64,000 bases of DNA from an uncultured Chloroflexia bacterium (lineage in GTDB: Bacteria > Chloroflexota > Limnocylindria > Limnocylindrales > CSP1-4). Below the pieces are notes generated by a model. It worked only from the letters and a program-made list of their open reading frames with translations. It was not told the origin of the DNA and searched no databases. Below, piece by piece: positions 1 through 64,000 of the stretch (position 1 is the first letter of the stretch; every line of letters starts with the position of its first letter). The position numbers and the translations under genes were made by a program. The stretch is taken from positions 32,001-96,000 of the forward strand of contig CAVVNQ010000007.1 in assembly GCA_963749705.1 (NCBI GenBank), in the 5' to 3' direction.

Positions 1-108
1 ATCACCGGTCGATGATCTGGCAGAAGCGGCTGCGGGGCCGATGGGTCAGCACGGATTCGCTCCAAGTGGCCCTGTCCGATGTGGCTGGCTCGCTGGCACC
101 GTCGCGGC

Positions 109-1011
109 ATGACCGTCTATGTCTGGCAGCAGGCGATGGACCCTGGGTTCCCGCTCGCCGTCATCGAGTACGAGGCGCATGGGGACCGCGATCCCATGCA
201 CTGGCACGATCACCTCGAGATCGCCCTGGTGCTGGATGGCCGGGGCGCGTTCCGCTTCGGCCGGCGCTCGCTGCCGGCCCGGGCCGGCGACCTGTTCTTC
301 ATCGACAACTCGCAGCCGCACGTCGCGGTGGCCGAGCCCGGATCGTCGATCCGCCTGCTGCTGGTCCTGTTCCGCCCGGAGCTGATCGCTGGCCCGGGTT
401 GTCGGGAGCTGGACCTGGGCTACCTGGCGCCGTTCCGGATCGACGAGCGGACGGCATCCGCGCGGATCTGCGGCGAGACACCGCTGGCCGCCGAGCTTGC
501 GCCCATCCTCCACGAGCTTCGCGCGACCTGGGAGCGGCACGACGCGGCGGAGCGCCACCTGGCGGATGCAACGCTCCGGCGCGTGCTCGCGCTGGTCAAT
601 CGGGCGGGCTCCGCGGGCGTGCCGTCGGCGTCCGCGCGGGCGGCCGCCGATCGTCGCGAGCAGATCCGGCCGGTCCTCGCCTACGTCGACCGCCACTGCC
701 GCGAGAGCATCACCCTCGACGACGTGGCCGACATCGCCCACGTGAGCACGTCGCGCGTCCGCCACGTGTTCAAGGACGTCACCGGCGTGAGCTTCAAGGA
801 GTACGTGACGCAGGTCCGGGTCGCCGAGGCGAAGCGGCTGCTGCTTGCCAGCGACCTGTCGGTCGCCGAGATCGCCCGGGCCGTCAGCTACACCAACCTG
901 TACCAGTTCTACAAGGTCTTCTACCGCTCGTGCTCGATGTCGCCCGGCGAGTACCGGCGGTACTACACCCCGGCAGGCGGCGAGGCCGTGGAGGCCATCG
1001 CCCGCGCGTGA
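109..1011 (+). CDS. AraC family transcriptional regulator (cupin sensor + HTH)
   Basis: N-terminal cupin motif HWHDHLEI; C-terminal AraC HTH ([13 protein letters not shown]...FKDVTG...EAKRLL...FYKVF). Start placed at ATG 109; the ORF is open from 79. Confidence 0.9.
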
Positions 1012-1127
1012 GACGGGCCGGGCCACGGCGCGTCCGAGGTCGTCTATACAATCTCAGGCGACGAACTGAATCTCGGTCCCGAACGCCCCCTGGAGGTCGA
1101 CCGACGCAGCCACGAGGAGCCGACGCC

Positions 1128-2330
1128 ATGCGGACGCACGCGATCACGATCCTGGGCACCGGGTTCATCGCCGACTTCTACGCCACGACGCTGCACCGCC
1201 TGCGCAGCCATGACCGGATCCGCGTCGCGTACGCGCGCAACGAGGATCGGGGCAGGGCGTTCGGCGAGCGGTGGGGGATCCCGGACGTCACCACGGACAT
1301 GGACGCGGCCATCCGCCACCCGGAGACCGACGTGGTCGTGGTCGCCCTGCCCAACCACCTCCACGAGGAGGCGGTGACGGCCGTTGCCGCTGCCGGCAAG
1401 GCGGTCCTGTGCACGAAGCCGCTGGGCCGCAACGCCGAGGAGGCGCGCCGGATGCTGGCCGCCGTCGAGGAGGCGGGCGTGTTCGCGGGCTACCTCGAGG
1501 ACCTTGCCTATACCCCGAAGTCGCTCAAGGCGGTCGCGTCCGTCCAGGCCGGCGCGCTGGGCGAGATCACGTGGGTACGGGCACGCGAGGCGCATCCGGG
1601 ACCGCACAGCGCGTGGTTCTGGGACGGCCGGCTGACGGGCGGTGGCGCGATCATCGATCTCGGCTGCCACTGCATCGAGATCATCCGCAGCTTCGTCGGC
1701 AAGGGCAACCGGCCGGTCGAGGTGATGTGCCACACGGACACGCTCGTGCACCCCATCGACGACGAGGACAACGCGGTCGCGCTGATCCGGTTCGAGTCGG
1801 GGGCGCTCGGCCAGTTCGAGGTGAGCTGGACGTTCCGGGGCGGGATGGACCTGCGCGACGAGGTCGCGGGCACCGAGGGCACGATCTGGCTCAACCACTT
1901 CCTGCGGACCGGGTACGAGATGTTCACCGCCGGCGGCAGCGGCGGCTACGTGGCCGAGAAGGCCGAGACCGCCGCCGGCTGGCTGTTCCCGGTGGGCGAC
2001 GAGGTGGCCGAGCTCGGCTACGTCGACATGTTCGACGACATGTTCGAGGCGATCGACGGCGGCGCGGCGCCGCGCGAGACGTTCTGGGACGGGTACGTGG
2101 TCAACGCCGTCATGGACGCGGCCTACCGCTCGGCTCGCAGCGGCGCCTGGGCGCCGGTCGAGCTGTTCGAATGGCGTGGCGGCACGACGCCGCGGATCGC
2201 GCGCAGCCCGGAGATGCACGAGGGCAAGGTGGTCATCAAGCGCGAGGTCCTCCCCGACGGGCGCCAAAAGCTGATCCTCAAGGATCCCGCGACCGGTGAC
2301 TTCATCGACCGGGTGGTCGGTGCGGCATGA
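1128..2330 (+). CDS. Gfo/Idh/MocA family oxidoreductase
   Basis: ILGTGFIA Rossmann start, CTKP (variant of EKP), [11 protein letters not shown]; GAGGAG RBS before ATG 1128. Confidence 0.9.
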
Positions 2331-3556
2331 CGACCAGGCCAGCGGCACCGACCGATCGGGAGCGGCCCATGACGGCAGCCGGGACGACGACAGCGGCACC
2401 CGCGATGACCAGCCGTGAGCGGGTCCGCGCCGCGCTCGCCCACCGCGAGGCGGACCGGATCCCGTTCGACCTCGGCGGCTCGCGGATGACCGGCATCCAC
2501 GTCCGCGCCTACGAGCGCCTGCGTCCGGCGCTCGGGCTGCCGGCCCGCGAGCCGCGGATCATCGACATCACCCAGCAGCTTGCGGACGTCGAGCCTGACG
2601 TGCTCGATGCGCTGGGCTGCGACGTCCGGGTGGTGCTGCCCCGGAGTGCGTCGTCGTACAAGCGCGAGATCCGGAACGACGGCGAGCACCTGTCGTTCGT
2701 GGACGACTGGGGCGTGACGCGGCGGATGCCGCTCAACGGTGGCTTCTACTACGACGCGCACACCCAGCCGCTCGCGGGCGAGATCGATGACGAGGCGATC
2801 GAGCGGTTCGCGTGGCCCGATGCCGCCGACGACTCGCGCTACGCCGGGATGGCGGACGAGGCCCGCCGGTATGCGCTCGAGGAGCAGCGTGCGGTCCACG
2901 TCGGGTCGATCTGCAGCGGCGTGACCGAGGGGCTGTTCAAGCTGCGCGGGTTCGAGGACGGGTACATGGACCTCGCGGCCGAGCCGGCGCGTGCTCGGCG
3001 GCTGATGGAGCGGATCCTCGAGATCAAGCTCGAGTACTGGGGCCGCGTGCTGCCGCTCCTCGACGGCGTCGTCGATGTCGTGGGCGAGGCCGATGACCTG
3101 GGCGGTCAGGACCGGACGCTGTTCTCACCGGCCATGTACCGCTCCATGGTCAAGCCGCTCCACAAGGAGCTGTTCGCGTTCCTCCACGCGCACACCGACG
3201 CCAAGGTGTTCTTCCACTCCTGCGGCGCGATCCGGGAGCTGATCCCGGACCTGATCGAGATCGGCGTCGACGCCATCAACCCGGTCCAGGTGTCCGCCAC
3301 CGGTATGGACAGCGCCGAGCTCAAGCGCGAGTTCGGGCGTGACCTGACGTTCTGGGGCGGCGGCGTGGACACCCAACGGATCCTCGGGGCGGGGTCGCCG
3401 GACGAGGTCCGGGCGGAGGTGCGCCGTCGCGTCGCCGACCTCGCGCCCGGGGGCGGGTTCGTGTTCGCGACGGTGCACAACGTGCAGCCCAACGTGCCGC
3501 CGGAGAACCTGCTTGCGATGTGGTCCGAGGTCAGGGCGGCGTCCAATGGCGACTGA
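2327..3556 (+). CDS. Uroporphyrinogen decarboxylase (URO-D/MtbA-like) family protein
   Basis: MTSRERV...[28 protein letters not shown] and [12 protein letters not shown] motifs. The start may be ATG 2369 or 2405. Confidence 0.85.
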
Positions 3557-4676
3557 GGTCGTCCGGGGCCGGCTGCTGCTCGATGGAGCGGTCGTTGCCG
3601 GTCGCCTATCGATCGAGGACGGCTGGATCGCCGGGGTCGAGCGTGACGATGACCCCGGTGCCCCCGATGCCTCCTTGTTCGCGCCCGGCTTCGTCGACGT
3701 CCACGTCCATGGCTGGGGCGGCCACGACGCCACCGGCGACGCCACCGCGCTGTCGGGGATGGCCAGGGCACTGCTGCGTCGCGGAGTCACCTCGTTCCTG
3801 CCCACCGCGCCGACGCTCGCGGTCGAGGAGCTGCCGCGGTTCGCGGATCGGGTGCGGCGGTGGATGCCCGGCGCCCCCGCCGACGGCGCGGAGCCGCTGG
3901 GGTTCAACCTCGAAGGGCCGCTGCTCGCACCGGCGCGCAAGGGCGCCCACGACCCTGAGCTGCTGCGTGCGCCGGCGGCGCTCGACGAGGCGACGATCGC
4001 GGCGATCCTGGACGGTCTTCGCGTGATCACCATCGCGCCCGAGCTGCCGGGTGCGCCGGCCCTGATCGAGCGGCTCGCGGCGCTGGGCGTTGCGGCATCG
4101 ATGGGTCACTCCGCCGCGACGCTGGACGAGGCGCGGGCCGGGTATCGCGCCGGCGCCCGGACGACGACCCACCTGTTCAACGCGATGACCGGCGTCGACC
4201 ACCGGGCACCCGGCCTCGCCGTCGCGGCGCTGACCGATGACGAGGCGTTCGTGGAGCTGATCGCCGACGGCCACCACGTCCATCCCTCCCTGTGGCCGAT
4301 CATCACGCGGACCAAGCCGGCCGGTCGGGTGATCCTGGTCAGCGACGCGCTGCCGCTGGCCGGGGTGGGCGATGGGCGGACCATCGTGGGCGGGCTGGCG
4401 GTGGACGTGGTCGACGGCCGGGCGACGCTGGCCGGGACGACGACCCTCGCCGGGTCGACGATCGCGCTCGACACCGCGGTGCGGAACCTCGTCGCGTCGG
4501 GGATCGCGCTCTCCCTGGCGCTCGCGGCCGCCTCGGCCAACCCGGTCGACCTGCTCGGGCTGACGGACCGGGGGCGGATCGCCGTGGGCCGGCGCGCCCA
4601 CCTGGTGGAGCTCGATGCCGCGCTACGGGTGCGCCGGGTGACCCGCGGCGCCGGCTGGATCGACGGCGCCGGCTGA
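3546..4676 (+). CDS. nagA: N-acetylglucosamine-6-phosphate deacetylase
   Basis: PGFVDVHVHG, EGP, HLFNAM, LIADGHHVHP, VSDA, LAGS and NP motifs. Confidence 0.88.
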   Translation: MATEVVRGRLLLDGAVVAGRLSIEDGWIAGVERDDDPGAPDASLFAPGFVDVHVHGWGGHDATGDATALSGMARALLRRGVTSFLPTAPTLAVEELPRFADRVRRWMPGAPADGAEPLGFNLEGPLLAPARKGAHDPELLRAPAALDEATIAAILDGLRVITIAPELPGAPALIERLAALGVAASMGHSAATLDEARAGYRAGARTTTHLFNAMTGVDHRAPGLAVAALTDDEAFVELIADGHHVHPSLWPIITRTKPAGRVILVSDALPLAGVGDGRTIVGGLAVDVVDGRATLAGTTTLAGSTIALDTAVRNLVASGIALSLALAAASANPVDLLGLTDRGRIAVGRRAHLVELDAALRVRRVTRGAGWIDGAG

Positions 4677-4707
4677 CGTTCGTTCGCCGGGTCGCGGGAG
4701 AGCTGAT

Positions 4708-4847
4708 CCCCCGGCTGGGTGCGACTCACGGGGCGCATCAAGGGTGGTGCCAGCCTTGTGGTTTGGGGCCGTCAGGCCGCGCTACGGGCGTCACGCTGGC
4801 CGCCGGAGACCTGCCTGATGCGCTGCGTGAGTCAAGGGCCCCGGGGG
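4708..4847. repeat. Long imperfect inverted repeat (~140 nt hairpin) between convergent genes
   Basis: CCCCCGG(4708-4714)/CCGGGGG(4841-4847); GACTCACGGGGCGCATCA(4723-4740)/TGATGCGCTGCGTGAGTC(4816-4833) match at 16/18; inner GCCAGC/GCTGGC stem. Confidence 0.6.
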
Positions 4848-4904
4848 CCTGTGCGGCAAGACGAGCTCGGCCTTGTTTTCTGACGATCACGCCCAGGGCG
4901 CTGC

Positions 4905-5156
4905 CTATCGGACGACACCGGCGACCCGATCTCGAACGTCCGCTCCGGGTTCGTCGGGGGTCCAGCGCAGGATGTCGCCCGGCTGGCAATCGAGGACCCG
5001 GCAGATCGCGTCGAGGGTTGTGAACCGGATCGCCCTGGCACGCCCGTTCTTCAACACGGCGACGTTCGCGGGGGTGATGCCAACGGCCGCAGCGAAGTCG
5101 CCCACGGACATCTTCCGGCGGGCCAGCATGACGTCCAGGTCCACAACGAGGGCCAT
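4905..5156 (-). CDS. XRE/Cro-C1 HTH transcriptional regulator (YozG-like)
   Basis: MALVVDLDVMLARRKMSVGDFAAAVGITPANVAVLKNGRARAIRFTTLDAICRVLDCQPGDIL is typical of this family; its start overlaps the DUF2975 stop. Confidence 0.92.
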   Translation of the reverse strand: MALVVDLDVMLARRKMSVGDFAAAVGITPANVAVLKNGRARAIRFTTLDAICRVLDCQPGDILRWTPDEPGADVRDRVAGVVR

Positions 5157-5632
5157 CAGATCACCTCGTCGAGCTCGGCTCGATCGGCGACTGCCGCCAT
5201 GAGCAGGCCCCGCATGAGGACCATGAGCAGCACGAACGCGAGGCCCGCGGCGATGCAGCCGCCGAGGTAGTAGACCATCGGTCCGCCACCACCGGGCACG
5301 ACGGCGAGCATGTGGATCAGGACCAGGCCTGCCAGGGACGTGGCGACCGCCCCGCAGGTCACGATCAGATCGACCCAGCGCACGGCCCGGCGCGTGAAGA
5401 TGGTCCCGTCGTCCACGAGCGACAGCAACCGCCAGGTGGCGAGCAGCGCCACCTGGCCGCATCCGATGAACAGGATCGCGGCCAGGGAGTATGGGACGAC
5501 GAGGTGGGCAACCTCAGGGAACCGCGCCCCGACCTCGGACGCGTAGACCGGCACGAGGATCTGCGCGAGCACGGACCCGAGAAGGAGCACGAGGAGGGCG
5601 ACGCGCAGTAGGTGACTCGGGAGCTTCTTCAT
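5156..5632 (-). CDS. DUF2975 membrane protein
   Basis: Four hydrophobic segments, C-terminal RAELDEVI, and the usual pairing with a YozG-like HTH gene. Confidence 0.85.
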   Translation of the reverse strand: MKKLPSHLLRVALLVLLLGSVLAQILVPVYASEVGARFPEVAHLVVPYSLAAILFIGCGQVALLATWRLLSLVDDGTIFTRRAVRWVDLIVTCGAVATSLAGLVLIHMLAVVPGGGGPMVYYLGGCIAAGLAFVLLMVLMRGLLMAAVADRAELDEVI

Positions 5633-5634
5633 CT

Positions 5635-5668
5635 ATCGAGCATCGATCTGTTTCAATCGACTGTCAAT
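5635..5668 (-). promoter_or_regulatory. Leaderless sigma70-type promoter overlapped by two palindromic operator-like boxes
   Basis: On the minus strand: TTGACA (5667-5662), 17 nt, GATGCT (5644-5639), 6 nt, ATG. Boxes ATCGA-GCA-TCGAT (5635-5647) and ATCGA-CTG-TCAAT (5656-5668). Confidence 0.65.
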
Positions 5669-5910
5669 AGTCCGGTCGGCACGCGGATGCTGACCGCCAC
5701 CACAATTCCTGCCGCACGTGGCCCGGGGGTTCTCTACCCCGTGGGGCGGTTGCGACCACAACGAACCCAGTCACGCCGGCAGGACGCAGCCGCCACCCGT
5801 CGCAGCGTGGACAACAGGCGCGGAGGGAGCCCGAGCCGAGCCTGGGTGCGCGATGATGACGCCGTCCGCCGCAGGGTTGAGGCAGCCGGGACAGCCAGGG
5901 AGGATCGAGG

Positions 5911-6390
5911 ATGTTCAGACCGCGGCTGCCGATGCGTCGTACGAGCGAGCGCGGGCACCGCCGACAAGCCGGCAGGATCCCGGAGGTCGCCCTCCCGGCC
6001 GAGGCCGCCGGCATTGTGGAGCGCGCCCGCCACCTGACGGCTGGCGAGATCGACCAACTCGACCTGGCTGAAGCGGAAGGGGCAGCCACGCGGGAGGTCA
6101 TCTGGCACGTCCTGCGGGACCAGATCGACGGGGCGGGGTTGAAGGCCGAGCGCATGACAGCCCGGAATGCCGCGTGGGCGGCCGTCGAGCTGGCGGGCGC
6201 AGAGGCCGGCATCCCGGTACCGCCCGATGATCGGTCCTGGCGGCGCATGGGGGGGCGAGGCACCGGCGCGGCCCGGGCGGCGCGCTACGCCGCATGCCTG
6301 CTGGTCAGCCGCCAGCACGTCGACCCCGAGGTCTGCGATCTCATGATCGCTCCGTGGGCACGCGTGGTCGGCGAGCCGGACGGCTCCTGA
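5911..6390 (+). CDS. Hypothetical protein
   Basis: 159-aa ORF with GGAGG RBS and protein-like composition; no family recognised. Confidence 0.6.
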   Translation: MFRPRLPMRRTSERGHRRQAGRIPEVALPAEAAGIVERARHLTAGEIDQLDLAEAEGAATREVIWHVLRDQIDGAGLKAERMTARNAAWAAVELAGAEAGIPVPPDDRSWRRMGGRGTGAARAARYAACLLVSRQHVDPEVCDLMIAPWARVVGEPDGS

Positions 6391-6414
6391 AGCTCGGACG
6401 CCCCACCCTCTGGC

Positions 6415-7248
6415 TCAGCGCGGGCGAGGCTCGCTCACGCTCCAGCCGCCGCCGACCTCGACGACCTGGCCCGTCACCATCCGCGAGTCGGCGCTCAGCA
6501 GGTGGAGCGCGACCGGCGTGACCGAATCGGGATCGATCGGTCCGCCCGCGAGCGGCTGCCGGCCCGCGAGGTAGGCGAGGATGGCCGGGTCCTCCTGCGC
6601 GCGACGGCTCATCGGGGTCGCGACCAGCGCGGGCGCGATCGCGTTGACCCGGATGCGCTCCGGCGCGTAGTACGCCGCGACGGCGCGCGTGAACGCGTCG
6701 ATGGCGCCCTTGCTCGCCGCGTACGCATGGGTCGCGAAATGGGCGGGTGCCGGATGCGTCGCGAGCACGCTCGACATCATCAGGATCACGCCGCGCTCGC
6801 CGCCGGCATCGGGTTCCTGGACGAGCATCCGGCGGATGGCTCCGCGGGCCACCAGGAACTGGCTCGTCGCATTCGATGCCAGCACCGTCTCCCAGCCTTC
6901 GAGCGTCGCCTCGTGGACCGGTCCATCGCCGAACCGGCGTCCGCTGATCCCGGCCACGCTGTACACCGCGTCCAGCCGCCCGAGCTGCCGGTCGAAGGCC
7001 TGGAACGCGTGATCGACGTCAGCCTCGTCGCGCAGATCCGCCGCCTCCGCGGCGCACCGGCCGCCTGAGCGCTCGATCTCCGCCGCGAGCTCGGCGGCGT
7101 GTTCCTCGGTCCTGGACACGACGAGCACCGACCCGCCCTCGGCCGCGATCGCGCGCGCCGCCGAGGCGGCCAGGCCCGTCGACCCGGTCACGAGCACGTT
7201 GCGGCCGGCGAACCGCCCGCCGCTGACCGGGCCCGTCGATCCGGTCAC
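6415..7248 (-). CDS. SDR family oxidoreductase
   Basis: VLVTGSTGLA, YAASKG catalytic motif, IRVNAIAP, VTGQVVEVGGG; GTG start at 7248. Confidence 0.88.
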   Translation of the reverse strand: MTGSTGPVSGGRFAGRNVLVTGSTGLAASAARAIAAEGGSVLVVSRTEEHAAELAAEIERSGGRCAAEAADLRDEADVDHAFQAFDRQLGRLDAVYSVAGISGRRFGDGPVHEATLEGWETVLASNATSQFLVARGAIRRMLVQEPDAGGERGVILMMSSVLATHPAPAHFATHAYAASKGAIDAFTRAVAAYYAPERIRVNAIAPALVATPMSRRAQEDPAILAYLAGRQPLAGGPIDPDSVTPVALHLLSADSRMVTGQVVEVGGGWSVSEPRPR

Positions 7249-7303
7249 GAGACCGCCGGCCCGCCCGGGTTCACGGTGCGGCCGGGGAACCGAGCGCCAT
7301 CGG

Positions 7304-7954
7304 TCAACGCCGGACCTCGCGGGGCGCGACGGACTCGACGATCGACCGCCGGGTGGCGGTATCTCCCAGCGCCAGTGCGGTGCCGATCCCGACCGCGGCC
7401 GCCCCGGACTCGAGATACGCGGCGGCGCTGGCCGCATCGATGCCGCCGGTCGGGATGAGCTGCGCGTCGGGCATCGAGCCACGGAGCCCGCGCACGAATG
7501 CCGGCCCGACCGACGCGGCCGGGAACAGCTTGACGAACGTGGCTCCGGCCGCCCACGCGGTCGCGATCTCGGTCGGCGTGAACGCACCGGGGATGAACGG
7601 CATGGCCTCGTCGACGGCGGTCGCCACGAGCGACGGGTCGAGCAGCGGCGCGACGGCGAAGTCGGCGCCCGCCCGGCGGGCCGCCTCGAGCTCGTTCCGC
7701 CGGAGCACGCTGCCGGCGCCGACCAGGAACGGTCCGTCCGTCCGCGCCTGCAGGTGGGCCCGTACCGCGGCGAGGTCGGTCTCGGCCGTGTGCGTCTCGA
7801 GCCGGATCTCGAACACCCTCGCGCCCGCATCCGCGAGCTCCTCGACGAGCGCGAGCAGGCCGACGTCGGCACTGGTCGGGCGGAGCACCGCGAGCAGCCG
7901 GTGACGGCGGATGAGGTCGGCGATCGGCCCGGACCTGAGTGTGTCGACGGTCAT
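7304..7954 (-). CDS. eda: KDPG/KHG aldolase family protein
   Basis: LAVLR, FEI, VGAGSV, GADFAVAP, PGAFTPTEI, VKLFPA and PTGGI motifs. Confidence 0.88.
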   Translation of the reverse strand: MTVDTLRSGPIADLIRRHRLLAVLRPTSADVGLLALVEELADAGARVFEIRLETHTAETDLAAVRAHLQARTDGPFLVGAGSVLRRNELEAARRAGADFAVAPLLDPSLVATAVDEAMPFIPGAFTPTEIATAWAAGATFVKLFPAASVGPAFVRGLRGSMPDAQLIPTGGIDAASAAAYLESGAAAVGIGTALALGDTATRRSIVESVAPREVRR

Positions 7955-9252
7955 CCTGTCCCTACCTCCATGCCGATCGTGTCCAGCAGCGCGCCGTCGG
8001 CCAGCAGCCGCTCCCGGATATCACCCGCCGGCACGGCCCGCGGTGTCATGCCGCCCGCGGCGGCGAGCATGGCGGCCGTTCCGGCGGCCTGGCCCATGGC
8101 CATGCAGGTTGCCATCGATCGCGCCGACGCGTGCGCATCGTGCGTCGCGGAGAAGCAGCGGCCCGCAACGAGGAGGCCTTCGATGCCCGCCGGGAGGAGG
8201 CACCGGTAGGGGATGCCGTACACGCCCCGGTCGCCCACGTAGTCCCACGCCGTGTCGCCGCCGGCATGGTGATCCTCGATCGGCGCCCCGCACAGCGCGA
8301 TCTCGTCCGCGAACCGTCGTCCGCCGAGCACGTCATCGCGGGTCAGCCGGTGGTCGCCGTGGATGCGCCGGCTCTCGCGGATCCCGATCGCGGGGCTGGT
8401 CGCGACGATCACGGCCTGCTCGAACCCGGGAACGCGATCCCGGAGGAACCGGTGGTACTCCTGGACCTGGCGCCGGCCCTCGACCTCGGCGCGGGTGAGC
8501 TGCTCCGGGTCGGTCGCGTCGACGTTCGGGATCCGGGTCATGTGGACGAGGACGACGCCCGGGTACGGCGTCCGGTGCCACGAGCCCTCGATCCGCGGCA
8601 GGCGATATCGCCCCTCCGCTGCCGCCTCGCGCATCCGCGCCACCAGCTCAGCCCTCGATACCGCGCGAGCGCGCTCGACGTCCACATTGGCGACCTTGAA
8701 CAGCGTGGACAGCGACTGGACCTGTCCGGTGGTGGTGGCGTCGTCGTACCGGGCGCCCGCCATCGCGCTGACATCGGCGTCCCCCGAGGCATCCACGAAC
8801 ACCGCGGCCTCGACCCATCGCTCGCCGCCCTTGTTCCACAGCCGGATCGCGGTCAGCCGGCCGTCGTCCGCGACGCGCGCGCCGGTCGCCCAGGTGTGGA
8901 GCAGCAGCTCGACCCCGGCGTCCTCGGCGAGTCGCTCCCAGAGCACCTTGAGCGCCTCGGCGTCGTAGGTCACCCCGGTGCCGGCGCCATAGGTGTTGGG
9001 GCGCTCGAAGGCGACGCCGTCCTCGGTCAGCCGTTGCGCGACCTCCCAGCCGAGGCCGCCGACGACCCTCCGCGGCCGCTCGCCCGGCGTGTAGAACGCG
9101 TAGAACGTGTCCAGGACGGCGGTCGATGTCCCGCCCATGAACGCGAGCCGGTCGAGGAGCAGCGTGCGCGCGCCGAGCCGGGCGGCCGTGATCGCGGCGG
9201 CCGAGCCGGCGGCGCCCGATCCGATGACCACGACGTCGAACGGCCCCGTCAA
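7951..9252 (-). CDS. FAD-dependent oxidoreductase (FAD_oxidored family)
   Basis: DVVVIGSGAAG, VDASGDAD, GIRESRRI, YGIPYRCLLP, VAGRCFSATH and MAMGQAAG motifs. Confidence 0.88.
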   Translation of the reverse strand: MTGPFDVVVIGSGAAGSAAAITAARLGARTLLLDRLAFMGGTSTAVLDTFYAFYTPGERPRRVVGGLGWEVAQRLTEDGVAFERPNTYGAGTGVTYDAEALKVLWERLAEDAGVELLLHTWATGARVADDGRLTAIRLWNKGGERWVEAAVFVDASGDADVSAMAGARYDDATTTGQVQSLSTLFKVANVDVERARAVSRAELVARMREAAAEGRYRLPRIEGSWHRTPYPGVVLVHMTRIPNVDATDPEQLTRAEVEGRRQVQEYHRFLRDRVPGFEQAVIVATSPAIGIRESRRIHGDHRLTRDDVLGGRRFADEIALCGAPIEDHHAGGDTAWDYVGDRGVYGIPYRCLLPAGIEGLLVAGRCFSATHDAHASARSMATCMAMGQAAGTAAMLAAAGGMTPRAVPAGDIRERLLADGALLDTIGMEVGTG

Positions 9253-10244
9253 GCGCCCGCTCCGTCGACCCGAACCGCGCCGGCCGCGGCGCCCGCACCG
9301 CCGCCGATGGCGTACAGCCGGGCCGGGTTGCGGACCAGGATCAGGTCCGCGGCGTCGTCGCCCAGCCGCCGCCGCAGTCGCGGCACGAAGGTGGCCATCA
9401 GGTACCGCAGCCCGGGCCCTCCCTCGTAGGCACGCAGGTAGCCGCGCTGGCCGAGGTCGAGGCCGAGCACGATCCGATCGAGATGCCCCGCCGCTGCCAC
9501 GGCCTCGATCAGGTCGAGCACCGTGCTGTCCGGGTGGTACTTGGTCCGCCCGATCGTGTCGTACTCGAGGGTCACGCCCCTGGCCGCGATCTCGGCGTGG
9601 AGCTCGGCGTCCGGGTTGCGATCGAGGTGCGCGAGCGCGACCCGCCCGGGGGCTGCCCCGGCCGCCACCAGCGCGTCGACGATCTCGTGACCGGCGGTCC
9701 CGATCTCGGTGTGGACGAGCACGGCGGCACCGGTCGCGGCGCTCGCGCCGCCGATGGCCTCGAGCCGTCGTCGCTCGCCACGCGTGATCCGGTGGTAGGA
9801 CGCCCCGCCCTTGATCGCGCCCGCACGGGCGGGGTCCGGCGGCAGCCCGGGGTCGAGCCAGTCGGCGGGGTGCATGCCCACCGTGAGGTCGGCGACGACC
9901 CGGTCCGCGAGCACCTCGACGGGGGCCGAGTGGACCCAGTGGTCCGCGGGGTAGTGCCAGTCACGGTGGTACCCGGTGGCGGCGACGATCGTGACCCCGG
10001 TCGCCCCGGCGATCGCCCGCAGCCGGTCCGGCCGGCGCCCCAGCCCGATCGGCGTCATCTCGACGATCGTGCCGATCCCGCTCGTCCGTGCGTCGCGCAC
10101 CTCCTCGATCGAGCGCTCGACGTCCGTGAACGCGCCGGCCGGGTCGGCGGGCGAGTCGAGGATCAGGTGGTCGTGGGCATCGACCACGCCCAGCGCCGCC
10201 GCGGGACGGGGACCGGTGACGGCGATGACGTGGGCCTCGGGCAC
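9249..10244 (-). CDS. Phosphotriesterase-family (PTE/PHP-like) amidohydrolase/lactonase
   Basis: DAHDH metal motif, EMTPIGLGR, ATGYH, IK, VHT, AHLD, GLDLG; GGAGGAG RBS before GTG. Confidence 0.85.
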   Translation of the reverse strand: MPEAHVIAVTGPRPAAALGVVDAHDHLILDSPADPAGAFTDVERSIEEVRDARTSGIGTIVEMTPIGLGRRPDRLRAIAGATGVTIVAATGYHRDWHYPADHWVHSAPVEVLADRVVADLTVGMHPADWLDPGLPPDPARAGAIKGGASYHRITRGERRRLEAIGGASAATGAAVLVHTEIGTAGHEIVDALVAAGAAPGRVALAHLDRNPDAELHAEIAARGVTLEYDTIGRTKYHPDSTVLDLIEAVAAAGHLDRIVLGLDLGQRGYLRAYEGGPGLRYLMATFVPRLRRRLGDDAADLILVRNPARLYAIGGGAGAAAGAVRVDGAGA

Positions 10245-10431
10245 CCGACCCTCCTCCGCGACCGCGCCCCGGCGGGCGCCGGGCTGCTCACGATGGTACC
10301 CGCGGGACCCGCGCAAGGAACGCGGGCCGGGACCTTCGAGCCGGCGATGGGGTCCGACCTGCAGACCTGCGGGCGGAATTGCGGGCCGTTCGGCTCATTG
10401 AGCGCAGCGCCTCCGGCCCGACGCTAGAACC

Positions 10432-12882
10432 ATGGCTGCGACCGTCCATCCGGACGTGCGCGTCCCGGCCGTCAGCGACCGGCGATGCGCTCGCGCTCTC
10501 GTCGTCGAGGGCGTGGTCCAGGGTGTCGGCTTCCGACCGTTCGTGTGGCGCCTGGCCACCGAGCTGGACCTGGCCGGGCGGGTCCGGAACGCCGCCGGCC
10601 GCGTCGAGATCGAGGCCGCCGGGGCACCGGCCGCCCTCGATGCGCTGGCTCGACGGCTGCGGTCCGATGCCCCGCCGCGCGCCCGCGTGGAACGCGTCAC
10701 GGTGCGCGACCTGGGCGCCGACGACGACACCCTGCCCCGGCCGTTCGAGATCGTCGAGAGCGTGGGCGCGGCCGGCACGGACCGGCTGTTCCCGCCCGAC
10801 ATCGCGACCTGCGACGCGTGCCTGGCCGAGCTGCGCGATCCGGCGGACCGGCGGTATCGCTATCCGTTCACGAACTGCACCGACTGCGGGCCACGGGCCA
10901 CGATCATCGACCAGCTCCCGTACGACCGATCGCAGACCACGATGCGGGCCTTCCCGCTGTGCCCGGCGTGCGACGCCGAGTACCGGGACCCCGCGGATCG
11001 CCGGTTCCACGCAGAGCCGGTCGCCTGCCCGGACTGCGGACCGAGGCTCGCCTGGCGGCCGACGGGCGCCGCCGCTCCGGTCGCGGCGGGCGACGCGGCC
11101 CTGGCCGCCGCCGTGCGCCTGCTGCTCGACGGCGGGATCGTCGCGGTCAAGGGCCTGGGTGGCTACCAGCTCGCCTGCGACGCGACGAGCGAGGAGGCCG
11201 TGATGCGGCTCCGGGATCGCAAGCGGCGCTGGGCGAAGCCGTTCGCGATCATGGTCCGGGACCTCGGCGCCGCGCGGGTCCTGTGCCGGATCGGGGCGGC
11301 CGAGCGCCGCCTGCTGACGGGACCGGCGCGACCGATCGTGCTCCTCGAGGCCCGGCGCGACGTCCGGCCCGGGCTCGCCCCGACTCTCGCCCCGGCCGTC
11401 GCGGCGGGAAATCGCCGGCTGGGCGTGTTCCTGCCCTGCACGCCGCTCCACCATCTCCTCATGGCCGACCTCGACCGGCCGATCGTGCTCACCTCCGGCA
11501 ACCTCACCGACGAGCCGCTGGCCACCGACGACGCCGACGCCCTGGCCCGCCTGTCGGGCCTCGCCGACGGCTTCCTGGTCCACGACCGCGAGATCCGGGC
11601 GCGGTACGACGACTCGGTCACGCGCGTCGTCGCGGGCCGCGAGTCGATCGTGCGCCGCGCCCGCGGCTACGCCCCGGACCCGGTCGACCTGCCCCTGCCC
11701 ACACCGACACCGCTGCTCGCGGTGGGCGCCGAGCTCAAGCACACGTTCACGCTGGCTCGCGGCGGGCGTGCCCACGTCGCGCCGCATAACGGCGACCTCG
11801 AGGATCTCGCGACCCACCGGGCGTTCACCGACGGGCTCGCCCACCTGTCGCGGCTGCTCTCGCTCGAGCCCGAGGTCGTCGTCCACGACCTCCACCCCGA
11901 GTACCTCTCGACCAAGTACGCGATCGAGCGGTTCCCGCCGTCCCGCCGGATCGCCGTCCAGCACCACCACGCGCACGTCGCCTCGTGCGCCGCCGAGCAC
12001 GGGATCACCGAGCCGGTCCTGGGCGTCGCCTACGACGGCCTGGGCATGGGCGACGACGGGACCCTGTGGGGCGGCGAGCTGCTGCTGGCCGACCTGCGCG
12101 GGTACCGGCGGCTGGCACGGTTCGGCCGGGCCCCGCTGCCCGGCGGCGCGCTCGCGGTCCGGCGGCCGTACCGGATGGCGCTCGGGTACCTGTTCGGCGC
12201 CGAGGCGCTCGACGGACGCGGGGACGTGCCCGGCATCCCGCTCGCCGACGACGCCATCGCCGGGTTCCTCGCCCGCCTCGAGGCCCGCGAGGTCGCGCTC
12301 GTTCGCACCCAGGTCGCGCGGCGGCTCAACGCGCCCGTCGCCTCGTCGGCCGGTCGCCTGTTCGATGCCGCCGCGGCGCTGCTCGGGATCCGCGACATCG
12401 CCGAGTTCGAGGCGCAGGCGGCCGTCGATCTCGAGCTCGCGGCCGGCGACCGGGCCGCCCGATCGCTCCCGTACGCCATCGGGCGGTCGGAGGGGCTGCT
12501 GGTCTACGACCCGCGCCCGACGCTGGCCGCGCTCGTGGTCGCCCGGGCGGGCGGTGCCGCCGTGGCGCCGCTGGCGGCCGCCTTCCAGGAGACGATCGCG
12601 GACGTCACCCGGACGCTCCTGTCCGAGGCACGGGCAGCAACCGGCGTGCGCACCGTGTGCCTGTCGGGCGGCGTGTTCCAGAACCGGCGGCTCGCGTCCA
12701 CGCTGCTCCGGCGGCTGGCGCGCGACGGGTTCGAGGTGTTCATCAATCGACGCGTTCCCGTCAACGACGGCGGGGTGAGCTACGGCCAGGCCGCGATCGG
12801 TGCCGCACGGCTCGGCTCGGCGTCCGGCGCCGCACGGCTCGGATCGGGCGCCGTCCCGACGACCCCGGCGACGGAGGGCTGA
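10432..12882 (+). CDS. hypF: [NiFe]-hydrogenase maturation carbamoyltransferase HypF
   Basis: Acylphosphatase VQGVGFRPFV, two CxxC zinc fingers, KGLGGY, HDLHPEY, QHHHAH, NDGGVSYGQA. Confidence 0.96.
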   Translation: MAATVHPDVRVPAVSDRRCARALVVEGVVQGVGFRPFVWRLATELDLAGRVRNAAGRVEIEAAGAPAALDALARRLRSDAPPRARVERVTVRDLGADDDTLPRPFEIVESVGAAGTDRLFPPDIATCDACLAELRDPADRRYRYPFTNCTDCGPRATIIDQLPYDRSQTTMRAFPLCPACDAEYRDPADRRFHAEPVACPDCGPRLAWRPTGAAAPVAAGDAALAAAVRLLLDGGIVAVKGLGGYQLACDATSEEAVMRLRDRKRRWAKPFAIMVRDLGAARVLCRIGAAERRLLTGPARPIVLLEARRDVRPGLAPTLAPAVAAGNRRLGVFLPCTPLHHLLMADLDRPIVLTSGNLTDEPLATDDADALARLSGLADGFLVHDREIRARYDDSVTRVVAGRESIVRRARGYAPDPVDLPLPTPTPLLAVGAELKHTFTLARGGRAHVAPHNGDLEDLATHRAFTDGLAHLSRLLSLEPEVVVHDLHPEYLSTKYAIERFPPSRRIAVQHHHAHVASCAAEHGITEPVLGVAYDGLGMGDDGTLWGGELLLADLRGYRRLARFGRAPLPGGALAVRRPYRMALGYLFGAEALDGRGDVPGIPLADDAIAGFLARLEAREVALVRTQVARRLNAPVASSAGRLFDAAAALLGIRDIAEFEAQAAVDLELAAGDRAARSLPYAIGRSEGLLVYDPRPTLAALVVARAGGAAVAPLAAAFQETIADVTRTLLSEARAATGVRTVCLSGGVFQNRRLASTLLRRLARDGFEVFINRRVPVNDGGVSYGQAAIGAARLGSASGAARLGSGAVPTTPATEG

Positions 12883-12886
12883 TCGG

Positions 12887-13233
12887 ATGTGTCTCGGCAT
12901 CCCGGGCAGGGTCACGGAGATCCATGACGAGGCGGGGCTCGCCATGGGCAGGGTCGACTTCGGCGGCGTCCGCAAGGAGGCCTGCCTGGCATACCTGCCC
13001 GACGTCGCTCCCGGCGACTACGTGATCGTCCACGTCGGCTTCGCGATCTCGAAGGTGGACGAGGCGGAGGCGCTCAAGACGCTCGAGATCCTGGCGACGA
13101 TGGGCGTGGTCGAGCCGGAGCTGATGACGATGGGGCCGGGCATGGCGGAGCCCGCGGTGGTGTCCGACGAGGTGGCCGGCGACGCGAACCCGCTGGACCA
13201 CGCGCCCCGGCCGGCAACGAACGGCGGGTCGTC

Positions 13234-13237
<4 letters not shown>
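12887..13237 (+). CDS. hypC: Hydrogenase assembly chaperone HypC/HupF
   Basis: MCLGIPG start, [26 protein letters not shown]; has a C-terminal extension. Confidence 0.95.
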
Positions 13238-14405
<1,168 letters not shown>

Positions 14406-14409
<4 letters not shown>

Positions 14410-15497
14410 CCTCGTCGAGTGAGCCTCGGATCGCGATCGACGCCACCGTCGACGCCACCGGCGCCGTCTGCCCGGCGCCGATCCCGGAGGACCAGCGCGT
14501 GATCCTCGGGCACGGCTCCGGCGGGCAGCTGTCGAACGCCCTGATGCGTGACCTGCTGGTGCCCGCGCTGGCCGTTGCCGCGCCCGGCGGCCCGCTCAAC
14601 GACGCGGCCGTGGTCGAGGTCGCCGGCACGCGCGTCGCGTTCACCACCGACTCGTTCGTGGTGTCGCCGATCCGGTTCCCGGGCGGCGACATCGGGGAGC
14701 TGGCCGTCAACGGCACCGTCAACGACCTCGCGATGATGGGCGCCCAGCCGCTCGCGCTCAGCCTCGCCTACGTGATCGAGGAAGGGCTGCCGCTCGAGGA
14801 GCTGCGCGCGATCACGGCGTCCGCGGCCGCCGCGGCTGCCCGGGCCGGCGCGAGCATCGTGACCGGCGACACCAAGGTCGTCGGGCGGGGCGCCGCGGAC
14901 CGGCTGTTCGTCAACACCTCCGGGATCGGGCTCGTCCCCGACGGCGTCAGCCTTTCGGCGGACCGGGCGCAGCCGGGCGATGCCGTCATCCTGTCGGGCC
15001 CGATCGGCCTCCACGGCGTCGCGATCATGAGCGTCCGCGAGGGGCTCGAGTTCGAGGTCGAGATCGCGTCGGACACCCAGGCGCTCAACGTGCTCGTTGC
15101 TGCGATCCTCGCCGTTGAGCCGGACGTCCGGGTGCTGCGGGACCCGACGCGCGGCGGCCTGTCATCCGCGCTCAACGAGATCGCCGCCGCGTCCCGCGTG
15201 GGCATGGTCCTCGACGAGCCGGCGATCCCGGTCCCGGGGCCCGTCCGCGCCGCCTGCGAGCTCCTTGGGCTGGATCCGCTCCACGTCGCCAACGAGGGCA
15301 AGCTGGTGGCCATCGTGCCGGCGGCCTCGGCGGACGCGGTGCTCGCGGCGATGCGTGTCCTCCCCGAGGGCGCCGAGGCCGCCACGATCGGGAGCATCGT
15401 GGCCGACCACCCGGGCATGGTCACGATCCGTACGATCGTCGGCAGCGAGCGCATCGTGGACATGCTGGTCGGGGAGCAGCTGCCCCGGATCTGCTGA
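14406..15497 (+). CDS. hypE: Hydrogenase maturation dehydratase HypE
   Basis: [32 protein letters not shown] and C-terminal LPRIC. Confidence 0.96.
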
Positions 15498-15524
15498 TCG
15501 GGCGAAGCCCCGAGCCGGGCCGGG

Positions 15525-15947
15525 TCAATGGCTGGGGCGATCCCCGTGGTCGCGGGTCTCGTACAGCTTGGACACGACTCGTCCCATGCCGTAGCCGATG
15601 GTCACGGGGGCGGAGAACCAGATCGCGGCGAGCACGCCCGAGATCGGGTCCAGCGGCACCGGTCGTCCGACGCCGAACGAGAGGAACAGGATCAGGATCA
15701 TCCCAAGCAGGACGCCGATCAGCACGACCATCAGGCCCGTCCAGCCACGCGTGATCAGCCCTGCGGTGCCGCCGCCCAGCAGCAGCAGGATGGGCGAGAT
15801 CACGACGGCGGTCATCGCGCAATCGCTGTTGAACCCCTGGCCGACGCACCCGAGGTTGGCGCCCCCGAACACCGCCAGCGGGCAGGCGATGGTCGCGATC
15901 AGGAGCGCGGCGACGTCCCGTGCCCCGCTGTAACGCACCGGTTCCAT
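15525..15947 (-). CDS. Hypothetical membrane protein (~4 TM)
   Basis: MEPVRYSGARDVAALLIA..., hydrophobic helices, GAGGAGG RBS. Confidence 0.7.
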   Translation of the reverse strand: MEPVRYSGARDVAALLIATIACPLAVFGGANLGCVGQGFNSDCAMTAVVISPILLLLGGGTAGLITRGWTGLMVVLIGVLLGMILILFLSFGVGRPVPLDPISGVLAAIWFSAPVTIGYGMGRVVSKLYETRDHGDRPSH

Positions 15948-16051
15948 GCGTCCCTCCTCTGCGTCACCAATGATGCGCTGACCGGGCGGCCCCGGGAAGG
16001 GCTTTGCGGGCGATGCATGATGCCCGGCCGTGGGGATGTGCGGTCGATGCG

Positions 16052-16082
16052 CCGAGGCCCCTCCGTTCGGGAGGGGCCTCGG
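16052..16082 (-). terminator. GC-rich hairpin downstream of the NCS1 gene
   Basis: Perfect 13-bp stem CCGAGGCCCCTCC/GGAGGGGCCTCGG with a 5-nt loop; no clear U-tract. Confidence 0.55.
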
Positions 16083-16123
16083 ACCGTTTGCAGCCTTTCG
16101 CGCCGGCGAAGCCGGCCGCGAGG

Positions 16124-17686
16124 TCAGGCGGTCTGCTCCGCCATCCGGGGCCGGTCGAGCACGTACGACAGCGCGTAGTACAGGGCTCCGGACACGATCA
16201 GGCCGACCACCCAGCTGTAGTCGTAGAGCGACTTCAGGACCGGGATGATGCCGTCGGCCGGGAACGGCTGGCCACCGGGGTTGGAGTACGCCCCGCCGAT
16301 CGCGAAGAAGATGCCGACGAGGAGCGAGACGACCGCGATCCAGTTCCAGCCACGGACGTAGCGATACACGCCCGAAGGCCGGTACAGGTCGGCCAGCTTG
16401 AGCTTGGTGCGACGCACCAGCCAGTAGTCGACGATCAGGACGCCGGCGATGGCGCCGGTGGCGCCGCCGTAGGTGCCCAGCCACGTGAAGATGTAGGCGT
16501 TGGGGTCGTTGAGCAGGTTCCAGGGCTGGATCACGATGCCGACGATGCCCGTGATGATGCCGCCGGTCCGGAACGAGATCATCCGCGGCCAGACGTTCGA
16601 GAAGTCGTACGACGGGCTCACGACGTTGGCCGCGACGTTCGTGGTCAGCGTTGCGAGCGCGAGGGTCGCGAGCATGATGATCAGGACGATGGGGTTGTCC
16701 AGCCGGCTCGTCAGGGCGACCGGGTCCCAGATCGCCTCACCGTAGACGACGACCGTCGCCGACGTGGTCAGGACGCCGACCAGCGGGAACAGGGTCATCG
16801 TGGTCGGCAGCCCAAGGGCCTGGCCGTAGGCCTGGTCACGCTGGCTGCGGCCGAACCGGGTGAAGTCGGGCATGTTGAGCGACAGGGTGGACCAGAACGC
16901 GATCATGCCCATCAGCGAGATCGGGAAGATGGCCCAGAAGCCGCTGCCCCAGCCGAGGGTGCCCGGCTCCTGGACGACGCTGCCGAAGTCGCCGGCCTGC
17001 GCGATCATCCAGACCATGAGGCCCAGGAACACGACGATCAGGAACGGGGCGGCCCAGCTCTCGAACCTCTTGATCGCTTCCATGCCCCACAGGATGACGA
17101 TCATGTTCAGGGCCCAGAACACGGCGAAGCTCAGCCACAGGGTCCACGGCTGGGCAGCCGCGACGCCGAAGCCGATCGAGATCTTGTCCGCGGTCATCCA
17201 CCAGGAGTCGCTGCCCAGCAGGGCCCCGACCACGGCGAACAGCGCCGATCCGCCGATCCACGTCTGGATCCCGAACCAGGCGCAGGCGACGAGGGCCCGG
17301 ATGAGCGCCGGCAGGTTGGCGCCGACGACGCCGAACGACGCGCGCGCGATCACCGGGTAGGGGATGCCGTACTTGGTCCCGGCATGGCTGATCAACAGCA
17401 TCGGGACGAGGACGATGAGGTTGCCCAGGAAGATCGTCATGATCGCCTGGGTCCACGACATCCCGAGGGCGATCAGGCCGGAGGCCAGCAGCCAGCTCGG
17501 GATGTTGATGGACATGCCCACCCACAGCGCGAGGTAGTTGTAGGTGCTCCAGTTCCGCCGGCTGATCGGGACCGGGGCAAGGTCCGCGTTGTGCAGCGGG
17601 TACTGATCGAGGCTGCGATCCACGTCGGCGTTCAGCTCGATTCGGCCGTCCGAGAGGATGTTCTGCTCTGCCGAAGCTAGTGCCAT
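16124..17686 (-). CDS. NCS1 family nucleobase:cation symporter (uracil/hydantoin/allantoin permease)
   Basis: LWVGMSINIPSW, GTKYGIPYPV..RASFG, WFGIQTW, LNMPDFTRF, NVAANVVSP, QPW; divergent from the pyrimidine-catabolism genes. Confidence 0.93.
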   Translation of the reverse strand: MALASAEQNILSDGRIELNADVDRSLDQYPLHNADLAPVPISRRNWSTYNYLALWVGMSINIPSWLLASGLIALGMSWTQAIMTIFLGNLIVLVPMLLISHAGTKYGIPYPVIARASFGVVGANLPALIRALVACAWFGIQTWIGGSALFAVVGALLGSDSWWMTADKISIGFGVAAAQPWTLWLSFAVFWALNMIVILWGMEAIKRFESWAAPFLIVVFLGLMVWMIAQAGDFGSVVQEPGTLGWGSGFWAIFPISLMGMIAFWSTLSLNMPDFTRFGRSQRDQAYGQALGLPTTMTLFPLVGVLTTSATVVVYGEAIWDPVALTSRLDNPIVLIIMLATLALATLTTNVAANVVSPSYDFSNVWPRMISFRTGGIITGIVGIVIQPWNLLNDPNAYIFTWLGTYGGATGAIAGVLIVDYWLVRRTKLKLADLYRPSGVYRYVRGWNWIAVVSLLVGIFFAIGGAYSNPGGQPFPADGIIPVLKSLYDYSWVVGLIVSGALYYALSYVLDRPRMAEQTA

Positions 17687-18180
17687 GTGCCTCCCTCCGC
17701 GAAGTTGGACAACGGTTCAGGAACCGCTCGCTGGCTGTGCGTACGCCCCCCAGGCCGTACGAGCAGCCGGGATCGTCGTCGCTGGGCACCTCCCTCGGGT
17801 CGATCCCTCCGGTCCACCCGTGATCCGGTTCCATCCCCAATGGGCGTAGTTTGCTCCGCCCGCGCGCCGGGTCAAGCCGCACGCGGCACCCGCGTTCCGG
17901 ATACGCATCGACGCGGACCGGTTGCGAGCTGGTAATGGCCGATTACAGCACCCCCGGCTGAGGCCGGCAGAGGGCCTGAGGTCCCGAGAATCACCCCCCC
18001 TTCGGGCCTGTGCGTCATTCGCCGATGACGCCATGGGCCCAGCGCACGGGTCACGAACCGACAGGCCCGGGTCCTTCGGGGATTCCGGCTCATGCCGGTG
18101 CCACGCATGAAGCGCGAGGCTTGGAGGCCATTGGCGGTGGCCGCGTCGAGCCACCCCGTTCTCGCATTGGAGAGGAACCC

Positions 18181-19029
18181 ATGCCCCGTATCGTCCGAGG
18201 CGCGCTCCTGCAGGCAACCTGGACCGGCGACAAGGAGTCGATGATCCAGAAGCACGAGGGCTACGCGCACGAGGCGGCCAAGCAAGGCGCCCAGGTGATG
18301 CTGTTCCAGGAGCTGTTCTACGGCCCCTACTTCTGCCAGGTGCAGGAGCCCAGCTACTACAGCTACACCGAGCTCATCCCCGACGGCCCCACGACCAAGC
18401 GCATGCAGGCGCTGGCCAAGGAGACGGGCATGGTCCTGGTGGTGCCGATGTACGAGGAGGACGGCACGGCCTCGGGCATCTACTACAACACCGCGGCCGT
18501 GATCGATGCCGACGGGTCGTACCTGGGCAAGTACCGCAAGACCCACATCCCGCACGTGAAGGGGTTCTGGGAGAAGTACTACTTCCGCCCGGGCAACCTC
18601 GGCTACCCGGTGTTCTCGACCGCGGTGGGCAAGGTGGGCGTGTACATCTGCTACGACCGCCACTTCCCCGAGGGTGCCCGGGCGCTGGGGCTCAACGGGG
18701 CCGAGATGGTGTTCATCCCGAGTGCCACCAGCCGCGGCCTGTCCGAGTACCTGTGGCGGGTGGAGCAGATCAGCCACGCCGTCGCCAACGGCTACTTCGT
18801 GGGCACCATCAACCGGGTGGGCATCGAGCCATTGGGCGATGACGACTTCTACGGCCAGAGCTACTTCGCCGATCCGCGGGGCCAGATCATCGGCGGTGCC
18901 GGCTCCGCGCACGACGAGGAGCTGATCATCCGCGACATGGACCTCGACCTCGTGACCGAGGTCCGCCAGACCTGGCAGTTCTACCGCGACCGCCGTCCCG
19001 ACCAGTACGGGGACCTGGTCCGACCCTGA
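18181..19029 (+). CDS. Nitrilase-family beta-ureidopropionase (N-carbamoyl-beta-alanine amidohydrolase)
   Basis: E-K-C triad motifs QELF, YRKTHIP and ICYDRHFPE; ends FYRDRRPD; adjacent to dihydropyrimidinase. Confidence 0.9.
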   Translation: MPRIVRGALLQATWTGDKESMIQKHEGYAHEAAKQGAQVMLFQELFYGPYFCQVQEPSYYSYTELIPDGPTTKRMQALAKETGMVLVVPMYEEDGTASGIYYNTAAVIDADGSYLGKYRKTHIPHVKGFWEKYYFRPGNLGYPVFSTAVGKVGVYICYDRHFPEGARALGLNGAEMVFIPSATSRGLSEYLWRVEQISHAVANGYFVGTINRVGIEPLGDDDFYGQSYFADPRGQIIGGAGSAHDEELIIRDMDLDLVTEVRQTWQFYRDRRPDQYGDLVRP

Positions 19030-19044
19030 CATCGCAATTCGCCA

Positions 19045-19086
19045 CGTCACCGGGAGCCGGCACGGCGCCCCCCGGCTCCGGTGACG
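19045..19086 (+). repeat. Intergenic stem-loop
   Basis: CGTCACCGGGAGCCGG / CCGGCTCCGGTGACG with one bulge, between the nitrilase gene and hydA. Confidence 0.5.
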
Positions 19087-19151
19087 CCACGTGACACGGC
19101 CGCGAGCGAAGCGGCATCCTGTCCACTGACCCGAAGTCCCGAGGAGGAACG

Positions 19152-20534
19152 ATGCGTACGCTCATCAAGGGAGGCACCATCGTCAACGCCGACGCCACCG
19201 GCGCCGGCGACGTGCTCGTCGATGGCGAGCGGATCGCGCTGATCGGCGAGCGCCTAGATGTCGAGGCCGACCAGACGATCGATGCCAGCGGCAAGTGGGT
19301 GATCCCGGGCGGGATCGACCCCCACACGCACATGGAGCTGCCGTTCGGCGGCACCTTCGCCAAGGACACGTTCGAGACCGGCAGCCGCGCGGCGGCGTTC
19401 GGTGGCACGACCACGATCATCGACTTCGCCGTCCAGCCGCGGGGCGGGTCGTTCCGCGACGGCCTCGCCACGTGGCACGAGAAGGCCGACGGCAAGACCT
19501 GCATCGACTACGCGTTCCACGTGATCGTGTCCGACATGCGCGACGAGCTGCTGCCCGAGATGGACGAGCTGGTCGACGAGGGCGTCACCACGTTCAAGCT
19601 GTTCACCGCCTACCCGGGCGTGTTCCTCAGCGGCGACGACGCGATCTTCAAGGCGATGAAGCAGACCGCCAAGAACGGCGGCATGATCCTGATGCATGCC
19701 GAGAACGGCCCCGTCATCGACGTGGTCGCGGCCGAGCTGGTGGCGCAGGGCGTCACCGACCCGATCGGGCATGGGCTCGCCCGCTACTCGATCTTCGAGG
19801 CCGAGGCGACCCACCGGCTGATCCGGCTGGCCCAGGCCGCAAAGGCGCCCGTGTACTTCGTCCACATGTCCGCAAGGGAGGCGCTCGACGCGCTCCGCCA
19901 GGCGCAGAACGAGGGCCTGCCGGCGTTTGCCGAGACGTGCCCGCAGTACCTGTACCTGTCGCTCGCGGACATCGACCAGGGCTTCGAGGGCTCCAAGTTC
20001 GTCTGCTCGCCCCCGCTCCGCGACCGGGCCGCCGGCCACCAGGAGGAGCTCTGGAAGGGGCTGATCAAGGGCAACCTGTCAGCCGTCGGCACGGACCACT
20101 GCCCGTTCGACTTCCACGGCCAGAAGGAGCTCGGCCGGGGCGACTTCCGCAAGATCCCCAACGGCCTGCCCGGCGTCGAGGAGCGGGTCGACCTCATCCA
20201 CCAGGGTGTCGTCGACGGCCGGATCACGCCCAACCGCTTCGTGGAGATCACCTCCACGGGCGCCGCGCGGCTGTTCGGCCTGACCAGGAAGGGCGCGATC
20301 GCCGCCGGCTACGACGCCGACATCGTGGTCTACGACCCCGACCGGAAGCACACCCTCAGCGCGAGCACGCACCACATGGACGTGGACTACTCGTGCTACG
20401 AGGGCCTCGAGGTCCAGGGTGGCTCCGACGTGGTCATGAGCCGCGGCAAGGTCATCGTCGATCACGGCCAGTGGCTGGGCAAGGCCGGGGACGGCAAGTT
20501 CGTCAAGCGGGAGCGCAGCATCTTCGTGCGCTGA
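19152..20534 (+). CDS. hydA: Dihydropyrimidinase (D-hydantoinase)
   Basis: PGGIDPHTH, GGTTTIIDF, FKLF, HAENG, ETCPQYL, SPPLR, TDHCPF, IPNGLPGVEER. Confidence 0.95.
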   Translation: MRTLIKGGTIVNADATGAGDVLVDGERIALIGERLDVEADQTIDASGKWVIPGGIDPHTHMELPFGGTFAKDTFETGSRAAAFGGTTTIIDFAVQPRGGSFRDGLATWHEKADGKTCIDYAFHVIVSDMRDELLPEMDELVDEGVTTFKLFTAYPGVFLSGDDAIFKAMKQTAKNGGMILMHAENGPVIDVVAAELVAQGVTDPIGHGLARYSIFEAEATHRLIRLAQAAKAPVYFVHMSAREALDALRQAQNEGLPAFAETCPQYLYLSLADIDQGFEGSKFVCSPPLRDRAAGHQEELWKGLIKGNLSAVGTDHCPFDFHGQKELGRGDFRKIPNGLPGVEERVDLIHQGVVDGRITPNRFVEITSTGAARLFGLTRKGAIAAGYDADIVVYDPDRKHTLSASTHHMDVDYSCYEGLEVQGGSDVVMSRGKVIVDHGQWLGKAGDGKFVKRERSIFVR

Positions 20535-20600
20535 CCGCCCGTCCCCGACACGCACGGCGGCCCGGGAGCGAACGCTCCCGGGCCGCCTGATTCGCGGGGG
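20526..20600 (+). repeat. Left direct repeat, including the hydA 3' end and a terminator-like hairpin
   Basis: GTGCGCTGACCGCCCGTCCCCGACACGCACG (20526-20556) and GCCTGATTCGCGGGGG (20585-20600) both recur at 22268-22313. Confidence 0.85.
20556..20587 (+). terminator. Hairpin after hydA
   Basis: Perfect inverted repeat GGCGGCCCGGGAGCG-AA-CGCTCCCGGGCCGCC. Confidence 0.65.
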
Positions 20601-20665
20601 ACGGGGTCAACGCCGAACAACGCGCGGGACGTCGCCCGAACGCGTATCGTCATGGGCGTGGCCTG

Positions 20666-21562
20666 TTGCCGCAGCGCCCGGCGATCCGCGCCGGCACCAT
20701 CGCGAGGCTCCCCTTGCCCCGGTTCGTCCGCCCGCTGCTCCTCCTGTCCGCTGCCCTGGTCCTGACGGCCGTGTTCGGGTTGGTTGTGTGGAGCCGCGCC
20801 CAGGCCGGTCCTGACGATGCGCCGCCGCTGCCCGCCATGGTCGATCCGCTGCTCCCCGACCTGGTCATGGCGCCGATCGAGGACATCGGCATCACGGTCA
20901 CCGGCGTTGGTGCCCGCAGGCTCCGGTTCTCCGCGATGTTCGTCAACATCGGCGAGGGCGACTTCCTGATCCGCGCCGACCGGACGTTTCCGTTGCTCGA
21001 CGACTGGAAGGCCGTGCAGCTGATCGATGAACGAGGAGGCGGGCACACCGAGCACGACACCGGTGCAAGCCTCGTCTACGGTGGTGATGGGCACTTCCAT
21101 TTCCACGTCCGAGAGTCGGAGCGCCATGTCCTGGAGACCCTCGACGGTGCGCCGATCGCCACGGTCGTGAAGCAGGGCTTCTGCTTCTTCGATACCGACC
21201 TCATCGACCCGGATCTGCCAGGCGCACCGGCCGCACCCGCGTATGACTCCAAGGCGTGTGGATCGCGCCTCGCCGTCCGATCGCGAATGGGCCTGTCCGT
21301 CGGCTGGGGCGACAAGTACCCCTGGAACATGCTCCAGCAGAACATCGACGTCACGGACCTGCCGGACGGAACGTATCGGATCCGGGAGACGGCGGACCCG
21401 TTCAACGACTTCATCGAGGCGGACGAGTCGAACAACGACGTGTGGGCCGAGATCCGGATCACGACGGTTGACAGGTTTCCGCAGCTCGAGGTCGTGGCCC
21501 GCAGCCCGAGCGTGCTGACGTTGCGGGAGTCGCCGAGCCCGGGGATCACCCCGACGCCTTGA
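20666..21562 (+). CDS. Lysyl oxidase (LOX) family protein, exported or membrane-anchored
   Basis: LLPDL, LRFS, Cu-binding HFHFH, KQGFC (LTQ Lys position), GLSVGWGDKY (LTQ Tyr position), QNIDVTDLPDGTY, ESNN; N-terminal signal/TM ending AQA. The start may be TTG 20714. Confidence 0.82.
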   Translation: MPQRPAIRAGTIARLPLPRFVRPLLLLSAALVLTAVFGLVVWSRAQAGPDDAPPLPAMVDPLLPDLVMAPIEDIGITVTGVGARRLRFSAMFVNIGEGDFLIRADRTFPLLDDWKAVQLIDERGGGHTEHDTGASLVYGGDGHFHFHVRESERHVLETLDGAPIATVVKQGFCFFDTDLIDPDLPGAPAAPAYDSKACGSRLAVRSRMGLSVGWGDKYPWNMLQQNIDVTDLPDGTYRIRETADPFNDFIEADESNNDVWAEIRITTVDRFPQLEVVARSPSVLTLRESPSPGITPTP

Positions 21563-21773
21563 GGGGGATCAGCCCGACCCCGTCGGGCGGACTTTCGCCG
21601 CCTGCGAGTGGTTCCCGTTCGCCGGCAACAATCCGGTGCGCCCTGGCAACACCTCGCCCGGCGCCCCGCACGCGAGGGCCGGAAGTCCTGAGAATCGGAG
21701 TACCAATGGCTGTCGCTTTCGGTTAAGGTCCGTGGACGGGGAGTCCATCTAATGTCGTGGAGGGAAGGGCCGA

Positions 21774-22181
21774 ATGAAGAAGCGCCTGCTGCTGTTGCCT
21801 GTCGCGCTGATGCTGTTGGCGCTGGTTGGCGTCCCGTCGGCGTCAGCGAGCCTGACGAGCGTCGAGTCCGGTGTCGGCAACCCGTCCTGTACCGGGTTCA
21901 AGATCGACCCCGTTGCCGACGGCACCTACTACTTTGACGGCGCATGGTTCACCATTGACGTCTACCAGACCGCCAACGGGCCGGAATTCGACTGGTCGTC
22001 CAACTACGTCGTCACCAGCGTCACGGTCAAGGGTGGTCCCGAGTACAACCTGTACATCTACTCCGGCGATGAGTCTGGCACGGGGCTGCACTCACCGATC
22101 AACTACAAGAACCCGCACCACTTCTGGTACGGCCTCAGTCACCTGTGCTTCGAGGCATCGAAGAAGGAGCCCGCCAAGTAG
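21774..22181 (+). CDS. Small secreted protein (signal peptide, two Cys)
   Basis: MKKRLLLLPVALMLLALVGVPSASA signal peptide; VTVKGG...NLYIY...GLHSPIN...LSHLCF; GAGG RBS. Confidence 0.8.
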   Translation: MKKRLLLLPVALMLLALVGVPSASASLTSVESGVGNPSCTGFKIDPVADGTYYFDGAWFTIDVYQTANGPEFDWSSNYVVTSVTVKGGPEYNLYIYSGDESGTGLHSPINYKNPHHFWYGLSHLCFEASKKEPAK

Positions 22182-22207
22182 GGAGCGGCCCACCAACGCT
22201 GCGCAGC

Positions 22208-22237
22208 ACGACGCCGCGGCCACCGCCGCGGCGTCGT
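22208..22237 (+). terminator. Hairpin after the secreted-protein gene
   Basis: Perfect 13-bp stem ACGACGCCGCGGC/GCCGCGGCGTCGT with loop CACC. Confidence 0.6.
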
Positions 22238-22267
22238 CATGTCTCGGGTGCGGTCTTGCAATTCAGG

Positions 22268-22313
22268 GTGCGCTGACCGCCCGTCCCCGACACGCACGCC
22301 TGATTCGCGGGGG
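22268..22313 (+). repeat. Right direct repeat (hairpin segment absent)
   Basis: Exact 31-nt copy of 20526-20556 joined directly to a copy of 20586-20600. Confidence 0.85.
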
Positions 22314-22321
22314 TTCGAGCC

Positions 22322-23455
22322 TCAGGCCGGGGTCAGCGGCGGGGCGTAGCCCTCGGCCTCATCCTGGTCCTCGTAGCCGCCGTGATAGTCCTTCGCCTCC
22401 GGGCGCCGGATCGCGGACTGGGCGACCACCCGGCCGCGGCGGATCCCGCGGAAGTCGTCGAGCGACGTCCAGCCGCGCTCCGCGTTTCGGTCGAGGAACT
22501 CGGCCATTCCGGTCGTCAGGTTGCGGATGACGTTGGGCCCGATCGCATGGTCGAGCATCGCCGCGGTCGCCACCTGGGCCGTCCCGCAGCCGAGCAGGAA
22601 GTAGCTCAGCGCGTGGTCGAACGTGGAGATCCCGCCGATCGCAGAGAACTCGTGATCGGGGAACGCCTGCGTCATCTCGGCCATCTTGGCCAGCGACTGC
22701 ATCAGGATCCCGGGCCCGCCCTGCCCGCCCGGCGACACCAGGCCGTCGACGTTGACCTCGGGCTCAAGCGTCAACGGATCGAACAGCGGCAGCGACGGGA
22801 ACGTGTTGGACGAGGAGATCGCGTCGGCGCCCCCGCGGAACGTGGCCTCGGCCTCTTCCACGATGTTGGCCGTTGCCGGGGTGAGCTTGACCCACACCGG
22901 GACCCGGGCGACGGCCTTGACGGCCTGGGTGGACACGGAGCACAGGACCGGGTCCTTGCCGACGTTCGAGCCCATGTCGACGCGATCCATGTGCGGGCAT
23001 GAGAAGTTGAGCTCGAGCGCGTCGGCGCCGGCGTCCTGGACGCCCTCGACCAGGGTCTGCCAGTTGCCGAGCTCCTTGTCGGTGCCCGAGCCTGCCATGA
23101 TCGAGGCGACCAGGACCCGGTCCGGCCACGCGGCCTTGATCGAGCGGATCCTGGGCAGCCACCAGTCCATCGGCTTGTCCGAGATCAGCTCCCAGTTCCA
23201 GGACGCCATCAGCGCCGTGTCGGGGCGCTTCGCCATCGACAGTCGCGAGCCACCGATGTCTGCGCGCAGGAACTTGGTCTTGGGCCCGGCGACGTTCACC
23301 ACCGGGTGCAGCCCGATCGTCTTGGTGACCACGCCACCCCAGCCGGCTTCGAACGCCCGCATGATGTTGCTCTCGGACTCGGTCGGGGGCGCCGACGCGA
23401 GCAGGAACGGGTTCTCGAAGCGAATGCCCGTGAACACCGTGGACAGATCGGCCAC
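22322..23455 (-). CDS. preA: Dihydropyrimidine dehydrogenase PreA-like FMN subunit lacking the C-terminal ferredoxin domain
   Basis: NPFLLASAPPT, AFEAGWGGVVTKT, NWELISD, LELNFSCPH, VKLTP, GGIS; no C-terminal CxxCxxC clusters; AAGGAGGA RBS before GTG. Confidence 0.85.
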   Translation of the reverse strand: MADLSTVFTGIRFENPFLLASAPPTESESNIMRAFEAGWGGVVTKTIGLHPVVNVAGPKTKFLRADIGGSRLSMAKRPDTALMASWNWELISDKPMDWWLPRIRSIKAAWPDRVLVASIMAGSGTDKELGNWQTLVEGVQDAGADALELNFSCPHMDRVDMGSNVGKDPVLCSVSTQAVKAVARVPVWVKLTPATANIVEEAEATFRGGADAISSSNTFPSLPLFDPLTLEPEVNVDGLVSPGGQGGPGILMQSLAKMAEMTQAFPDHEFSAIGGISTFDHALSYFLLGCGTAQVATAAMLDHAIGPNVIRNLTTGMAEFLDRNAERGWTSLDDFRGIRRGRVVAQSAIRRPEAKDYHGGYEDQDEAEGYAPPLTPA

Positions 23456-23716
23456 TGGGCTCTCCTCCTTGCGCTGTGGGGATCCTGGCGCTGTGGAATG
23501 TCGCATCGTCCGGCCGAGGTGCTCGATCGCGGTAGGGCCGGTGGTCACGTCCCGTGCAGGCAGTCCGTCCAGCCCCTCCCGGTGACCCCACCCGGACCTT
23601 GTTTGCCCGCGCGAAGAGCGGAGGATCAGGTCTGTCGCGACGTCGACATGCGGCACAGCCGCGCATCCCAGCCGTCGGACGCCACGCGATCTCAGCACGC
23701 CAGGAGGCACACGGAC

Positions 23717-25261
23717 GTGACCACGGAAATCAGACCCAACGCGGAAGAGACGCCGCCGGCGATGCTGCCGATCCTGTCCCACTGGATCGACGGCCGGCCG
23801 GTCGAGGTCCTGCCGGAGAACACGAGCCCGGTGTTCAACCCCGCCACGGGCGAGGTGATCGCCCGGGTCCCGCGCGGCGGGGCCGCCGAGGTCGACCGCG
23901 CCGTCGCTGCCGCCAAGGCCGCGTTCCCGGCGTGGCGGGACATGCCCCTCATCGCGCGCAGCCAGCTGTTCTTCGCCTTCCGCGAGCTGATGTGGAAGCA
24001 TCGCGAGGAGCTGGCCGCGCTGGTGACCCGCGACCATGGCAAGACGTTCCCCGACGCCCTGGCCGGCGTGACCCGCGGCATCGAGACGATCGAGTACGCG
24101 TGCGGGCTGCCCGTCCACCTCGCCGGCATGAACACGCCCAACGTCGCGACCAACGTTGACGCGATCACCCTGCGCCAGCCGCTGGGCGTGGTGGCCGCCA
24201 TCACCCCGTTCAACTTCCCGGCCATGGTCCCGATGTGGATCTACCCGATCGCGCTGGCCGCCGGCAACACGTTCGTGCTCAAGCCCTCCTCGCACACCCC
24301 GGGGGCGACGCAGCTCCAGGCGGACCTGTGGAAGGAAGCCGGCCTGCCCGACGGCGTGTTCAACATCGTCTATGGCGGTCGCGAGGCCGTCGCCGGCATC
24401 GTGGAGCACCCGGACATCAAGGCCATCCAGTTCGTGGGCTCGACGGGCGTCGGGCGCTACGTCTACGAAGAGGGCACCAAGCGCGGCAAGCGGGTCGGTG
24501 CGTTCACCAGCGCGAAGAACGCGATGGTCGTGCTGCCCGACGCAGACCTGGAGATGACGGCCGATGCGGCGGTCGCGGCGGGCTACGGCTCGGCCGGCGA
24601 GCGGTGCATGGCCCAGACCCTCGTGATCGCGGTTGGCGGCGTCGCCGACCGGCTGCGGCCCCTGATCGAGGAGCGGATCTCCCGGCTCAAGATCGGGCCA
24701 GGCATGGACCCCGGCGTCGACATGGGCCCCATCTACACCGCAGACCATCGCGCGTCGGTCATGAAGTGGATCGATCGTGGCGAGGCCGAGGGTGCCGAGC
24801 TGGTCGTCGACGGCCGGCCGTTCGTCCATCCCGAGCATCCCGGCGGGTTCTACCTGGGCGTGACCCTGTTCGACCAGGTCACGCCGGACATGGACATCTA
24901 CAACGAGGAGATCTTCGGCCCGGTGCTGGGGATCGTCCGCGCGGAGACCTTCGACGAGGCGCTTGGCCTCGTGAACGGCCACCAGTACGCAAACGGCACC
25001 GCGATCTTCACCACGAACGGCGGCGCCGCACGGCGCTACCAGCTCGAGGTGGACGTGCCGATGATCGGCATCAACGTGCCGATCCCGGTTCCCGCCGGCT
25101 ACCTGTCGTTCAGCGGCGGCAAGGCGAGCTCGTTCGGCGACCTGCCGATGCGCGGCGAGGACGGCCTCCGGTTCTTCAGCCAGCAGAAGGAGGTCACGAT
25201 CCGCTGGCCCGAGCCCGGCAAGCAGGGCCCCCTGAGCCTGGTGTTCCCCGGCAACAGCTGA
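23717..25261 (+). CDS. mmsA: CoA-acylating (methyl)malonate-semialdehyde dehydrogenase
   Basis: ITPFNFPAMVPMW, LKPS, FVGST, AKNAMVVLPDAD, GSAGERCMA, EEIFGPV, GINVPIPVP. Confidence 0.9.
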   Translation: MTTEIRPNAEETPPAMLPILSHWIDGRPVEVLPENTSPVFNPATGEVIARVPRGGAAEVDRAVAAAKAAFPAWRDMPLIARSQLFFAFRELMWKHREELAALVTRDHGKTFPDALAGVTRGIETIEYACGLPVHLAGMNTPNVATNVDAITLRQPLGVVAAITPFNFPAMVPMWIYPIALAAGNTFVLKPSSHTPGATQLQADLWKEAGLPDGVFNIVYGGREAVAGIVEHPDIKAIQFVGSTGVGRYVYEEGTKRGKRVGAFTSAKNAMVVLPDADLEMTADAAVAAGYGSAGERCMAQTLVIAVGGVADRLRPLIEERISRLKIGPGMDPGVDMGPIYTADHRASVMKWIDRGEAEGAELVVDGRPFVHPEHPGGFYLGVTLFDQVTPDMDIYNEEIFGPVLGIVRAETFDEALGLVNGHQYANGTAIFTTNGGAARRYQLEVDVPMIGINVPIPVPAGYLSFSGGKASSFGDLPMRGEDGLRFFSQQKEVTIRWPEPGKQGPLSLVFPGNS

Positions 25262-25276
25262 TCCAGCGCTGTCATC

Positions 25277-25308
25277 CGAGCCCGCCGCCCCACCGGGTGG
25301 CGGGCTCG
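25277..25308 (+). terminator. Hairpin after mmsA
   Basis: 14-bp stem CGAGCCCGCCGCCC/GGGTGGCGGGCTCG with one G-U pair. Confidence 0.5.
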
Positions 25309-25366
25309 AACCATGTCCGGGGCTACGCTTCGGACATCACTGCCCATCCGACGGAGGCTTCGACGC

Positions 25367-26350
25367 ATGGAATACCGCAGGCTCGGCCGGACCGGCCGCG
25401 ACGTGAGCGCCGTGGGGTTCGGCGCGTGGGCCATCGGCGGCTCGTGGGGGACCGTGGATGACGGGCAGAGCCTGCGAGCGCTCCATGCCGCCGCCGACGC
25501 GGGCGTGACGCTGATCGACACCGCGGACGTGTACGGCGATGGACGCAGCGAGCAGCTGATCGCGCGCTTCCTGGGCGAGCGCCCCGGCGAGTCGTTCTTC
25601 GTGGCCACCAAGATGGGCCGAGCGGTCCCGCAGGAGGTCGCCAACTACACGCCCGAGGCCTTCCGGCGATGGGTGGATGGCAGCCGGGAACGGCTGGGGA
25701 TGGACCGGCTGGACCTGGTCCAGCTCCACTGCCCGCCGACCGCGCTGTTCTACCAGCCGGAGACCTTCGCCGCGCTCGACGAGCTCGTCGCGGACGGCTC
25801 GATCGCCGCCTACGGCGTGAGCGTCGAGAAGGTGGAGGAGGCCCTCAAGGCGATCGAGTTCCCGGGCGTCGCAACCGTCCAGCTCATCTTCAACGTGTTC
25901 CGGCAGCGTCCCGCCGAGCGGTTCCTCACCGAGGCCGCACGCCGCGACGTGGGCGTCCTCGCCCGGGTGCCGCTCGCGTCGGGCCTGCTGACCGGGAAGC
26001 TCACCGCGTCGACCGAGTTCGAGCCCACGGACCACCGGCGGTTCAACCGGCACGGCGAGGAGTTCGACATGGGCGAGACGTTCGCGGGGGTGGACTACGA
26101 CACCGGCCTCGCGGTCGTGGAAGAGCTGCGCGGCCTGGTTCCCGAGGGCGCGACGATGGCCCAGATGGCCATCCGCTGGATCCTCATGCGTCGCGAGGTC
26201 ACGGCCACGATCCCGGGCGCGAAGACCCCGGAGCAGGCGCGCGCGAACGCCGCAGCGGCCGACCTCGCCCCGCTCCCGGCGGCCACGATGGCTCGCATCG
26301 AGGCGCTCTACGACGAGCGGATCAGGCCCCTCGTCCATCAGCGCTGGTAG
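25367..26350 (+). CDS. Aldo/keto reductase
   Basis: MEYRRLGRTG, IDTADVYGDGRSE, ATK, DLVQLH, PLASGLL, IPGAKT. Confidence 0.92.
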   Translation: MEYRRLGRTGRDVSAVGFGAWAIGGSWGTVDDGQSLRALHAAADAGVTLIDTADVYGDGRSEQLIARFLGERPGESFFVATKMGRAVPQEVANYTPEAFRRWVDGSRERLGMDRLDLVQLHCPPTALFYQPETFAALDELVADGSIAAYGVSVEKVEEALKAIEFPGVATVQLIFNVFRQRPAERFLTEAARRDVGVLARVPLASGLLTGKLTASTEFEPTDHRRFNRHGEEFDMGETFAGVDYDTGLAVVEELRGLVPEGATMAQMAIRWILMRREVTATIPGAKTPEQARANAAAADLAPLPAATMARIEALYDERIRPLVHQRW

Positions 26351-26411
26351 GGGGCGTATCGCGCTGCGCGAACCGTGCGGCGCCCACCGGTCGAACGGCT
26401 ATCGTGAGTGG

Positions 26412-27650
26412 ATGACCACGACCTTCCGCGTGCCCGGCGCGATATTGACCGAGCGCGATCACGTCGTTCCTCTCGACCATGCGCGGCCCGATGGCCCGAC
26501 GATCACGGTGTTCACCCGTGAGGTCGCGGACCCCGACGGCCTGGACCGGCCGTACCTCGTGTTCCTCCAGGGCGGTCCGGGCTACGAGGCCGCCCGGCCG
26601 GTGCTGCCGGCGCCGGCCGGCTCGTGGATGCGACGCGCGCTGGCCGACTACCGGGTGCTGCTGCTCGACCAGCGCGGCACCGGGCGATCGACGCCGGTCG
26701 GCCCGCAGATCCCGGGCGCGACGCCCGAGGCGCAGGCGACGTACCTGACCCGTTTCCGGGCCGACTCGATCGTGCGCGACGCCGAGCTCATCCGGCAGGA
26801 GCTTGGCGTGGATCGCTGGAGCGTGCTGGGCCAGAGCTTCGGCGGGTTCACCAGCCTGGCGTACCTCTCGATCGCGCCCGAGGGCCTGCGCGAGGCGTTC
26901 CTGACCGGTGGCCTGACGCCCGTCGACGGGCGCTCGGTGGACGTCGTCTACCGCGCCACCTACCGACGCCTCATCGAGGCCAACCGGCGCTACTACGAGC
27001 GGTATCCGTCCGACCAGGCTCGCGTCCGCGAGATCCACCGCCGGCTCGAAGGCGAGGACATCCGGCTGCCGTCGGGCGACCGGCTGACCGTGCGCCGGTT
27101 CCGCCAGCTCGGGCTGTGGCTGGGGATGAGCGGCGGGTTCGAGCTGCTGCACCACGTCCTCGAGCTGCCCGTGGACTCGCCGGCCTTCGTGCACGACGTC
27201 GAGACCGCCCACGACTTCGGTCGCAACCCGATCTACGCGACGCTCCACGAGTCGTCGTACGCGGACGGCGTGGCCACCCGCTGGTCGGCTGATCGGCTGC
27301 TGCCCGAGGAGGTCCGCGACGGCGAGATGTTCACCGCCGAGCACATCTTCCCCTGGATGTTCGAGGACTACGGCGAGCTGCGGGCACACCGGGATGCCGC
27401 GCACCGGCTGGCCGAGCACCCCTGGCCGCGGCTCTACGACCAGGATCGCCTGCGCCACAACGAGGTGCCGGTCGCCGCGACGATCTACGCCAACGACCTG
27501 TATGTCGAGCGCGAGTTCGCCGAGGAGACGGCCGCCGTCGTTCGTGGGCTCCGTCCGTGGCTCACCGACGAGTACGAGCACAACGGGCTGCGCGCGGACG
27601 GGGAGCGGGTCCTGGGCCGGCTCATCGACCTCGTCCGGGGTCGTGCCTAG
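26412..27650 (+). CDS. Proline iminopeptidase (alpha/beta hydrolase)
   Basis: FLQGGPG, LDQRGTGRS, GQSFGG nucleophile elbow, DLYV, EYEHNGLR. Confidence 0.88.
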   Translation: MTTTFRVPGAILTERDHVVPLDHARPDGPTITVFTREVADPDGLDRPYLVFLQGGPGYEAARPVLPAPAGSWMRRALADYRVLLLDQRGTGRSTPVGPQIPGATPEAQATYLTRFRADSIVRDAELIRQELGVDRWSVLGQSFGGFTSLAYLSIAPEGLREAFLTGGLTPVDGRSVDVVYRATYRRLIEANRRYYERYPSDQARVREIHRRLEGEDIRLPSGDRLTVRRFRQLGLWLGMSGGFELLHHVLELPVDSPAFVHDVETAHDFGRNPIYATLHESSYADGVATRWSADRLLPEEVRDGEMFTAEHIFPWMFEDYGELRAHRDAAHRLAEHPWPRLYDQDRLRHNEVPVAATIYANDLYVEREFAEETAAVVRGLRPWLTDEYEHNGLRADGERVLGRLIDLVRGRA

Positions 27651-27651
27651 C

Positions 27652-28905
27652 GTGGACGGTCCCGCGGCAGGCGGCCGCGGAACGGGCGCCGATGTCGCGC
27701 TGCTGTTCCTGACCCGCGCCCTGCGGATGTTCGGGTACGGGTTCCTCGCCGTCGTCCTGGTCCTGTACCTGTCCTCGATCGGGCTGTCGGGCGGCGAGAT
27801 CGGGCTGCTGCTCGGCCTGACCCTGCTTGGCGATGCGGCGGTCTCGCTGTGGCTGACCACCCACGCGGACCGGATCGGCCGGCGGCGGGTGCTCATGGTC
27901 GGCGCGATCCTGATGCTGGTCGCGGGGCTGGTGTTCGTGGCCACGCCCGTGTTCGCGGTGCTGCTGGTCGCCGCGACGATCGGCGTGCTCAGCCCGAGCG
28001 GCAACGAGGTGGGCCCGTTCCTCGCCGTCGAGCAGGCGGCGCTCGCGCAGCTGATCCCCGGCCGGCGCCGGACCGGCGTGTTCGCCTGGTACCAGCTGAC
28101 CGGGTCGTTCGCGACCGCTGCGGGCACGCTCGCGGGCGGTCTCGTGTCCCAGCTCGCGCTCGACCGTGGCGCCGACGCGCCCGATGCGTACCGCCTGGTG
28201 ATCGTGGGCTACGCGCTGGTCGGCGCCGCCCTCGCGCTGCTGTTCACGCGCGTGTCGGCGCGCGTCGAGGTGCCGGCGCAGGCGGTCGCCGACGGCACGA
28301 TCCGCGACCGGCTCGGCCTCCACCGCTCGCGCTCGGTCGTGCTCCGCCTGTCGGCGCTGTTCGCGCTCGACGCGTTCGCCGGCGGGTTCGCGATCCAGAG
28401 CTTCATCGCGTTCTGGTTCCACGATCGATACGGCGTCGACCCGGCCGCGCTCGGCCTCGTCCTCGCGGCGGCCAACCTGCTGGCCGGGTTCTCGGCGCTC
28501 GCGGCGGGCCGGCTCGCCGCCCGGTTCGGGCTGGTGCGCACGATGGTGTTCACGCACCTGCCGTCGAACGTGCTGCTGATGCTCGTCCCGCTGATGCCGA
28601 CGCTGCCCCTGGCCGTCGCGACGCTGCTCGCCCGCTTCGCGATCAGCCAGATGGACGTCCCGACCCGGCAGTCATACACGATGGCGATCGTCGCGCCCGA
28701 CGAGCGCTCGGCTGCGGCCGGGGTGACCGGGATCGCGCGCAGTCTGGGGGTCGCGGCGGCGCCGCTGATCGCGGGTCCGCTGTTCGCGACCGCCTCGCTG
28801 GCCAGCCTGCCGTTCCTCATCGCCGGTGGACTCAAGGTCGGCTACGACCTGCTCCTCTACCGCGCCTTCAGCCGTCTCCGCCCGCCGGAGGAGCTGGAGG
28901 GCTGA
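27652..28905 (+). CDS. MFS transporter
   Basis: About 12 TM segments, ADRIGRRR motif A, MDVPTRQSY. Confidence 0.88.
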   Translation: MDGPAAGGRGTGADVALLFLTRALRMFGYGFLAVVLVLYLSSIGLSGGEIGLLLGLTLLGDAAVSLWLTTHADRIGRRRVLMVGAILMLVAGLVFVATPVFAVLLVAATIGVLSPSGNEVGPFLAVEQAALAQLIPGRRRTGVFAWYQLTGSFATAAGTLAGGLVSQLALDRGADAPDAYRLVIVGYALVGAALALLFTRVSARVEVPAQAVADGTIRDRLGLHRSRSVVLRLSALFALDAFAGGFAIQSFIAFWFHDRYGVDPAALGLVLAAANLLAGFSALAAGRLAARFGLVRTMVFTHLPSNVLLMLVPLMPTLPLAVATLLARFAISQMDVPTRQSYTMAIVAPDERSAAAGVTGIARSLGVAAAPLIAGPLFATASLASLPFLIAGGLKVGYDLLLYRAFSRLRPPEELEG

Positions 28906-29054
28906 ACCGCTCGCCCGCGGCACGGACACCCCCTCCGGCACGGTCAGAGCGGGTGATCTGGCCGTCGGCGGAAGGTGGCCGGCCGTCGACAATGTCGACC
29001 TTGCGTCCACACCGTCGTCGTTGCCCAGACGACCGACCGAGGTCCAGACCGACC

Positions 29055-31652
29055 ATGACCGTCGACGCGTTGACCCAGCACCAGCCAGACCCGTTCCTGC
29101 CGCTGCCGGCGATGACCGCGGACGCGGCCCGGACCGAGGCCGAGCGCTGCCTGTACTGCTACGACGCGCCGTGCACGCGCGCCTGCCCCACGGGCATCGA
29201 CGTGCCCTCGTTCATCCGCAAGATCGCCACCGGCAACATCGAGGGCAGCGCCCGGACCATCCTCGCGGCGAACCCGCTGGGCGCAACGTGCGGCGCGGCG
29301 TGTCCCGTGGAGCGGCTGTGCGAGGGCGCCTGCGTGCGCAACGCCGTCGATCAGCCGATCGCCATCGGGCGGCTCCAGCGCCACGCCGTCGAGGCGTACG
29401 CGGCGTCCGGTGGTGCGTTCATCACGCCCGGCGAGGAGACGGGCCTGCGGGTGGCCATCGTGGGCGCCGGCCCGGCCGGCTTGGCCTGCGCGGCGGAGCT
29501 CCGGCGGGCGGGGATCAGCGTCACCCTGTACGAGGCCGACGAGCGGGCCGGCGGCCTTGGCGACCACGGCATCGTGCCCTGGCGCCTGCCGCGCGAGACC
29601 GTCGCCCTCGACGTGGCCGAGGTGGAGCGCGCCGGTGCCCGGTTCGAGCTGGGCGCGCGGATCGGCCGCGATGTCGATCCCGCCGACCTGCTGGCCACCC
29701 ATGACGCGGTCGTGGTGGCCATCGGGCTGGGGCACGGCATGGAGCTCGGACTGCCCGGCGAGGACAAGGCCGGCGTGATCGACGCGCTGACCCTGATCCG
29801 GCATGCGATCGACGGCGGACCGGGCGAGGCGCCGATCGGCCGCCGGGTGGGCGTGATCGGTGGTGGCAGCACCGCGTTCGACGCCGCCGCCGCTGCGGTC
29901 CGCCTCGGGGCCGAGGAGGTCACCCTGTTCTACCGGCGGAGCATCGCGGAATGCCCCGCGTATCCGCATGCGATCGAGCTCGCCCGACGTCTGGGCGTCA
30001 CGATCCGCTGGCTGACCGCGCCGATCGAGATCCTGGGCGACCAACGGGTGACCGGGGTCGCGTTCGAGTCGATGCGCCTGGGCGCGCTGGACGCCAGCGG
30101 GCGCCCGCGCCCGACGCCGGTGCACGGCTCGTGGTTCGAGGTTCCCCTCGACACGGTGGTGCGCGCCGTCGGCCAGGACGAGCCCGAGGGCGCCGCGAGC
30201 CTCCGGGCCGGCCTTGGACTGCCCGTGCGCCAGGACGGCGTCGTCGCCGACCCGGCGACCGGACGGACCAGCAGCCCCAGGGTCTGGGCCATCGGCGACA
30301 TCACGAGCGGCGGGGCCGAGGTCGTCAATGCCGTCCAGGCCGGCAAGCTCGCGGCGAGGTCGATCGTCGAGGCCCTCGGTGCGGGCGGGCCGCGGATCGT
30401 CCCGGTCAGGCCGACCGACGCGACCGTGCCCGGCGTGGACCTGTTCACGGACATGGCCGGGATCCGGTCGCCCAACCCGTTCTGGCTGGCCAGCTGCCCG
30501 ATCACCAACAACGGCGACATGGTCGCCAGGGCATTCGACGCGGGCTGGGGCGGGGTCGTCTGGAAGACGATCGGCGCCCAGGTCCGCAACGTCACGTCGC
30601 GCCTGGGCTCGCTCGACGTCGACGGCCGGCGCCTGGTCGGGCTGTCGAACATCGAGCTCATCAGCGACCGCCCGACCGAGGACAACCTGACCGAGATCGC
30701 CGACATCAAGCGGCGCTACCCGAACCAGGCGGTGGTCGTGTCGCTGATGGTCGAGTCCAACCGCGAGGCGTGGCACGAGATCGTGCGCAAGGTGAACGAC
30801 ACCGGCGCGGACGGCTTCGAGCTCAACTTCGGCTGCCCGCACGGGATGAGCGAGCGGGGCATGGGCGCGGCCGTGGGGCAGGTCCCCGAGTACGTCCGGA
30901 TGATCACGGAATGGGTGATGGAGACCGCCGAGCTGCCGGTGCTCGTCAAGCTCACGCCCAACGTGACCGACATCCGACCGCCCGCCAGGGCCGCCCGCGC
31001 CGGCGGCGCCGACGGGATCGCGCTGATCAACACCGTCAGCTCGCTGATCGGCGTCAACCTCGATACCTGGGCGCCGGTTCCGGACGTTCGCGGACGCGGC
31101 AGCCACGGCGGGTTCTCGGGGCCGGCCGTCAAGCCGATCGCCCTGCACATGGTGTCTGCCGTGTCGTCCGACCCGGACGTGCGCATCCCGGTCTCCGGCA
31201 TCGGCGGCATCGCCGATTGGCGGGACGCGGTCGAGTTCCTGCTCGTCGGCGCGACCACGGTCCAGGTGGGCACGACGGTCATGCACCTGGGCTACCGGAT
31301 CATCGACGACCTCGTCGACGGCCTGTCGACCTACCTCCGCGCGAAGGGCCTGCACAGCCCGTCCGAGCTCGTCGGGCGCGCGCTGCCCACGCTCGGTGAC
31401 TGGGGTGAGCTCGACCAGACGTTCCGGCTGCTTGCCCACATCGACGAGTCGCGCTGCATCCACTGCAACGCGTGCTACGCCGCGTGCAACGACGGCGCCC
31501 ACCAGGCGATCCGCCTCGACGGGCACAACGGCACGTCGCGGCTGTCCGTGGACGGTGACTACTGCGTCGGCTGCCGGCTGTGCCAGTACGTGTGCCCGGT
31601 CGACGGGTGCATCACGTTCGAGGAGCTCGAGGGGGCGGCCGCACCGCACTGA
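29055..31652 (+). CDS. preA: Fused dihydropyrimidine dehydrogenase PreT-PreA (single polypeptide)
   Basis: N-half is GltD/PreT-like (EAERCLYCYDAPCTRACP, GAGPAG, GGGSTAFD, GDI). C-half is PreA (NPFWLAS, NIELISD, ELNFGCPHGMSERGMG) ending in a ferredoxin domain (CIHCNACYAAC, CVGCRLCQYVCP). No stop between the halves. Confidence 0.92.
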   Translation: MTVDALTQHQPDPFLPLPAMTADAARTEAERCLYCYDAPCTRACPTGIDVPSFIRKIATGNIEGSARTILAANPLGATCGAACPVERLCEGACVRNAVDQPIAIGRLQRHAVEAYAASGGAFITPGEETGLRVAIVGAGPAGLACAAELRRAGISVTLYEADERAGGLGDHGIVPWRLPRETVALDVAEVERAGARFELGARIGRDVDPADLLATHDAVVVAIGLGHGMELGLPGEDKAGVIDALTLIRHAIDGGPGEAPIGRRVGVIGGGSTAFDAAAAAVRLGAEEVTLFYRRSIAECPAYPHAIELARRLGVTIRWLTAPIEILGDQRVTGVAFESMRLGALDASGRPRPTPVHGSWFEVPLDTVVRAVGQDEPEGAASLRAGLGLPVRQDGVVADPATGRTSSPRVWAIGDITSGGAEVVNAVQAGKLAARSIVEALGAGGPRIVPVRPTDATVPGVDLFTDMAGIRSPNPFWLASCPITNNGDMVARAFDAGWGGVVWKTIGAQVRNVTSRLGSLDVDGRRLVGLSNIELISDRPTEDNLTEIADIKRRYPNQAVVVSLMVESNREAWHEIVRKVNDTGADGFELNFGCPHGMSERGMGAAVGQVPEYVRMITEWVMETAELPVLVKLTPNVTDIRPPARAARAGGADGIALINTVSSLIGVNLDTWAPVPDVRGRGSHGGFSGPAVKPIALHMVSAVSSDPDVRIPVSGIGGIADWRDAVEFLLVGATTVQVGTTVMHLGYRIIDDLVDGLSTYLRAKGLHSPSELVGRALPTLGDWGELDQTFRLLAHIDESRCIHCNACYAACNDGAHQAIRLDGHNGTSRLSVDGDYCVGCRLCQYVCPVDGCITFEELEGAAAPH

Positions 31653-31751
31653 GACCTGGCCGTACCGGGGGCTCCTCCGGACTCCAGACGGCGACCTGGG
31701 CGAGCGCTGCCGCCAGGCCCGTCGCGGCCGCCGCAGTGGGATACTCCGCCC

Positions 31752-32417
31752 GTGGGCAGCTGCTGCGGCGGAGGCATTCCCTCCTGCGAACACGTCTTTG
31801 ACCAGCGGACGGCGGACGACGACCTGCGCCGGTTTCGCGCAGGCGGTCCGTCGTGGGCGACGAGCGAGCTGATCGACGCGCTGACCGACGGGCTCGACGT
31901 ATCCGGCCTCTCGGTGGTCGACATCGGTGGCGGCGTCGGGGCGGTCCACATCGGGCTGCTCGAGCTCGGTGCCCGGGATGCGGTCGACATCGACGGATCG
32001 AGCGCGTACCTCGCGGCCGCGCGGGCCGAGGCGACGCGGCGCGGTCTCGATGACCGGGTCACCCACATCCTGGGCGACGTGACCGGCCTGGTCGGCGATG
32101 TCGCACCGGCTGACCTGGTGGCGCTTGACCGCGTGGTCTGCTGCTATGCCGATGCGCCGGCGCTGGTGGCGGCGGCCGCGGCGCTCGCGACCCGGCGGGT
32201 GGGTCTCGTGTATCCGCGCGACACCTGGTGGATCCGGATCGGGGTCACCATCTCCAACCCGATCATGTTCCGTCGATCGGCCGGATACCGGATGCGCGTC
32301 CATCGCCCGACGCTGCTCGCCGCAGTGTTGCGCACGGCGGGCTTCCGACGCCGACGGATCCGCGACGGGCACGTGTGGCGCGTCGAGGCCTGGGAGCGCG
32401 AGGCACCGGCAGCGTAG
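31752..32417 (+). CDS. Class I SAM-dependent methyltransferase (BchM-like)
   Basis: VVDIGGGVG SAM-binding motif, DLVALDRVVCCY. Confidence 0.8.
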   Translation: MGSCCGGGIPSCEHVFDQRTADDDLRRFRAGGPSWATSELIDALTDGLDVSGLSVVDIGGGVGAVHIGLLELGARDAVDIDGSSAYLAAARAEATRRGLDDRVTHILGDVTGLVGDVAPADLVALDRVVCCYADAPALVAAAAALATRRVGLVYPRDTWWIRIGVTISNPIMFRRSAGYRMRVHRPTLLAAVLRTAGFRRRRIRDGHVWRVEAWEREAPAA

Positions 32418-32450
32418 GTCGGCGGCGCGAACGGGGCGCCGTGGTCGATC

Positions 32451-32507
32451 CGAGTCGGCTACGCCGCGAGTCGGCTACGCCGCGAGTCGGCTACGCCGCG
32501 AGTCGGC
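32451..32507. repeat. 16-bp tandem repeat (~3.5 copies)
   Basis: CGAGTCGGCTACGCCG three times plus CGAGTCGGC, between convergent genes. Confidence 0.9.
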
Positions 32508-32517
32508 CGCGCGAACG

Positions 32518-33397
32518 TCAGGCCGCCGATCCGTCTCCCAGGACAGCGGCGAGCCGCGCCGCCCACCTCGCCCGGTCGGCCGCGGCGTCGGCCGTGGCCA
32601 GTCGCTCCAGGAGCTGGAGGGGCTGGAGCCAGGCGAACGCCCGGGGTTCGCGTTCCGGCAGCCCGGCGACGTCGGCGAACGATCGCCAGGCGGTCCGCGC
32701 CATGTCCGGGTGGTGATGGCCGACGACCCATGCGAACCATGCCCCGTCGAACAGCGGATGGGCGAGCCGGGCGCGGTCGAGGTCGAGGACCGCGGCCACA
32801 TCGGTTCCGCGCACGAGGACGTTGACGGGCGCGAGGTCGCCGTGGGCGAAGACCGACGGGACGCGGTCCGTGTCCCGGGCCGCGATGCCGAGGACCTCGC
32901 CGAGCCTCGCGGTGAGCGCGCTCATCCAGCAGGTCGGCGCAGCGCCGCAGCCACGCCCCACCGGTGGCCTGCAGGGCTTCGCCGGACGCCCAGTCGCCGG
33001 GGAGCGTGAGCGCGCCCGGGTCGATGGCGGACAGTCGGGCCGCGACCTGCCCACAGGTGCGCCCGACGACCATCGCTCCCGAACGGTCGCCCAGGAGCTC
33101 CGACCCCGGCCGCCCCTCGACGAACGGAATGGTGAGGATCGCGTGGCCGCCGTCACGCGCGACGAGCCGGGGCTCGGGGACCCGCAGGCCCGTGTGCCGG
33201 ACCGCGGCCCGGATCGAGCGTGGTCCGGGCTCCGTGGGTTCCGAGGCGTCGGCCCGACGCTGGACGACCAGCCGTCGCCCGTCACCCGTGAGGAGCCAGG
33301 TCTCATGGTCGAAGCCCCACCGTGCGCGGGTCGCGCTCGGGGCTCCGTCGGGCCGCGCGGCGAGGACCCAGGCGGGCGGCCGATCTCCGCTCACCAT
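32518..33397 (-). pseudogene. Aminoglycoside phosphotransferase/choline-kinase (APH) family gene split by a frameshift near 32918
   Basis: The N-lobe (WGFDHETW..LRVPEP..FVEGRPG) is in one frame and the catalytic HGDLAPVNVL and VLDLD motifs in another. Could be a sequencing error. Confidence 0.7.
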
Positions 33398-34365
33398 GCC
33401 TCGCGCCCGGGCGCACCGTCGTCAGCGTCCTCGAACTCGCCCGGCTCGACGGGACCGCCGGGCGTGACCTGGGCCGCCGGCGCGCTGCGGAGCGTGATGA
33501 TCCCGCCCACCGCGATCGTCGCCGCCCCGGCCACCGCGCGCGCGATGATCGCCTCGCCGAAGATGACGGCGCCCGCGGTGAACGACCACACCAGCGAGAG
33601 GTATCCCAGCGGGGCGAGATCGCTCGCCCGGCCGCGCTGGTAGGCGGCGACCAGCAGCCGGTGGCCAAGCAGCGCAGACAGGCCGACCACGCCGGTCCCG
33701 ATCCACTCCAGGGGCGTCGGCGACGTCGGCGTCGGCACCCCGACCTCGAGCACCAGCGCGGCCACCAGCCCGACCAGCCCGGAGAGGAACACCGTCACCT
33801 CGGCCGGCTCGTCGCTCAGCGAACGGGTGAGCAGGCTGAACAGGGCATAGGCCAATGCCGTTCCCAGCGGCACCAGCATTGCGAGCTTGAGCTCCGCCGC
33901 ATCGAGCCCGACCAGGATCACCACGCCCGTGAAGCCGATGATCGCGCCCAGCCCCGCAGCGCGGCTGACCCGCTCGCCGAGCAGCGGACCCGCGAGCAGG
34001 ACCACGATCAGGGGTGTCGTGTTTCCGAGGGCGCTGACCTCGGCGATCGGCAGCAGCGACAGGGCGAGGAAGTAGGTCGCGGTCGCGGCGAACATCGCCA
34101 GCCCACGGGCGAGCTGGGTCCACGGCCGCCTGGTCGCGAGCAGCCGGCCCGGATGCCGGCCGCCGGCGATCAGCGCGAACGCCACGAGGTAGGAGACGTG
34201 CCGGCCGAACACGACGTGCACCACGGGCTGCTGCCCGACGAGCGTCTTGGTCATCGAGTCCGTCGCGACGAACACGATCCCGGCGAGCATGAAGATGAGC
34301 GCGCCGCGGCGGGCCGTGGACAGGCCCGCGAAGCGAGCCGCGACCGGGTGGGTGGATGCGGTCAC
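33391..34365 (-). CDS. DMT (EamA) family transporter
   Basis: About 10 TM segments; two EamA repeats (LLGERVS, APLGYLSLVW..IFGE). Confidence 0.88.
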   Translation of the reverse strand: MTASTHPVAARFAGLSTARRGALIFMLAGIVFVATDSMTKTLVGQQPVVHVVFGRHVSYLVAFALIAGGRHPGRLLATRRPWTQLARGLAMFAATATYFLALSLLPIAEVSALGNTTPLIVVLLAGPLLGERVSRAAGLGAIIGFTGVVILVGLDAAELKLAMLVPLGTALAYALFSLLTRSLSDEPAEVTVFLSGLVGLVAALVLEVGVPTPTSPTPLEWIGTGVVGLSALLGHRLLVAAYQRGRASDLAPLGYLSLVWSFTAGAVIFGEAIIARAVAGAATIAVGGIITLRSAPAAQVTPGGPVEPGEFEDADDGAPGREAW

Positions 34366-34373
34366 CGGGTCGG

Positions 34374-35705
34374 TCAGTCGGGCAGGATGTCGGTCAGGTT
34401 CCCCATCGCGTCGAACCCGATCGGAGCCGGCGGGCGCTCCACCCGGCATCGCCCGGTGGCGAGCAGCTCGGGCAGGAGTCCCTCGGACGCGTAGAACCAC
34501 TCGAGGTGCTTCGTGTCCCGCAGCCGCACGATGCGCGCCGTGTCCGCGGACACCTTGAGGCAGCACGCGATCGCGGCGTCAAGCGCGTCCCGGTCCGTGT
34601 CCACCGTGAGCGCCACCCGCGCGCCCTCGGGGGTCTTGGCCGTGATGCAGTTCATGTAGGTCTTGGCCACGTCCATCGCGTCGGCCGCCCGCCCGAGGAC
34701 CACGTCGGCCATGCCGATCCCGACCGCGTTGCCCTCGGTGGCCTCGGTCAGGCCGCGGACGATGATCCGCTGGATGAGCGGGTCCCTGCCGGTGGGCCCG
34801 GTGTAGTAGCGTCCGACGACGTTGGAGTCCATCCCCAGCCCGCTGATGTCCTTGCCGATCTGGTCCAGGATCAGGACGTCGAGCGTGCTGAGCGGCAGCC
34901 GGGCGAGGTGCGCATCCGCCTCCTCCAGCAGCGCCCGCTCGCGCTGGTGCATCTCCGCGGCCGGGACGGCCTCGATCCGGCGAAGACGGGCATAGCCGTT
35001 CTCGATCAGGGCCAGGCCGAACGGGATCGGCGCCCTGGCAAGGGTGTGCTCGGCGACGGCGGGGATGAGCTCCGCGAAGGTGGAGAAGCCCTCGCGGTGG
35101 AAGGTGTCGGCACCGCGCTGCTTGCCGAGACCGATCGCGATCATCTTGAGCAGCCCGCTCTCGATCGGTCCCGAGAAGTCGGTGTGCGGCTTCACCCGGT
35201 TGACGGGGATGATGACGTCGGCGCCGGTCAGCGCCAGGCGATCAACGAACACGGGCACGCCCCGGACCTCGCCGATCTCCACCGTGTCCATGCTCGAGCG
35301 GATCTCACACCCGATGGTGTCCTCGCGGATCCCCAGCGAGGCGAGCACCGCCGCCTGGCCGTCCGCGGTCGCGCCGCCGTGACTGCCCATCGCGGGCACG
35401 GCGAACACCTCGAGCCCCGAGGCGCGGAGCGCCGCGACCGTCGCACGGGCGACCTCGGCGATCCGGTCGATGCCCCGGCTGCCCAGCGCCACGCACGCCC
35501 GGCCCCCCGTCGGCAGCCGGTCGCGCACCGGCGCGAGAGCGTCGGCCACGGCCGAATCGATGTCACCGACCTCGGTCCGGTCCATCTCGTGCCGGACCAG
35601 GGCCCACGAGGGGAGCGCCTCGTGGCGGAACACGTCAAGCCACGAGCCGGGCGCACGCGCCCCGATCTCGGGGACCGGCGGATCGTCGTCCCGGCGGATC
35701 GTCAT
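34374..35705 (-). CDS. LarA-like (lactate racemase N-terminal domain/DUF2088-DUF362) protein
   Basis: GSRGI, PAMGSHGGATADGQ, NRVKPHTDF, ESGLLKMIAIGLGK, GKDISGLGMD, GNAVGIG motifs. Confidence 0.8.
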   Translation of the reverse strand: MTIRRDDDPPVPEIGARAPGSWLDVFRHEALPSWALVRHEMDRTEVGDIDSAVADALAPVRDRLPTGGRACVALGSRGIDRIAEVARATVAALRASGLEVFAVPAMGSHGGATADGQAAVLASLGIREDTIGCEIRSSMDTVEIGEVRGVPVFVDRLALTGADVIIPVNRVKPHTDFSGPIESGLLKMIAIGLGKQRGADTFHREGFSTFAELIPAVAEHTLARAPIPFGLALIENGYARLRRIEAVPAAEMHQRERALLEEADAHLARLPLSTLDVLILDQIGKDISGLGMDSNVVGRYYTGPTGRDPLIQRIIVRGLTEATEGNAVGIGMADVVLGRAADAMDVAKTYMNCITAKTPEGARVALTVDTDRDALDAAIACCLKVSADTARIVRLRDTKHLEWFYASEGLLPELLATGRCRVERPPAPIGFDAMGNLTDILPD

Positions 35706-35713
35706 CGCCTTCC

Positions 35714-36490
35714 TCAGATCGTCATGGCCGTGAAGCCCCCGTCCACGCGGACGATGGCTCCCGTCACGTAGCCCGATGCCGCGTCGGAGGCCAGCCACAC
35801 CGCGGTTCCGACGAGCTCGTCAGGCTCGCCCAGCCGGCCGGCCGGCGTGTGCGAGACGATCGCCGCGAGGCGGTCGTCGGACAGCAGCGCCCGGTTCTGC
35901 TCGGCGGGGAAGAAGCCGGGCGCGATGGCGTTGACCCGGATGCGGTGTGGCGCGAGCTCGCGCGCGAGGTACTGGGTCAGGTTGTTCAGCCCGGCCTTGG
36001 CCACCGAGTAGGCCAGCACCCGCGACAGCGGGGGCCCGGACGAGGCGGACGAGATGTTGATGATCGACCCCCCGCGGCCGGCCTCGACCATGCCCCGGCC
36101 GAACACCTGGCAGGCCACGAACACCGACGTCAGGTTCGCGTCCAGGAGGCGCCGCCACTCATCGAGCTCGATGTCGAAGAACGGGGTCGAGCTGTTGACG
36201 CCCGGCGCGTTCACGAGGATGTCGACTGGGCCCAGCCGGGCCTCGACCTCGCGCCGCGCCGCCTCGACCGTCGCGGGGTCGGTGGCGTCGACGTGGACCG
36301 CGATCGCCCGGACCCCGGCGGCCTCCAGGGCCGCAACCCGGATCGCCGCGCGCTCCTCCGAGCGACCGAGCACGGCCACCGCGGCGCCCGCCGCACCGAG
36401 CCCATGACTGATGCTGCCGCCCAGGACGCCCGTACCGCCGATCACGACGGCCACCCGGCCGTCCAGATCGAAAACGCCGGTCGTGGTCAT
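35714..36490 (-). CDS. SDR oxidoreductase (mannonate/gluconate dehydrogenase-like)
   Basis: GGTGVLG, YSVAKAG, RVNAIAPGFFPAEQNR, HTPAGRLG. Confidence 0.88.
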   Translation of the reverse strand: MTTTGVFDLDGRVAVVIGGTGVLGGSISHGLGAAGAAVAVLGRSEERAAIRVAALEAAGVRAIAVHVDATDPATVEAARREVEARLGPVDILVNAPGVNSSTPFFDIELDEWRRLLDANLTSVFVACQVFGRGMVEAGRGGSIINISSASSGPPLSRVLAYSVAKAGLNNLTQYLARELAPHRIRVNAIAPGFFPAEQNRALLSDDRLAAIVSHTPAGRLGEPDELVGTAVWLASDAASGYVTGAIVRVDGGFTAMTI

Positions 36491-36609
36491 CGATCAAATG
36501 CCTTTCCGTGCTTCCCCACCGGGCGCGTCTTGGCTGTCGGTCGTCGCCTGCCTGAAGCACCGACGTCATCCGCCAGTATGGCCCTTGCAGGCGCTGTGTC
36601 CAAGGGTCT

Positions 36610-36622
36610 ACTGTAGGACAAT
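36610..36622. promoter_or_regulatory. Putative GntR operator in the divergent SDR/cupin promoter region
   Basis: Reverse complement ATTGTCCTACAGT matches ATTGTCCGACAAT at 11/13. Confidence 0.5.
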
Positions 36623-36662
36623 CAACTATCGTTCATCACGGCAGAAACCCGAGGTGCAGGGC

Positions 36663-37130
36663 GTGACGCAGTACGTCTTCGATCCGCACGACGTGATCCG
36701 GTACCGGTACCCGACCCACACCAACGACCTGATCATGGACCGCCAGCACGCCTCGGCCGCCGAGGCGTTCTTCGTGATCCTCGAGCCCGGCGAGGCGCCC
36801 CCGATCCACACCCACGACGATGCCGAGCAGGTGTTCTTCATCCTCGAGGGCAAGGGCGAGCTGGGCATCGGGCCCGAGGCAGCCGAACGGTATCCGCTCG
36901 AGCCGGGCGACTTCGTCCGCACCCCGCCGGGCGTGCCGCACGCCGTGAGCTGCATCGGCGAGAGCCGGTTCGTGTACCTGAGCATCGACTGCTTCGTCGC
37001 CGGCCCCAACCCCGCCGAGCCGACCTGGGACAGCCACGTCCACCAGATGTGCGCCACCAACGGCTGGGACTTCGACACCGTGAAAGAGGGGCCGATCGAC
37101 GGCGAGACGTACGTCGCCCGCGGCGGCTGA
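36663..37130 (+). CDS. Cupin domain protein
   Basis: PIHTHDDAEQVFFILEG and PPGVPH cupin motifs; GAGG RBS before GTG. Confidence 0.85.
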   Translation: MTQYVFDPHDVIRYRYPTHTNDLIMDRQHASAAEAFFVILEPGEAPPIHTHDDAEQVFFILEGKGELGIGPEAAERYPLEPGDFVRTPPGVPHAVSCIGESRFVYLSIDCFVAGPNPAEPTWDSHVHQMCATNGWDFDTVKEGPIDGETYVARGG

Positions 37131-37179
37131 CGTCGGTGCCGGGCGCCCGCAGGCTGCGGGCGCGATTCGAGGAGGAGCA

Positions 37180-37503
37180 ATGATCAAGCAGTTCGCCGAC
37201 CTCGCCGTCGAGCCCCAGCCCTACGCGGACTACCGGCCGATCTTCGAGACCAACCGGCTCAACGTGACCCACGTGCGGATCCATCCCGGCGAGACGGTCC
37301 CGACGCATACCCACCACGACGAGGACCAGGTCTACTACGTGGCCTCGGGCACCGGGTACGTCGTCCTCGACGGGCAGCGCACGGACGTGTCCGCGGGGAG
37401 CAGCGTGCTGATCCCGATCGGCACCGAGCACGAGATCACGAACACCGGCGCGGACGTGCTGGACTACGTGTTCTTCGTCGTGTTCGTCCCGGCCCACGCA
37501 TGA
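37180..37503 (+). CDS. Cupin domain protein
   Basis: HTHHDEDQVYYV and IPIGTEHEITN motifs. Confidence 0.87.
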   Translation: MIKQFADLAVEPQPYADYRPIFETNRLNVTHVRIHPGETVPTHTHHDEDQVYYVASGTGYVVLDGQRTDVSAGSSVLIPIGTEHEITNTGADVLDYVFFVVFVPAHA

Positions 37504-38267
37504 CCGAGCTCGTTCGCGATCGCCTGCGGGTGATCGTCCAGCCGGATCGGCCCACGCTGGGTGCCGCGGCAGCGGCGTACTCGGCGGATCGCCTTCGAAG
37601 CCTCCTCGACCACCAGGATCGGGTGCGGGTGATCTTCGCCGCAGCCGCCTCGCAGAACGAGATGCTGGCTGCGCTTGGCCAGACCGAGGGCATCGACTGG
37701 GCGCGGGTGGACGCGTTCCACCTCGACGAGTACGTCGGGCTGCCGCTGGGCCACCCGAGGTCGTTCGGGCGGTGGCTCCACGACCACATCTGGTCACGCG
37801 TCAATCCCGGCCGGGTGGAGCGGATCGACGGCGGCAACCCCGCCGGCGGCGCGGCCGAGGCCGCCCGCTACGGCGCGCTCCTTGCGGACGGCGGCATCGA
37901 CCTCGCGCTCGTCGGCGTCGGGGAGAACGGACACGTCGCCTTCAACGACCCCCACGTCGCGGACTTCGACGATCCCGTGTGGATGAAGCCCGTCGAGATC
38001 GACGACACCAGCCGCCACCAGCAGGTCCGCGACGGCGCGTTCGACCGGTTCGAGGACGTGCCCCGCACCGCGCTCACCGTCACCATGTCCACGATCCGCG
38101 CCTGCCGGGTCGTCTCGCTGGTCGTCCCGGGGCCGCAGAAGGCTGCCGCCATCGCGGCGATGCTGGACGGTCCGGTCAGCACCGCCTGTCCGGCCTCCGT
38201 CCTGCGCGGCCACCCGGATGCCGTGCTGTTCGTCGACGAGGCCGCGGCCTCGGCGGCCCGCCGCTGA
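37500..38267 (+). CDS. nagB: Glucosamine-6-phosphate deaminase-like protein
   Basis: FAAAASQ, FHLDEYVGL, GVGENGHVAFNDP, CPASVLR motifs. Confidence 0.85.
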   Translation: MTELVRDRLRVIVQPDRPTLGAAAAAYSADRLRSLLDHQDRVRVIFAAAASQNEMLAALGQTEGIDWARVDAFHLDEYVGLPLGHPRSFGRWLHDHIWSRVNPGRVERIDGGNPAGGAAEAARYGALLADGGIDLALVGVGENGHVAFNDPHVADFDDPVWMKPVEIDDTSRHQQVRDGAFDRFEDVPRTALTVTMSTIRACRVVSLVVPGPQKAAAIAAMLDGPVSTACPASVLRGHPDAVLFVDEAAASAARR

Positions 38268-38323
38268 CGGCAGCCAGCCCGGTCCCGGCCGCGGAACGGC
38301 CGGTCCTGAACAGAGGAGTCACG

Positions 38324-39514
38324 ATGTCGAAGCTGGCAATCCACGGGGGCACGCCGGTCCGGACGAAGCCCTTCCTCGGCTGGCCGGTGTTCGGGACCGA
38401 AGAGGAGGACGCCCTGCTCGCGGCGCTCCGATCGGGCGTGTGGGGCTCCATCGACGGCACGTACGTCAAGGAGCTCGAGGTCGAGTTCGCGAAGCTCCAG
38501 GCCGCGCGCCACGGGATCGCCTGCGTCAACGGCACGATGGCGCTGTCGGTGGCCCTCAAGGCGCTGGGGATCGGGCCCGGCGACGAGGTCCTCGTCCCGC
38601 CGTACACGTTCATCGCCACGGCGAGCGCGGCGCTCATGGTCGGCGCGGTGCCGGTGTTCGTCGACGTCGAGCTGGACACGCTGCTCATCGACCCCAGCCT
38701 CATCGATGCCGCCGTCACCCCGCGCACCAAGGCGATCATCCCCGTCCACCACGGCGGCTCCCCGGTCGACATGGACGGCGTCATGTCCGCCGCGCAGCGA
38801 CACGGGCTCAAGGTCGTGGAGGACGCCGCGCAGGCCCACGGGTCCGCATGGCGCGGCCGGCCGGTCGGCGCGATCGGGGACGTGGGGACGTTCAGCTTCC
38901 AGTCCTCGAAGCCGATCAACGCCGGCGAGGGCGGGATGATGCTGACCAACGACGACGAGCTCGATGAGCTCCTGTGGTCGTACCGCAACGTCGGGCGGCG
39001 ACGTGGCGGGGAGTGGTACGAGCATGTCCGGCTGGGCTGGAACCTCCGGATGACCGAGTTCCAGGCCGCGGTGCTGCTCGAGCAGATGAAGCGCATGCCC
39101 GCGCAGCAGGCCCATCGAACCGAGGCGGCGGCGTACCTGTCGTCGAGGCTGCTCGAGATCCCGGGCGCGGTCCCGCTGCGCGTTCCCGACGGGGTCACCG
39201 CGCACAGCTGGTACACGTACCACTGGCGTTGGCTGGGTGAGCCCGATGGCGGCCTGCCCAAGCACCAGTTCGCGGAGGCGCTTCGCGCCGAGGGCGTGCC
39301 GGTGTTCCACGGCTACACGCCGCTCAACCGGAACCAGGCCGTGATCGACGAGATCGCGCGGCTCGGCGGGCCCGCACCGGTGCCCTGCCCGAACGCCGAG
39401 AAGGCCGAGGCGGACGAGATCCTGATGTTCTCGCTGTCGATCCTGATGGGCACGCACCAGGATCTCGATGACGTCGCCGAGGCGGTCGCCAAGGTTGCCG
39501 CGGTTCGCGCGTGA
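38324..39514 (+). CDS. DegT/DnrJ/EryC1/StrS PLP-dependent sugar aminotransferase
   Basis: NGTMAL, PPYTFIATA, EDAAQAHG, FSFQSSKPINAGEGG (PLP Lys), GWNLRMTEFQA. Confidence 0.92.
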   Translation: MSKLAIHGGTPVRTKPFLGWPVFGTEEEDALLAALRSGVWGSIDGTYVKELEVEFAKLQAARHGIACVNGTMALSVALKALGIGPGDEVLVPPYTFIATASAALMVGAVPVFVDVELDTLLIDPSLIDAAVTPRTKAIIPVHHGGSPVDMDGVMSAAQRHGLKVVEDAAQAHGSAWRGRPVGAIGDVGTFSFQSSKPINAGEGGMMLTNDDELDELLWSYRNVGRRRGGEWYEHVRLGWNLRMTEFQAAVLLEQMKRMPAQQAHRTEAAAYLSSRLLEIPGAVPLRVPDGVTAHSWYTYHWRWLGEPDGGLPKHQFAEALRAEGVPVFHGYTPLNRNQAVIDEIARLGGPAPVPCPNAEKAEADEILMFSLSILMGTHQDLDDVAEAVAKVAAVRA

Positions 39515-40572
39515 GCACACCCGCGGCCATCCGCGTCGGCCTGGTGGGCTGCGGGGCCATCTCGACCCAGCACCTCGAGGCCATCTCGGCGCTGCCGGCC
39601 CTGTCGCTCGCCGGTGTCGTCAGCGCGTCCGCGGACCGGGCACAGACCGTCGGCGAGCGGTGGGGCGTGCCGTGGACGACGGACCTCGGCGAGCTGCTCG
39701 GTCGGGACGACGTGGATGCGGTCACGATCGCCACGCCGTCCGGGTTGCACCCGGCCCAGGCGCTGGCAGCGCTGCGTTCCGGTCGCCACGTGATCGTCGA
39801 GAAGCCGATCGCCCTGTCGGTCGAGGATGCGGACGCCGTCGTGGCGGCGGGCCGCGAGCGCAACCTCACCGTCGCGACGATCTCGCAGCGCCGGTTCGAG
39901 CCCGCCGTGCGCGCGCTCCACGCGGCGATCGAGGCCGGGGCGCTGGGGACGATCTCGCTGATCATCGCCGAGGGTCTGTACCACCGGCCGCAGTCGTACT
40001 ACGACAGCGCCCCGTGGAGGGGCACGCGCGCCCTCGATGGCGGCGTCCTGATGAACCAGGCCATCCACGTGATCGACCTGCTGCGCTGGATGGGCGGACC
40101 GGTGGCGTCGGTCACGGGCCACGTCGCGACCCTGGGGCACCGGATGGAGGCGGAGGACACGGCCTCAGTCAGCCTCCGGTTCACCGGTGGCGCGCTGGGT
40201 GAGATCGTCGCCACCACCTGCGCCAACCCGGAGCTGCCCGTGGAGCTGCGCGTCTACGGGGATCGTGGGCACGTTCGCCTTGCCGGCGAGGCGGCCGTCG
40301 AGTGGGATGTCCCGGGCGTGCCGGCGCCGGAGCCCGCAACAGACGACGCCGCTGCCGTCGTGGATCAGCCGGGCGTCGGCGCCACGCAGACATGGGGCAC
40401 CAACGCGATCGGCTACCTGCGTCAGTACGCCGACTTCGTCGAGGCCGTCCGGACCGGCCGCCCGCCCGCGGTGACCGGCGATGACGGCCGCAACGCCGTC
40501 GAGATCATCACGGCCGCCTACGAGGCCGACCGTGCCGGACGAGCCGTCGTGCTCGGAGGAGGTTCGAGATGA
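39511..40572 (+). CDS. Gfo/Idh/MocA family oxidoreductase
   Basis: VGCGAIS, TPSGLH, EKP, WRGT..DGGVLMNQAIH motifs. Confidence 0.9.
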   Translation: MSTPAAIRVGLVGCGAISTQHLEAISALPALSLAGVVSASADRAQTVGERWGVPWTTDLGELLGRDDVDAVTIATPSGLHPAQALAALRSGRHVIVEKPIALSVEDADAVVAAGRERNLTVATISQRRFEPAVRALHAAIEAGALGTISLIIAEGLYHRPQSYYDSAPWRGTRALDGGVLMNQAIHVIDLLRWMGGPVASVTGHVATLGHRMEAEDTASVSLRFTGGALGEIVATTCANPELPVELRVYGDRGHVRLAGEAAVEWDVPGVPAPEPATDDAAAVVDQPGVGATQTWGTNAIGYLRQYADFVEAVRTGRPPAVTGDDGRNAVEIITAAYEADRAGRAVVLGGGSR

Positions 40573-41846
40573 AGGTCGGGGCGGCAAAGGTCGACATCAC
40601 GCCGCCGCTGGGGATGCAGCTCGAGGGCTTCGAGGTTCGCGTGGACGGCGCGACGGGCATCCATGACCCGCTGTACGCGCGGGCGATCGTCGCCGAGGGC
40701 GCCGACGGCACCACCGTCGCACTGCTGGTCGCGGACCTGCTCCAGGTCGATCCGCGGCTGCAGGGGCTGGTCGCCGACGAGGTGCTGGCGCGAACCGGCA
40801 TCACCCGGGAGCACCTGCAGCTGGCCGGGACGCACACGCACAGCGGACCGCGGCTGGCGGAGCCGTCCGACGCGGAGCGAGCCATCGGCCACGGCATCGC
40901 CGACGCGATCACGCACGCCTGGGAGCAGCGCCGCGAGGCGGTTGCCGCGGTGGGCATCGGCGAGGTGACCGGGATCGGCGCCAACCGGCGGCCCAACGGC
41001 GGTCCGGTCGACGACCGGGTCACGGTCACCCGGTTCGACGACGTCGACGGCCGGCCGATCGCGACCCACGTCAACTACGGCTGTCATCCGACCACGCTGG
41101 GTCCGAACAACCTGCTCTATACCGCCGACTACCCGGGCGTGCTCTGCCGGCTGGTGGACGAGGCGGTCGGCGGCGTGACCGTGTTCTCGACCGGTCCGCA
41201 GGGAGACGTGAACCCGGGTGGCTACTCGCCCGAGGGCAGCATGGTCGGGATCGTCGTCCCGTGGCGGACGTTCGAGTCCGCCGAGCGGTACGGCCGCCTG
41301 CTGGCAGACTGCGTCCTGGCCGTTCGGCCAGGGCTGGAGCCGCGCCCATCGGATCGCGTGTGGGGCGACGCGCGGGTGGTCGAGCTGCGGCGCAAGCGCC
41401 TGCCCGCACGCGATGTTGCCCGTGACGCGGCCGTCGCGGCGCGCGACGCCGAGCGCCTCGTCGTGGCCGCCGACATGAGCCCGGACGCCACCTACCACGC
41501 GCTCGTGGCCGCCGCCTACGCGGAGCTGGTCGCGAGCCAGGCGGCCGATCCCGATCGCGACGAACCCGTCCGGATCCGGGCGAGCGGGCTCGCCATCGGG
41601 CCGTTGCTCCACGTCGGCGTGTCGGGCGAGCTGTTCGTGGCGCTCGGCCAGCAGATCCGGCGGACGCTGGGCGATGGGCAGACCTGCGTCGCGGCACTGT
41701 GCGACGGCACGGTGGGCTACATCCCGACCGCCGAGGCATTCGCGATCGGCGGATACGAGCCCAACGCCAGCGTGCTCCACCCGGGCGAAGGCGAGCGGCT
41801 GGTCGACGCCGCCGTCGACCTCGCGTCCAGGGCACCCGCAGCCTGA
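40569..41846 (+). CDS. Neutral/alkaline ceramidase-like amidohydrolase
   Basis: DITPP, HDPLYARA, THTHSGP, NRR, NYGCHPT, ADYPG, GDVNP, GYIPT, GGYE motifs. Confidence 0.82.
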   Translation: MKVGAAKVDITPPLGMQLEGFEVRVDGATGIHDPLYARAIVAEGADGTTVALLVADLLQVDPRLQGLVADEVLARTGITREHLQLAGTHTHSGPRLAEPSDAERAIGHGIADAITHAWEQRREAVAAVGIGEVTGIGANRRPNGGPVDDRVTVTRFDDVDGRPIATHVNYGCHPTTLGPNNLLYTADYPGVLCRLVDEAVGGVTVFSTGPQGDVNPGGYSPEGSMVGIVVPWRTFESAERYGRLLADCVLAVRPGLEPRPSDRVWGDARVVELRRKRLPARDVARDAAVAARDAERLVVAADMSPDATYHALVAAAYAELVASQAADPDRDEPVRIRASGLAIGPLLHVGVSGELFVALGQQIRRTLGDGQTCVAALCDGTVGYIPTAEAFAIGGYEPNASVLHPGEGERLVDAAVDLASRAPAA

Positions 41847-41908
41847 CACGGACCGACCCGCAACCACGATCACCAGCGACCGGACAACCGACCACCAGGA
41901 GGTCACCC

Positions 41909-42667
41909 ATGGCCACGCCGATCTACGCCACCTACCTCGACCAGATCACCGCCCTGCTTGCCCAGATCCGGGACGAGGAGGGCGACGCGATCGCCCGGGC
42001 CGGGGCGGTCATCGCGGACCGGATCGCTGCGGATCGCATGATCTACGTGATCGGCCCCGGCGGCCATTCGCAGATCGGCGCCGAGGAGGTGTTCTCCCGG
42101 GCCGGCGGCCTCGCCTGCATCGTGTCGTTCATCGACGACGGCTTCTACCTCGGCAACGGCGCGGCCCGGTCGATGGCGATCGAGCGGACGCCCGGCTACG
42201 CGCGCGCCATCCTCGATCGCGGCGAGATGGGCGCCGGTGACGTCCTGGTCATCGTCAACGCCTACGGCATCAACTCGGCCACGATCGACAGCGCGATGTA
42301 TGCCCGCGAGAAGGGGATGACGAGCATCGGGGTGACGTCGGTCGCGAACCAGCGCGGGTTGCCCCAGGGTCATCCGAGCCGCCACCCCAGCGGCCAGGAC
42401 CTGTGCGACCTCGTGGACATCCTGGTCGACACCAAGATGCCGCTGGGTGACGCCGTGCTCAAGCTCGACGGCGTGAGCGAGAAGGTCGCCCCGGTGTCCA
42501 CCTACCTCAACGCCTTCGCCCTCAACGCGATCATGCTCGAGGCGATCGCGGAGCTGGCCCGGCGCGGCATCGAGCCGCCCATCTGGCGGAGCTCCAACAG
42601 CCCCGGTGGCGACGAGGCGAACGTCGCCGTGACCGAGCGCTATCGCACCCGCGTGCGGAACCTCTGA
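41909..42667 (+). CDS. SIS-domain sugar isomerase-like protein
   Basis: GPGGHS, SRAGGL, NAYGIN, SRHPSG, SSNSPGGD motifs; AGGAGG RBS. Confidence 0.85.
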   Translation: MATPIYATYLDQITALLAQIRDEEGDAIARAGAVIADRIAADRMIYVIGPGGHSQIGAEEVFSRAGGLACIVSFIDDGFYLGNGAARSMAIERTPGYARAILDRGEMGAGDVLVIVNAYGINSATIDSAMYAREKGMTSIGVTSVANQRGLPQGHPSRHPSGQDLCDLVDILVDTKMPLGDAVLKLDGVSEKVAPVSTYLNAFALNAIMLEAIAELARRGIEPPIWRSSNSPGGDEANVAVTERYRTRVRNL

Positions 42668-42777
42668 GGGCCTGGATCGACCGTGCAGGAGGCAGCGGAA
42701 ATGGGCTCTGCGCCGCGGCTCGAGGGGCCCGGCTCGGGGGTGCCGAAGCGCCTTGCGCCTGCCATGTCAGATGATCT

Positions 42778-42790
42778 ATTGTCCGACAAT
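42778..42790. promoter_or_regulatory. Palindromic GntR operator upstream of gntR
   Basis: Perfect inverted repeat ATTGTC-C-GACAAT, of the TTGT-N3-ACAA type seen for GntR-family regulators. Confidence 0.65.
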
Positions 42791-42817
42791 CATGCATTTG
42801 GAGGGGATGCTCGAACC

Positions 42818-43588
42818 ATGAGTCTGCAGCGGCCCGAGACGCTGACCACCGCGGTCGCCGCCTACGTCAAGGACGCCATCGTGCGCGGCGAGTTCGCGCC
42901 CGGCTCCCGGCTCCCGGAGGTGGCCCTCGCCGCCCAGCTCGAGACGTCGCGCGGCACCGTCCGGGAGGCACTCCGGACGCTGGCCGATGGCGGCCTGATC
43001 CAGATCATCCCGCGCCGGGGTGTGTTCGTGTCCCAGCTGTCGGTTCGTGCGGCGTGGGAGATCACGAGCCTCCGCGCGCTGCTCGAGCCATACGCCTCGC
43101 GCCTGGCCCTCGAGGCGAGCGGCTCCGACGAGGCGATCCAGGAGGAGGTGCACGCGGCGTTCGAGCATCTCAAGGAGGCGATCGCGACGGGGGACCCCGT
43201 GAACGTCGCCGACGCGGACGTCGCCTTCCATCGCGCGGTCTTCGCGCGGTGCGGCCACAAGATGCTGCTCAGCCGGCTGCTGACGCTCCAGGCGCTGTCC
43301 TACCGGATCGTGCTCACCAATCAGATCTCGTCCGCCGATGCGCCGACGCTCATCGCCCAGCACGCCCCGATCGTCGAGGCGGTCGAGCTGCGCGACCCGG
43401 AGCTGCTCGACGCCGCCGTCCGGACCCACGTCATCGAGGCCGGTGAGCTGCTGATGACCCGGATGGCCGCGCTGGAGGCAGGACGGACCAAGCGTCCCCA
43501 GTCGACAACCTTCGGCCTCGGTCGCTGGCCCTCGGGAGCCAGTCCGCACCCGAGGCGTTCAAGCCCGCAGCCCGGGAGCGATCGATAG
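42818..43588 (+). CDS. GntR (FadR/FCD) family transcriptional regulator
   Basis: PGSRLPEVALAAQLETSRGTVREAL wHTH; FCD motifs ADVAFH and QHAPIVEA. Confidence 0.9.
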   Translation: MSLQRPETLTTAVAAYVKDAIVRGEFAPGSRLPEVALAAQLETSRGTVREALRTLADGGLIQIIPRRGVFVSQLSVRAAWEITSLRALLEPYASRLALEASGSDEAIQEEVHAAFEHLKEAIATGDPVNVADADVAFHRAVFARCGHKMLLSRLLTLQALSYRIVLTNQISSADAPTLIAQHAPIVEAVELRDPELLDAAVRTHVIEAGELLMTRMAALEAGRTKRPQSTTFGLGRWPSGASPHPRRSSPQPGSDR

Positions 43589-43730
43589 CCCATCCCGTCC
43601 ACGCCATCCGGCCCTCGTCGGACCGGGGGTGCGACTCGAAGATCTGGATCCGAGCACACAGGAGGCTGGTGCCCTTGACCTTGATCCGCCGCCTCACGCC
43701 AACCGTGGCGAACGCACTTGGAGGAGCAAC

Positions 43731-45116
43731 ATGATTCACCCTCGCGCATGGGTCAAAGCCCTTGCGGTCGCGGGGTCGCTCGTCATCGTGGTCGGAGCCT
43801 GCGGCTCCGGCACCCCGTCGACGGCGCCGACCACCGCGGCCAGCACCGCACCAGGCGAATCCAGCGCGCCGGCTGCCGACGCGTGCGGCACCGACCCGAT
43901 CACCCTGAACGTCTGGGGCGGCTACCCGGAGCTCGATCCGGTCTACAAGGCCGCGGGCGAAGCCTTCACGGCGCTTCATCCCAACGTCAGCTTCACCGTC
44001 TTCTCCACCGACCTGCGCGGCTTCGAGCAGAAGCTGACGACGGCGATCCCGTCCGGCACGGCCGGTGACGTGGTGGTCAGGACGACCAACTTCCTGGCCC
44101 GGTTCATCGACCAGGGCCTCCTCCTGCCGTTGCCTGACGACCTCAAGACGGCGGTGACCGCGAACGGCTACGCGCCGGAGGTCATCAAGGACGGCACCTA
44201 CGCCGACAACATGTGGGGCCTGCCGATCTTCACCGGCGGCACCGGGATCTTCTACAACACCGACATGTACAGTGCCGCGGGGATCAGCGGCCCGCCGACC
44301 TCGATGGACGAGCTGATCGCCAACGCCTACAAGACCTACAAGACCGACGCCTCGGGCGCGACGACCGTGTCCGGCCTCAGCCTGCGGCTCGCAGGCCAGG
44401 GCAGCGGCGTCGCCGAGAAGTTCTGGATCCTGCTGCTGCAGTACGGCAAGACGCTCATCCGCGAGACCCCCGAGGGCTCCGGCAAGTGGGTGGCCGAGTA
44501 CAACGGCCCCGAGGGCGTCAAGCTGTTCCAGATGTACGTGGACATGCTGCGTGACGGCGTCGACTCGCTGAACATCGACTCCGATGCAGCAGCGTTCGAG
44601 AAGCAGGAGACCTCGCAGTTCCTTCGCGAGTCCTGGGTGATCCCCGACATCGCGAAGAATGCCCCCGACCTCGTCGGCCACTACGCGACGATCGCGCCGC
44701 CGGTGGGCGACATCCTCACGGTCGAGTCCATGTTCGTCCCGACCGCGGCGCCGAATCCGGACTGCTCGTGGGAGTTCATCCGGTTCATGCGCGAGCCGGA
44801 GCAGCAGATCAACCTCGTCAAGGTCTCCGGCTGGCCGCCCGCCCGCCACGACCTCGGGGCGGGGCTGGATGCGTTCCTTGCCGAGAACCCGACCTTCGAG
44901 GGTTTCCTCAAGAAGCCCGATAACTTCTCGCTCACGACCACCCCGGCGATCCCGGAGTTCGACGAGATCGAGACCAAGCTCGCGACCCATCTGGTCGAGG
45001 CCTACGCCGACTTCGCCAACCTGGCCGGCCAGCCCGACAAGATCCAGACCCTGCTCAACGGCTGGGCAGACGAGACCAACCAGATCCTCAAGGACAACAG
45101 CCACTACGGCGGTTGA
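43731..45116 (+). CDS. Carbohydrate ABC transporter substrate-binding lipoprotein
   Basis: Lipobox VVGAC, Thr/Ala/Pro linker, WGLP..IFYNTDMY; GGAGG RBS. Confidence 0.9.
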   Translation: MIHPRAWVKALAVAGSLVIVVGACGSGTPSTAPTTAASTAPGESSAPAADACGTDPITLNVWGGYPELDPVYKAAGEAFTALHPNVSFTVFSTDLRGFEQKLTTAIPSGTAGDVVVRTTNFLARFIDQGLLLPLPDDLKTAVTANGYAPEVIKDGTYADNMWGLPIFTGGTGIFYNTDMYSAAGISGPPTSMDELIANAYKTYKTDASGATTVSGLSLRLAGQGSGVAEKFWILLLQYGKTLIRETPEGSGKWVAEYNGPEGVKLFQMYVDMLRDGVDSLNIDSDAAAFEKQETSQFLRESWVIPDIAKNAPDLVGHYATIAPPVGDILTVESMFVPTAAPNPDCSWEFIRFMREPEQQINLVKVSGWPPARHDLGAGLDAFLAENPTFEGFLKKPDNFSLTTTPAIPEFDEIETKLATHLVEAYADFANLAGQPDKIQTLLNGWADETNQILKDNSHYGG

Positions 45117-45124
45117 CCAACCTT

Positions 45125-45158
45125 TGCGGGCGTCGCGGCAGCTGCCGCGACGCCCGCA
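45125..45158. repeat. Perfect 34-nt palindrome after the binding-protein gene (mRNA stem-loop)
   Basis: TGCGGGCGTCGCGGCAG|CTGCCGCGACGCCCGCA. Confidence 0.75.
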
Positions 45159-45194
45159 CAACCACCTGCACCACCGGCTATCGTAGGGTCGCTG

Positions 45195-46160
45195 ATGAGC
45201 AGTCCTGAAAAGGTCGAGGGTCGCTCGTTGTCTTCGTTGGCACGTACCCCGATCGCCGCTGTCCGTCGTGTTCCACGACGAACCTGGGTCCGCTACCGGT
45301 TCGTGTTCCTCGTGCTCACGCCGATCATGGCGCTGTTCTTCTATCTGCGCGTGATCCCGACCGGCTTCGCGATGCTGATGAGCTTCTTCGATTGGCAGCT
45401 CATCAAGCCGGCCGACAAGTTCGTCGGGCTCGACAACTACATCAACCTGCTGGGCGACGAGAACTTCCGGACGGCGTTCACCAACACCACGTTGTTCGCC
45501 GTAGGCACCTCGGTGATCTCCGTGCTGGTCGCCCTCCTCCTGGCGGCGCTCCTGGCCCGGTTCGTACGCGGCCGCGTCGGCGGCGCCCTGGAGCTGCTGT
45601 ACTTCGCCCCCGTGCTCGTGCCGATGGTGCCGGTCACCCTCGGCTGGCGGGAGATCTTCAACTACCAGCACGGGATCCTGAACTCGGCGCTGGGGCTGGT
45701 GGGGATCCCGAAGCAGCCATGGCTGAGCGACCCGACGATGGCCCTCGTGGCGGTGATCATCCTGTCGGTCTGGAAGCAGATCGGCTACAACATGATCATC
45801 CTGCTGGTCGGGATGCGCGCCATCCCGCACGTCTACCACGAGGCCGCCGCATGCGACGGCGCCAATGCCTGGCAGCAGTTCCGGCACATCACGATGCCAC
45901 TGCTCGCGCCCGTCACGCTGTTCGTCGTGGTGATCACCACGATCTCCGCCTACAACGTGTTCACCCAGGTGTACGTCCTCGCCTCGGACGTCCAGGGTGC
46001 CCCGGGCAAGCTGGTGCGGGTGCTCGTCTACGACATCTTCGAGAACGGGTTCCGCTTCTTCAAGATGGGCTACGCCGCGTCTGAGGCCATGTACCTGTTC
46101 ATCATCATCCTCGTGCTGACGGTCATCCAGTTCCGGTTCCTGCGGGGGTCCGATCAATGA
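45195..46160 (+). CDS. Carbohydrate ABC transporter permease
   Basis: FVGLDNY, EAA loop YHEAAACDGAN, MGYAAS. Confidence 0.92.
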   Translation: MSSPEKVEGRSLSSLARTPIAAVRRVPRRTWVRYRFVFLVLTPIMALFFYLRVIPTGFAMLMSFFDWQLIKPADKFVGLDNYINLLGDENFRTAFTNTTLFAVGTSVISVLVALLLAALLARFVRGRVGGALELLYFAPVLVPMVPVTLGWREIFNYQHGILNSALGLVGIPKQPWLSDPTMALVAVIILSVWKQIGYNMIILLVGMRAIPHVYHEAAACDGANAWQQFRHITMPLLAPVTLFVVVITTISAYNVFTQVYVLASDVQGAPGKLVRVLVYDIFENGFRFFKMGYAASEAMYLFIIILVLTVIQFRFLRGSDQ

Positions 46161-47002
46161 AGCCCGGCACCGGCTCCCTCATGGCCCGCGTGAGCTACTG
46201 GGTCGTCGTCGCCCTTCTGCTGGTCGGCGGGATCATCATGGTGTTCCCGCTGTTCTGGCTGTTCAGCACATCGCTGCGCCCCGGGACGGAGCTGATCCAG
46301 GTCCCGCCGAGCCTGCTCCCCCAGCACTGGACGCTGGACAACTTCCAGAAGGCGATCGATCGCGCGCCGCTGCTGTCCTACATGTGGAACAGCGTCGTGT
46401 TCGCGACCGTGTCCACCGTGTTCATCCTGCTGACCTCGACCGTGGCCGGCTACATCTTCGCCAAGTTCAAGTTCCCGGGGAACAACTTCCTGTTCATGCT
46501 CGTGCTCGCGACGGCGATCGTGCCGTTCGAGATCTACATGGTCCCCCTGTTCCTCCAGATGAACGCGCTGGGCCTGGTGAACAACCCGGTCGGGATGTTC
46601 CTGCCGTACCTGGTCCTGAGCTACGGCATCTTCTTCATGCGCCAGAACACGATCACCAGCGTGCCCGACGAGCTGCTCGACGCGGCCCGGATCGACGGCA
46701 TGGGTGAGTTCGGGATCATGCTCCGGCTGGTACCCCGGCTGCTCGCCCCGGCCATGGCCGCGCTGGCGATCCTCGCCTTCATCCAGGCCTGGACCGCGTT
46801 CATCTGGCCGCTGCTCATCCTCAACGATCCGAAGTACTTCCCGATGGAGCTGGGCCTGTCGCAGTTCGCCAACTCCTATTCCGTGGACTTCGGCGTCGTC
46901 GCCGCCGGCGCGGTGATCGCCATGGCACCCACGCTGCTGGCGTTCATGCTGCTGCGCCGCCGGATCGTCGAGGGCATCACGCTCACTGGGCTCAAGGGCT
47001 GA
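46157..47002 (+). CDS. Carbohydrate ABC transporter permease
   Basis: ELLDAARIDG EAA loop, FIWPL, C-terminal GLKG. Confidence 0.92.
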   Translation: MKPGTGSLMARVSYWVVVALLLVGGIIMVFPLFWLFSTSLRPGTELIQVPPSLLPQHWTLDNFQKAIDRAPLLSYMWNSVVFATVSTVFILLTSTVAGYIFAKFKFPGNNFLFMLVLATAIVPFEIYMVPLFLQMNALGLVNNPVGMFLPYLVLSYGIFFMRQNTITSVPDELLDAARIDGMGEFGIMLRLVPRLLAPAMAALAILAFIQAWTAFIWPLLILNDPKYFPMELGLSQFANSYSVDFGVVAAGAVIAMAPTLLAFMLLRRRIVEGITLTGLKG

Positions 47003-47030
47003 CCGCGAGCCCCCGGAAAGGCATCGCTCC

Positions 47031-48248
47031 ATGACCTCGATCAGCGCCGCCCCGGATGCTCCTGCCCGTCACAATGCCCCGCTCACGTACCTGGGCCGGT
47101 CCACCGAGGACGGAGAACCCGTCCGGCTGACCGTGGACGGGGGCGTGGTCAGCGCGATCGAGCGGGTGACGGAGGATCCGGGGGGCACCTGGATCTCGCC
47201 CGGCTGGATCGACATCCAGATCAACGGCTACGCGGGCCACGACCCCAACGCCACCGGCGCGGACGCATCCACGACCGAGGGGATGGTCCGCTCGCTGTGG
47301 CCCGAGGGGATCACGGGCTCGTGCGTCACGATCTGTACCGAATCCGAGGCGCACATCAAGGACAACCTGCGTGCGATCGTCGCGGCCGGTGACGCGGACC
47401 CCCTCATCGCCGCATCGCTGGTCGGGATCCATGTCGAGGGTCCGCACATCGCGACCGAGGACGGACCGCGCGGGGCCCACCCGCTGCGCCACGTCCGTCC
47501 GCCGGACATCGACGAGTACCGACGCTGGCAGGAGGCGGCCGAGGGCCGGATCCGGATCGTGACGCTGTCGCCCGAGTACGACGCGGCGGTCCCGTACATC
47601 CGGGCGGTCGCTGCCGACGGCGTGCTGGTCTCGATCGGGCACACCACGGCGACCTCCGACCAGATCCGTGCCGCGGTCGACGCCGGGGCTCGCTGGTCGA
47701 CCCACCTGGGCAACGGCGCCCACGCCATGATCCGGCGCCACCCGAACTACATCTGGGACCAGCTGGCCGAGGACCGCCTCAGCGCCGGGTTCATCTTCGA
47801 CGGGCATCACCTGCCACCGGCGTTCATGCGAACCGCTGTCCGGGCCAAGGGGGTGGAGCGCACGGTGCTGGTCAGCGACGCGGTGTCGATGGCGGGCCTG
47901 CCGCCCGGCCGGTACACGCTGTTCGACGGGGGCGACGTCGAGCTCCAGCCCAACGGCCGCCTCGAGCTTGCCGGGACGCCGCTGCTCGCCGGCGCGGTCA
48001 CGGCGCTGCCCACGTGCGTCGCCAACGCGGTCCGTCACGCCGGCACGACGCTGGCCGACGCCGTGCGGATGGTCACCGCGAACCCGTCGCGGCTGCTGGG
48101 GCTCCCGATCACGGCCGGCCACGAGAGCCTGCGGACGGGCGTTGCCGCCAACCTCACGATGTTCCGGCGATCGGATGCGACGGGGGACATCGAGATCGTG
48201 CGCACGCTCGTCGACGGGACCGTGGTGTTCGAGGCGCCGGCCGCCTGA
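47031..48248 (+). CDS. nagA: N-acetylhexosamine-6-phosphate deacetylase (second NagA paralog)
   Basis: PGWIDIQING, HVEGP, GAHP, IGHT, THLGNG, DGHHLP, VSD, NP motifs. Confidence 0.83.
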   Translation: MTSISAAPDAPARHNAPLTYLGRSTEDGEPVRLTVDGGVVSAIERVTEDPGGTWISPGWIDIQINGYAGHDPNATGADASTTEGMVRSLWPEGITGSCVTICTESEAHIKDNLRAIVAAGDADPLIAASLVGIHVEGPHIATEDGPRGAHPLRHVRPPDIDEYRRWQEAAEGRIRIVTLSPEYDAAVPYIRAVAADGVLVSIGHTTATSDQIRAAVDAGARWSTHLGNGAHAMIRRHPNYIWDQLAEDRLSAGFIFDGHHLPPAFMRTAVRAKGVERTVLVSDAVSMAGLPPGRYTLFDGGDVELQPNGRLELAGTPLLAGAVTALPTCVANAVRHAGTTLADAVRMVTANPSRLLGLPITAGHESLRTGVAANLTMFRRSDATGDIEIVRTLVDGTVVFEAPAA

Positions 48249-48297
48249 CGCCGCGCACGGCGCGACGCCGGCCGCATGACGCGGGCCGCGCGCGGGT

Positions 48298-49377
48298 TCA
48301 GCGCTGGATGCGGGCAGACCCTCCGGCCGCGAACGCGCGGACCTGATCGAGCGTGGCCATCGTCGTGTCCCCCGGGAACGTCGTCAGCAGGGCCCCGTGC
48401 GCCCAGCCGAGCCGCAGCGCCTCCTCGGGCGCCTCCCCATTGAGGAGCCCGTAGAACAAGCCGGAGGCGAAGCCGTCGCCACCGCCCACGCGATCGTGGA
48501 CGTCGAGCTCGCACACCGGTGCGACGAACGACTGGCCGGCCACCCACGCGACGGCGCTCCATCGGTGGCGGCTTGCCGACTGCACCTCGCGCAGCGTCGT
48601 CGCGACCACGCGGATCCGCGGGTACGCCGCGACCACGCGGTCGATCATCTCGAGGAACGAGGCCGGGTCCAGGCCCGTGCTCCTGACCTCGGGTCCGGGG
48701 ATCTGGAGGCCCGTCTGGAGATCCTCCTCGTTGCCGACGAGGACGTCCACGTGCTCGACGATCCGGCGCAGGACCTCGTGGGCTCGGGCGCCGCCCCCCA
48801 GCGCATGCCACAGCTTGGCGCGGTAGTTGAGGTCGAAGGAGACGATCGCCCCCGCATCGTGCGCGGCCTGCATCGCCTCGATGATCAGCTCGGAGGTGGT
48901 GGGCGATAGCGCCGCGAAGATCCCGCCGCTGTGGAACCAGCGGACGCCGGCGCCGAAGATCGACGGCCAGTCGAAGTCGCCCGGCGCGAGACGCGCCGCC
49001 GCCTCGTTGGCGCGGTTGTAGAACACGACCGGTCCACGGATGCCGTAGCCGCGATCGCTGTACACCGTGGCGATGTTCGGGCCCGTCGCCCCGTCGTGCG
49101 GGAACCGGCGGTAGAACGGCGTGACGCCCATCGCCCGGACCCTGCCCGCGACCAGGTCGCCGATCGGATAGTCGACCATCGCGGTCGCGATCCCGGTCCG
49201 CTGCCCGAACGCATCGGCGAGGTTCGCGGCGACATTGAACTCGCCGCCCGACACGTGGATGTCAAAGGACGCGGCCTTCCGGAACGGGATGATGCCGGGG
49301 TCGAGCCGCGTGACCACCGCGCCGAGCGCCAGCAGGTCAAGCGCTCCATCCGCCCGGATCGCCAGTGGCGTTGTCAT
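48298..49377 (-). CDS. kdgK: PfkB-family sugar kinase (2-keto-3-deoxygluconate kinase-like)
   Basis: SGGEFNVA, SFDLNYRAKLW, GNEED, DRVGGGDGFASG motifs. Confidence 0.85.
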   Translation of the reverse strand: MTTPLAIRADGALDLLALGAVVTRLDPGIIPFRKAASFDIHVSGGEFNVAANLADAFGQRTGIATAMVDYPIGDLVAGRVRAMGVTPFYRRFPHDGATGPNIATVYSDRGYGIRGPVVFYNRANEAAARLAPGDFDWPSIFGAGVRWFHSGGIFAALSPTTSELIIEAMQAAHDAGAIVSFDLNYRAKLWHALGGGARAHEVLRRIVEHVDVLVGNEEDLQTGLQIPGPEVRSTGLDPASFLEMIDRVVAAYPRIRVVATTLREVQSASRHRWSAVAWVAGQSFVAPVCELDVHDRVGGGDGFASGLFYGLLNGEAPEEALRLGWAHGALLTTFPGDTTMATLDQVRAFAAGGSARIQR

Positions 49378-49437
49378 CGAACCACCTCCATGGGGCGCGC
49401 TCGCCGTCTCGCGTGCCAATCATCGCAGGTCTCGACA

Positions 49438-49462
49438 GGATTGTCCGATTGACCGACAATCC
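49438..49462. promoter_or_regulatory. Composite GntR operator in the divergent kdgK/LamG-gene promoter region
   Basis: GGATTGTC-CGATTGACC-GACAATCC inverted repeat; contains ATTGACCGACAAT (12/13 match to the gntR box). Confidence 0.6.
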
Positions 49463-49540
49463 GAGGGTCAACGATCGCCAGGGTCGGTGGAGTCGGGGCG
49501 GCATCACCGATCCCGGTCAGCGCGTCCCGAGGAGTGCACG

Positions 49541-51217
49541 ATGGCTCGCGATGATGGACCGGTCGGTTCCTGGGCTCTGGCTGTCGACGGTCGCGACGGC
49601 TCCGGGCACGCGCGCCATGGGATCGTGCGGGACGACGTCCGGTTCGGCGCGTCGGCGGATCCTGCGTTCGGACGCCCTTGCGCGCGGCTGACCGGGTCCG
49701 GACGACTGGAGGTGCCGGCACCGGGGCTCGCGGGCGGCGACATCACGGTGGCGGCATGGGTCAACGCGGCCGCGGCTCCCACGACCGTGCTGGGGGACGT
49801 CGTCTCGTGGTTCGACCCGCAGGCGCGGCGCGGGTTCAACCTTGCGTTCGAGCACGGCGCGCCGTGCGGCAGCCACGGCAACGACCGGACGGCCTGGTTC
49901 GGGATCGACGCCGGGACCACGCCAGCGACCGTCGACCACGGACGCCCGGGCGATGCCACGGTGATGGTCTGCTCGCTGGCCGCCCATGACGGCAGCATCT
50001 ACGCGGCCACCTGGGAGCAGGGTCCGGCGCCCCGCGGGCACGTGTACCGGTTGGATGGGGGCACCTGGGTCGATTGCGGGTCGCCCTGGGACGCGAACGC
50101 CGTCACGCGGCTGGCCGTCCACGATGGGGCGCTCTACGCCGGCGTGTCGCGGCTCCGGGGCGGCGGCTCCGGGCTGGAGGATTCGGCGAACCAGGGTCCG
50201 GGTGGGCGTGTCCTCCGCTACGACGGCGGGCAGGCGTGGTCCGACATGGGCCAGATCGAGGGCGCGGACGCGATTGCCGCGCTCGTCCCGTTCGCGGGCG
50301 CGCTGTACGCCGCGCCGATGTACTCGGAGGGCGTGTTCCGGTTCGACGGCCCCGGGCGCTGGACGTGGTGCGGGTCGCCGGGGCGCCGCCTCCTCGCGCT
50401 CGGCGTGCACGGTGGTGCGCTGTACGGCGCAGGCAACGACCATGCCGACGTCAGCAGCGCCATCGCGCTCACGAAGGCCGGGGTGGTGGTGGCGGCGCGC
50501 TCGACCGAGGGCGGGGGCGGCGTGTTCCGCTACGACGGCGGCGACCGCTGGGTGAGCCGGGGGCTCCAGCCGGACACGACGCAGCTGTACTCGATCGAGA
50601 CGTACGGGAACCGGCTGCACATCGGCACCTGGCCGGCGGGCCTGGTGTTCCGGGGATCGGAGCTGGATGGGGCGGGCGACGCCTCCTGGCAGCCCATCGG
50701 GCGGCTCGGCGACGAGACCGAGATCATGAACCTGCAGGCGTACAACGGGACCCTCTACGGCGGCACGCTGCCCCACGCCCAGGTCTTCCGATACGACGCG
50801 GACGACGATTGGGCGCTCGTGGCCACGCTCGATGCGACGCCCGATGTCCGCTATCGGCGGGCGGCGTCGATGGTCCTGTTCGGCGGCGAGCTGTGGGTCG
50901 GGACGCTGCCTTCGGGACACGTGCACTCGCTGCGCGCGGGTGCCGTGGCGTCGAACGACGGATCGCTGGCGCCCGGCTGGCACCACCTCGCCGGGGTCCG
51001 GCGGGGCGATCGGGTCGAGCTGTACGTCGACGGTCGCGGGGTCGCCACGTCCGAGGTCACGACGATCGCGGGGTCCGTTGCACCGGACGCCGAAACGCCG
51101 CTCGTGCTCGGGGGTGGCCCGCGCGCGGGCTTCGAGGGCGAGCTCGCGGACGTCCGCGTCTGGGACCGCGCCCTGGATCCGGCGGAGCTCGCCGCGTTCG
51201 CGGCGGAGTCGGCGTAG
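49541..51217 (+). CDS. LamG-like jelly-roll protein with an inserted seven-repeat beta-propeller
   Basis: LamG N-half (DGSGHARHG, ITVAAWVN) and C-half (WHHLAGV, LYVDG, FEGELADVRVWDRAL) flank seven repeats of the LxxxxGxLYxG type. Confidence 0.75.
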   Translation: MARDDGPVGSWALAVDGRDGSGHARHGIVRDDVRFGASADPAFGRPCARLTGSGRLEVPAPGLAGGDITVAAWVNAAAAPTTVLGDVVSWFDPQARRGFNLAFEHGAPCGSHGNDRTAWFGIDAGTTPATVDHGRPGDATVMVCSLAAHDGSIYAATWEQGPAPRGHVYRLDGGTWVDCGSPWDANAVTRLAVHDGALYAGVSRLRGGGSGLEDSANQGPGGRVLRYDGGQAWSDMGQIEGADAIAALVPFAGALYAAPMYSEGVFRFDGPGRWTWCGSPGRRLLALGVHGGALYGAGNDHADVSSAIALTKAGVVVAARSTEGGGGVFRYDGGDRWVSRGLQPDTTQLYSIETYGNRLHIGTWPAGLVFRGSELDGAGDASWQPIGRLGDETEIMNLQAYNGTLYGGTLPHAQVFRYDADDDWALVATLDATPDVRYRRAASMVLFGGELWVGTLPSGHVHSLRAGAVASNDGSLAPGWHHLAGVRRGDRVELYVDGRGVATSEVTTIAGSVAPDAETPLVLGGGPRAGFEGELADVRVWDRALDPAELAAFAAESA

Positions 51218-51304
51218 CGCGCCGTACGATCTGGTGCGCAGCGCCTGACGGCCGACCCGGCGTCCCTCGAGCGTCGGGTACCAGGGGAGGAGGGCTCGAG
51301 CTGA

Positions 51305-51979
51305 ATGGATCGTGACGATGTCGCCTACGCGGGCCAGCGCGAGTACACCCCGCTGTTTCTCAGGATCTACGACCCCGTGATCCTCGGCTTCCTCTCGCCG
51401 GTGGTTTGGCGGTGCCCGACGCCTCGCCTCGTGGAGGGCTACCGGCGACATCTCGGCCGGCGGCACCTCGACGTTGGCCCCGGGACCGGCTACCTCCTTG
51501 CGCATGCCGGCATGCCTGACGGCAGCCCGGTCACCCTCCTCGACCCCAACGTGAACGTCCTGCGTCACGCATCCCGCCGGCTGCGGCACCTGGACGTCAC
51601 GACCGTCGAGGCCGACGTCTGCAAGCCACTCCCCGTCCCCGGGCCGTTCGACTCCGCCGCGCTCAGCGGCGTGCTCCACTGCCTGCCCGGGCCGCTGTCG
51701 CGCAAGGCTGCCGCCGTCGCCAACGTGGCCGCCGTCCTCGCTCCGACGGGCGTCCTGTTCGGGGCGTCGATCCTCGGGCTCTCCGGGCGACACACGTGGT
51801 TGTCGCGGAGCATCCTCCGGGCCAACAGCCGGCGCGGCACGTTCGACAACCTCGGCGACACGGAGGAGGGCCTCCGGAAGATCCTCGAGGCATCGTTCGA
51901 GCAGGTGGAGCTGGAGACCGTCGGCACGATGGCCATCTTCGCGGCGAGCCATCCGCGCCCGAAGCCGTCGACCGCATGA
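51305..51979 (+). CDS. Class I SAM-dependent methyltransferase
   Basis: HLDVGPGTGY, FDS, VLHCLPG motifs. Confidence 0.87.
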   Translation: MDRDDVAYAGQREYTPLFLRIYDPVILGFLSPVVWRCPTPRLVEGYRRHLGRRHLDVGPGTGYLLAHAGMPDGSPVTLLDPNVNVLRHASRRLRHLDVTTVEADVCKPLPVPGPFDSAALSGVLHCLPGPLSRKAAAVANVAAVLAPTGVLFGASILGLSGRHTWLSRSILRANSRRGTFDNLGDTEEGLRKILEASFEQVELETVGTMAIFAASHPRPKPSTA

Positions 51980-52104
51980 CCCTCTGACGACGCGCGGGGT
52001 CGATGCCGATCCACGCTCCTGGTGCTGCGCCGGAGGCGCCCATGCCTCAAGAGCTGGCCGGATGGCGGCCATCGGTTCGCTGCGGCCGGCCGTGCCGGCG
52101 GCGG

Positions 52105-52773
52105 TCAGCGGCTCGACAGCTGTCCCAGGTCGGAGCCCGGCGTCGGCAGCTCGATGGGCGAGGGGACCGCGGACGGCTCAGCGCTCTCGAACAGGTACTG
52201 GAACTCGGGCCCGTTGTGGCAGATCCAGCAGCTGTCGCGGCCCTGCATGTCCGCGGGCAGCGGGGCGTGCTCGTCGACGCCGTGGCACGACGTGCAGGGC
52301 CGGTCCACGCCCATGTGCTCGGGTCGCATCGGGGCGAGGCTGCCGTCGGCGGTCGTGGTCGCGGGGACCTGGTGGCACACCAGGCAGTCGTCCTTGTGGA
52401 GGCTCGAGTGACCGGGTGCCGTCTGGACCAGCCCGTCCGGCTTGTGGCATGCGGTGCAGTCACGGAAGCCCCACAGCGGGTGGCCGAGCTTGGGGATGGC
52501 CTTGGTGCCGACCGCGCCCGCGTCGGTCAGGTGGCAGGCGCCGCAGTCCGAGCCGGCCGGGATCTCGATCCCGATCGGTGACAGCGCCATCGCGGAGCGC
52601 TCCGTGGGGACCGGCGTGGGCGTCGCCTCGGAGGCCGCGGCGTGGTCCGCCGACGCGCCGGTCAGGTCGGGCAGCGCCACGATCGCGAGATACCCGGCGA
52701 CCAAGCAGATCGCGACCACCAGCACCGTGACGCTGACCCGGTAGGCGTGACCGGCGAGCGCGCGGCCGATCAT
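52105..52773 (-). CDS. Membrane-anchored pentaheme c-type cytochrome
   Basis: N-terminal TM; CGACH, CTACH, CLVCH, CTSCH, CWICH. Confidence 0.87.
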   Translation of the reverse strand: MIGRALAGHAYRVSVTVLVVAICLVAGYLAIVALPDLTGASADHAAASEATPTPVPTERSAMALSPIGIEIPAGSDCGACHLTDAGAVGTKAIPKLGHPLWGFRDCTACHKPDGLVQTAPGHSSLHKDDCLVCHQVPATTTADGSLAPMRPEHMGVDRPCTSCHGVDEHAPLPADMQGRDSCWICHNGPEFQYLFESAEPSAVPSPIELPTPGSDLGQLSSR

Positions 52774-54062
52774 GACGCCGCCTCGGCGGTTTCATGGGTG
52801 GCGTGGTGGCGGGTCCACGGCAGCGAGAACCCGACATGCGCGTCGGTGTCGCCCATGTCGACGTAGCGCTCGATCAGGGTGTAGGTGAACGCGAGCAGCG
52901 CCAGGGCGCCCGCGATGATCGCGATCTCCACCGGTGACGGCGTGTACGACGCGTACGGATATGAGACCGTGCCGACGGCCGTCGTGGTCGGTGCGATCTG
53001 GCCGCCGGCGACGAACGTCATGCGGTCCACGAACACGCCGACCAGCGCCAGGACCGACGCCGCGATCATGCCGCCCGGGGTTCGCGTGCGCGGCAGCAGG
53101 ACGAGCACCATCGGCACCACCAGCCCGGCCGCGATCCGGATGCCCCAGAACTGCCAGGCCATCGGGCCCAACACCAGGGCCTCGGTCGCCGCCCGGAGCC
53201 CCCGCTCCGCGCCGGTCAGCCCGACGATGACCTCGCGGCCGACGAGCAACGAGACGAGCACCAGCCCGACCGTGAGCAGCAGTCGGATCGACGGGATGGC
53301 CACGCTTGCCGCGCGCTCGGCACCCTCGAGCCCGAACCGATGGACGGCGTAGAACACGATGCCCAGCAGCGAGGTGCCGGCGAGGAACGCGGAGGCGACC
53401 ATCAGCACCGGTGTGAACGGCCCGTGCCAGAACGGCTTGGCGGCGACCACGCCGAACACCGCGCCCAGGGTGGCGGGGGCGAGGATCGCGATGCCGGCCG
53501 CCATCGTGCACGCGGCCTGGTGGATCTTGGGATGGTCGGTGAACATGCTCCACACCTCGACCAGGAGCACGCACAGGTAGGCGCCGTAGAACACGCCCAT
53601 CCACCACATCGGCGATGACGGCGACGGCACGAGCACGGCGCCGAACACCATCCGCACCGGGTAGTGGAGATCGAGCGCGATGATCCCGAACGCCGTCGTG
53701 AGGCTGAGCACGGCGAGGATCGCGTGGCGCTTCTCGAGCGGTCGGAAGCGCTCGATGCCGAACACCGTGCCCAGCGACGACGCCAGGCACAGGCCGCTGG
53801 TCATGATCGCGAAGAACACGTAGCCGACGATCAGCAGGCCCCACTCGAAGCTGGGCGAGGTCCCGAAGACCTCCCAGCCGGGCGGGATCGCGATCAGCGC
53901 GGCCACGGCGCCGACGGCCATCACGGCCGACAGGCCGGCCAGCCACAGCCGCAGGCCGAGCGACATGCTCCGCACCTCGCGAACGAGGGCTGCCACGGCT
54001 GCGTGCGGCTCGATCGGCACGACGTACCGGCCGAGCGTCAGGGTGTGTCCGGTCGCCTGCAT
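52770..54062 (-). CDS. nrfD: NrfD/PsrC-family quinol-interacting membrane subunit
   Basis: WGLLIVGYVFF, DLHYPVR, SPMWW, PFWH; about 10 TM segments. Confidence 0.88.
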   Translation of the reverse strand: MQATGHTLTLGRYVVPIEPHAAVAALVREVRSMSLGLRLWLAGLSAVMAVGAVAALIAIPPGWEVFGTSPSFEWGLLIVGYVFFAIMTSGLCLASSLGTVFGIERFRPLEKRHAILAVLSLTTAFGIIALDLHYPVRMVFGAVLVPSPSSPMWWMGVFYGAYLCVLLVEVWSMFTDHPKIHQAACTMAAGIAILAPATLGAVFGVVAAKPFWHGPFTPVLMVASAFLAGTSLLGIVFYAVHRFGLEGAERAASVAIPSIRLLLTVGLVLVSLLVGREVIVGLTGAERGLRAATEALVLGPMAWQFWGIRIAAGLVVPMVLVLLPRTRTPGGMIAASVLALVGVFVDRMTFVAGGQIAPTTTAVGTVSYPYASYTPSPVEIAIIAGALALLAFTYTLIERYVDMGDTDAHVGFSLPWTRHHATHETAEAAS

Positions 54063-54065
54063 CGA

Positions 54066-55274
54066 TCAGGCCTCCTCGATGGCCGGTCCGAGGTACAGCA
54101 CGCGCGGGCGGGTGCCGTACTCGGGATGAAGCTGCTTTGGGTTGCGCTCGCGGACGAGCGTCGCGATCTCGCTGGCGGGATCGTTCGCGTCGCCGAAGCG
54201 GCGGGCGCCGACGGGGCAGACCTCGACGCACGCGGGCTTGCCGCCACGGCTGATGCGGTGGTAGCACCAGGTGCACTTGTCGGCGACGCCGGGCGTGCCG
54301 TTGGGGGCGTCGGGCCCGGCCGGAACGATGTACCGGGCGCCGTACGGGCAGGCCACCACGCAGAAGCCGCAACCGATGCACCGGCTGGCGTCGACCAGGA
54401 TCACGCCGTCCTCGGTCCGATACGTGGCGCCGACGGGGCAGACCGCGGTGCACGGCGAGTCCTCGCACTGCATGCACAGGCGCGGCTCGAAGAAGGCGGA
54501 CTCGACGGCCTTGCCTGCGGCCCCGGGGGCGGTCGACCGGGGCGGGAACCCGTACATCCCGGCCTCGGGCGAGTCCACGAACAGCTCGCCGTCGGTGGTC
54601 GTGACGTGCCGCTCGACCCAGGTCCGCGTGTAGGCGGCTTCCTCGGGCACGTTGTTCTCTTCCTTGCAGGCGACGACGCACAGCCCGCAGCCGATGCAGG
54701 CGGCGGTGTCGACGACGAAGGTCCATGCCTTCGAGGCGGGGTCGTATGTCGACACGATCGGCGATGCGGCGTCCGAGGTGTCATCGAACACCGGGAACAG
54801 GCGGGCCAGCGAGCCCGCGCCCGCGAGGCCACCGGCCAGGGCGAGCCCGAAGCCGAGGAACGCACGTCGTGAGAGCGATGCCTCGATGATGGCGGGGGCG
54901 ATGTCCTCGAGCGGGACCAGCCCGGTGGCGTCCGGGGCGGGCGACACCGGATCGGCGACCGGCAGGGCCTCGAGGGCCTCGGAGGCGACCGCCGGCGCGA
55001 TGTCGCCGGCAGGGTCGGGTTCAGGCTGGACCGGCTCGGCTGCGATCGGCTCCGGCGCGGCGGCTGCCGGCTGAGGCTCGGCGATCGGCTCGGGCTCCGG
55101 CTCGGCGGTGGTGGGCTCGGGCTCGGGCTCGGCGGCTGCGGGCTCCGGCGCTGGGGCGATGGCGACAGGCTCGGCCTCGAGGGCAGGCTCGGTCACCACC
55201 GGCTCGGCCACCTCGTCCGATGTTGCCGGCTCGCCCGGCGCCAGGATGTCGTCGGAATGCATCGAACCGCTCAT
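54066..55274 (-). CDS. 4x[4Fe-4S] ferredoxin subunit (NrfC/DsrO/HybA-like) with Tat-like motif and long acidic N-terminal extension
   Basis: SRRAFL; CIGCGLCVVAC, CMQCEDSPCTAVCP, CIGCGFCVVACP, CTWC..PACVEVCP; ends GTRPRVLY. Confidence 0.9.
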   Translation of the reverse strand: MSGSMHSDDILAPGEPATSDEVAEPVVTEPALEAEPVAIAPAPEPAAAEPEPEPTTAEPEPEPIAEPQPAAAAPEPIAAEPVQPEPDPAGDIAPAVASEALEALPVADPVSPAPDATGLVPLEDIAPAIIEASLSRRAFLGFGLALAGGLAGAGSLARLFPVFDDTSDAASPIVSTYDPASKAWTFVVDTAACIGCGLCVVACKEENNVPEEAAYTRTWVERHVTTTDGELFVDSPEAGMYGFPPRSTAPGAAGKAVESAFFEPRLCMQCEDSPCTAVCPVGATYRTEDGVILVDASRCIGCGFCVVACPYGARYIVPAGPDAPNGTPGVADKCTWCYHRISRGGKPACVEVCPVGARRFGDANDPASEIATLVRERNPKQLHPEYGTRPRVLYLGPAIEEA

Positions 55275-55957
55275 CGTGTCCCCGGCTCGTCATCGGGGCC
55301 GCGGCCCGCCGCGTGGCAGTCGAGGCACAGGCTGTCGTCCGAGGTGCCGGCCGGATGCCGCTGATTGCGCTGCTTGAACCCCTCGGGTCCGTGGCAGGTG
55401 AGGCACGGCGGCAGCTTATCGAGCGGGTGGGTGACGACCGGCGGCCGCATCGCGATGGCGGTATGGGGGTCGTGGCAGTCGAGGCAGGCCGAGACGTAGT
55501 GGTCGGCAGGGACGATCTGCCGGAGACCTGCCGGGCGGCCGTCCGCCTGGACGTGGCATTTCACACAGACCTCGTCGGTCGGGACCGCGACGGCGACCGT
55601 GGATCCGGCGGCATCGGGGCTGGCCAGCGTGTGTGCGAGCAGCGGACCATGGCAGCTCTGGCAGCCGATCCCGGCGTGGTTCGCGGACGACGCCTTCGCA
55701 GCCTCCGGCGCGTGGCAGCTGGCGCAGATGCCGCTGCTCGCGAACGACTCGTCAAGCGCTGCCCAGTGCCGGGCGTTCACGTCTCGGTGGAGGCTGAAGT
55801 CGAGGTACGGCGACCAGGCCATCACTGCGCCCGCGAACATGACCACGGACAGGACCGCCGCGCCGGCAAGGATCGCAACGACCCCGAGCGCGCCACCGCG
55901 GCGCGTCCTCGGGCGGACGCTCTGCCAGGCGGTCCTGGCGCGCAGCAGCGGGCTCAC
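55271..55957 (-). CDS. Membrane-anchored hexaheme c-type cytochrome
   Basis: N-terminal TM; CASCH, CQSCH, CVKCH, CLDCH, CLTCH, CLDCH. Confidence 0.87.
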   Translation of the reverse strand: MSPLLRARTAWQSVRPRTRRGGALGVVAILAGAAVLSVVMFAGAVMAWSPYLDFSLHRDVNARHWAALDESFASSGICASCHAPEAAKASSANHAGIGCQSCHGPLLAHTLASPDAAGSTVAVAVPTDEVCVKCHVQADGRPAGLRQIVPADHYVSACLDCHDPHTAIAMRPPVVTHPLDKLPPCLTCHGPEGFKQRNQRHPAGTSDDSLCLDCHAAGRGPDDEPGTR

Positions 55958-56670
55958 AGGTTCGCCGGGTTGAGCAGGCCGCGGCGGATGGTGAACCGGA
56001 GCAGCTCCACGCGGTCGTGGAGGCCGAGCTTCTCCATCATGTTGGCCCGGTGGTAGTGGACGGTCTGCTCGGACAGCTGGAGCGACCGCGCGATGTCACG
56101 ATTGGTGTGTCCCATCGAGGCGAGCAGCAGGATCTCCCGCTCGCGCTCCGACAGCGTCTCGTACGGATCATCGAGCGAGGCATCCGGGCTGTGCCGCACG
56201 TAGGTGTCGACGATGCGGGTGACGATCGCGGGGCTCACGTACGTGTGCCCGGCCGCGACGCTGCGCACCGCCTCGACGACCTCGCCCTCCATCGTCTCGC
56301 GGGTGAGGAACCCGTTGGCGCCCGCCTTGAGGGCCACCGAGAACTGCTCGGCCGCGCACCGGCAGTCGAGCGCGATGATCCGGGTATGGGGACAGGCGGC
56401 GCGCACGACGCCGATCGCATCGAACGTTGCGCAGCCGAGGCCACCGAACGCCTCGCATTCCATGACCACGACATCGGCCGATGCCGCCTGGATGTCCTCG
56501 ATCATGGTGTCGCGACTGGTGACCTGGCCGATCACGCGCATGTCGGGCTCGCGCTCGATCACGTCCCGGAATGCCGTCGCGAGCAGCGGGAAGTCGACGA
56601 TGGCGAGCAGCACGCCGAGCTGGGACACGACCTGCCCCGCGCGACCGGCCGCGTCGTGGGTGGTGGACAC
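55954..56670 (-). CDS. NarL/LuxR-type response regulator with a degenerate receiver domain
   Basis: LSEREREIL..GHTNRDIA..LSEQTVHYHRANMMEKL HTH; receiver reads DVVVMEC (E at the phospho-Asp position) and GFLTR (R at the Lys position). Confidence 0.88.
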   Translation of the reverse strand: MSTTHDAAGRAGQVVSQLGVLLAIVDFPLLATAFRDVIEREPDMRVIGQVTSRDTMIEDIQAASADVVVMECEAFGGLGCATFDAIGVVRAACPHTRIIALDCRCAAEQFSVALKAGANGFLTRETMEGEVVEAVRSVAAGHTYVSPAIVTRIVDTYVRHSPDASLDDPYETLSEREREILLLASMGHTNRDIARSLQLSEQTVHYHRANMMEKLGLHDRVELLRFTIRRGLLNPANL

Positions 56671-56683
56671 GTGACCGGCCCGC

Positions 56684-57025
56684 TCAGCGCTGCAGCGGCT
56701 CGTGGTTGGTGGGCTCGTGATGGCGGACGACGGCCGCCCAGCCGAACGGCATGAGCACCATCAGCACCGTGACCACGAACGCGCCCGCCATGGCGGCCGT
56801 CGACCCGAAGGCGAACAGCAGGATGTGGAGCAGGATGAACGCCGCGGCCGACCCGCACCACAGGGTCAGGGTCACCAGCCCGATCCAGGCCGCGACCCGC
56901 GCGGCACGACCGCCGCGTGCACCCAACGCCAGCCACGCAACCAGGCCGACAACCCCCTCGACGAGGATCACGATCGGCAGGATCAGCGCGATATCTTCCG
57001 TGACTTCCCCGATCTGCATGGCCAT
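56684..57025 (-). CDS. Small membrane protein (3 TM)
   Basis: Hydrophobic 113-aa ORF heading the cytochrome operon; GGGAG RBS. Confidence 0.65.
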   Translation of the reverse strand: MAMQIGEVTEDIALILPIVILVEGVVGLVAWLALGARGGRAARVAAWIGLVTLTLWCGSAAAFILLHILLFAFGSTAAMAGAFVVTVLMVLMPFGWAAVVRHHEPTNHEPLQR

Positions 57026-57264
57026 CTCTCCCGCCGTGTGTCGGTTCCCATTACCAATTGCTGCGGTGATCGTCGGACGGACAGGGCGATCGGGACCAGA
57101 TACGCCGGCTGGCTGGTGCGGCAGCGGGTGTGCCGAACATGGACGACGCGGGTGCGTCCCATGGCAACGGCCGTCGACATCCGGGCAACGCGGGTGAGGT
57201 CATGCGGCGACGAGCGTCGGCTTCCGCGTGACGGCTGTTCGAGCTGAACGGCGCGAGTGCGGCG

Positions 57265-59376
57265 TCAGGCCGGGTTCGTGCCGGCTCCCGGGAGGACATC
57301 GTCCGTGATGCCCGTCGATGCGGCCGTGCTGACGAAGGCCACGGCCGGGTCGACCGGGCCGAGCAGCGCCTCGACGGCCGGCTGGGCGTCGGGCGTGGCG
57401 AAGATCGAGACGTGATCGCCGGGCGTCAGCCGGAGATCGCCGCGGGGCACGAGCAGCGCCCCGTCGCGCTCGATCGCCACCAGCACGGCCTCGCGCGGCC
57501 ACGGGATGTCGGCGACCCGGTGGGCCGCCAGCGGCGAGCCGGCCAGGAGCTCCGTCTCGATGATCACGCCCCCCGTCCGCAGGCCTCGCACCTGGCGGAT
57601 GTTCCCGTGCAGCGCCCCCCGGTATGCGGACATCGCGTCGCGCACGGACAGAACGCCCGCGAGCCGGCCACCCGCGGAGACCGGTGCCCAGGATCTGCGG
57701 TGATCGGCGAGCGACCCGAGCGCGTCGTCGAGGCCGTCGTCGGCGGCCAGGATCGGCTCGCGCACGATGGCAGACGACGGGATCGGCTCGCCCTCGGGCA
57801 GGTGTTCCAGGGTCTCGAGGTCGATCAGCCCGGCGACCGTTCCGTCGCGGCCGATGATCGGCGCCCCCGGAGCGCCGAGCGCCTCCATCCGGGCCCGCGC
57901 GGTCCCCACCGTGTCCCCGACGTTGACGACGACCCGCGCCTGCCGCGCCGCATCGCCCACCGGGACCGCGGCCAGCAGGGGCATCGCGAACCGGAAGCGG
58001 TGTGCGGGTGAGTCCGCGCGAGTCGCCAGCTGGCTGCTGTAGATCGACTTCTGCCCGACGATGAACGTGGCGAGGCCGACCGCGACCATCGCCGGGGCCA
58101 GCATCGACAGGTTGCCCGTCATCTCGGCCACCATCAGCATCACCGCCAGCGGTGCGTGGGCGACGCTGCCGAACAGGGCCATCATGGCCACGATCACGAA
58201 CGGCGCCGGCTCGGCGGGGATCGCGGGTGCGATCGGCTCCAGCAGGCGCCAGATCCCGGCACCCAGCAGGCCGCCGACCACCATCCCCGGGCCGAAGATG
58301 CCGCCCGACCCGCCCGAGCCGATCGACAGCGAGGTCGCCAGGATCTTGGCGAACGGGAGGGCCAGGATGATCCACAGGTCCATGCCCAGCAGCGTCTGCC
58401 GGTCGAGGCCCACCTGGACGAACCCGTAGCCCGTGCCCAGGGCGCCGGGGAGGATCAGGCCGATGCAGCCGACCGCGAAGCCGGCGATCGCGGGTCGCAG
58501 CGCGCGGGGCATCCGCCACCGTCCGAACCACGCCGTGAGACCGTAGAAGTTGCGGATGTAGAGCAGGCCCACTAGGCCGCACACGAGACCGATCAGCGCA
58601 TACCAGGGGAGCTCTGCCGGGTTCGAGAACCCGAACCGCGCCTGCGTCCCGAAGATCGGGCTGAACCCCTCGACGGCGCCGAAGATCGAGTACGCGACGA
58701 TGGTCGCGATGAACGACGGCACCAGCGCCTCGGACTCGACGTCGTCGCGGTAGAGCAGCTCGGCGCCCAGGATCGCGCCGCCCAGCGGCGCCCGGAAGAT
58801 CGCGCCGATGCCCGCCGCCATGCCGACGGCAACGGCGATCCGCGCGTCGCGTGCGTCGAGGTCGAGGGCGCGTCCGAGGAACGAGCCGAACCCCGCGCTG
58901 ATCTGCGCCGTCGGGCCCTCGCGGCCGCCGGACCCGCCGGATCCGATCGTGACCGCCGAGGCGACCAGCTTGATCAACGGGATCCGGGCCCGGATCCCGC
59001 GGGGGCGATGGTGGTACGCGGCGATGGCCGCGTCCGTGCCGTGGCCCTCGGCCTCGGGCGCCAGGCGGAACACGATCACCCCCGAGATCAACCCGCCCAG
59101 GGCCACCACCAGCGGGATGGCCCAGGGACGGGCGGCGTCGGTGATGAGCGCCCCGCCCTCGCCGGCGGGCGTGGGTGGGACGTAGCCGGCGAGCCCACCC
59201 AGGAAGACCTGTGTCGCAAGCTCCAGCGCCGCGTAGAACACGATCGCGCCCAGCCCGCCGACGACGCCGATCAGGGCGCCGAGGACGACCCACTTGCGCA
59301 GGTAGCTCGCGGAACGGATCCGCTGCTGGAGCAGGCGCCGCCAGCTGTTGACCTGGCTCGCGACAACGGCGCTCAC
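57265..59376 (-). CDS. ClC chloride channel/H+ antiporter with CBS and TrkA-C (RCK_C) domains
   Basis: GHGTD, GREGP, FRAPLGGA, GGIFGP motifs; CBS pair; C-terminal VPRGDLRLTPGD RCK_C. Confidence 0.9.
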   Translation of the reverse strand: MSAVVASQVNSWRRLLQQRIRSASYLRKWVVLGALIGVVGGLGAIVFYAALELATQVFLGGLAGYVPPTPAGEGGALITDAARPWAIPLVVALGGLISGVIVFRLAPEAEGHGTDAAIAAYHHRPRGIRARIPLIKLVASAVTIGSGGSGGREGPTAQISAGFGSFLGRALDLDARDARIAVAVGMAAGIGAIFRAPLGGAILGAELLYRDDVESEALVPSFIATIVAYSIFGAVEGFSPIFGTQARFGFSNPAELPWYALIGLVCGLVGLLYIRNFYGLTAWFGRWRMPRALRPAIAGFAVGCIGLILPGALGTGYGFVQVGLDRQTLLGMDLWIILALPFAKILATSLSIGSGGSGGIFGPGMVVGGLLGAGIWRLLEPIAPAIPAEPAPFVIVAMMALFGSVAHAPLAVMLMVAEMTGNLSMLAPAMVAVGLATFIVGQKSIYSSQLATRADSPAHRFRFAMPLLAAVPVGDAARQARVVVNVGDTVGTARARMEALGAPGAPIIGRDGTVAGLIDLETLEHLPEGEPIPSSAIVREPILAADDGLDDALGSLADHRRSWAPVSAGGRLAGVLSVRDAMSAYRGALHGNIRQVRGLRTGGVIIETELLAGSPLAAHRVADIPWPREAVLVAIERDGALLVPRGDLRLTPGDHVSIFATPDAQPAVEALLGPVDPAVAFVSTAASTGITDDVLPGAGTNPA

Positions 59377-59858
59377 GCGTACCGCTCGAGCTCGGTGGCC
59401 ACCGACCGGAGGCCCGAGGCGAGGTCGACGCGGCCCCGGTCCGGCAGCACCCCGGCGATCCCGCGCAGCGCCGCCCGCCGGTGGTCGAGGATCGCCGCCC
59501 GGACCTGTTGTCCGCGTTCGGTCAAGCGTGCTCGTGTCGCGCGCCGGTCCAGCTCGTCCACGGCGAGCGCGGTCAGCCCTCGACCCTCGAGCCGGCGCAG
59601 CAGCCGGCTCGTCGCCGGCAGCGTGCCGCCCACCCTGGCTGCGACCTCGCCGATCCGGGCGCCATCCTCCGCCTCGCCCAGGACCAGGATCGCGCGCCAT
59701 TGCGGGAACGTGAGCTCGAACCCGGCATCGGTGCTCGCAAGCGATCGGGTGGTGAGGCCGACGGCCCCGACCACGATCCGTTCCAGGTCGTCGGTCAGGG
59801 CGTCTGCGTCCGGGTGACCGGGACCGGGGCGTCGTGTGGCGGGTTCGAGCGTCGGCAT
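59373..59858 (-). CDS. MarR family transcriptional regulator
   Basis: LTFPQWRAIL, TSRLLRRLEGRGL, DRR..LTERG; TATCAT 6 nt before ATG 59858. Confidence 0.88.
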   Translation of the reverse strand: MPTLEPATRRPGPGHPDADALTDDLERIVVGAVGLTTRSLASTDAGFELTFPQWRAILVLGEAEDGARIGEVAARVGGTLPATSRLLRRLEGRGLTALAVDELDRRATRARLTERGQQVRAAILDHRRAALRGIAGVLPDRGRVDLASGLRSVATELERYA

Positions 59859-59977
59859 CACCTGATGATAGGGGACACAAGCCGGGTGGCTATCAATCGC
59901 ACCCAGCGCGCGCCTCGCGCGCTCGATTCCGTGGTCCGGGCGCCCGCTGCGGCATCCGCGCCCGGTAGCATCGTCGC

Positions 59978-61756
59978 GTGGAGCCCGTCACGCTCGCCCT
60001 GTTCGTCGCCGGGCTCGTCGTGCTCGTCGCCGGGGCCGAGGCGCTGGTCCGGGGCGCGAGCCGCCTGGCGACCGTGCTGGGGGTCCGGCCGCTCGTCGTC
60101 GGGCTGACGGTGGTTGCGTTCGGGACCAGCGCGCCCGAGCTCGCCGTCGGCGTCGGGTCTGCGCTGTCCGGCCAGCCGGACATCGCCCTGGGCAACGTCG
60201 TGGGCAGCAACATCGCGAACATCCTGCTGGTGCTGGGGCTGGCCGCCGTGGTCGTCCCGGTCGCCACGGCGACGCGCATGGTCCGGCGCGAGGTCCCGTT
60301 CATGATCGCCGCCTCGCTGCTGTTGTGGCTGATCGCCCTGTCGGGCCGGATCGAGCGGATCGAGGGCGTGGTGCTGCTCGCCGGGATCGTGGCCTACACC
60401 GTGTACCTGGCCCGGACCAGCCGGGGCGCGAGCGTCGCGGTGCGTGCGGAGTTCGCGGCCGAGTTCGGCGTGGACGCCGGGCATCGGGGCCGGATCGTCG
60501 CCACCAGCGTCGGCCTCGGCGTCGCCGGGCTGGTCGGGCTGGTCGTGGGCGCGGCCTGGATCGTCGACGGCGCGGTCGCCCTGGCCACGACGCTGGGCAT
60601 CCCGGAGGTGATCGTCGGCCTCACGGTGGTGGCCGTGGGCACCTCGCTGCCGGAGATCGCGACATCCGTCGCCGCGGGGCTTCGCGGCCATCGCGACATC
60701 GCGGTCGGGAACGTCGTGGGCAGCTGCATCTTCAACATCCTGATGGTGCTCGGCGCGACGGCGCTGGTGTCACCGGATCCGATCTCCATCTCGCCGTCGC
60801 TCCTCGCCGTCGACCTGCCGCTGATGGTGGCGTCCGCGTTCGCCTGCCTCCCGATCCTGTATACCGGCCGGCTCGTCTCCCGGCGCGAGGGCCTGCTCCT
60901 GGTCGCGTTCTACATCGCCTACCTGGTGTACCTGGTGCTGCTCGCGGTGGGCGACCCGGCAGGCGCCGATGCCGGCCGGATCCTCGTGTTCGGCGCGATC
61001 CCGATCGCGGGCGCGGTGCTGGTCGTCGCCGCTCTGCGCGAGCGGGCGCGCGAGCGCGCGTCGGCAGCGACGATCCCGGGCGGCAGATTAGCCCGCGATG
61101 AGCAACCGGCGGAGCGACCGCGCGAGCCAGGCCTCGTAGGCATCGGCCGACCAGCCCAGGCCGCGCACCAGCTCCACGTACACGTCGGGGAGCGTCAGCG
61201 CATCGAGCGCCCCGATCGCGTCGTCGACCTCGAGACCTGGCCGCAACCCCGGCCCGATGGCCTCGACCAGCACCCGCATGCCCACACGCCGACGCTCGTA
61301 CGGCACGCGCTCTTCGGCGCGCAGGTCGAGGTCGGTCGATCTCGCCTCTCGATTGACCAGCACCACGTCCGCCCCGATCTCCCAGCGGATCCGGATCGAC
61401 CGCGCGAACGTGTCGAGCGCGGCACCGGGGTCGCCCGTGGTCGCGCCAGCCACCGCCGCCCGGAAGCGCTCGTCGGCCTCCGGCAGGGACACGATCGCGT
61501 CGCGCAGCTCCCGCAGGATCCCGGGCTTGGAGCCGAACACGGCATACACCGTCTGCACGGCGACCCCGGCCTCGTCGGCGATCGCCTGGAGCGTGGTCGC
61601 GCCGTAGCCATCGCGGACGAACAGCAGGCGCGCGGCCTCCACGATGCGGCGGCGCGTGACCGCGGCCTGCTCCGCGCGGAGGCTCGGTCTGGGTTTGACA
61701 GTCCCTGGCATGTCGCTATAGTACAGCTCTACTTGGTAGAGTCTAACTCTATCTAG
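59978..61756 (+). CDS. Calcium/sodium antiporter (YrbG/CaCA family); homology ends near 61090 and the ORF then reads through antisense to tetR
   Basis: GTSAPE, GNVVGSNIAN, GTSLPE, GNVVGSCIFN alpha repeats. The likely true stop is TAG 61089-61091 in a shifted frame. Confidence 0.8.
   Translation: MEPVTLALFVAGLVVLVAGAEALVRGASRLATVLGVRPLVVGLTVVAFGTSAPELAVGVGSALSGQPDIALGNVVGSNIANILLVLGLAAVVVPVATATRMVRREVPFMIAASLLLWLIALSGRIERIEGVVLLAGIVAYTVYLARTSRGASVAVRAEFAAEFGVDAGHRGRIVATSVGLGVAGLVGLVVGAAWIVDGAVALATTLGIPEVIVGLTVVAVGTSLPEIATSVAAGLRGHRDIAVGNVVGSCIFNILMVLGATALVSPDPISISPSLLAVDLPLMVASAFACLPILYTGRLVSRREGLLLVAFYIAYLVYLVLLAVGDPAGADAGRILVFGAIPIAGAVLVVAALRERARERASAATIPGGRLARDEQPAERPREPGLVGIGRPAQAAHQLHVHVGERQRIERPDRVVDLETWPQPRPDGLDQHPHAHTPTLVRHALFGAQVEVGRSRLSIDQHHVRPDLPADPDRPRERVERGTGVARGRASHRRPEALVGLRQGHDRVAQLPQDPGLGAEHGIHRLHGDPGLVGDRLERGRAVAIADEQQARGLHDAAARDRGLLRAEARSGFDSPWHVAIVQLYLVESNSI
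61088..61711 (-). CDS. TetR/AcrR family transcriptional regulator
   Basis: TRRRIVEAARLLF..GYGATTLQAIADEAGVAVQTVYAVFGSK HTH; C-terminal GWSADAYEAWL. Confidence 0.9.
   Translation of the reverse strand: MPGTVKPRPSLRAEQAAVTRRRIVEAARLLFVRDGYGATTLQAIADEAGVAVQTVYAVFGSKPGILRELRDAIVSLPEADERFRAAVAGATTGDPGAALDTFARSIRIRWEIGADVVLVNREARSTDLDLRAEERVPYERRRVGMRVLVEAIGPGLRPGLEVDDAIGALDALTLPDVYVELVRGLGWSADAYEAWLARSLRRLLIAG
61717..61751. promoter_or_regulatory. Tandem TetR operators in the divergent promoter
   Basis: TAGAGT-CTA-ACTCTA (61737-61751, perfect) and TATAGT-ACA-GCTCTA (61717-61731), 20 bp apart. Confidence 0.7.
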
Positions 61757-61787
61757 TGGACACCGACCCAGGAAGGGAGTCTGCCAG

Positions 61788-62273
61788 ATGCTCGACGCAC
61801 CCACCAGCCTTGACGTTGCCGGTCGGATGCACCGGCTGATCGAGGAGGGGTTCGCCAACAACGATCGCGCGATCATCGACGAGCTGATCGCCCCGGACTG
61901 TGTCGAGCACCAGCGGGGTCATGCGCAGGGTGTCTTGGGCGTCCACGAGTTCGTGGCCAGGCTCCACGGCTGGCTGTCCGATCTCGAGCTCCGGATCGAG
62001 GACCTGGCCGTCGTGGGCGACCGGGTCTGGCTGCGGATGCGGGTCGCGGGCACCAACACCGGGCCGGTCAACGGCCTCGCACCGACGGGCCAGCGGGTTT
62101 CGGTCGACGTGTTCGACCTGGCGAGGATCGAAGCGGGGCGTGTCGTGGAGCACTGGGGTGTCGCTGACCAGCTGGGAATGCTCCAGCAGCTGGGCTACGC
62201 CCCAGGCCGGTCCACGCCGGGTGGCACCGATGCGCCGGCCGGTCGTTTGCCAGGGGCAGCGGGGGGTGAGTGA
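61788..62273 (+). CDS. SnoaL-like ester cyclase family protein
   Basis: DELIAPD, DLELRIEDL..GDRV, GTNTG..PTGQRV, GRVVEHWGVADQLGMLQQLG motifs. Confidence 0.87.
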   Translation: MLDAPTSLDVAGRMHRLIEEGFANNDRAIIDELIAPDCVEHQRGHAQGVLGVHEFVARLHGWLSDLELRIEDLAVVGDRVWLRMRVAGTNTGPVNGLAPTGQRVSVDVFDLARIEAGRVVEHWGVADQLGMLQQLGYAPGRSTPGGTDAPAGRLPGAAGGE

Positions 62274-62274
62274 G

Positions 62275-63405
62275 ATGGGGTCGACGGTGACCGAGCGACA
62301 CGACGCTGTCGTCATCGGCGGGGGACAGGCGGGCCTCGCGACGTCGCATCACCTGACCGGAAGAGGCGTCGAGCACGTCGTCCTCGATGCCGGCGCCCGG
62401 GTCGGCGACGCCTGGCGCAGCCGCTGGGACTCGCTGCGGTTGTTCACCCCGGCAGGGATCGACGGGCTTCCCGGGATGCCGTTCCCGCTGGCAGCGGCGG
62501 ATCTGCCCACCAAGGATCAGATGGCCGACTACCTCGCCGAATACGCCGCCCGCAACCACGCGCCGATCGAGCATGGCGTGCGGGCCGAGAGCCTCGAGCG
62601 TTCCGGGGACCGGTTCACCATCAGGGCCGGCGACCGACGGTACGAGGCGAGCGAGGTCGTCGTGGCGACCGGGTTCCTGTCGGCGCCGTTCGTGCCGCCG
62701 TTCGGCGCCGGCCTCGATCCGGCCATCCGGCAGGTCCACAGTGCCGCGTACCTGAACCCGGGCTCGGTTCCGGGCGCCTCGGTGCTTGTTGTCGGTGGCG
62801 GCAACTCAGGCGTGGAGATCGCCCTCGAGCTTGCGCGGGCGGGTCGTCGGGTCAGCCTCGCCGGGACGAGCATGTTCCTGCCGCGCATCGCTCGCGTCGG
62901 GGGCGGCCGTCCGTTCTTCGCCTTCGCCCGACGGGTGCTCACGCTCGACACGCCGATCGGGCGCCGCATGGGGGCGCGGATGGGCGACCACGGCTCCGCC
63001 CCGGTGATCCGCGTCCGGCAGGCAGACCTGGACGGCGCCGGGGTCGTCCGCGTGGCGCGCGTTGCGGGGGTCCAGGATGGCCGGCCGGTCCTTGGCGACG
63101 GACGGAGCCTCGCGGTCGACTCGGTGGTCTGGTGCACGGGGTTCCGCCCCGCCTTCGACTGGATCCACCTGCCCGTGCTCGCGCCCGGGGGCCTGCCACG
63201 GCACGAGCGAGGCGTGGTCGCGAGCGAGCCCGGGCTGTCGTTCGTGGGGCTGCCGTTCCAGACCGGCTTCCTGTCGCCGCTGGTCGGCGGCGTCGGTGCC
63301 GACGCCGCAGAGATCGTGGACGGGATCGTCAGGCGCATGGCCGGCCGGAAGGCTCGAGCGTCCGCGCCGGGCGCGGCCACGGTCACTGAGGCGACGGCAG
63401 GCTAG
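62275..63405 (+). CDS. Flavin-containing monooxygenase-like NAD(P)/FAD oxidoreductase
   Basis: GGGQAG, WRSRWDSLRLFTP, ATG, QVHSAAY, VVGGGNSG, WCTGF motifs. Confidence 0.87.
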   Translation: MGSTVTERHDAVVIGGGQAGLATSHHLTGRGVEHVVLDAGARVGDAWRSRWDSLRLFTPAGIDGLPGMPFPLAAADLPTKDQMADYLAEYAARNHAPIEHGVRAESLERSGDRFTIRAGDRRYEASEVVVATGFLSAPFVPPFGAGLDPAIRQVHSAAYLNPGSVPGASVLVVGGGNSGVEIALELARAGRRVSLAGTSMFLPRIARVGGGRPFFAFARRVLTLDTPIGRRMGARMGDHGSAPVIRVRQADLDGAGVVRVARVAGVQDGRPVLGDGRSLAVDSVVWCTGFRPAFDWIHLPVLAPGGLPRHERGVVASEPGLSFVGLPFQTGFLSPLVGGVGADAAEIVDGIVRRMAGRKARASAPGAATVTEATAG

Positions 63406-63498
63406 CTGCCGGGGCGCCCGGCCGGCGGGCGTGGATCGTCGTCGGTCGCGCTTGACCGCGTTCGAGGCCGTCCATTGACGGCCGTCTATGCTGGGTCG

Positions 63499-63960
63499 AT
63501 GAGCGATCCGGCCGACCTGTCGCGCGACGAGTGGGAGTCGCTGCTGCATGCCCCGATCTGCGTGTACCTGACCGTGGTCGCGACCGAGACGGAGGCGACG
63601 GAGGCGCAGTTCCGCTGCCTGCGTGAGGAGATCGCGGCGGCCGGGCAGGCATTTGCGGACGGCACCATCGGATGGACGCTGGCCGAGGCCGTGACCGCCA
63701 ACCTCGACGTGCTGTGGGCGGCGTACCAGAGCTCGGGTCGCCACCCGGGGCAGGACCTCAAGCGCGCCCGCAAGGTGCTGGACAAGGTGCCGGACGACGA
63801 GTCTGCCGCGGTCCGCGACTGGCTGGTCGTGCTGGCCATCCGCGTGGCGAAGGCGGACCGGACGGTCGGCGACCCGCCCGTCTCGCACGAGGAGCTGTCG
63901 GCGATCCGGGACGTCGCCGGCTGGCTCCGGCGGCCGATCCCGCCGCTCGACGAGGCCTGA
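63499..63960 (+). CDS. Hypothetical protein, possibly TerB-like helical fold
   Basis: Coding-like ORF with AIRVAKAD..VSHEELSAIRDVA pattern; TATGCT 6 nt before ATG. Confidence 0.65.
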   Translation: MSDPADLSRDEWESLLHAPICVYLTVVATETEATEAQFRCLREEIAAAGQAFADGTIGWTLAEAVTANLDVLWAAYQSSGRHPGQDLKRARKVLDKVPDDESAAVRDWLVVLAIRVAKADRTVGDPPVSHEELSAIRDVAGWLRRPIPPLDEA

Positions 63961-64000
63961 CGAGCCGGCTCACGGCCGCTCGTGCCGATCATCCGTGGAC

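Follow-up and report, generated by a model that had tools for sequence, protein, structure and literature searches.

A bacterial lysyl oxidase gene and a conserved small partner gene between direct repeats of a dihydropyrimidinase gene end

The window analysed here, i.e. the whole 64-kb stretch of DNA from an uncultured Chloroflexota bacterium, contains a pyrimidine-breakdown cluster, recognized from profile matches to an NCS1 permease, a nitrilase-family amidase, dihydropyrimidinase (HydA), a PreA-like protein and MMSDH. This cluster is split by a two-gene cassette that is functionally unrelated to it and that lies between the convergent hydA and preA-like genes. The features of the locus are as follows.

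19152..20534, + strand: hydA, dihydropyrimidinase (TIGR02033, 549.1 bits for a cut-off of 393.25; ORF listing)
20526..20556, no strand: left repeat, part 1, 31 nt (100% identity with 22268-22298)
20556..20587, no strand: perfect hairpin with 15-nt arms and a 2-nt loop, in the left copy only
20584..20600, no strand: left repeat, part 2, 17 nt (100% identity with 22297-22313)
20601..22267, + strand: cassette of 1.67 kb with two genes and its own hairpin, as bounded by the repeats
20714..21562, + strand: lysyl oxidase (LOX) gene, 282 aa, starting at TTG 20714 (PF01186, alignment with LOXL2, fold match)
21774..22181, + strand: gene for a 135-aa secreted beta-sandwich partner with the C-terminal Lys tail SKKEPAK (K130, K131 and K135); GGAGGGAAGG upstream of the ATG
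22208..22237, no strand: the cassette's own hairpin, with 13-nt arms and a 4-nt loop, 3' of the partner gene
22268..22313, no strand: right repeat, contiguous 46 nt lacking the hairpin; the end of hydA with its stop codon is repeated here as non-coding sequence
22322..23455, - strand: preA-like gene of the DHO_dh family (NF006183, 291.8 bits, below the cut-off of 335; PF01180)

The left repeat spans positions 20526-20600, its two parts being split by the hairpin, while in the right copy the 31-nt and 17-nt parts have 2 nt in common and make up a single 46-nt stretch. The repeat starts with GTGCGCTGA, which corresponds to the last 9 bases of hydA (its final two codons and the stop codon), and continues into the downstream spacer. 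With up to 3 mismatches allowed, the 31-mer has 2 copies in the 64-kb window as against 0 in 100 shuffles, and a 15-mer of the repeat with up to 2 mismatches also has 2 copies. The hairpin at 20556-20587 is present once, and a window-wide search revealed no further repeat pair of this kind. Local alignment of the two cassette flanks gave z = 14.1 relative to shuffles. The initial annotation of this DNA had described a 31-nt sequence and a downstream segment duplicated on both sides of an insert, a hairpin confined to the left copy and the separation of hydA (+) from a convergent preA-like gene (-), and our analysis agrees with it on all three points, with a downstream segment of 17 nt. The REP-like element that it had considered as another explanation of the repeat is at odds with the copy numbers of the 31-mer (exactly 2) and of the hairpin (1) within the 64 kb. 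A match that seemed to prolong the repeat into 'CGGGGTCA' (20602-20609 and 22328-22335) was put down to chance because it is out of register and mismatched, whereas the repeat itself is exact.

The stop codon of the preA-like gene (22322-22324) is found 8 nt beyond the right repeat copy, and the GTG at 23455, preceded by AGGAGG, is its probable start. The 91 nt around the left-copy hairpin have a predicted fold of -62 kcal/mol (z = -5.69), and this hairpin is probably the shared terminator of hydA and the preA-like gene; the hairpin at 22208-22237 is probably a terminator as well. Both are devoid of a T-run, and a terminator scan found no site at either of them. An Rfam scan of positions 20300-22500 at E up to 1 yielded sub-threshold matches only, mostly on the hairpins, and a sigma-70 promoter scan returned 0 sites.

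The first ORF of the cassette is a member of the LOX family. It matches PF01186 with 31.6 bits, above the cut-off of 20.4, over positions 84-194 of the 204 of the profile, and the NCBIfam models gave no match to it. Its HFHFH motif aligns with HRHYH, the copper His triad of human LOXL2, and the Lys of VKQGFC and the Tyr of GDKY align with a Lys and a Tyr of LOXL2 that we take to be the residues forming the lysyl-tyrosyl quinone cofactor. HxHxH, K153 and Y202 are invariant in 40/40 aligned LOX homologues. An alternative TTG start at 20666 would yield a 298-aa protein; the database form has 282 aa, and GAGG is found upstream of 20714. The predicted structure (pLDDT 91.4) has an N-terminal helix at residues 5-29, and a Foldseek search of the PDB with this model gave 5ze3 as the best match (E = 1.2e-8, TM 0.48-0.50, 248 columns), followed by a match at E = 0.015. 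The protein is predicted to be a secreted or membrane-anchored, putative copper-dependent lysyl oxidase. The identification of a LOX from the HFHFH, KQGFC and GDKY motifs in the initial annotation is borne out by the alignment with LOXL2 and by the PF01186 profile search that it had proposed. Its view that both cassette products are exported is supported as far as both ORFs have hydrophobic N-termini, which for the LOX is compatible with secretion or membrane anchoring.

Animal LOX/LOXL enzymes (human LOXL2, 5ze3) share with the cassette LOX the fold of the catalytic domain, the HxHxH triad, the presumed quinone Lys and Tyr residues and the PF01186 signature. In contrast with them, the cassette LOX consists of 282 residues, with a hydrophobic helix at the N-terminus followed by a single domain, has no SRCR domains or propeptide, shows about 20% sequence identity with 5ze3 and is encoded together with a dedicated small partner. 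Bacterial and archaeal LOX homologues have been known since 2015 (PMC4448552), and in the available sections of two publications they are described as single-domain proteins with a signal peptide or a transmembrane region and a patchy distribution for which horizontal transfer has been proposed (PMC4448552, PMC6452851). The cassette LOX is similar to these proteins in its single domain and its N-terminal hydrophobic region (Grau-Bove et al. 2015; Pestov et al. 2019). It differs in that a partner gene adjoins it, whereas none is reported in the available text of PMC4448552 or PMC6452851; in that of the latter, the strings 'operon' and 'neighbo' do not occur. The five bacterial LOX clades listed in the accessible part of PMC4448552 exclude Chloroflexota.

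The small protein encoded downstream of the LOX gene matches no Pfam family at E up to 0.1. No solved fold relative was found by a fold search, whose best match had E = 0.35 and a TM of at most 0.35, and ESM Atlas returned only unnamed hypothetical clusters. A PDB sequence match to the 'cell surface protein' 2l0d (E = 0.012) was discarded as too weak, the fold search giving no support for it. The domain that makes up the partner is also found at the head of many large surface proteins without LOX nearby. As its conserved Cys and His residues are common to this entire wider domain family, they are irrelevant to the link with LOX.

A scan with the family of the small protein as the query yielded 60 loci, of which 23 encode it as a stand-alone protein. 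A LOX gene is the immediate same-strand neighbour in 18 loci (18/60, or 18/23 stand-alone ones), with both gene orders represented. The five other stand-alone loci comprise one at a contig edge and four Streptomyces copies that have Lys-less tails and no LOX nearby, and thus LOX adjoins the small protein in 18/18 informative loci where the latter is Lys-tailed, across two phyla. Cultured carriers of the pair include Actinokineospora xionganensis (L007) and Actinophytocola sp. (L009). All LOX-linked partners (19 including that of the window) harbour at least one Lys residue in the tail, and 15/19 harbour KK. The His triad, Lys and Tyr are kept in 19/19 intact LOX ORFs of the loci, with K-x-G-Y-C in place of the KQGFC motif in clade B. 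LOX and partner genes are the only ones common to all 19 loci, the window counted; no third conserved gene was found among them, and a GSDH-family neighbour (PF07995) is present in only four. Each of the five clades seen in the LOX tree appears again in the partner tree, a congruence that may partly reflect shared organismal descent. The closest of the scanned loci are 45-52% identical to the LOX and partner of the window; the best relatives, at 51-52% identity, come from Chloroflexota for LOX and from Actinomycetota for the partner. Partner and LOX proteins of 70-84% identity are encoded on further contigs. Word-based searches gave 531 LOX matches and 10 partner matches, and one LOX gene of a related locus (L006) has no partner; the partner is probably missing beside most LOX homologues. 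The suggestion that the 135-aa protein is a partner of the LOX, for which a co-occurrence analysis had been proposed, is thus supported by adjacency, by the congruent trees and by the complex prediction described below. Bacterial LOX enzymes were already known, whereas this conserved partner appears to be undescribed so far.

The loci also inform on how the pair came to split the pyrimidine-breakdown cluster. Homologues of the hydA, preA, amidase, permease and aldehyde dehydrogenase genes were found near none of the 60 loci. The right repeat consists in part of hydA coding bases and a stop codon that lie outside any gene, as expected after an insertion. In another locus (L001), the same gene pair is flanked by two copies, matching at 33/36 nt, of the 3' end of a PNPOx-family gene with its stop codon; the repeat and target gene of L001 are unrelated to those of the hydA case, and its gene order is opposite. 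Such flanking repeats are present only in the window and L001, and absent in 16 of the 18 testable loci, a count that includes the window. The GC content of the cassette (0.62-0.675) dips slightly relative to that of the flanks (0.68-0.72), and the GC3 of both cassette genes (0.87) is inside the range of the window and no outlier, so that composition gives no foreign mark.

We consider it highly probable that the cassette represents an insertion and that its two genes form a conserved unit. This self-contained unit would have been inserted into the short spacer between hydA and the preA-like gene, duplicating a target of 75 nt (46 nt if the hairpin is left out) that comprises the spacer and the region around the hydA stop codon. 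The initial annotation had spoken of a mobile two-gene module with no recombinase inside. The latter point holds, as the 1.67 kb are filled by two genes, neither of which matches a recombinase family, and no recombinase was found among 20 further ORFs of the window examined. The conserved unit and the insertion signature, also seen in L001, are in line with the proposed module; no recombinase or transposase, terminal inverted repeats at the cassette ends or conserved ends were found that would mark it as a defined mobile element. A search for shared upstream 8-mers across the loci found none, and upstream motifs revealed nothing beyond coding sequence. To our knowledge, target duplications of 36-75 nt far exceed those made by known transposases. 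The likeliest route would be a non-site-specific duplicative event (a staggered break that was filled in, or template switching) during which the copying polymerase may have skipped the folded hairpin and thereby generated a right copy without it.

The repeats might instead be att-like sites. A circular element with a hairpin-less copy of the spacer would have recombined with the chromosome, either through a trans-acting recombinase or by homologous (Campbell-type) recombination, and the cassette would be its integrase-less remnant. Integrated elements typically lie between direct repeats of 30-60 nt by which the 3' end of their target gene is restored, and those that are bounded by att repeats but lack an integrase belong to the cis-mobilisable elements. 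The cassette is similar to them in that the hydA 3' end is regenerated by its repeats and that it contains no recombinase. The repeat copies are 100% identical, and if the crossover fell inside the 17-nt part, only the left copy would retain the hairpin, as observed. However, the cassette is just 1.67 kb long, has no conserved ends or inverted repeats and is bounded by one repeat copy without the internal hairpin; a recombinase is lacking in the 20 other ORFs as well, and a tRNA search found none. L001 also argues against this scenario. Its repeat and target are unrelated to those of the window and its genes stand in the opposite order, so that every cassette would have to carry a separate imitation of the site it entered. 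We therefore regard att-like recombination as somewhat unlikely, and the duplicative event as the preferred explanation.

What the two proteins do together was approached by structure prediction. The LOX-partner complex reached ipSAE values of 0.72, 0.72 and 0.74 in three runs, compared with 0.00 for the best control. The mark used for this score is reached by 116/157 solved complexes and 2/215 mismatched pairs, counts that are only a rough guide here as our own alignments were used. At least 94% of contacts are common to the three runs, and the partner pLDDT is at least 89. On the LOX side, the predicted interface comprises residues 125-126, 201 and 203-207, beside H127/H129/H131 and Y202, and on the partner side it comprises residues 125-129, immediately before the tail. 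From these models, the partner probably binds LOX near its active site. The confident contacts come from the globular body of the partner and not from its Lys tail, and they would fit a stable subunit or a lid equally well as a substrate.

The small protein might accordingly be a helper or lid rather than the polymerised product, similar to the caddie MelC1 of Streptomyces tyrosinase. It would cover the LOX active site and aid copper loading, cofactor formation or export, or keep the LOX latent. According to the available part of PMC11608171, the tyrosinase MelC2 is co-transcribed with the secreted MelC1 of ~13 kDa (caddie family PF06236), which covers the active site and inserts a substrate-like side chain into it. 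The size of the partner, its secretion signal and its tight adjacency to the gene of a secreted copper oxidase are reminiscent of that pair, and the model similarly sets its globular face on LOX residues near the His triad and the quinone Tyr. In contrast, the families and the copper chemistry of the two systems are unrelated, and the caddie family is among those that the partner does not match at E up to 0.1. It would be unusual for the domain of a dedicated chaperone to stand at the head of many LOX-less surface proteins. LOX linkage is tracked by the Lys tail, and Lys is the substrate group of LOX, which also counts against a caddie. A helper or lid function is in our opinion rather unlikely, and we favour the tail as the target of the enzyme.

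It is improbable that the LOX serves nitrogen scavenging or detoxification by acting on small amines in solution, with the small protein a merely co-inherited neighbour. The one characterised prokaryotic LOX, HTU-LOX of Haloterrigena turkmenica, has a relaxed specificity and oxidises many amines, aminoglycosides and polymyxin (PMC6452851, in the sections available), and the native role of prokaryotic LOX is called enigmatic or cryptic in the accessible text of PMC4448552 and PMC6452851. The probable lack of a partner beside most LOX homologues, including the one in L006, also fits such a function. However, adjacency in all 18 informative Lys-tailed loci, in both gene orders and two phyla, argues against it, as do the congruent trees and a complex prediction above its mark. 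Most improbable of all is that both genes are ancestral at the site and that the repeat arose later, when the spacer was duplicated locally or underwent gene conversion, a scenario with which the non-foreign composition would agree, but not the hydA codons and stop codon in the right copy, nor the splitting of a coherent pathway cluster whose genes are found near none of the related loci.

Our preferred reading is that the inserted unit encodes a secreted or membrane-anchored copper LOX and a small secreted beta-sandwich protein ending in a flexible, Lys-bearing tail, and that the two genes are inherited and transferred jointly in Chloroflexota and Actinomycetota. The partner would dock on LOX beside the site formed by the His triad and the Lys-Tyr quinone, and LOX would oxidise the Lys residues of its C-terminal tail to aldehydes, which might then form cross-links of the partner with itself or with other cell-envelope amines. 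We give even chances to this entire chain, from insertion and two-gene unit to docking, tail oxidation and cross-linking, and slightly less than even ones to the Lys tail being the LOX substrate. More tentatively, the pair could represent an unrecognized system of extracellular covalent cross-linking or anchoring in single-membrane bacteria (Chloroflexota and Actinomycetota), with the partner as the first native substrate of a prokaryotic LOX. The tail, 'C-x4-6-KK...PK(K)', would then be a tag that LOX turns into aldehydes, so as to build a cross-linked surface layer or to fix the partner to the envelope without sortase, and the pair would move between phyla as a minimal unit, through insertions that duplicate tens of target bases.

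Of lesser weight, but curious with regard to the movement of minimal gene units, is the insertion signature, a long target duplication that was seen at two different targets. Lysyl oxidases build the extracellular matrix of animals, and the recurring pair of a LOX and a Lys-tailed protein points to a possible natural target of the bacterial enzymes. Adjacency, the LOX-linked Lys tail and the predicted docking near the active site offer a concrete and cheap way to find the target of prokaryotic LOX. If the partner is indeed cross-linked, this would be a new way in which bacteria form covalent surface polymers and would provide a compact two-part tool for protein cross-linking.

The cassette lies between two convergent genes, and the features of this region are as follows.

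Features of the cassette and its flanks
19152-20534 (+), dihydropyrimidinase gene (hydA)
20526-20556, left repeat, part 1 (31 nt), recurring exactly at 22268-22298
20556-20587, perfect hairpin (15-nt arms, 2-nt loop)
20584-20600, left repeat, part 2 (17 nt), recurring exactly at 22297-22313
20714-21562 (+), lysyl oxidase (LOX) gene
21774-22181 (+), gene for the 135-residue partner protein
22322-23455 (-), preA-like gene
27849-31652, fused full-length dihydropyrimidine dehydrogenase ORF

The initial annotation read the first cassette gene as that of a bacterial LOX, with HFHFH, KQGFC and GDKY at LOX-equivalent positions, and both claims hold. The ORF scores 31.6 bits against Pfam Lysyl_oxidase (cut-off 20.4), with no matching NCBIfam model. 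A PDB sequence search gave human LOXL2 as its significant match (5ze3, E = 2.7e-4), with HFHFH opposite HRHYH, the Lys of VKQGFC opposite that of HKASFC and the Tyr of GDKY opposite that of WDMY. The database form has 282 residues, corresponding to a TTG start at 20714. We retrieved 531 homologues, and three His, the Lys, the Tyr and two Cys residues are invariant in the 40 that were aligned. The AlphaFold model (pLDDT 91.4) predicts a beta-rich domain behind an N-terminal helix (residues 5-29), and LOXL2 is the sole strong match of this model in a PDB fold search (E = 1.2e-8, TM 0.48-0.50). Given the Pfam score, the LOXL2 alignment, the invariant residues and the fold match, the ORF is a member of the LOX family on every in silico feature, with putative activity and cofactor.

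This assignment is correct, but bacterial LOXs were already known. In PMC4448552, LOXs are reported from five clades of bacteria and two groups of archaea, and most of these are single-domain proteins of unknown function with a signal peptide or a transmembrane region. PMC6452851 presents a haloarchaeal LOX as an active, 3-aminopropionitrile-sensitive amine oxidase whose specificity is relaxed and whose native role is cryptic; neither 'operon' nor 'neighbo' occurs in that paper. No description of a LOX partner gene was found in titles and abstract beginnings, most subscription journals being outside the scope of the search.

The partner starts with a typical signal sequence (MKKRLLLLPVALMLLALVGVPSASA), judged by eye to be a probable signal peptide. 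It is confidently modelled as a beta-sandwich (pLDDT 85.6), with no fold relative in the PDB (best E = 0.35) and no match in Pfam or NCBIfam. The closest relatives of the partner, like those of LOX, come from metagenome collections and have 70-84% identity. A word-based search returned only 10 relatives, and searching 1.84 billion representative proteins with a profile yielded 1,992 family matches at E <= 0.001. In many of the latter, the domain sits at the N terminus of a long protein or recurs within one, sometimes in three to five copies, and 7 of 20 long matches scanned against Pfam harbour surface-protein domains, including DUF7507, DUF11, SpaA, SdrD_B and DUF5979. These contexts and companion domains identify it as a predicted surface-protein domain, undescribed and widespread, of which the window carries a stand-alone form. 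Among the best 150 of the 1,992 representative matches, 32 are of the SH-x-C type; 39 have at most 35 residues after the Cys, with a Lys in that tail in 33 of these.

Co-occurrence of the 135-residue family with LOX genes, a question raised in the initial annotation, was addressed by scanning species-representative genomes with the partner alignment. This yielded 60 loci, in which LOX genes were detected with a profile built from alignment A2. In 18 of them a LOX gene lies directly beside that of the partner, on the same strand; these are all 18 informative loci with a stand-alone, Lys-tailed partner, one more (L034) being at a contig edge, where LOX presence cannot be judged. Four stand-alone Streptomyces proteins with tails devoid of Lys have no LOX within 10 kb, and none was found near the 37 domains heading long ORFs (>30 residues after the domain). 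All LOX-linked partners end, a few residues past a conserved ...YGLSHLC motif, in a Lys-containing tail; KK is present in 15 of 19 tails, and many terminate in DPK(K). In family members without LOX, the Cys is shifted (SH-x-x-FC) and followed by linkers and more domains.

The 18 carriers belong to Chloroflexota (10), Pseudonocardiaceae (6), another Actinomycetes genome and a Thermoleophilia genome. The gene order is LOX-partner in the window and six loci and partner-LOX in 12, and these two genes are the only ones common to all 19 loci, window included. Each of the five LOX-tree clades was recovered in the partner tree, with four changes, the minimum possible, a value as low as which was obtained in 0 of 200 shuffles; shared host descent contributes to this congruence. 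Modules L036, L058 and L060, one from Thermoleophilia (Actinomycetota) and two from Limnocylindria (Chloroflexota), cluster together in both trees, which suggests inter-phylum transfer of the pair as a unit. They also have variant motifs in common: K-x-G-Y-C in LOX, and SH-x-x-FCFDPK where the partner ends.

Some loci harbour further features. In 4 of 19 loci, the module has a gene for a glucose/sorbosone dehydrogenase-type beta-propeller protein (PF07995) next to it or close by (L012, 10569-13091; L020, 6547-9720 (-); L032, 12214-13629; L036, 7395-8675), and in two of them this protein contains PKD domains as well. One Chloroflexia genome has a second LOX gene without adjoining partner (L006, 390-1271 (-)), 7.5 kb from its LOX-partner pair. 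GGCAACAATC precedes the partner gene both in the window (21620-21640) and in L001 (9905-9925). As its first 8 bases, GGCAACAA, occupy such a position in just 3 of 18 loci, we claim no conserved regulatory motif.

The duplication of the hydA end around the insert, and the lack of the hairpin in the right copy, were both correctly seen in the initial annotation. The repeat opens with the final two hydA codons and the stop codon. In the left copy the hairpin parts the two segments; in the right copy they overlap by 2 nt to form a contiguous 46-nt stretch, which ends 8 nt ahead of the preA-like stop codon. An outer stem around the hairpin (20535-20606) is formed by CCGCCCGTCCCC, part of the 31-nt repeat, and GGGGACGGGG(T), the latter stretching 6 nt beyond the repeat end into the cassette. 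CGGGGTCA is present at the left end of the cassette (20602-20609) and within the preA-like 3' end (22328-22335).

A right copy missing exactly the hairpin would be expected if a polymerase had copied a folded single strand. Att-like or Campbell-type integration accounts for this asymmetry equally well, and we retain it as a rival origin of the window repeats. Within the 64 kb covered, the repeat does not behave as a REP-like element, although it may have dispersed copies elsewhere in the genome: two copies of the 31-mer were found when up to 3 mismatches were tolerated (0 in 100 shuffles), the hairpin occurs once, and a repeat search across the window found no further pair of this type.

Two methods of searching for flanking direct repeats identified them in 2 of 18 testable loci, the window (z = 14.1) and L001 (z = 18.1). 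In the latter, from a Chloroflexia genome, the pair lies in the opposite order, partner then LOX, between two copies (9785-9813 and 11358-11386; 33/36 nt in the extended alignment) of the end of the upstream gene, stop codon included, this gene being a PNPOx-family ORF (9482-9811). The L001 LOX is split over three frames, either by decay or by long-read sequencing error. The L003 module, sister to that of L001, has another genomic context and no flanking repeat. Since the window and L001 differ in target, repeat sequence and gene order, the insertion signature has at least two origins. No flanking gene family of the window, or of 7 of the 18 loci, recurs at any other locus, and four pairs of loci are syntenic.

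Of the mobile module initially proposed, the insertion itself is thus well supported and has a repeat-flanked counterpart in L001, but no terminal inverted repeats were found at the window cassette and no shared end sequences across loci. As already noted in the initial annotation, the cassette holds no recombinase, only LOX and partner; no integrase or transposase is encoded by the 20 other window ORFs examined, and the 64 kb contain no tRNA gene. GC3 is 0.87 for both genes (crude window mean 0.90, sd 0.07), so composition does not help on origin. We propose that a minimal two-gene unit would have been acquired repeatedly through non-site-specific, target-duplicating insertion.

The cassette is functionally unrelated to its neighbours, a reductive pyrimidine-breakdown set without homologues in the 60 loci. 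This set comprises an NCS1 permease (TIGR00800, above cut-off), a nitrilase-family carbamoyl-amidase (best model match below its cut-off), the dihydropyrimidinase (TIGR02033, 549 bits, cut-off 393), the PreA-like protein (NF006183, 292 bits, below the cut-off of 335) and a methylmalonate-semialdehyde dehydrogenase (TIGR01722, above cut-off). The fused ORF (Fer4_20, Pyr_redox_2, DHO_dh and Fer4_21) provides the cluster with dihydropyrimidine dehydrogenase, in addition to the separate PreA-like paralogue; about 420 residues without Pfam match precede its dehydrogenase domains, and its start was probably called too early. Hydrogenase maturation genes lie upstream of the cluster (HypF, 10432-12882; HypD, 13234-14409), and about four tandem copies of a 16-nt unit (CGAGTCGGCTACGCCG; 32451-32512) directly follow a methyltransferase-like ORF.

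Complex prediction, run on residues 36-282 of LOX (its domain) and 26-135 of the partner (its mature form), supports a putative binding between the two. The ipSAE values were 0.72, 0.72 and 0.74 (best control 0.00), with at least 94% of contacts in common between runs and partner pLDDT of at least 89. Of the solved complexes, 116 of 157 reach the ipSAE mark, as do 2 of 215 mismatched pairs; with our own alignments as input, these counts apply only approximately. As there is no similar solved complex and no PDB relative of the partner, the score is unlikely to stem from memorised structures. In the model, the first partner strand pairs with LOX strand 56-64, and the partner sheet lies on LOX residues 125-126, 201 and 203-207, beside H127/H129/H131 and Y202. 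The interface includes partner residues 125-129, immediately before the Lys tail, which is itself not among the confident contacts. The partner may be likened to a caddie, an analogy based on PMC11608171. The conserved pair of LOX and Lys-tailed partner, at which the initial annotation had only guessed, is the most valuable result of this analysis, and it makes the function of prokaryotic LOXs testable.

Follow-up and report, generated by a model that had tools for sequence, protein, structure and literature searches.

Alternative complex III (ACIII, ActABCDEF) carries an anchored pentahaem cytochrome, ActA, and has no substrate-converting subunit. In Escherichia coli, a pentahaem cytochrome, NrfC and NrfD make up the quinol-oxidising wire NrfBCD, classical NrfD possessing 8 helices. 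DsrJOP of DsrMKJOP and the Hmc/Nhc complexes likewise combine a cytochrome c and a DsrO/HmcB-type Tat Fe-S protein with an NrfD-type subunit. Comparable sets, in which a cytochrome c is joined by NrfC-like Fe-S and NrfD-like membrane proteins but by no catalytic subunit, are Cbc4 (CbcS-CbcT-CbcU) of Geobacter sulfurreducens and SirCD of Shewanella; in the sections cited here, both are considered quinol dehydrogenases of the inner membrane that supply extracellular electron transfer (PMC11434368). Among functional analogues with a hexahaem subunit, Qrc comes closest to the module described here; it is presented in the cited part of its source as a menaquinone reductase and works in the opposite direction (PMC13059093). 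Since Cbc4, Qrc, Hmc/Nhc, DsrJOP and SirCD constitute a recognised kind of complex, the absence of a catalytic subunit from a locus of this type is not anomalous in itself.

Here, we analysed a 64,000-nucleotide window of contig CAVVNQ010000007.1, which belongs to the 88% complete, metagenome-assembled genome of an uncultured soil bacterium from the Chloroflexota, class Limnocylindria. ORF calls together with Pfam and NCBIfam profiles revealed a six-gene operon on the minus strand (52105-57025), encoding a small membrane protein, a LuxR-type regulator, a 6-haem cytochrome (MHC6), a 4x[4Fe-4S] protein, NrfD and a 5-haem cytochrome (MHC5). Neighbouring genes share 4 nt at three junctions (GTGA, ATGA, ATGA) and are separated by spacers of 3 and 13 nt at the other two. 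This agrees with the initial annotation, which had described a coupled six-gene operon with several 4-nt overlaps; all six ORFs were recovered at the same positions, and the 11 CxxCH motifs claimed were counted as well (6 + 5). A scan of 51900-57400 found no promoters or terminators on either strand. Each of the six genes is partly covered by contigs from RNA libraries (four runs of one study), in some cases with 1-6 mismatches; as such libraries can hold DNA and the contigs show neither strand nor level, they were not counted as expression. A full-text search of open-access papers and preprints found no paper describing this module.

Across 80 related loci, the order of the four core genes is kept in 64, and in 12 of the remaining 16 the contig ends within the locus. 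The operon is therefore more than a chance arrangement; it is real and conserved among uncultured soil Chloroflexota. Its distribution is patchy, the module being present in 27 of the 301 class genomes sampled and its NrfD in 27 of the 131 family genomes sampled. In some relatives, MHC5 is joined to the C-terminus of NrfD: such fusions are P0020 (locus L009; 686-687 aa, 5 haems) as well as P0124 and P0125 (8 haems each), with a partial form in P0146 and P0149. Both the kept gene order and these fusions indicate that the genes form one unit. The genes and their motifs, the way they are conserved, co-occur and fuse, and the fold class were observed directly; the most likely reading is a stand-alone quinone-to-multihaem-cytochrome module that joins the quinone pool of the membrane to eleven haems on its outside, an undescribed version of the known design of Cbc4, Qrc, Nhc and ACIII.

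The NrfD-family integral membrane subunit (52770..54062, minus strand; 430 aa) matches PF03916 with an E-value of 4.2e-29 and 102.6 bits, compared with a gathering cut-off of 25.8, which places it in the superfamily. It contains ten hydrophobic segments, and the 10 predicted helices, which distinguish it from the NrfD of NrfBCD, presumably hold a quinone or quinol site. An NrfD sequence profile found nothing in the PDB at E up to 1. The best structural match in Foldseek was ActC (6btm_C, 8.1e-07, TM-score of 0.52 on the target), followed by 8k9e_C, 6f0k_C and 6lod_C. The query for this search was the NrfD part, of moderate quality, of an AlphaFold2 model of the fusion P0020 (mean pLDDT of 61.6, below 50 in the haem domain), which was used for the NrfD fold class only. 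In a tree of sampled sequences that holds no reference ActC, QrcD, DsrP, HybB, PsrC or CbcU, the subunit forms its own clade outside every sampled molybdoenzyme-linked or trihaem-linked clade, with a sister-group support of 43 and long branches. Nesting inside a characterised complex, a counter-case named in the initial annotation, was thus not seen with respect to the sampled molybdoenzyme- and trihaem-linked clades.

The ActC fold, an anchored pentahaem cytochrome and the lack of a substrate-converting subunit connect the module to ACIII, and its Fe-S protein also matches the C-terminal part of ActB (6f0k_B, 2.6e-21). With ActC as the best structural match, MHC5 mirroring ActA in haem number and N-terminal anchor, and two haem-copper oxidases in the genome, the module could be read as a stripped-down ACIII that serves normal aerobic respiration, with menaquinol as its electron donor and the terminal oxidases as acceptors. 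However, it lacks the molybdopterin-like ActB1 domain, its Fe-S protein consisting of Fer4-type domains and a low-complexity N-terminus; ActD and ActE are absent, a second, hexahaem cytochrome is added, and a PF03916 search of the 88% complete genome returned only one NrfD-type gene instead of two (ActC, ActF). The profiles of the two cytochromes match ActA with E-values of only 0.0088 and 0.044, which are not significant. Two more genes for cytochrome b are present in the genome, one of them on contig 2 beside genes for an oxidase and a dihaem cytochrome. These two cytochrome b genes speak against a stripped-down ACIII, and together with the two haem-copper oxidases they were counted in favour of a module that is accessory to aerobic respiration. 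Furthermore, ResB is found in 118 of the 131 family genomes but the module only in 27, and it is multihaem cytochromes and a hydrogenase, not oxidase genes, that accompany the module. We therefore regard a stripped-down ACIII as very unlikely.

The Fe-S protein (54066..55274, minus strand; 402 aa; Fer4_11 3.2e-20) is of the NrfC/DsrO-like 4x[4Fe-4S] type, with four Cys clusters that are invariant across 26 sequences. The N-terminal stretch of about 110 residues is rich in Pro/Glu/Ala, unconserved and gapped in most of 68 sequences. Its Tat motif SRRAFLGF (residues 135-142; 54849..54872, minus strand) is conserved in 68 sequences, with R136 and R137 nearly invariant. This Tat signal was counted in favour of the lack of a catalytic partner, as was protein size: in the sampled relatives, Fe-S proteins of 250-275 aa accompany cytochrome-linked operons, and those of about 187 aa lie behind a 730-810 aa subunit. 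The best PDB match by sequence is PsrB (2vpw_B, 4.5e-42). Among the named NCBIfam models, the best match of the Fe-S protein is DsrO (NF045797, 179.5 bits vs. a cut-off of 200), ahead of TtrB (164.7) and NrfC (TIGR03149, 132.6 vs. 377.6), while that of NrfD is DsrP (NF045798, 42.7 vs. 350), which is also weakly matched by 71 of 90 relatives (best E 6.4e-30). The models HmcB (NF045715, 86.1 vs. 420) and HmcC (NF045714, 15.4 vs. 550) were likewise not reached, and the NrfD model TIGR03148 gave no match for this protein. In contrast to DsrMKJOP and Hmc/Nhc, the operon has no DsrMK-type genes, and haem numbers and gene order differ.

The upstream cytochrome MHC6 (55271..55957, minus strand; 228 aa) contains six CxxCH motifs, a number kept in 67 of 71 loci, and one N-terminal membrane anchor or signal. 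Beyond these motifs, six His residues (H94, H109, H153, H165, H177 and H201) are invariant in 27 sequences, so the haems are probably bis-His ligated. The family profile matches 6r2q_A in the PDB (7.6e-09) and a DmsE-family decahaem model (4.8e-10, below the cut-off of that model). MHC6 is assigned to the complex on the basis of synteny and translational coupling, together with two fused gene calls (P0277, P0278) that may be artefacts. The downstream cytochrome MHC5 (52105..52773, minus strand; 222 aa) contains five CxxCH motifs and one hydrophobic segment at residues 15-33, a single N-terminal membrane anchor. Among 75 loci, this protein has five motifs in 61, seven in 5 and eight in 9. Its profile has no PDB match below 1e-3, and it is paralogous to a hydrogenase-linked 7-haem cytochrome. 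The Cbc-type layout with two anchored multihaem cytochromes that had been proposed for this locus is apt by architecture, and the likeness to Cbc4 and SirCD is one of architecture only. The module differs from these systems in carrying a second anchored cytochrome (6 + 5 haems) and in being found in Chloroflexota together with an atypical regulator and a small membrane protein.

No catalytic subunit recurs beside the module in the flanks of the 80 related loci, where the recurrent neighbours are an aldo-keto reductase, a hydrolase, permeases, MFS, PPK2 and an amidase. Nor does a molybdopterin catalytic subunit recur there that would be encoded with the Fe-S and NrfD genes as in the Psr/Ttr-type enzymes (CISM). 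The absence of a catalytic subunit, as first proposed, therefore extends to the homologous operons, in which such a subunit might have been present routinely and only relocated here. The accompanying claim that none of the enzymes usually served by NrfC/NrfD pairs is encoded here is correct for the operon, but the genome does have a [NiFe] hydrogenase elsewhere.

A quinol dehydrogenase serving a remote soluble enzyme (nitrite, sulfite, tetrathionate or similar), in the way NrfBCD serves NrfA, would share the NrfB-NrfC-NrfD logic of pentahaem cytochrome, Fe-S protein and NrfD, and the catalytic gene could be missing since the genome is 88% complete. However, only nine ORFs of the genome have at least two CxxCH motifs, and none of them reaches the NrfA model: no NrfA was found, Cytochrom_C552 scoring 20 bits on one decahaem vs. 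a cut-off of 24.1. The single molybdoenzyme of the genome (the only PF00384 gene) is encoded on another contig and is of the cytoplasmic selenocysteine formate-dehydrogenase type, and no enzyme of the required kind recurs beside the module in the 80 loci. This reading is thus very unlikely, and the remote terminal enzyme suggested in the initial annotation gives way to other multihaem cytochromes as the likelier remote partners. The molybdoenzyme, which lies on contig 3, was also considered as an orphan partner and rejected, because it has no Tat context and stands beside a NuoEF-like protein.

These multihaem cytochromes are encoded remotely in an island comprising 6-haem and 3-haem proteins, an NHL propeller, ResB/CcsA, a NapC-like decahaem and a Rieske/cytochrome b with decahaem. 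Within the 131 family genomes, the island 6-haem gene is found in 24 of 27 module-bearing genomes vs. 3 of 104 others, and the [NiFe] hydrogenase large subunit, present in 30 genomes, in 22 of 27 vs. 8 of 104, counts that are inflated because related genomes are not independent. The island decahaem occurs in 16 family genomes, 15 of which have the module. Three module-bearing genomes lack a match to the 6-haem gene and five lack one to the hydrogenase. The island adjoins the module in L088, L089 and L090 and in 4 of the 80 loci. Signal peptides and Pro/Thr/Ser-rich linkers suggest that the partner cytochromes may be located at the cell surface. The module as bringer of the sole cytochrome c maturation system was considered and rejected, as 118 of the 131 family genomes have ResB and this genome contains a second copy.

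The hydrogenase locus carries a sister cytochrome of MHC5 and its own cytochrome b anchor, which bears on the direction of electron flow. If electrons ran inwards, the module would act as a Qrc-like cytochrome c:menaquinone oxidoreductase, with the hydrogenase-linked cytochrome or extracellular Fe(II) or reduced humics as donors. The co-occurrence of the hydrogenase and its MHC5 sister (22/27 vs. 8/104) fits this direction, as does the composition of QrcABCD, which shares the hexahaem cytochrome, the Fe-S protein and a 10-helix NrfD-like subunit, exchanges electrons with a pool of periplasmic cytochromes that hydrogenases supply and is, in the cited part of its source, a cytochrome c3:menaquinone oxidoreductase. 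The weak NrfD matches among named models, DsrP and QrcD, also point this way. However, the scores for QrcC (NF041782, 109.7 vs. 400) and QrcD (NF041784, 26 vs. 570) are far below the cut-offs, and the module has a second cytochrome and no QrcB-like subunit, there being no molybdopterin-family gene in the operon. Because the cytochrome b anchor of the hydrogenase already offers a path to quinone, a second one would be superfluous, and electron transfer from Fe(II) to menaquinone would be uphill. NapC-like decahaem cytochromes and Rieske/cytochrome b complexes typically oxidise quinol, and both co-occur with the module. Inward flow is therefore rather unlikely.

With moderate confidence, we favour an NrfCD-type complex that connects the quinone pool with a multihaem cytochrome network outside the membrane, quinol oxidation being the likelier direction. 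The four structural genes would give rise to a single, molybdenum-free membrane complex, in which the 10-helix NrfD would bind menaquinol or menaquinone. The Fe-S protein, presumably exported in folded form through its own Tat signal, would sit on the outer face with its four [4Fe-4S] clusters, and the chain would be extended by two small cytochromes with one N-terminal helix each and with 6 and 5 bis-His haems. Without any catalytic subunit, the complex would then let electrons pass between quinone and these external multihaem cytochromes. Its partner network would consist of the secreted 6-haem and 3-haem proteins, the NHL propeller, the NapC-like decahaem, the Rieske/cytochrome b-decahaem, a dedicated ResB/CcsA and the [NiFe] hydrogenase with its sister cytochrome. 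The main direction is more likely quinol oxidation, with export of electrons to extracellular or high-potential acceptors under oxygen shortage, and the complex may be reversible.

The second gene (55954..56670, minus strand) encodes an atypical LuxR/NarL-type response regulator, with a GerE match (5.2e-20) and a Response_reg match (1.5e-07) just above the cut-off. When aligned with a typical regulator of the same genome, the phosphate acceptor site is Glu in 57 of 62 orthologues and Asp in none. Four cysteines are well kept in the same 62 sequences, namely Cys72 in 54, Cys80 in 53, Cys103 in 60 and Cys105 in 55, and the operon contains no histidine kinase. The regulator, which would not be phosphorylatable at the usual Asp, probably sets the expression of the module and may sense redox state through these cysteines.

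Limnocylindria (Ellin6529), uncultured bacteria that abound in soil and freshwater, are usually described as aerobic heterotrophs. The module, the multihaem cytochromes and the hydrogenase together suggest that part of the class may run a second, cytochrome-based electron route, which, if true, bears on the cycling of iron, manganese, humic substances and hydrogen in soil. As a tentative proposal, a group-1 [NiFe(Se)] hydrogenase and its sister cytochrome might combine with the module and the island into a three-part kit with which otherwise aerobic soil Limnocylindria, probably without an outer membrane, would use extracellular acceptors for respiration or draw electrons from minerals, possibly fuelled by H2, with the cysteine-rich regulator as a redox switch. 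As a compact natural relative of ACIII and Qrc, the module could also show what an NrfD-type subunit does without a catalytic partner.

The first gene of the operon (56684..57025, minus strand) encodes a protein of 113 aa with three hydrophobic segments, i.e., about three predicted transmembrane segments. Pfam and NCBIfam returned no match for it, and the protein atlas only unnamed clusters at 0.85 or lower. By tblastn, it lies upstream of the regulator in 50 of the 80 loci, and its motifs are conserved among 47 sequences; it may be either a small subunit of the complex or a partner of the regulator.

The module consists of six minus-strand genes at positions 52105–57025 of the window, which has a G+C content of about 72%. 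In operon order, these encode a small membrane protein (56684–57025, 113 aa; three hydrophobic segments) that matches no family, a LuxR/NarL-type regulator (55954–56670, 238 aa), a 6-haem cytochrome (55271–55957, 228 aa, six CxxCH), an Fe-S protein (54066–55274, 402 aa) with four 4Fe-4S-type Cys clusters, an NrfD-family protein (52770–54062, 430 aa, PF03916 at 4.2e-29) with ten hydrophobic segments, and a 5-haem cytochrome (52105–52773, 222 aa, five CxxCH). Both cytochromes carry one N-terminal hydrophobic segment, and the Fe-S protein contains a twin-arginine (Tat) motif that is conserved among its relatives. The genes are joined by three 4-nt overlaps (GTGA, ATGA and ATGA) and two spacers of 3 and 13 nt. 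The initial annotation had described this operon accurately on every checkable point, including the ORFs, the CxxCH counts, the NrfD assignment and the overlaps. At the N-terminus of the Fe-S protein (54924–55274, minus strand), about 110 Pro/Glu/Ala-rich residues precede the Tat motif. This extension is conserved only among the closest relatives and has coding-like codon-position G+C; codon 110, an internal GTG, offers an alternative start.

A profile search with NrfD against 1.84 billion representatives gave 1273 matches at E ≤ 1e-3 and 149 at E ≤ 1e-30, and clustering at 50% identity reduces the close family to about five groups. For the window protein itself, scoring of 8000 candidates yielded 620 relatives at E ≤ 1e-3, with identities of at least 65% throughout the best 120. 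Few of the relatives are named, namely Candidatus Limnocylindrales and one Sulfomarinibacteraceae. For synteny, 173 NrfD relatives were found with one genome per species, and the best 80 loci were compared. Metagenome-assembled genomes (MAGs) labelled Chloroflexota, Chloroflexia, Limnocylindr* or Anaerolineaceae account for 78 of these loci; the other two carry the labels Sulfomarinibacteraceae (L024) and Nitriliruptorales (L082). As L024 falls within the Limnocylindria clade of the NrfD tree, mis-binning or recent transfer is likely in this case. The module is not universal, having been found in 27 of 301 sampled class genomes (9 of 57 genera).

The core order of 6-haem, Fe-S, NrfD and 5-haem genes is preserved in 64/80 loci, and NrfD adjoins a contig end in 12 of the 16 others. 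The small membrane protein gene was detected in 50 of the 80 loci, while the regulator gene lies upstream in 56 and 3′ of the last cytochrome in 10. Six CxxCH motifs are found in the upstream cytochrome at 67 of 71 loci. Of 75 loci, 61 have five motifs in the downstream cytochrome, 5 have seven and 9 have eight. Certain lineages carry a 6-haem gene enlarged to 538–694 aa (L067:474-2369; proteins P0271–P0275), and the 632-aa form of L067, with 24 CxxCH, represents a long haem wire occupying the same operon position.

In several relatives, the 5-haem cytochrome is joined to the C-terminus of NrfD (P0020 from L009 with five haems; P0124 and P0125 with eight each), and partial NrfD-cytochrome fusions are present in P0146 and P0149. 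The long gene calls P0277 and P0278 link part of the 6-haem protein with Fer4 domains, and these may be gene-calling run-throughs. Together, the kept gene order, overlaps and fusions indirectly suggest that the four core proteins form one complex.

The absence of a catalytic subunit, as initially annotated, was borne out beyond the window. Clustering of the ORFs with coding-like GC3 around all 80 loci returned the six module genes with their antisense shadows and, as further recurrent flank genes, those for aldo-keto reductases, hydrolases, permeases, MFS transporters, an IF-2B-family protein, PPK2, an amidase and an aldehyde dehydrogenase. There is no respiratory enzyme among these neighbours. 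A partner relocated elsewhere was also sought in the genome that contains the window (3.6 Mb in 22 contigs, 88% complete), which has one NrfD gene, one molybdopterin enzyme and no ORF that attains the NrfA model. The molybdopterin enzyme (contig 3, 574205–575488; L085:12563-14506) contains an in-frame TGA, possibly selenocysteine, and a fused NuoE/NuoF-like protein is encoded a few kb away, which together assign it to the cytoplasmic formate-dehydrogenase type; FdhD is encoded about 25 kb off. Distant metagenome relatives of NrfD follow two patterns. In the first, Fe-S proteins of about 187 aa stand behind a 730–810-aa subunit, in operons labelled molybdoenzyme-type from sizes alone. In the second, Fe-S proteins of 250–275 aa occur in operons with cytochromes instead, and the Fe-S protein of the window belongs to this type.

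Against named NCBIfam models, 90 full-length NrfD relatives gave only weak matches, to DsrP (71, best 6.4e-30), HmcC (45), QrcD (44), NrfD (28), HybB (11) and TtrC (10). The window NrfD scores 42.7 bits for DsrP (cut-off 350) and 26 bits for QrcD (cut-off 570), and the Fe-S protein 179.5 bits for DsrO (cut-off 200). A quick tree (maximum likelihood) was built from 95 rows, without ActC, QrcD, DsrP and CbcU references. In it, the Limnocylindria-type NrfD proteins form a single clade (SH-aLRT 100, stem 0.84), separate from the sampled trihaem-linked and molybdoenzyme-linked clades, the latter labelled from sizes alone. The position of its sister is weakly supported (43), with long branches. For one natural fusion of NrfD with a cytochrome, the AlphaFold2 model was moderate in its NrfD part and poor in its haem part. 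With the NrfD part, Foldseek retrieved ActC of alternative complex III as the nearest structure (6btm_C at 8.1e-07, then 8k9e_C, 6f0k_C and 6lod_C), followed by ActF and then PsrC at E 0.05. The 6-haem family profile matched chain 6r2q_A in the PDB (7.6e-09), which is labelled 'Cystathionine beta-synthase' and which we take to be MtrA of the MtrCAB complex, as well as octahaem nitrite reductases (N-terminal haems), cytochrome c554 and NrfH. For the 5-haem family profile, no PDB match fell below 1e-3.

A CxxCH scan of the window's genome detected nine ORFs with at least two motifs, two of them in the window and five in two other clusters. The multihaem island on contig 3 (546706–560676; L001:5703-19676) encodes an anchored NHL-repeat propeller, a 496-aa secreted 6-haem protein, a 3-haem protein whose linker is long and Pro/Ser/Thr-rich, ResB, CcsA, a TlpA-like thioredoxin, a 594-aa NapC/NirT-like decahaem, a Rieske protein, cytochrome b and a further decahaem anchored at its C-terminus. 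The [NiFe] hydrogenase locus on contig 6 (48561–53742; L002:6558-11742) comprises small and large subunits, cytochrome b and a 7-haem cytochrome with an anchor. This 7-haem cytochrome is paralogous to the 5-haem protein, and its haem part is 30–46% identical to the 5-haem family. The large-subunit match has one or two in-frame TGA codons in most relatives, where it may be a [NiFeSe] form.

One set of 131 family genomes served for all co-occurrence searches; it includes an unpublished genome (G341) that is negative for the module, island and hydrogenase counts and positive for ResB. The module, represented by NrfD, is present in 27 of these genomes (15 of 49 genera). The island 6-haem protein also occurs in 27, of which 24 bear the module, and the decahaem adjoining cytochrome b in 16, of which 15 bear it. 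The hydrogenase large subunit was found in at least 30 genomes, at least 22 of them module-bearing; these counts are floors, owing to a stricter first look in the search. Genomes G002, G343 and G350 have the module without an island 6-haem match, and G275, G340 and G359 show the reverse. Since related genomes are not independent, the counts express an association and no statistical proof. The association of module and island is also physical. At L088, the module is followed downstream by Rieske, cytochrome b and decahaem genes, and at L089 it adjoins a NapC-like decahaem, TlpA, CcsA, ResB, a 3-haem protein, two 6-haem proteins and NHL, an arrangement that L090 resembles. Furthermore, island genes lie within 9 kb of the module in 4/80 loci (L026, L031, L050 and L056). 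ResB itself is widespread (118/131), and the window's genome encodes it a second time, outside the island. This genome also has genes for two haem-copper oxidases and another two for cytochrome b, one of the latter adjoining an oxidase and a dihaem cytochrome, and therefore its aerobic chain does not need the module.

In the mechanism we propose, menaquinol would be oxidised at the NrfD subunit, close to the outer face, and the Tat-exported Fe-S protein would relay electrons over its four clusters to both tethered cytochromes, from which they would reach other multihaem proteins. By analogy, we lean towards export as the main direction, because NapC-like decahaems and Rieske/cytochrome b complexes, which travel with the module, are quinol oxidisers where characterised. 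Several quinol dehydrogenases in parallel also typify metal-respiring Geobacter, with its four Cbc clusters (PMC11434368), and this likewise favours export. The link to the hydrogenase makes the opposite, Qrc-like direction a serious rival, in which the module would run inward.

Modules of cytochrome c, NrfC-like and NrfD-like proteins without a catalytic subunit are already established. Qrc, Nhc and DsrMKJOP are counted among NrfD-containing complexes in one paper (PMC8076601), and Cbc4 and SirCD are covered by another (PMC11434368). The present module differs in its two anchored cytochromes, its separate NrfD clade, its Limnocylindria host, its co-encoded atypical regulator and small membrane protein, and its association with a multihaem island and a hydrogenase. 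Full-text searching of open-access papers and preprints found no description of it; in the portion available, one Chloroflexi survey covers only cytochromes with at least 20 haems and names NrfD only beside an Anaerolineae hydrogenase.

To characterise the regulator, 62 orthologues were aligned to a typical NarL-type regulator from the same genome. The orthologues have Asp-Phe at the acidic-pair site, and the phospho-acceptor position is Glu in 57/62 and Asp in none. The conserved Thr is replaced by Asp or Glu in all, while the Lys is retained. Conserved cysteines occupy positions 72 (54 of 62), 80 (53), 103 (60) and 105 (55), and the operon encodes no histidine kinase. These features suggest that the regulator works independently of phosphorylation, possibly sensing redox state or metals. 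In a subgroup, a second, paralogous atypical regulator lies 3′ of the last cytochrome (e.g. L088:9437-10102); loci with a downstream regulator are L035, L049, L061, L068, L072–L074, L078 and L079, and some genomes have both copies.

A long ORF (57265–59880, minus strand) encodes a ClC channel with CBS and TrkA-C domains. A MarR-family ORF in the same orientation (59373–59861) overlaps it, and the channel probably starts downstream of its first start codon. The plus-strand gene adjoining the operon (49235–51217) encodes a large, apparently secreted protein that carries a LamG (concanavalin-like) domain at its C-terminus and is conserved in the closest relatives only.
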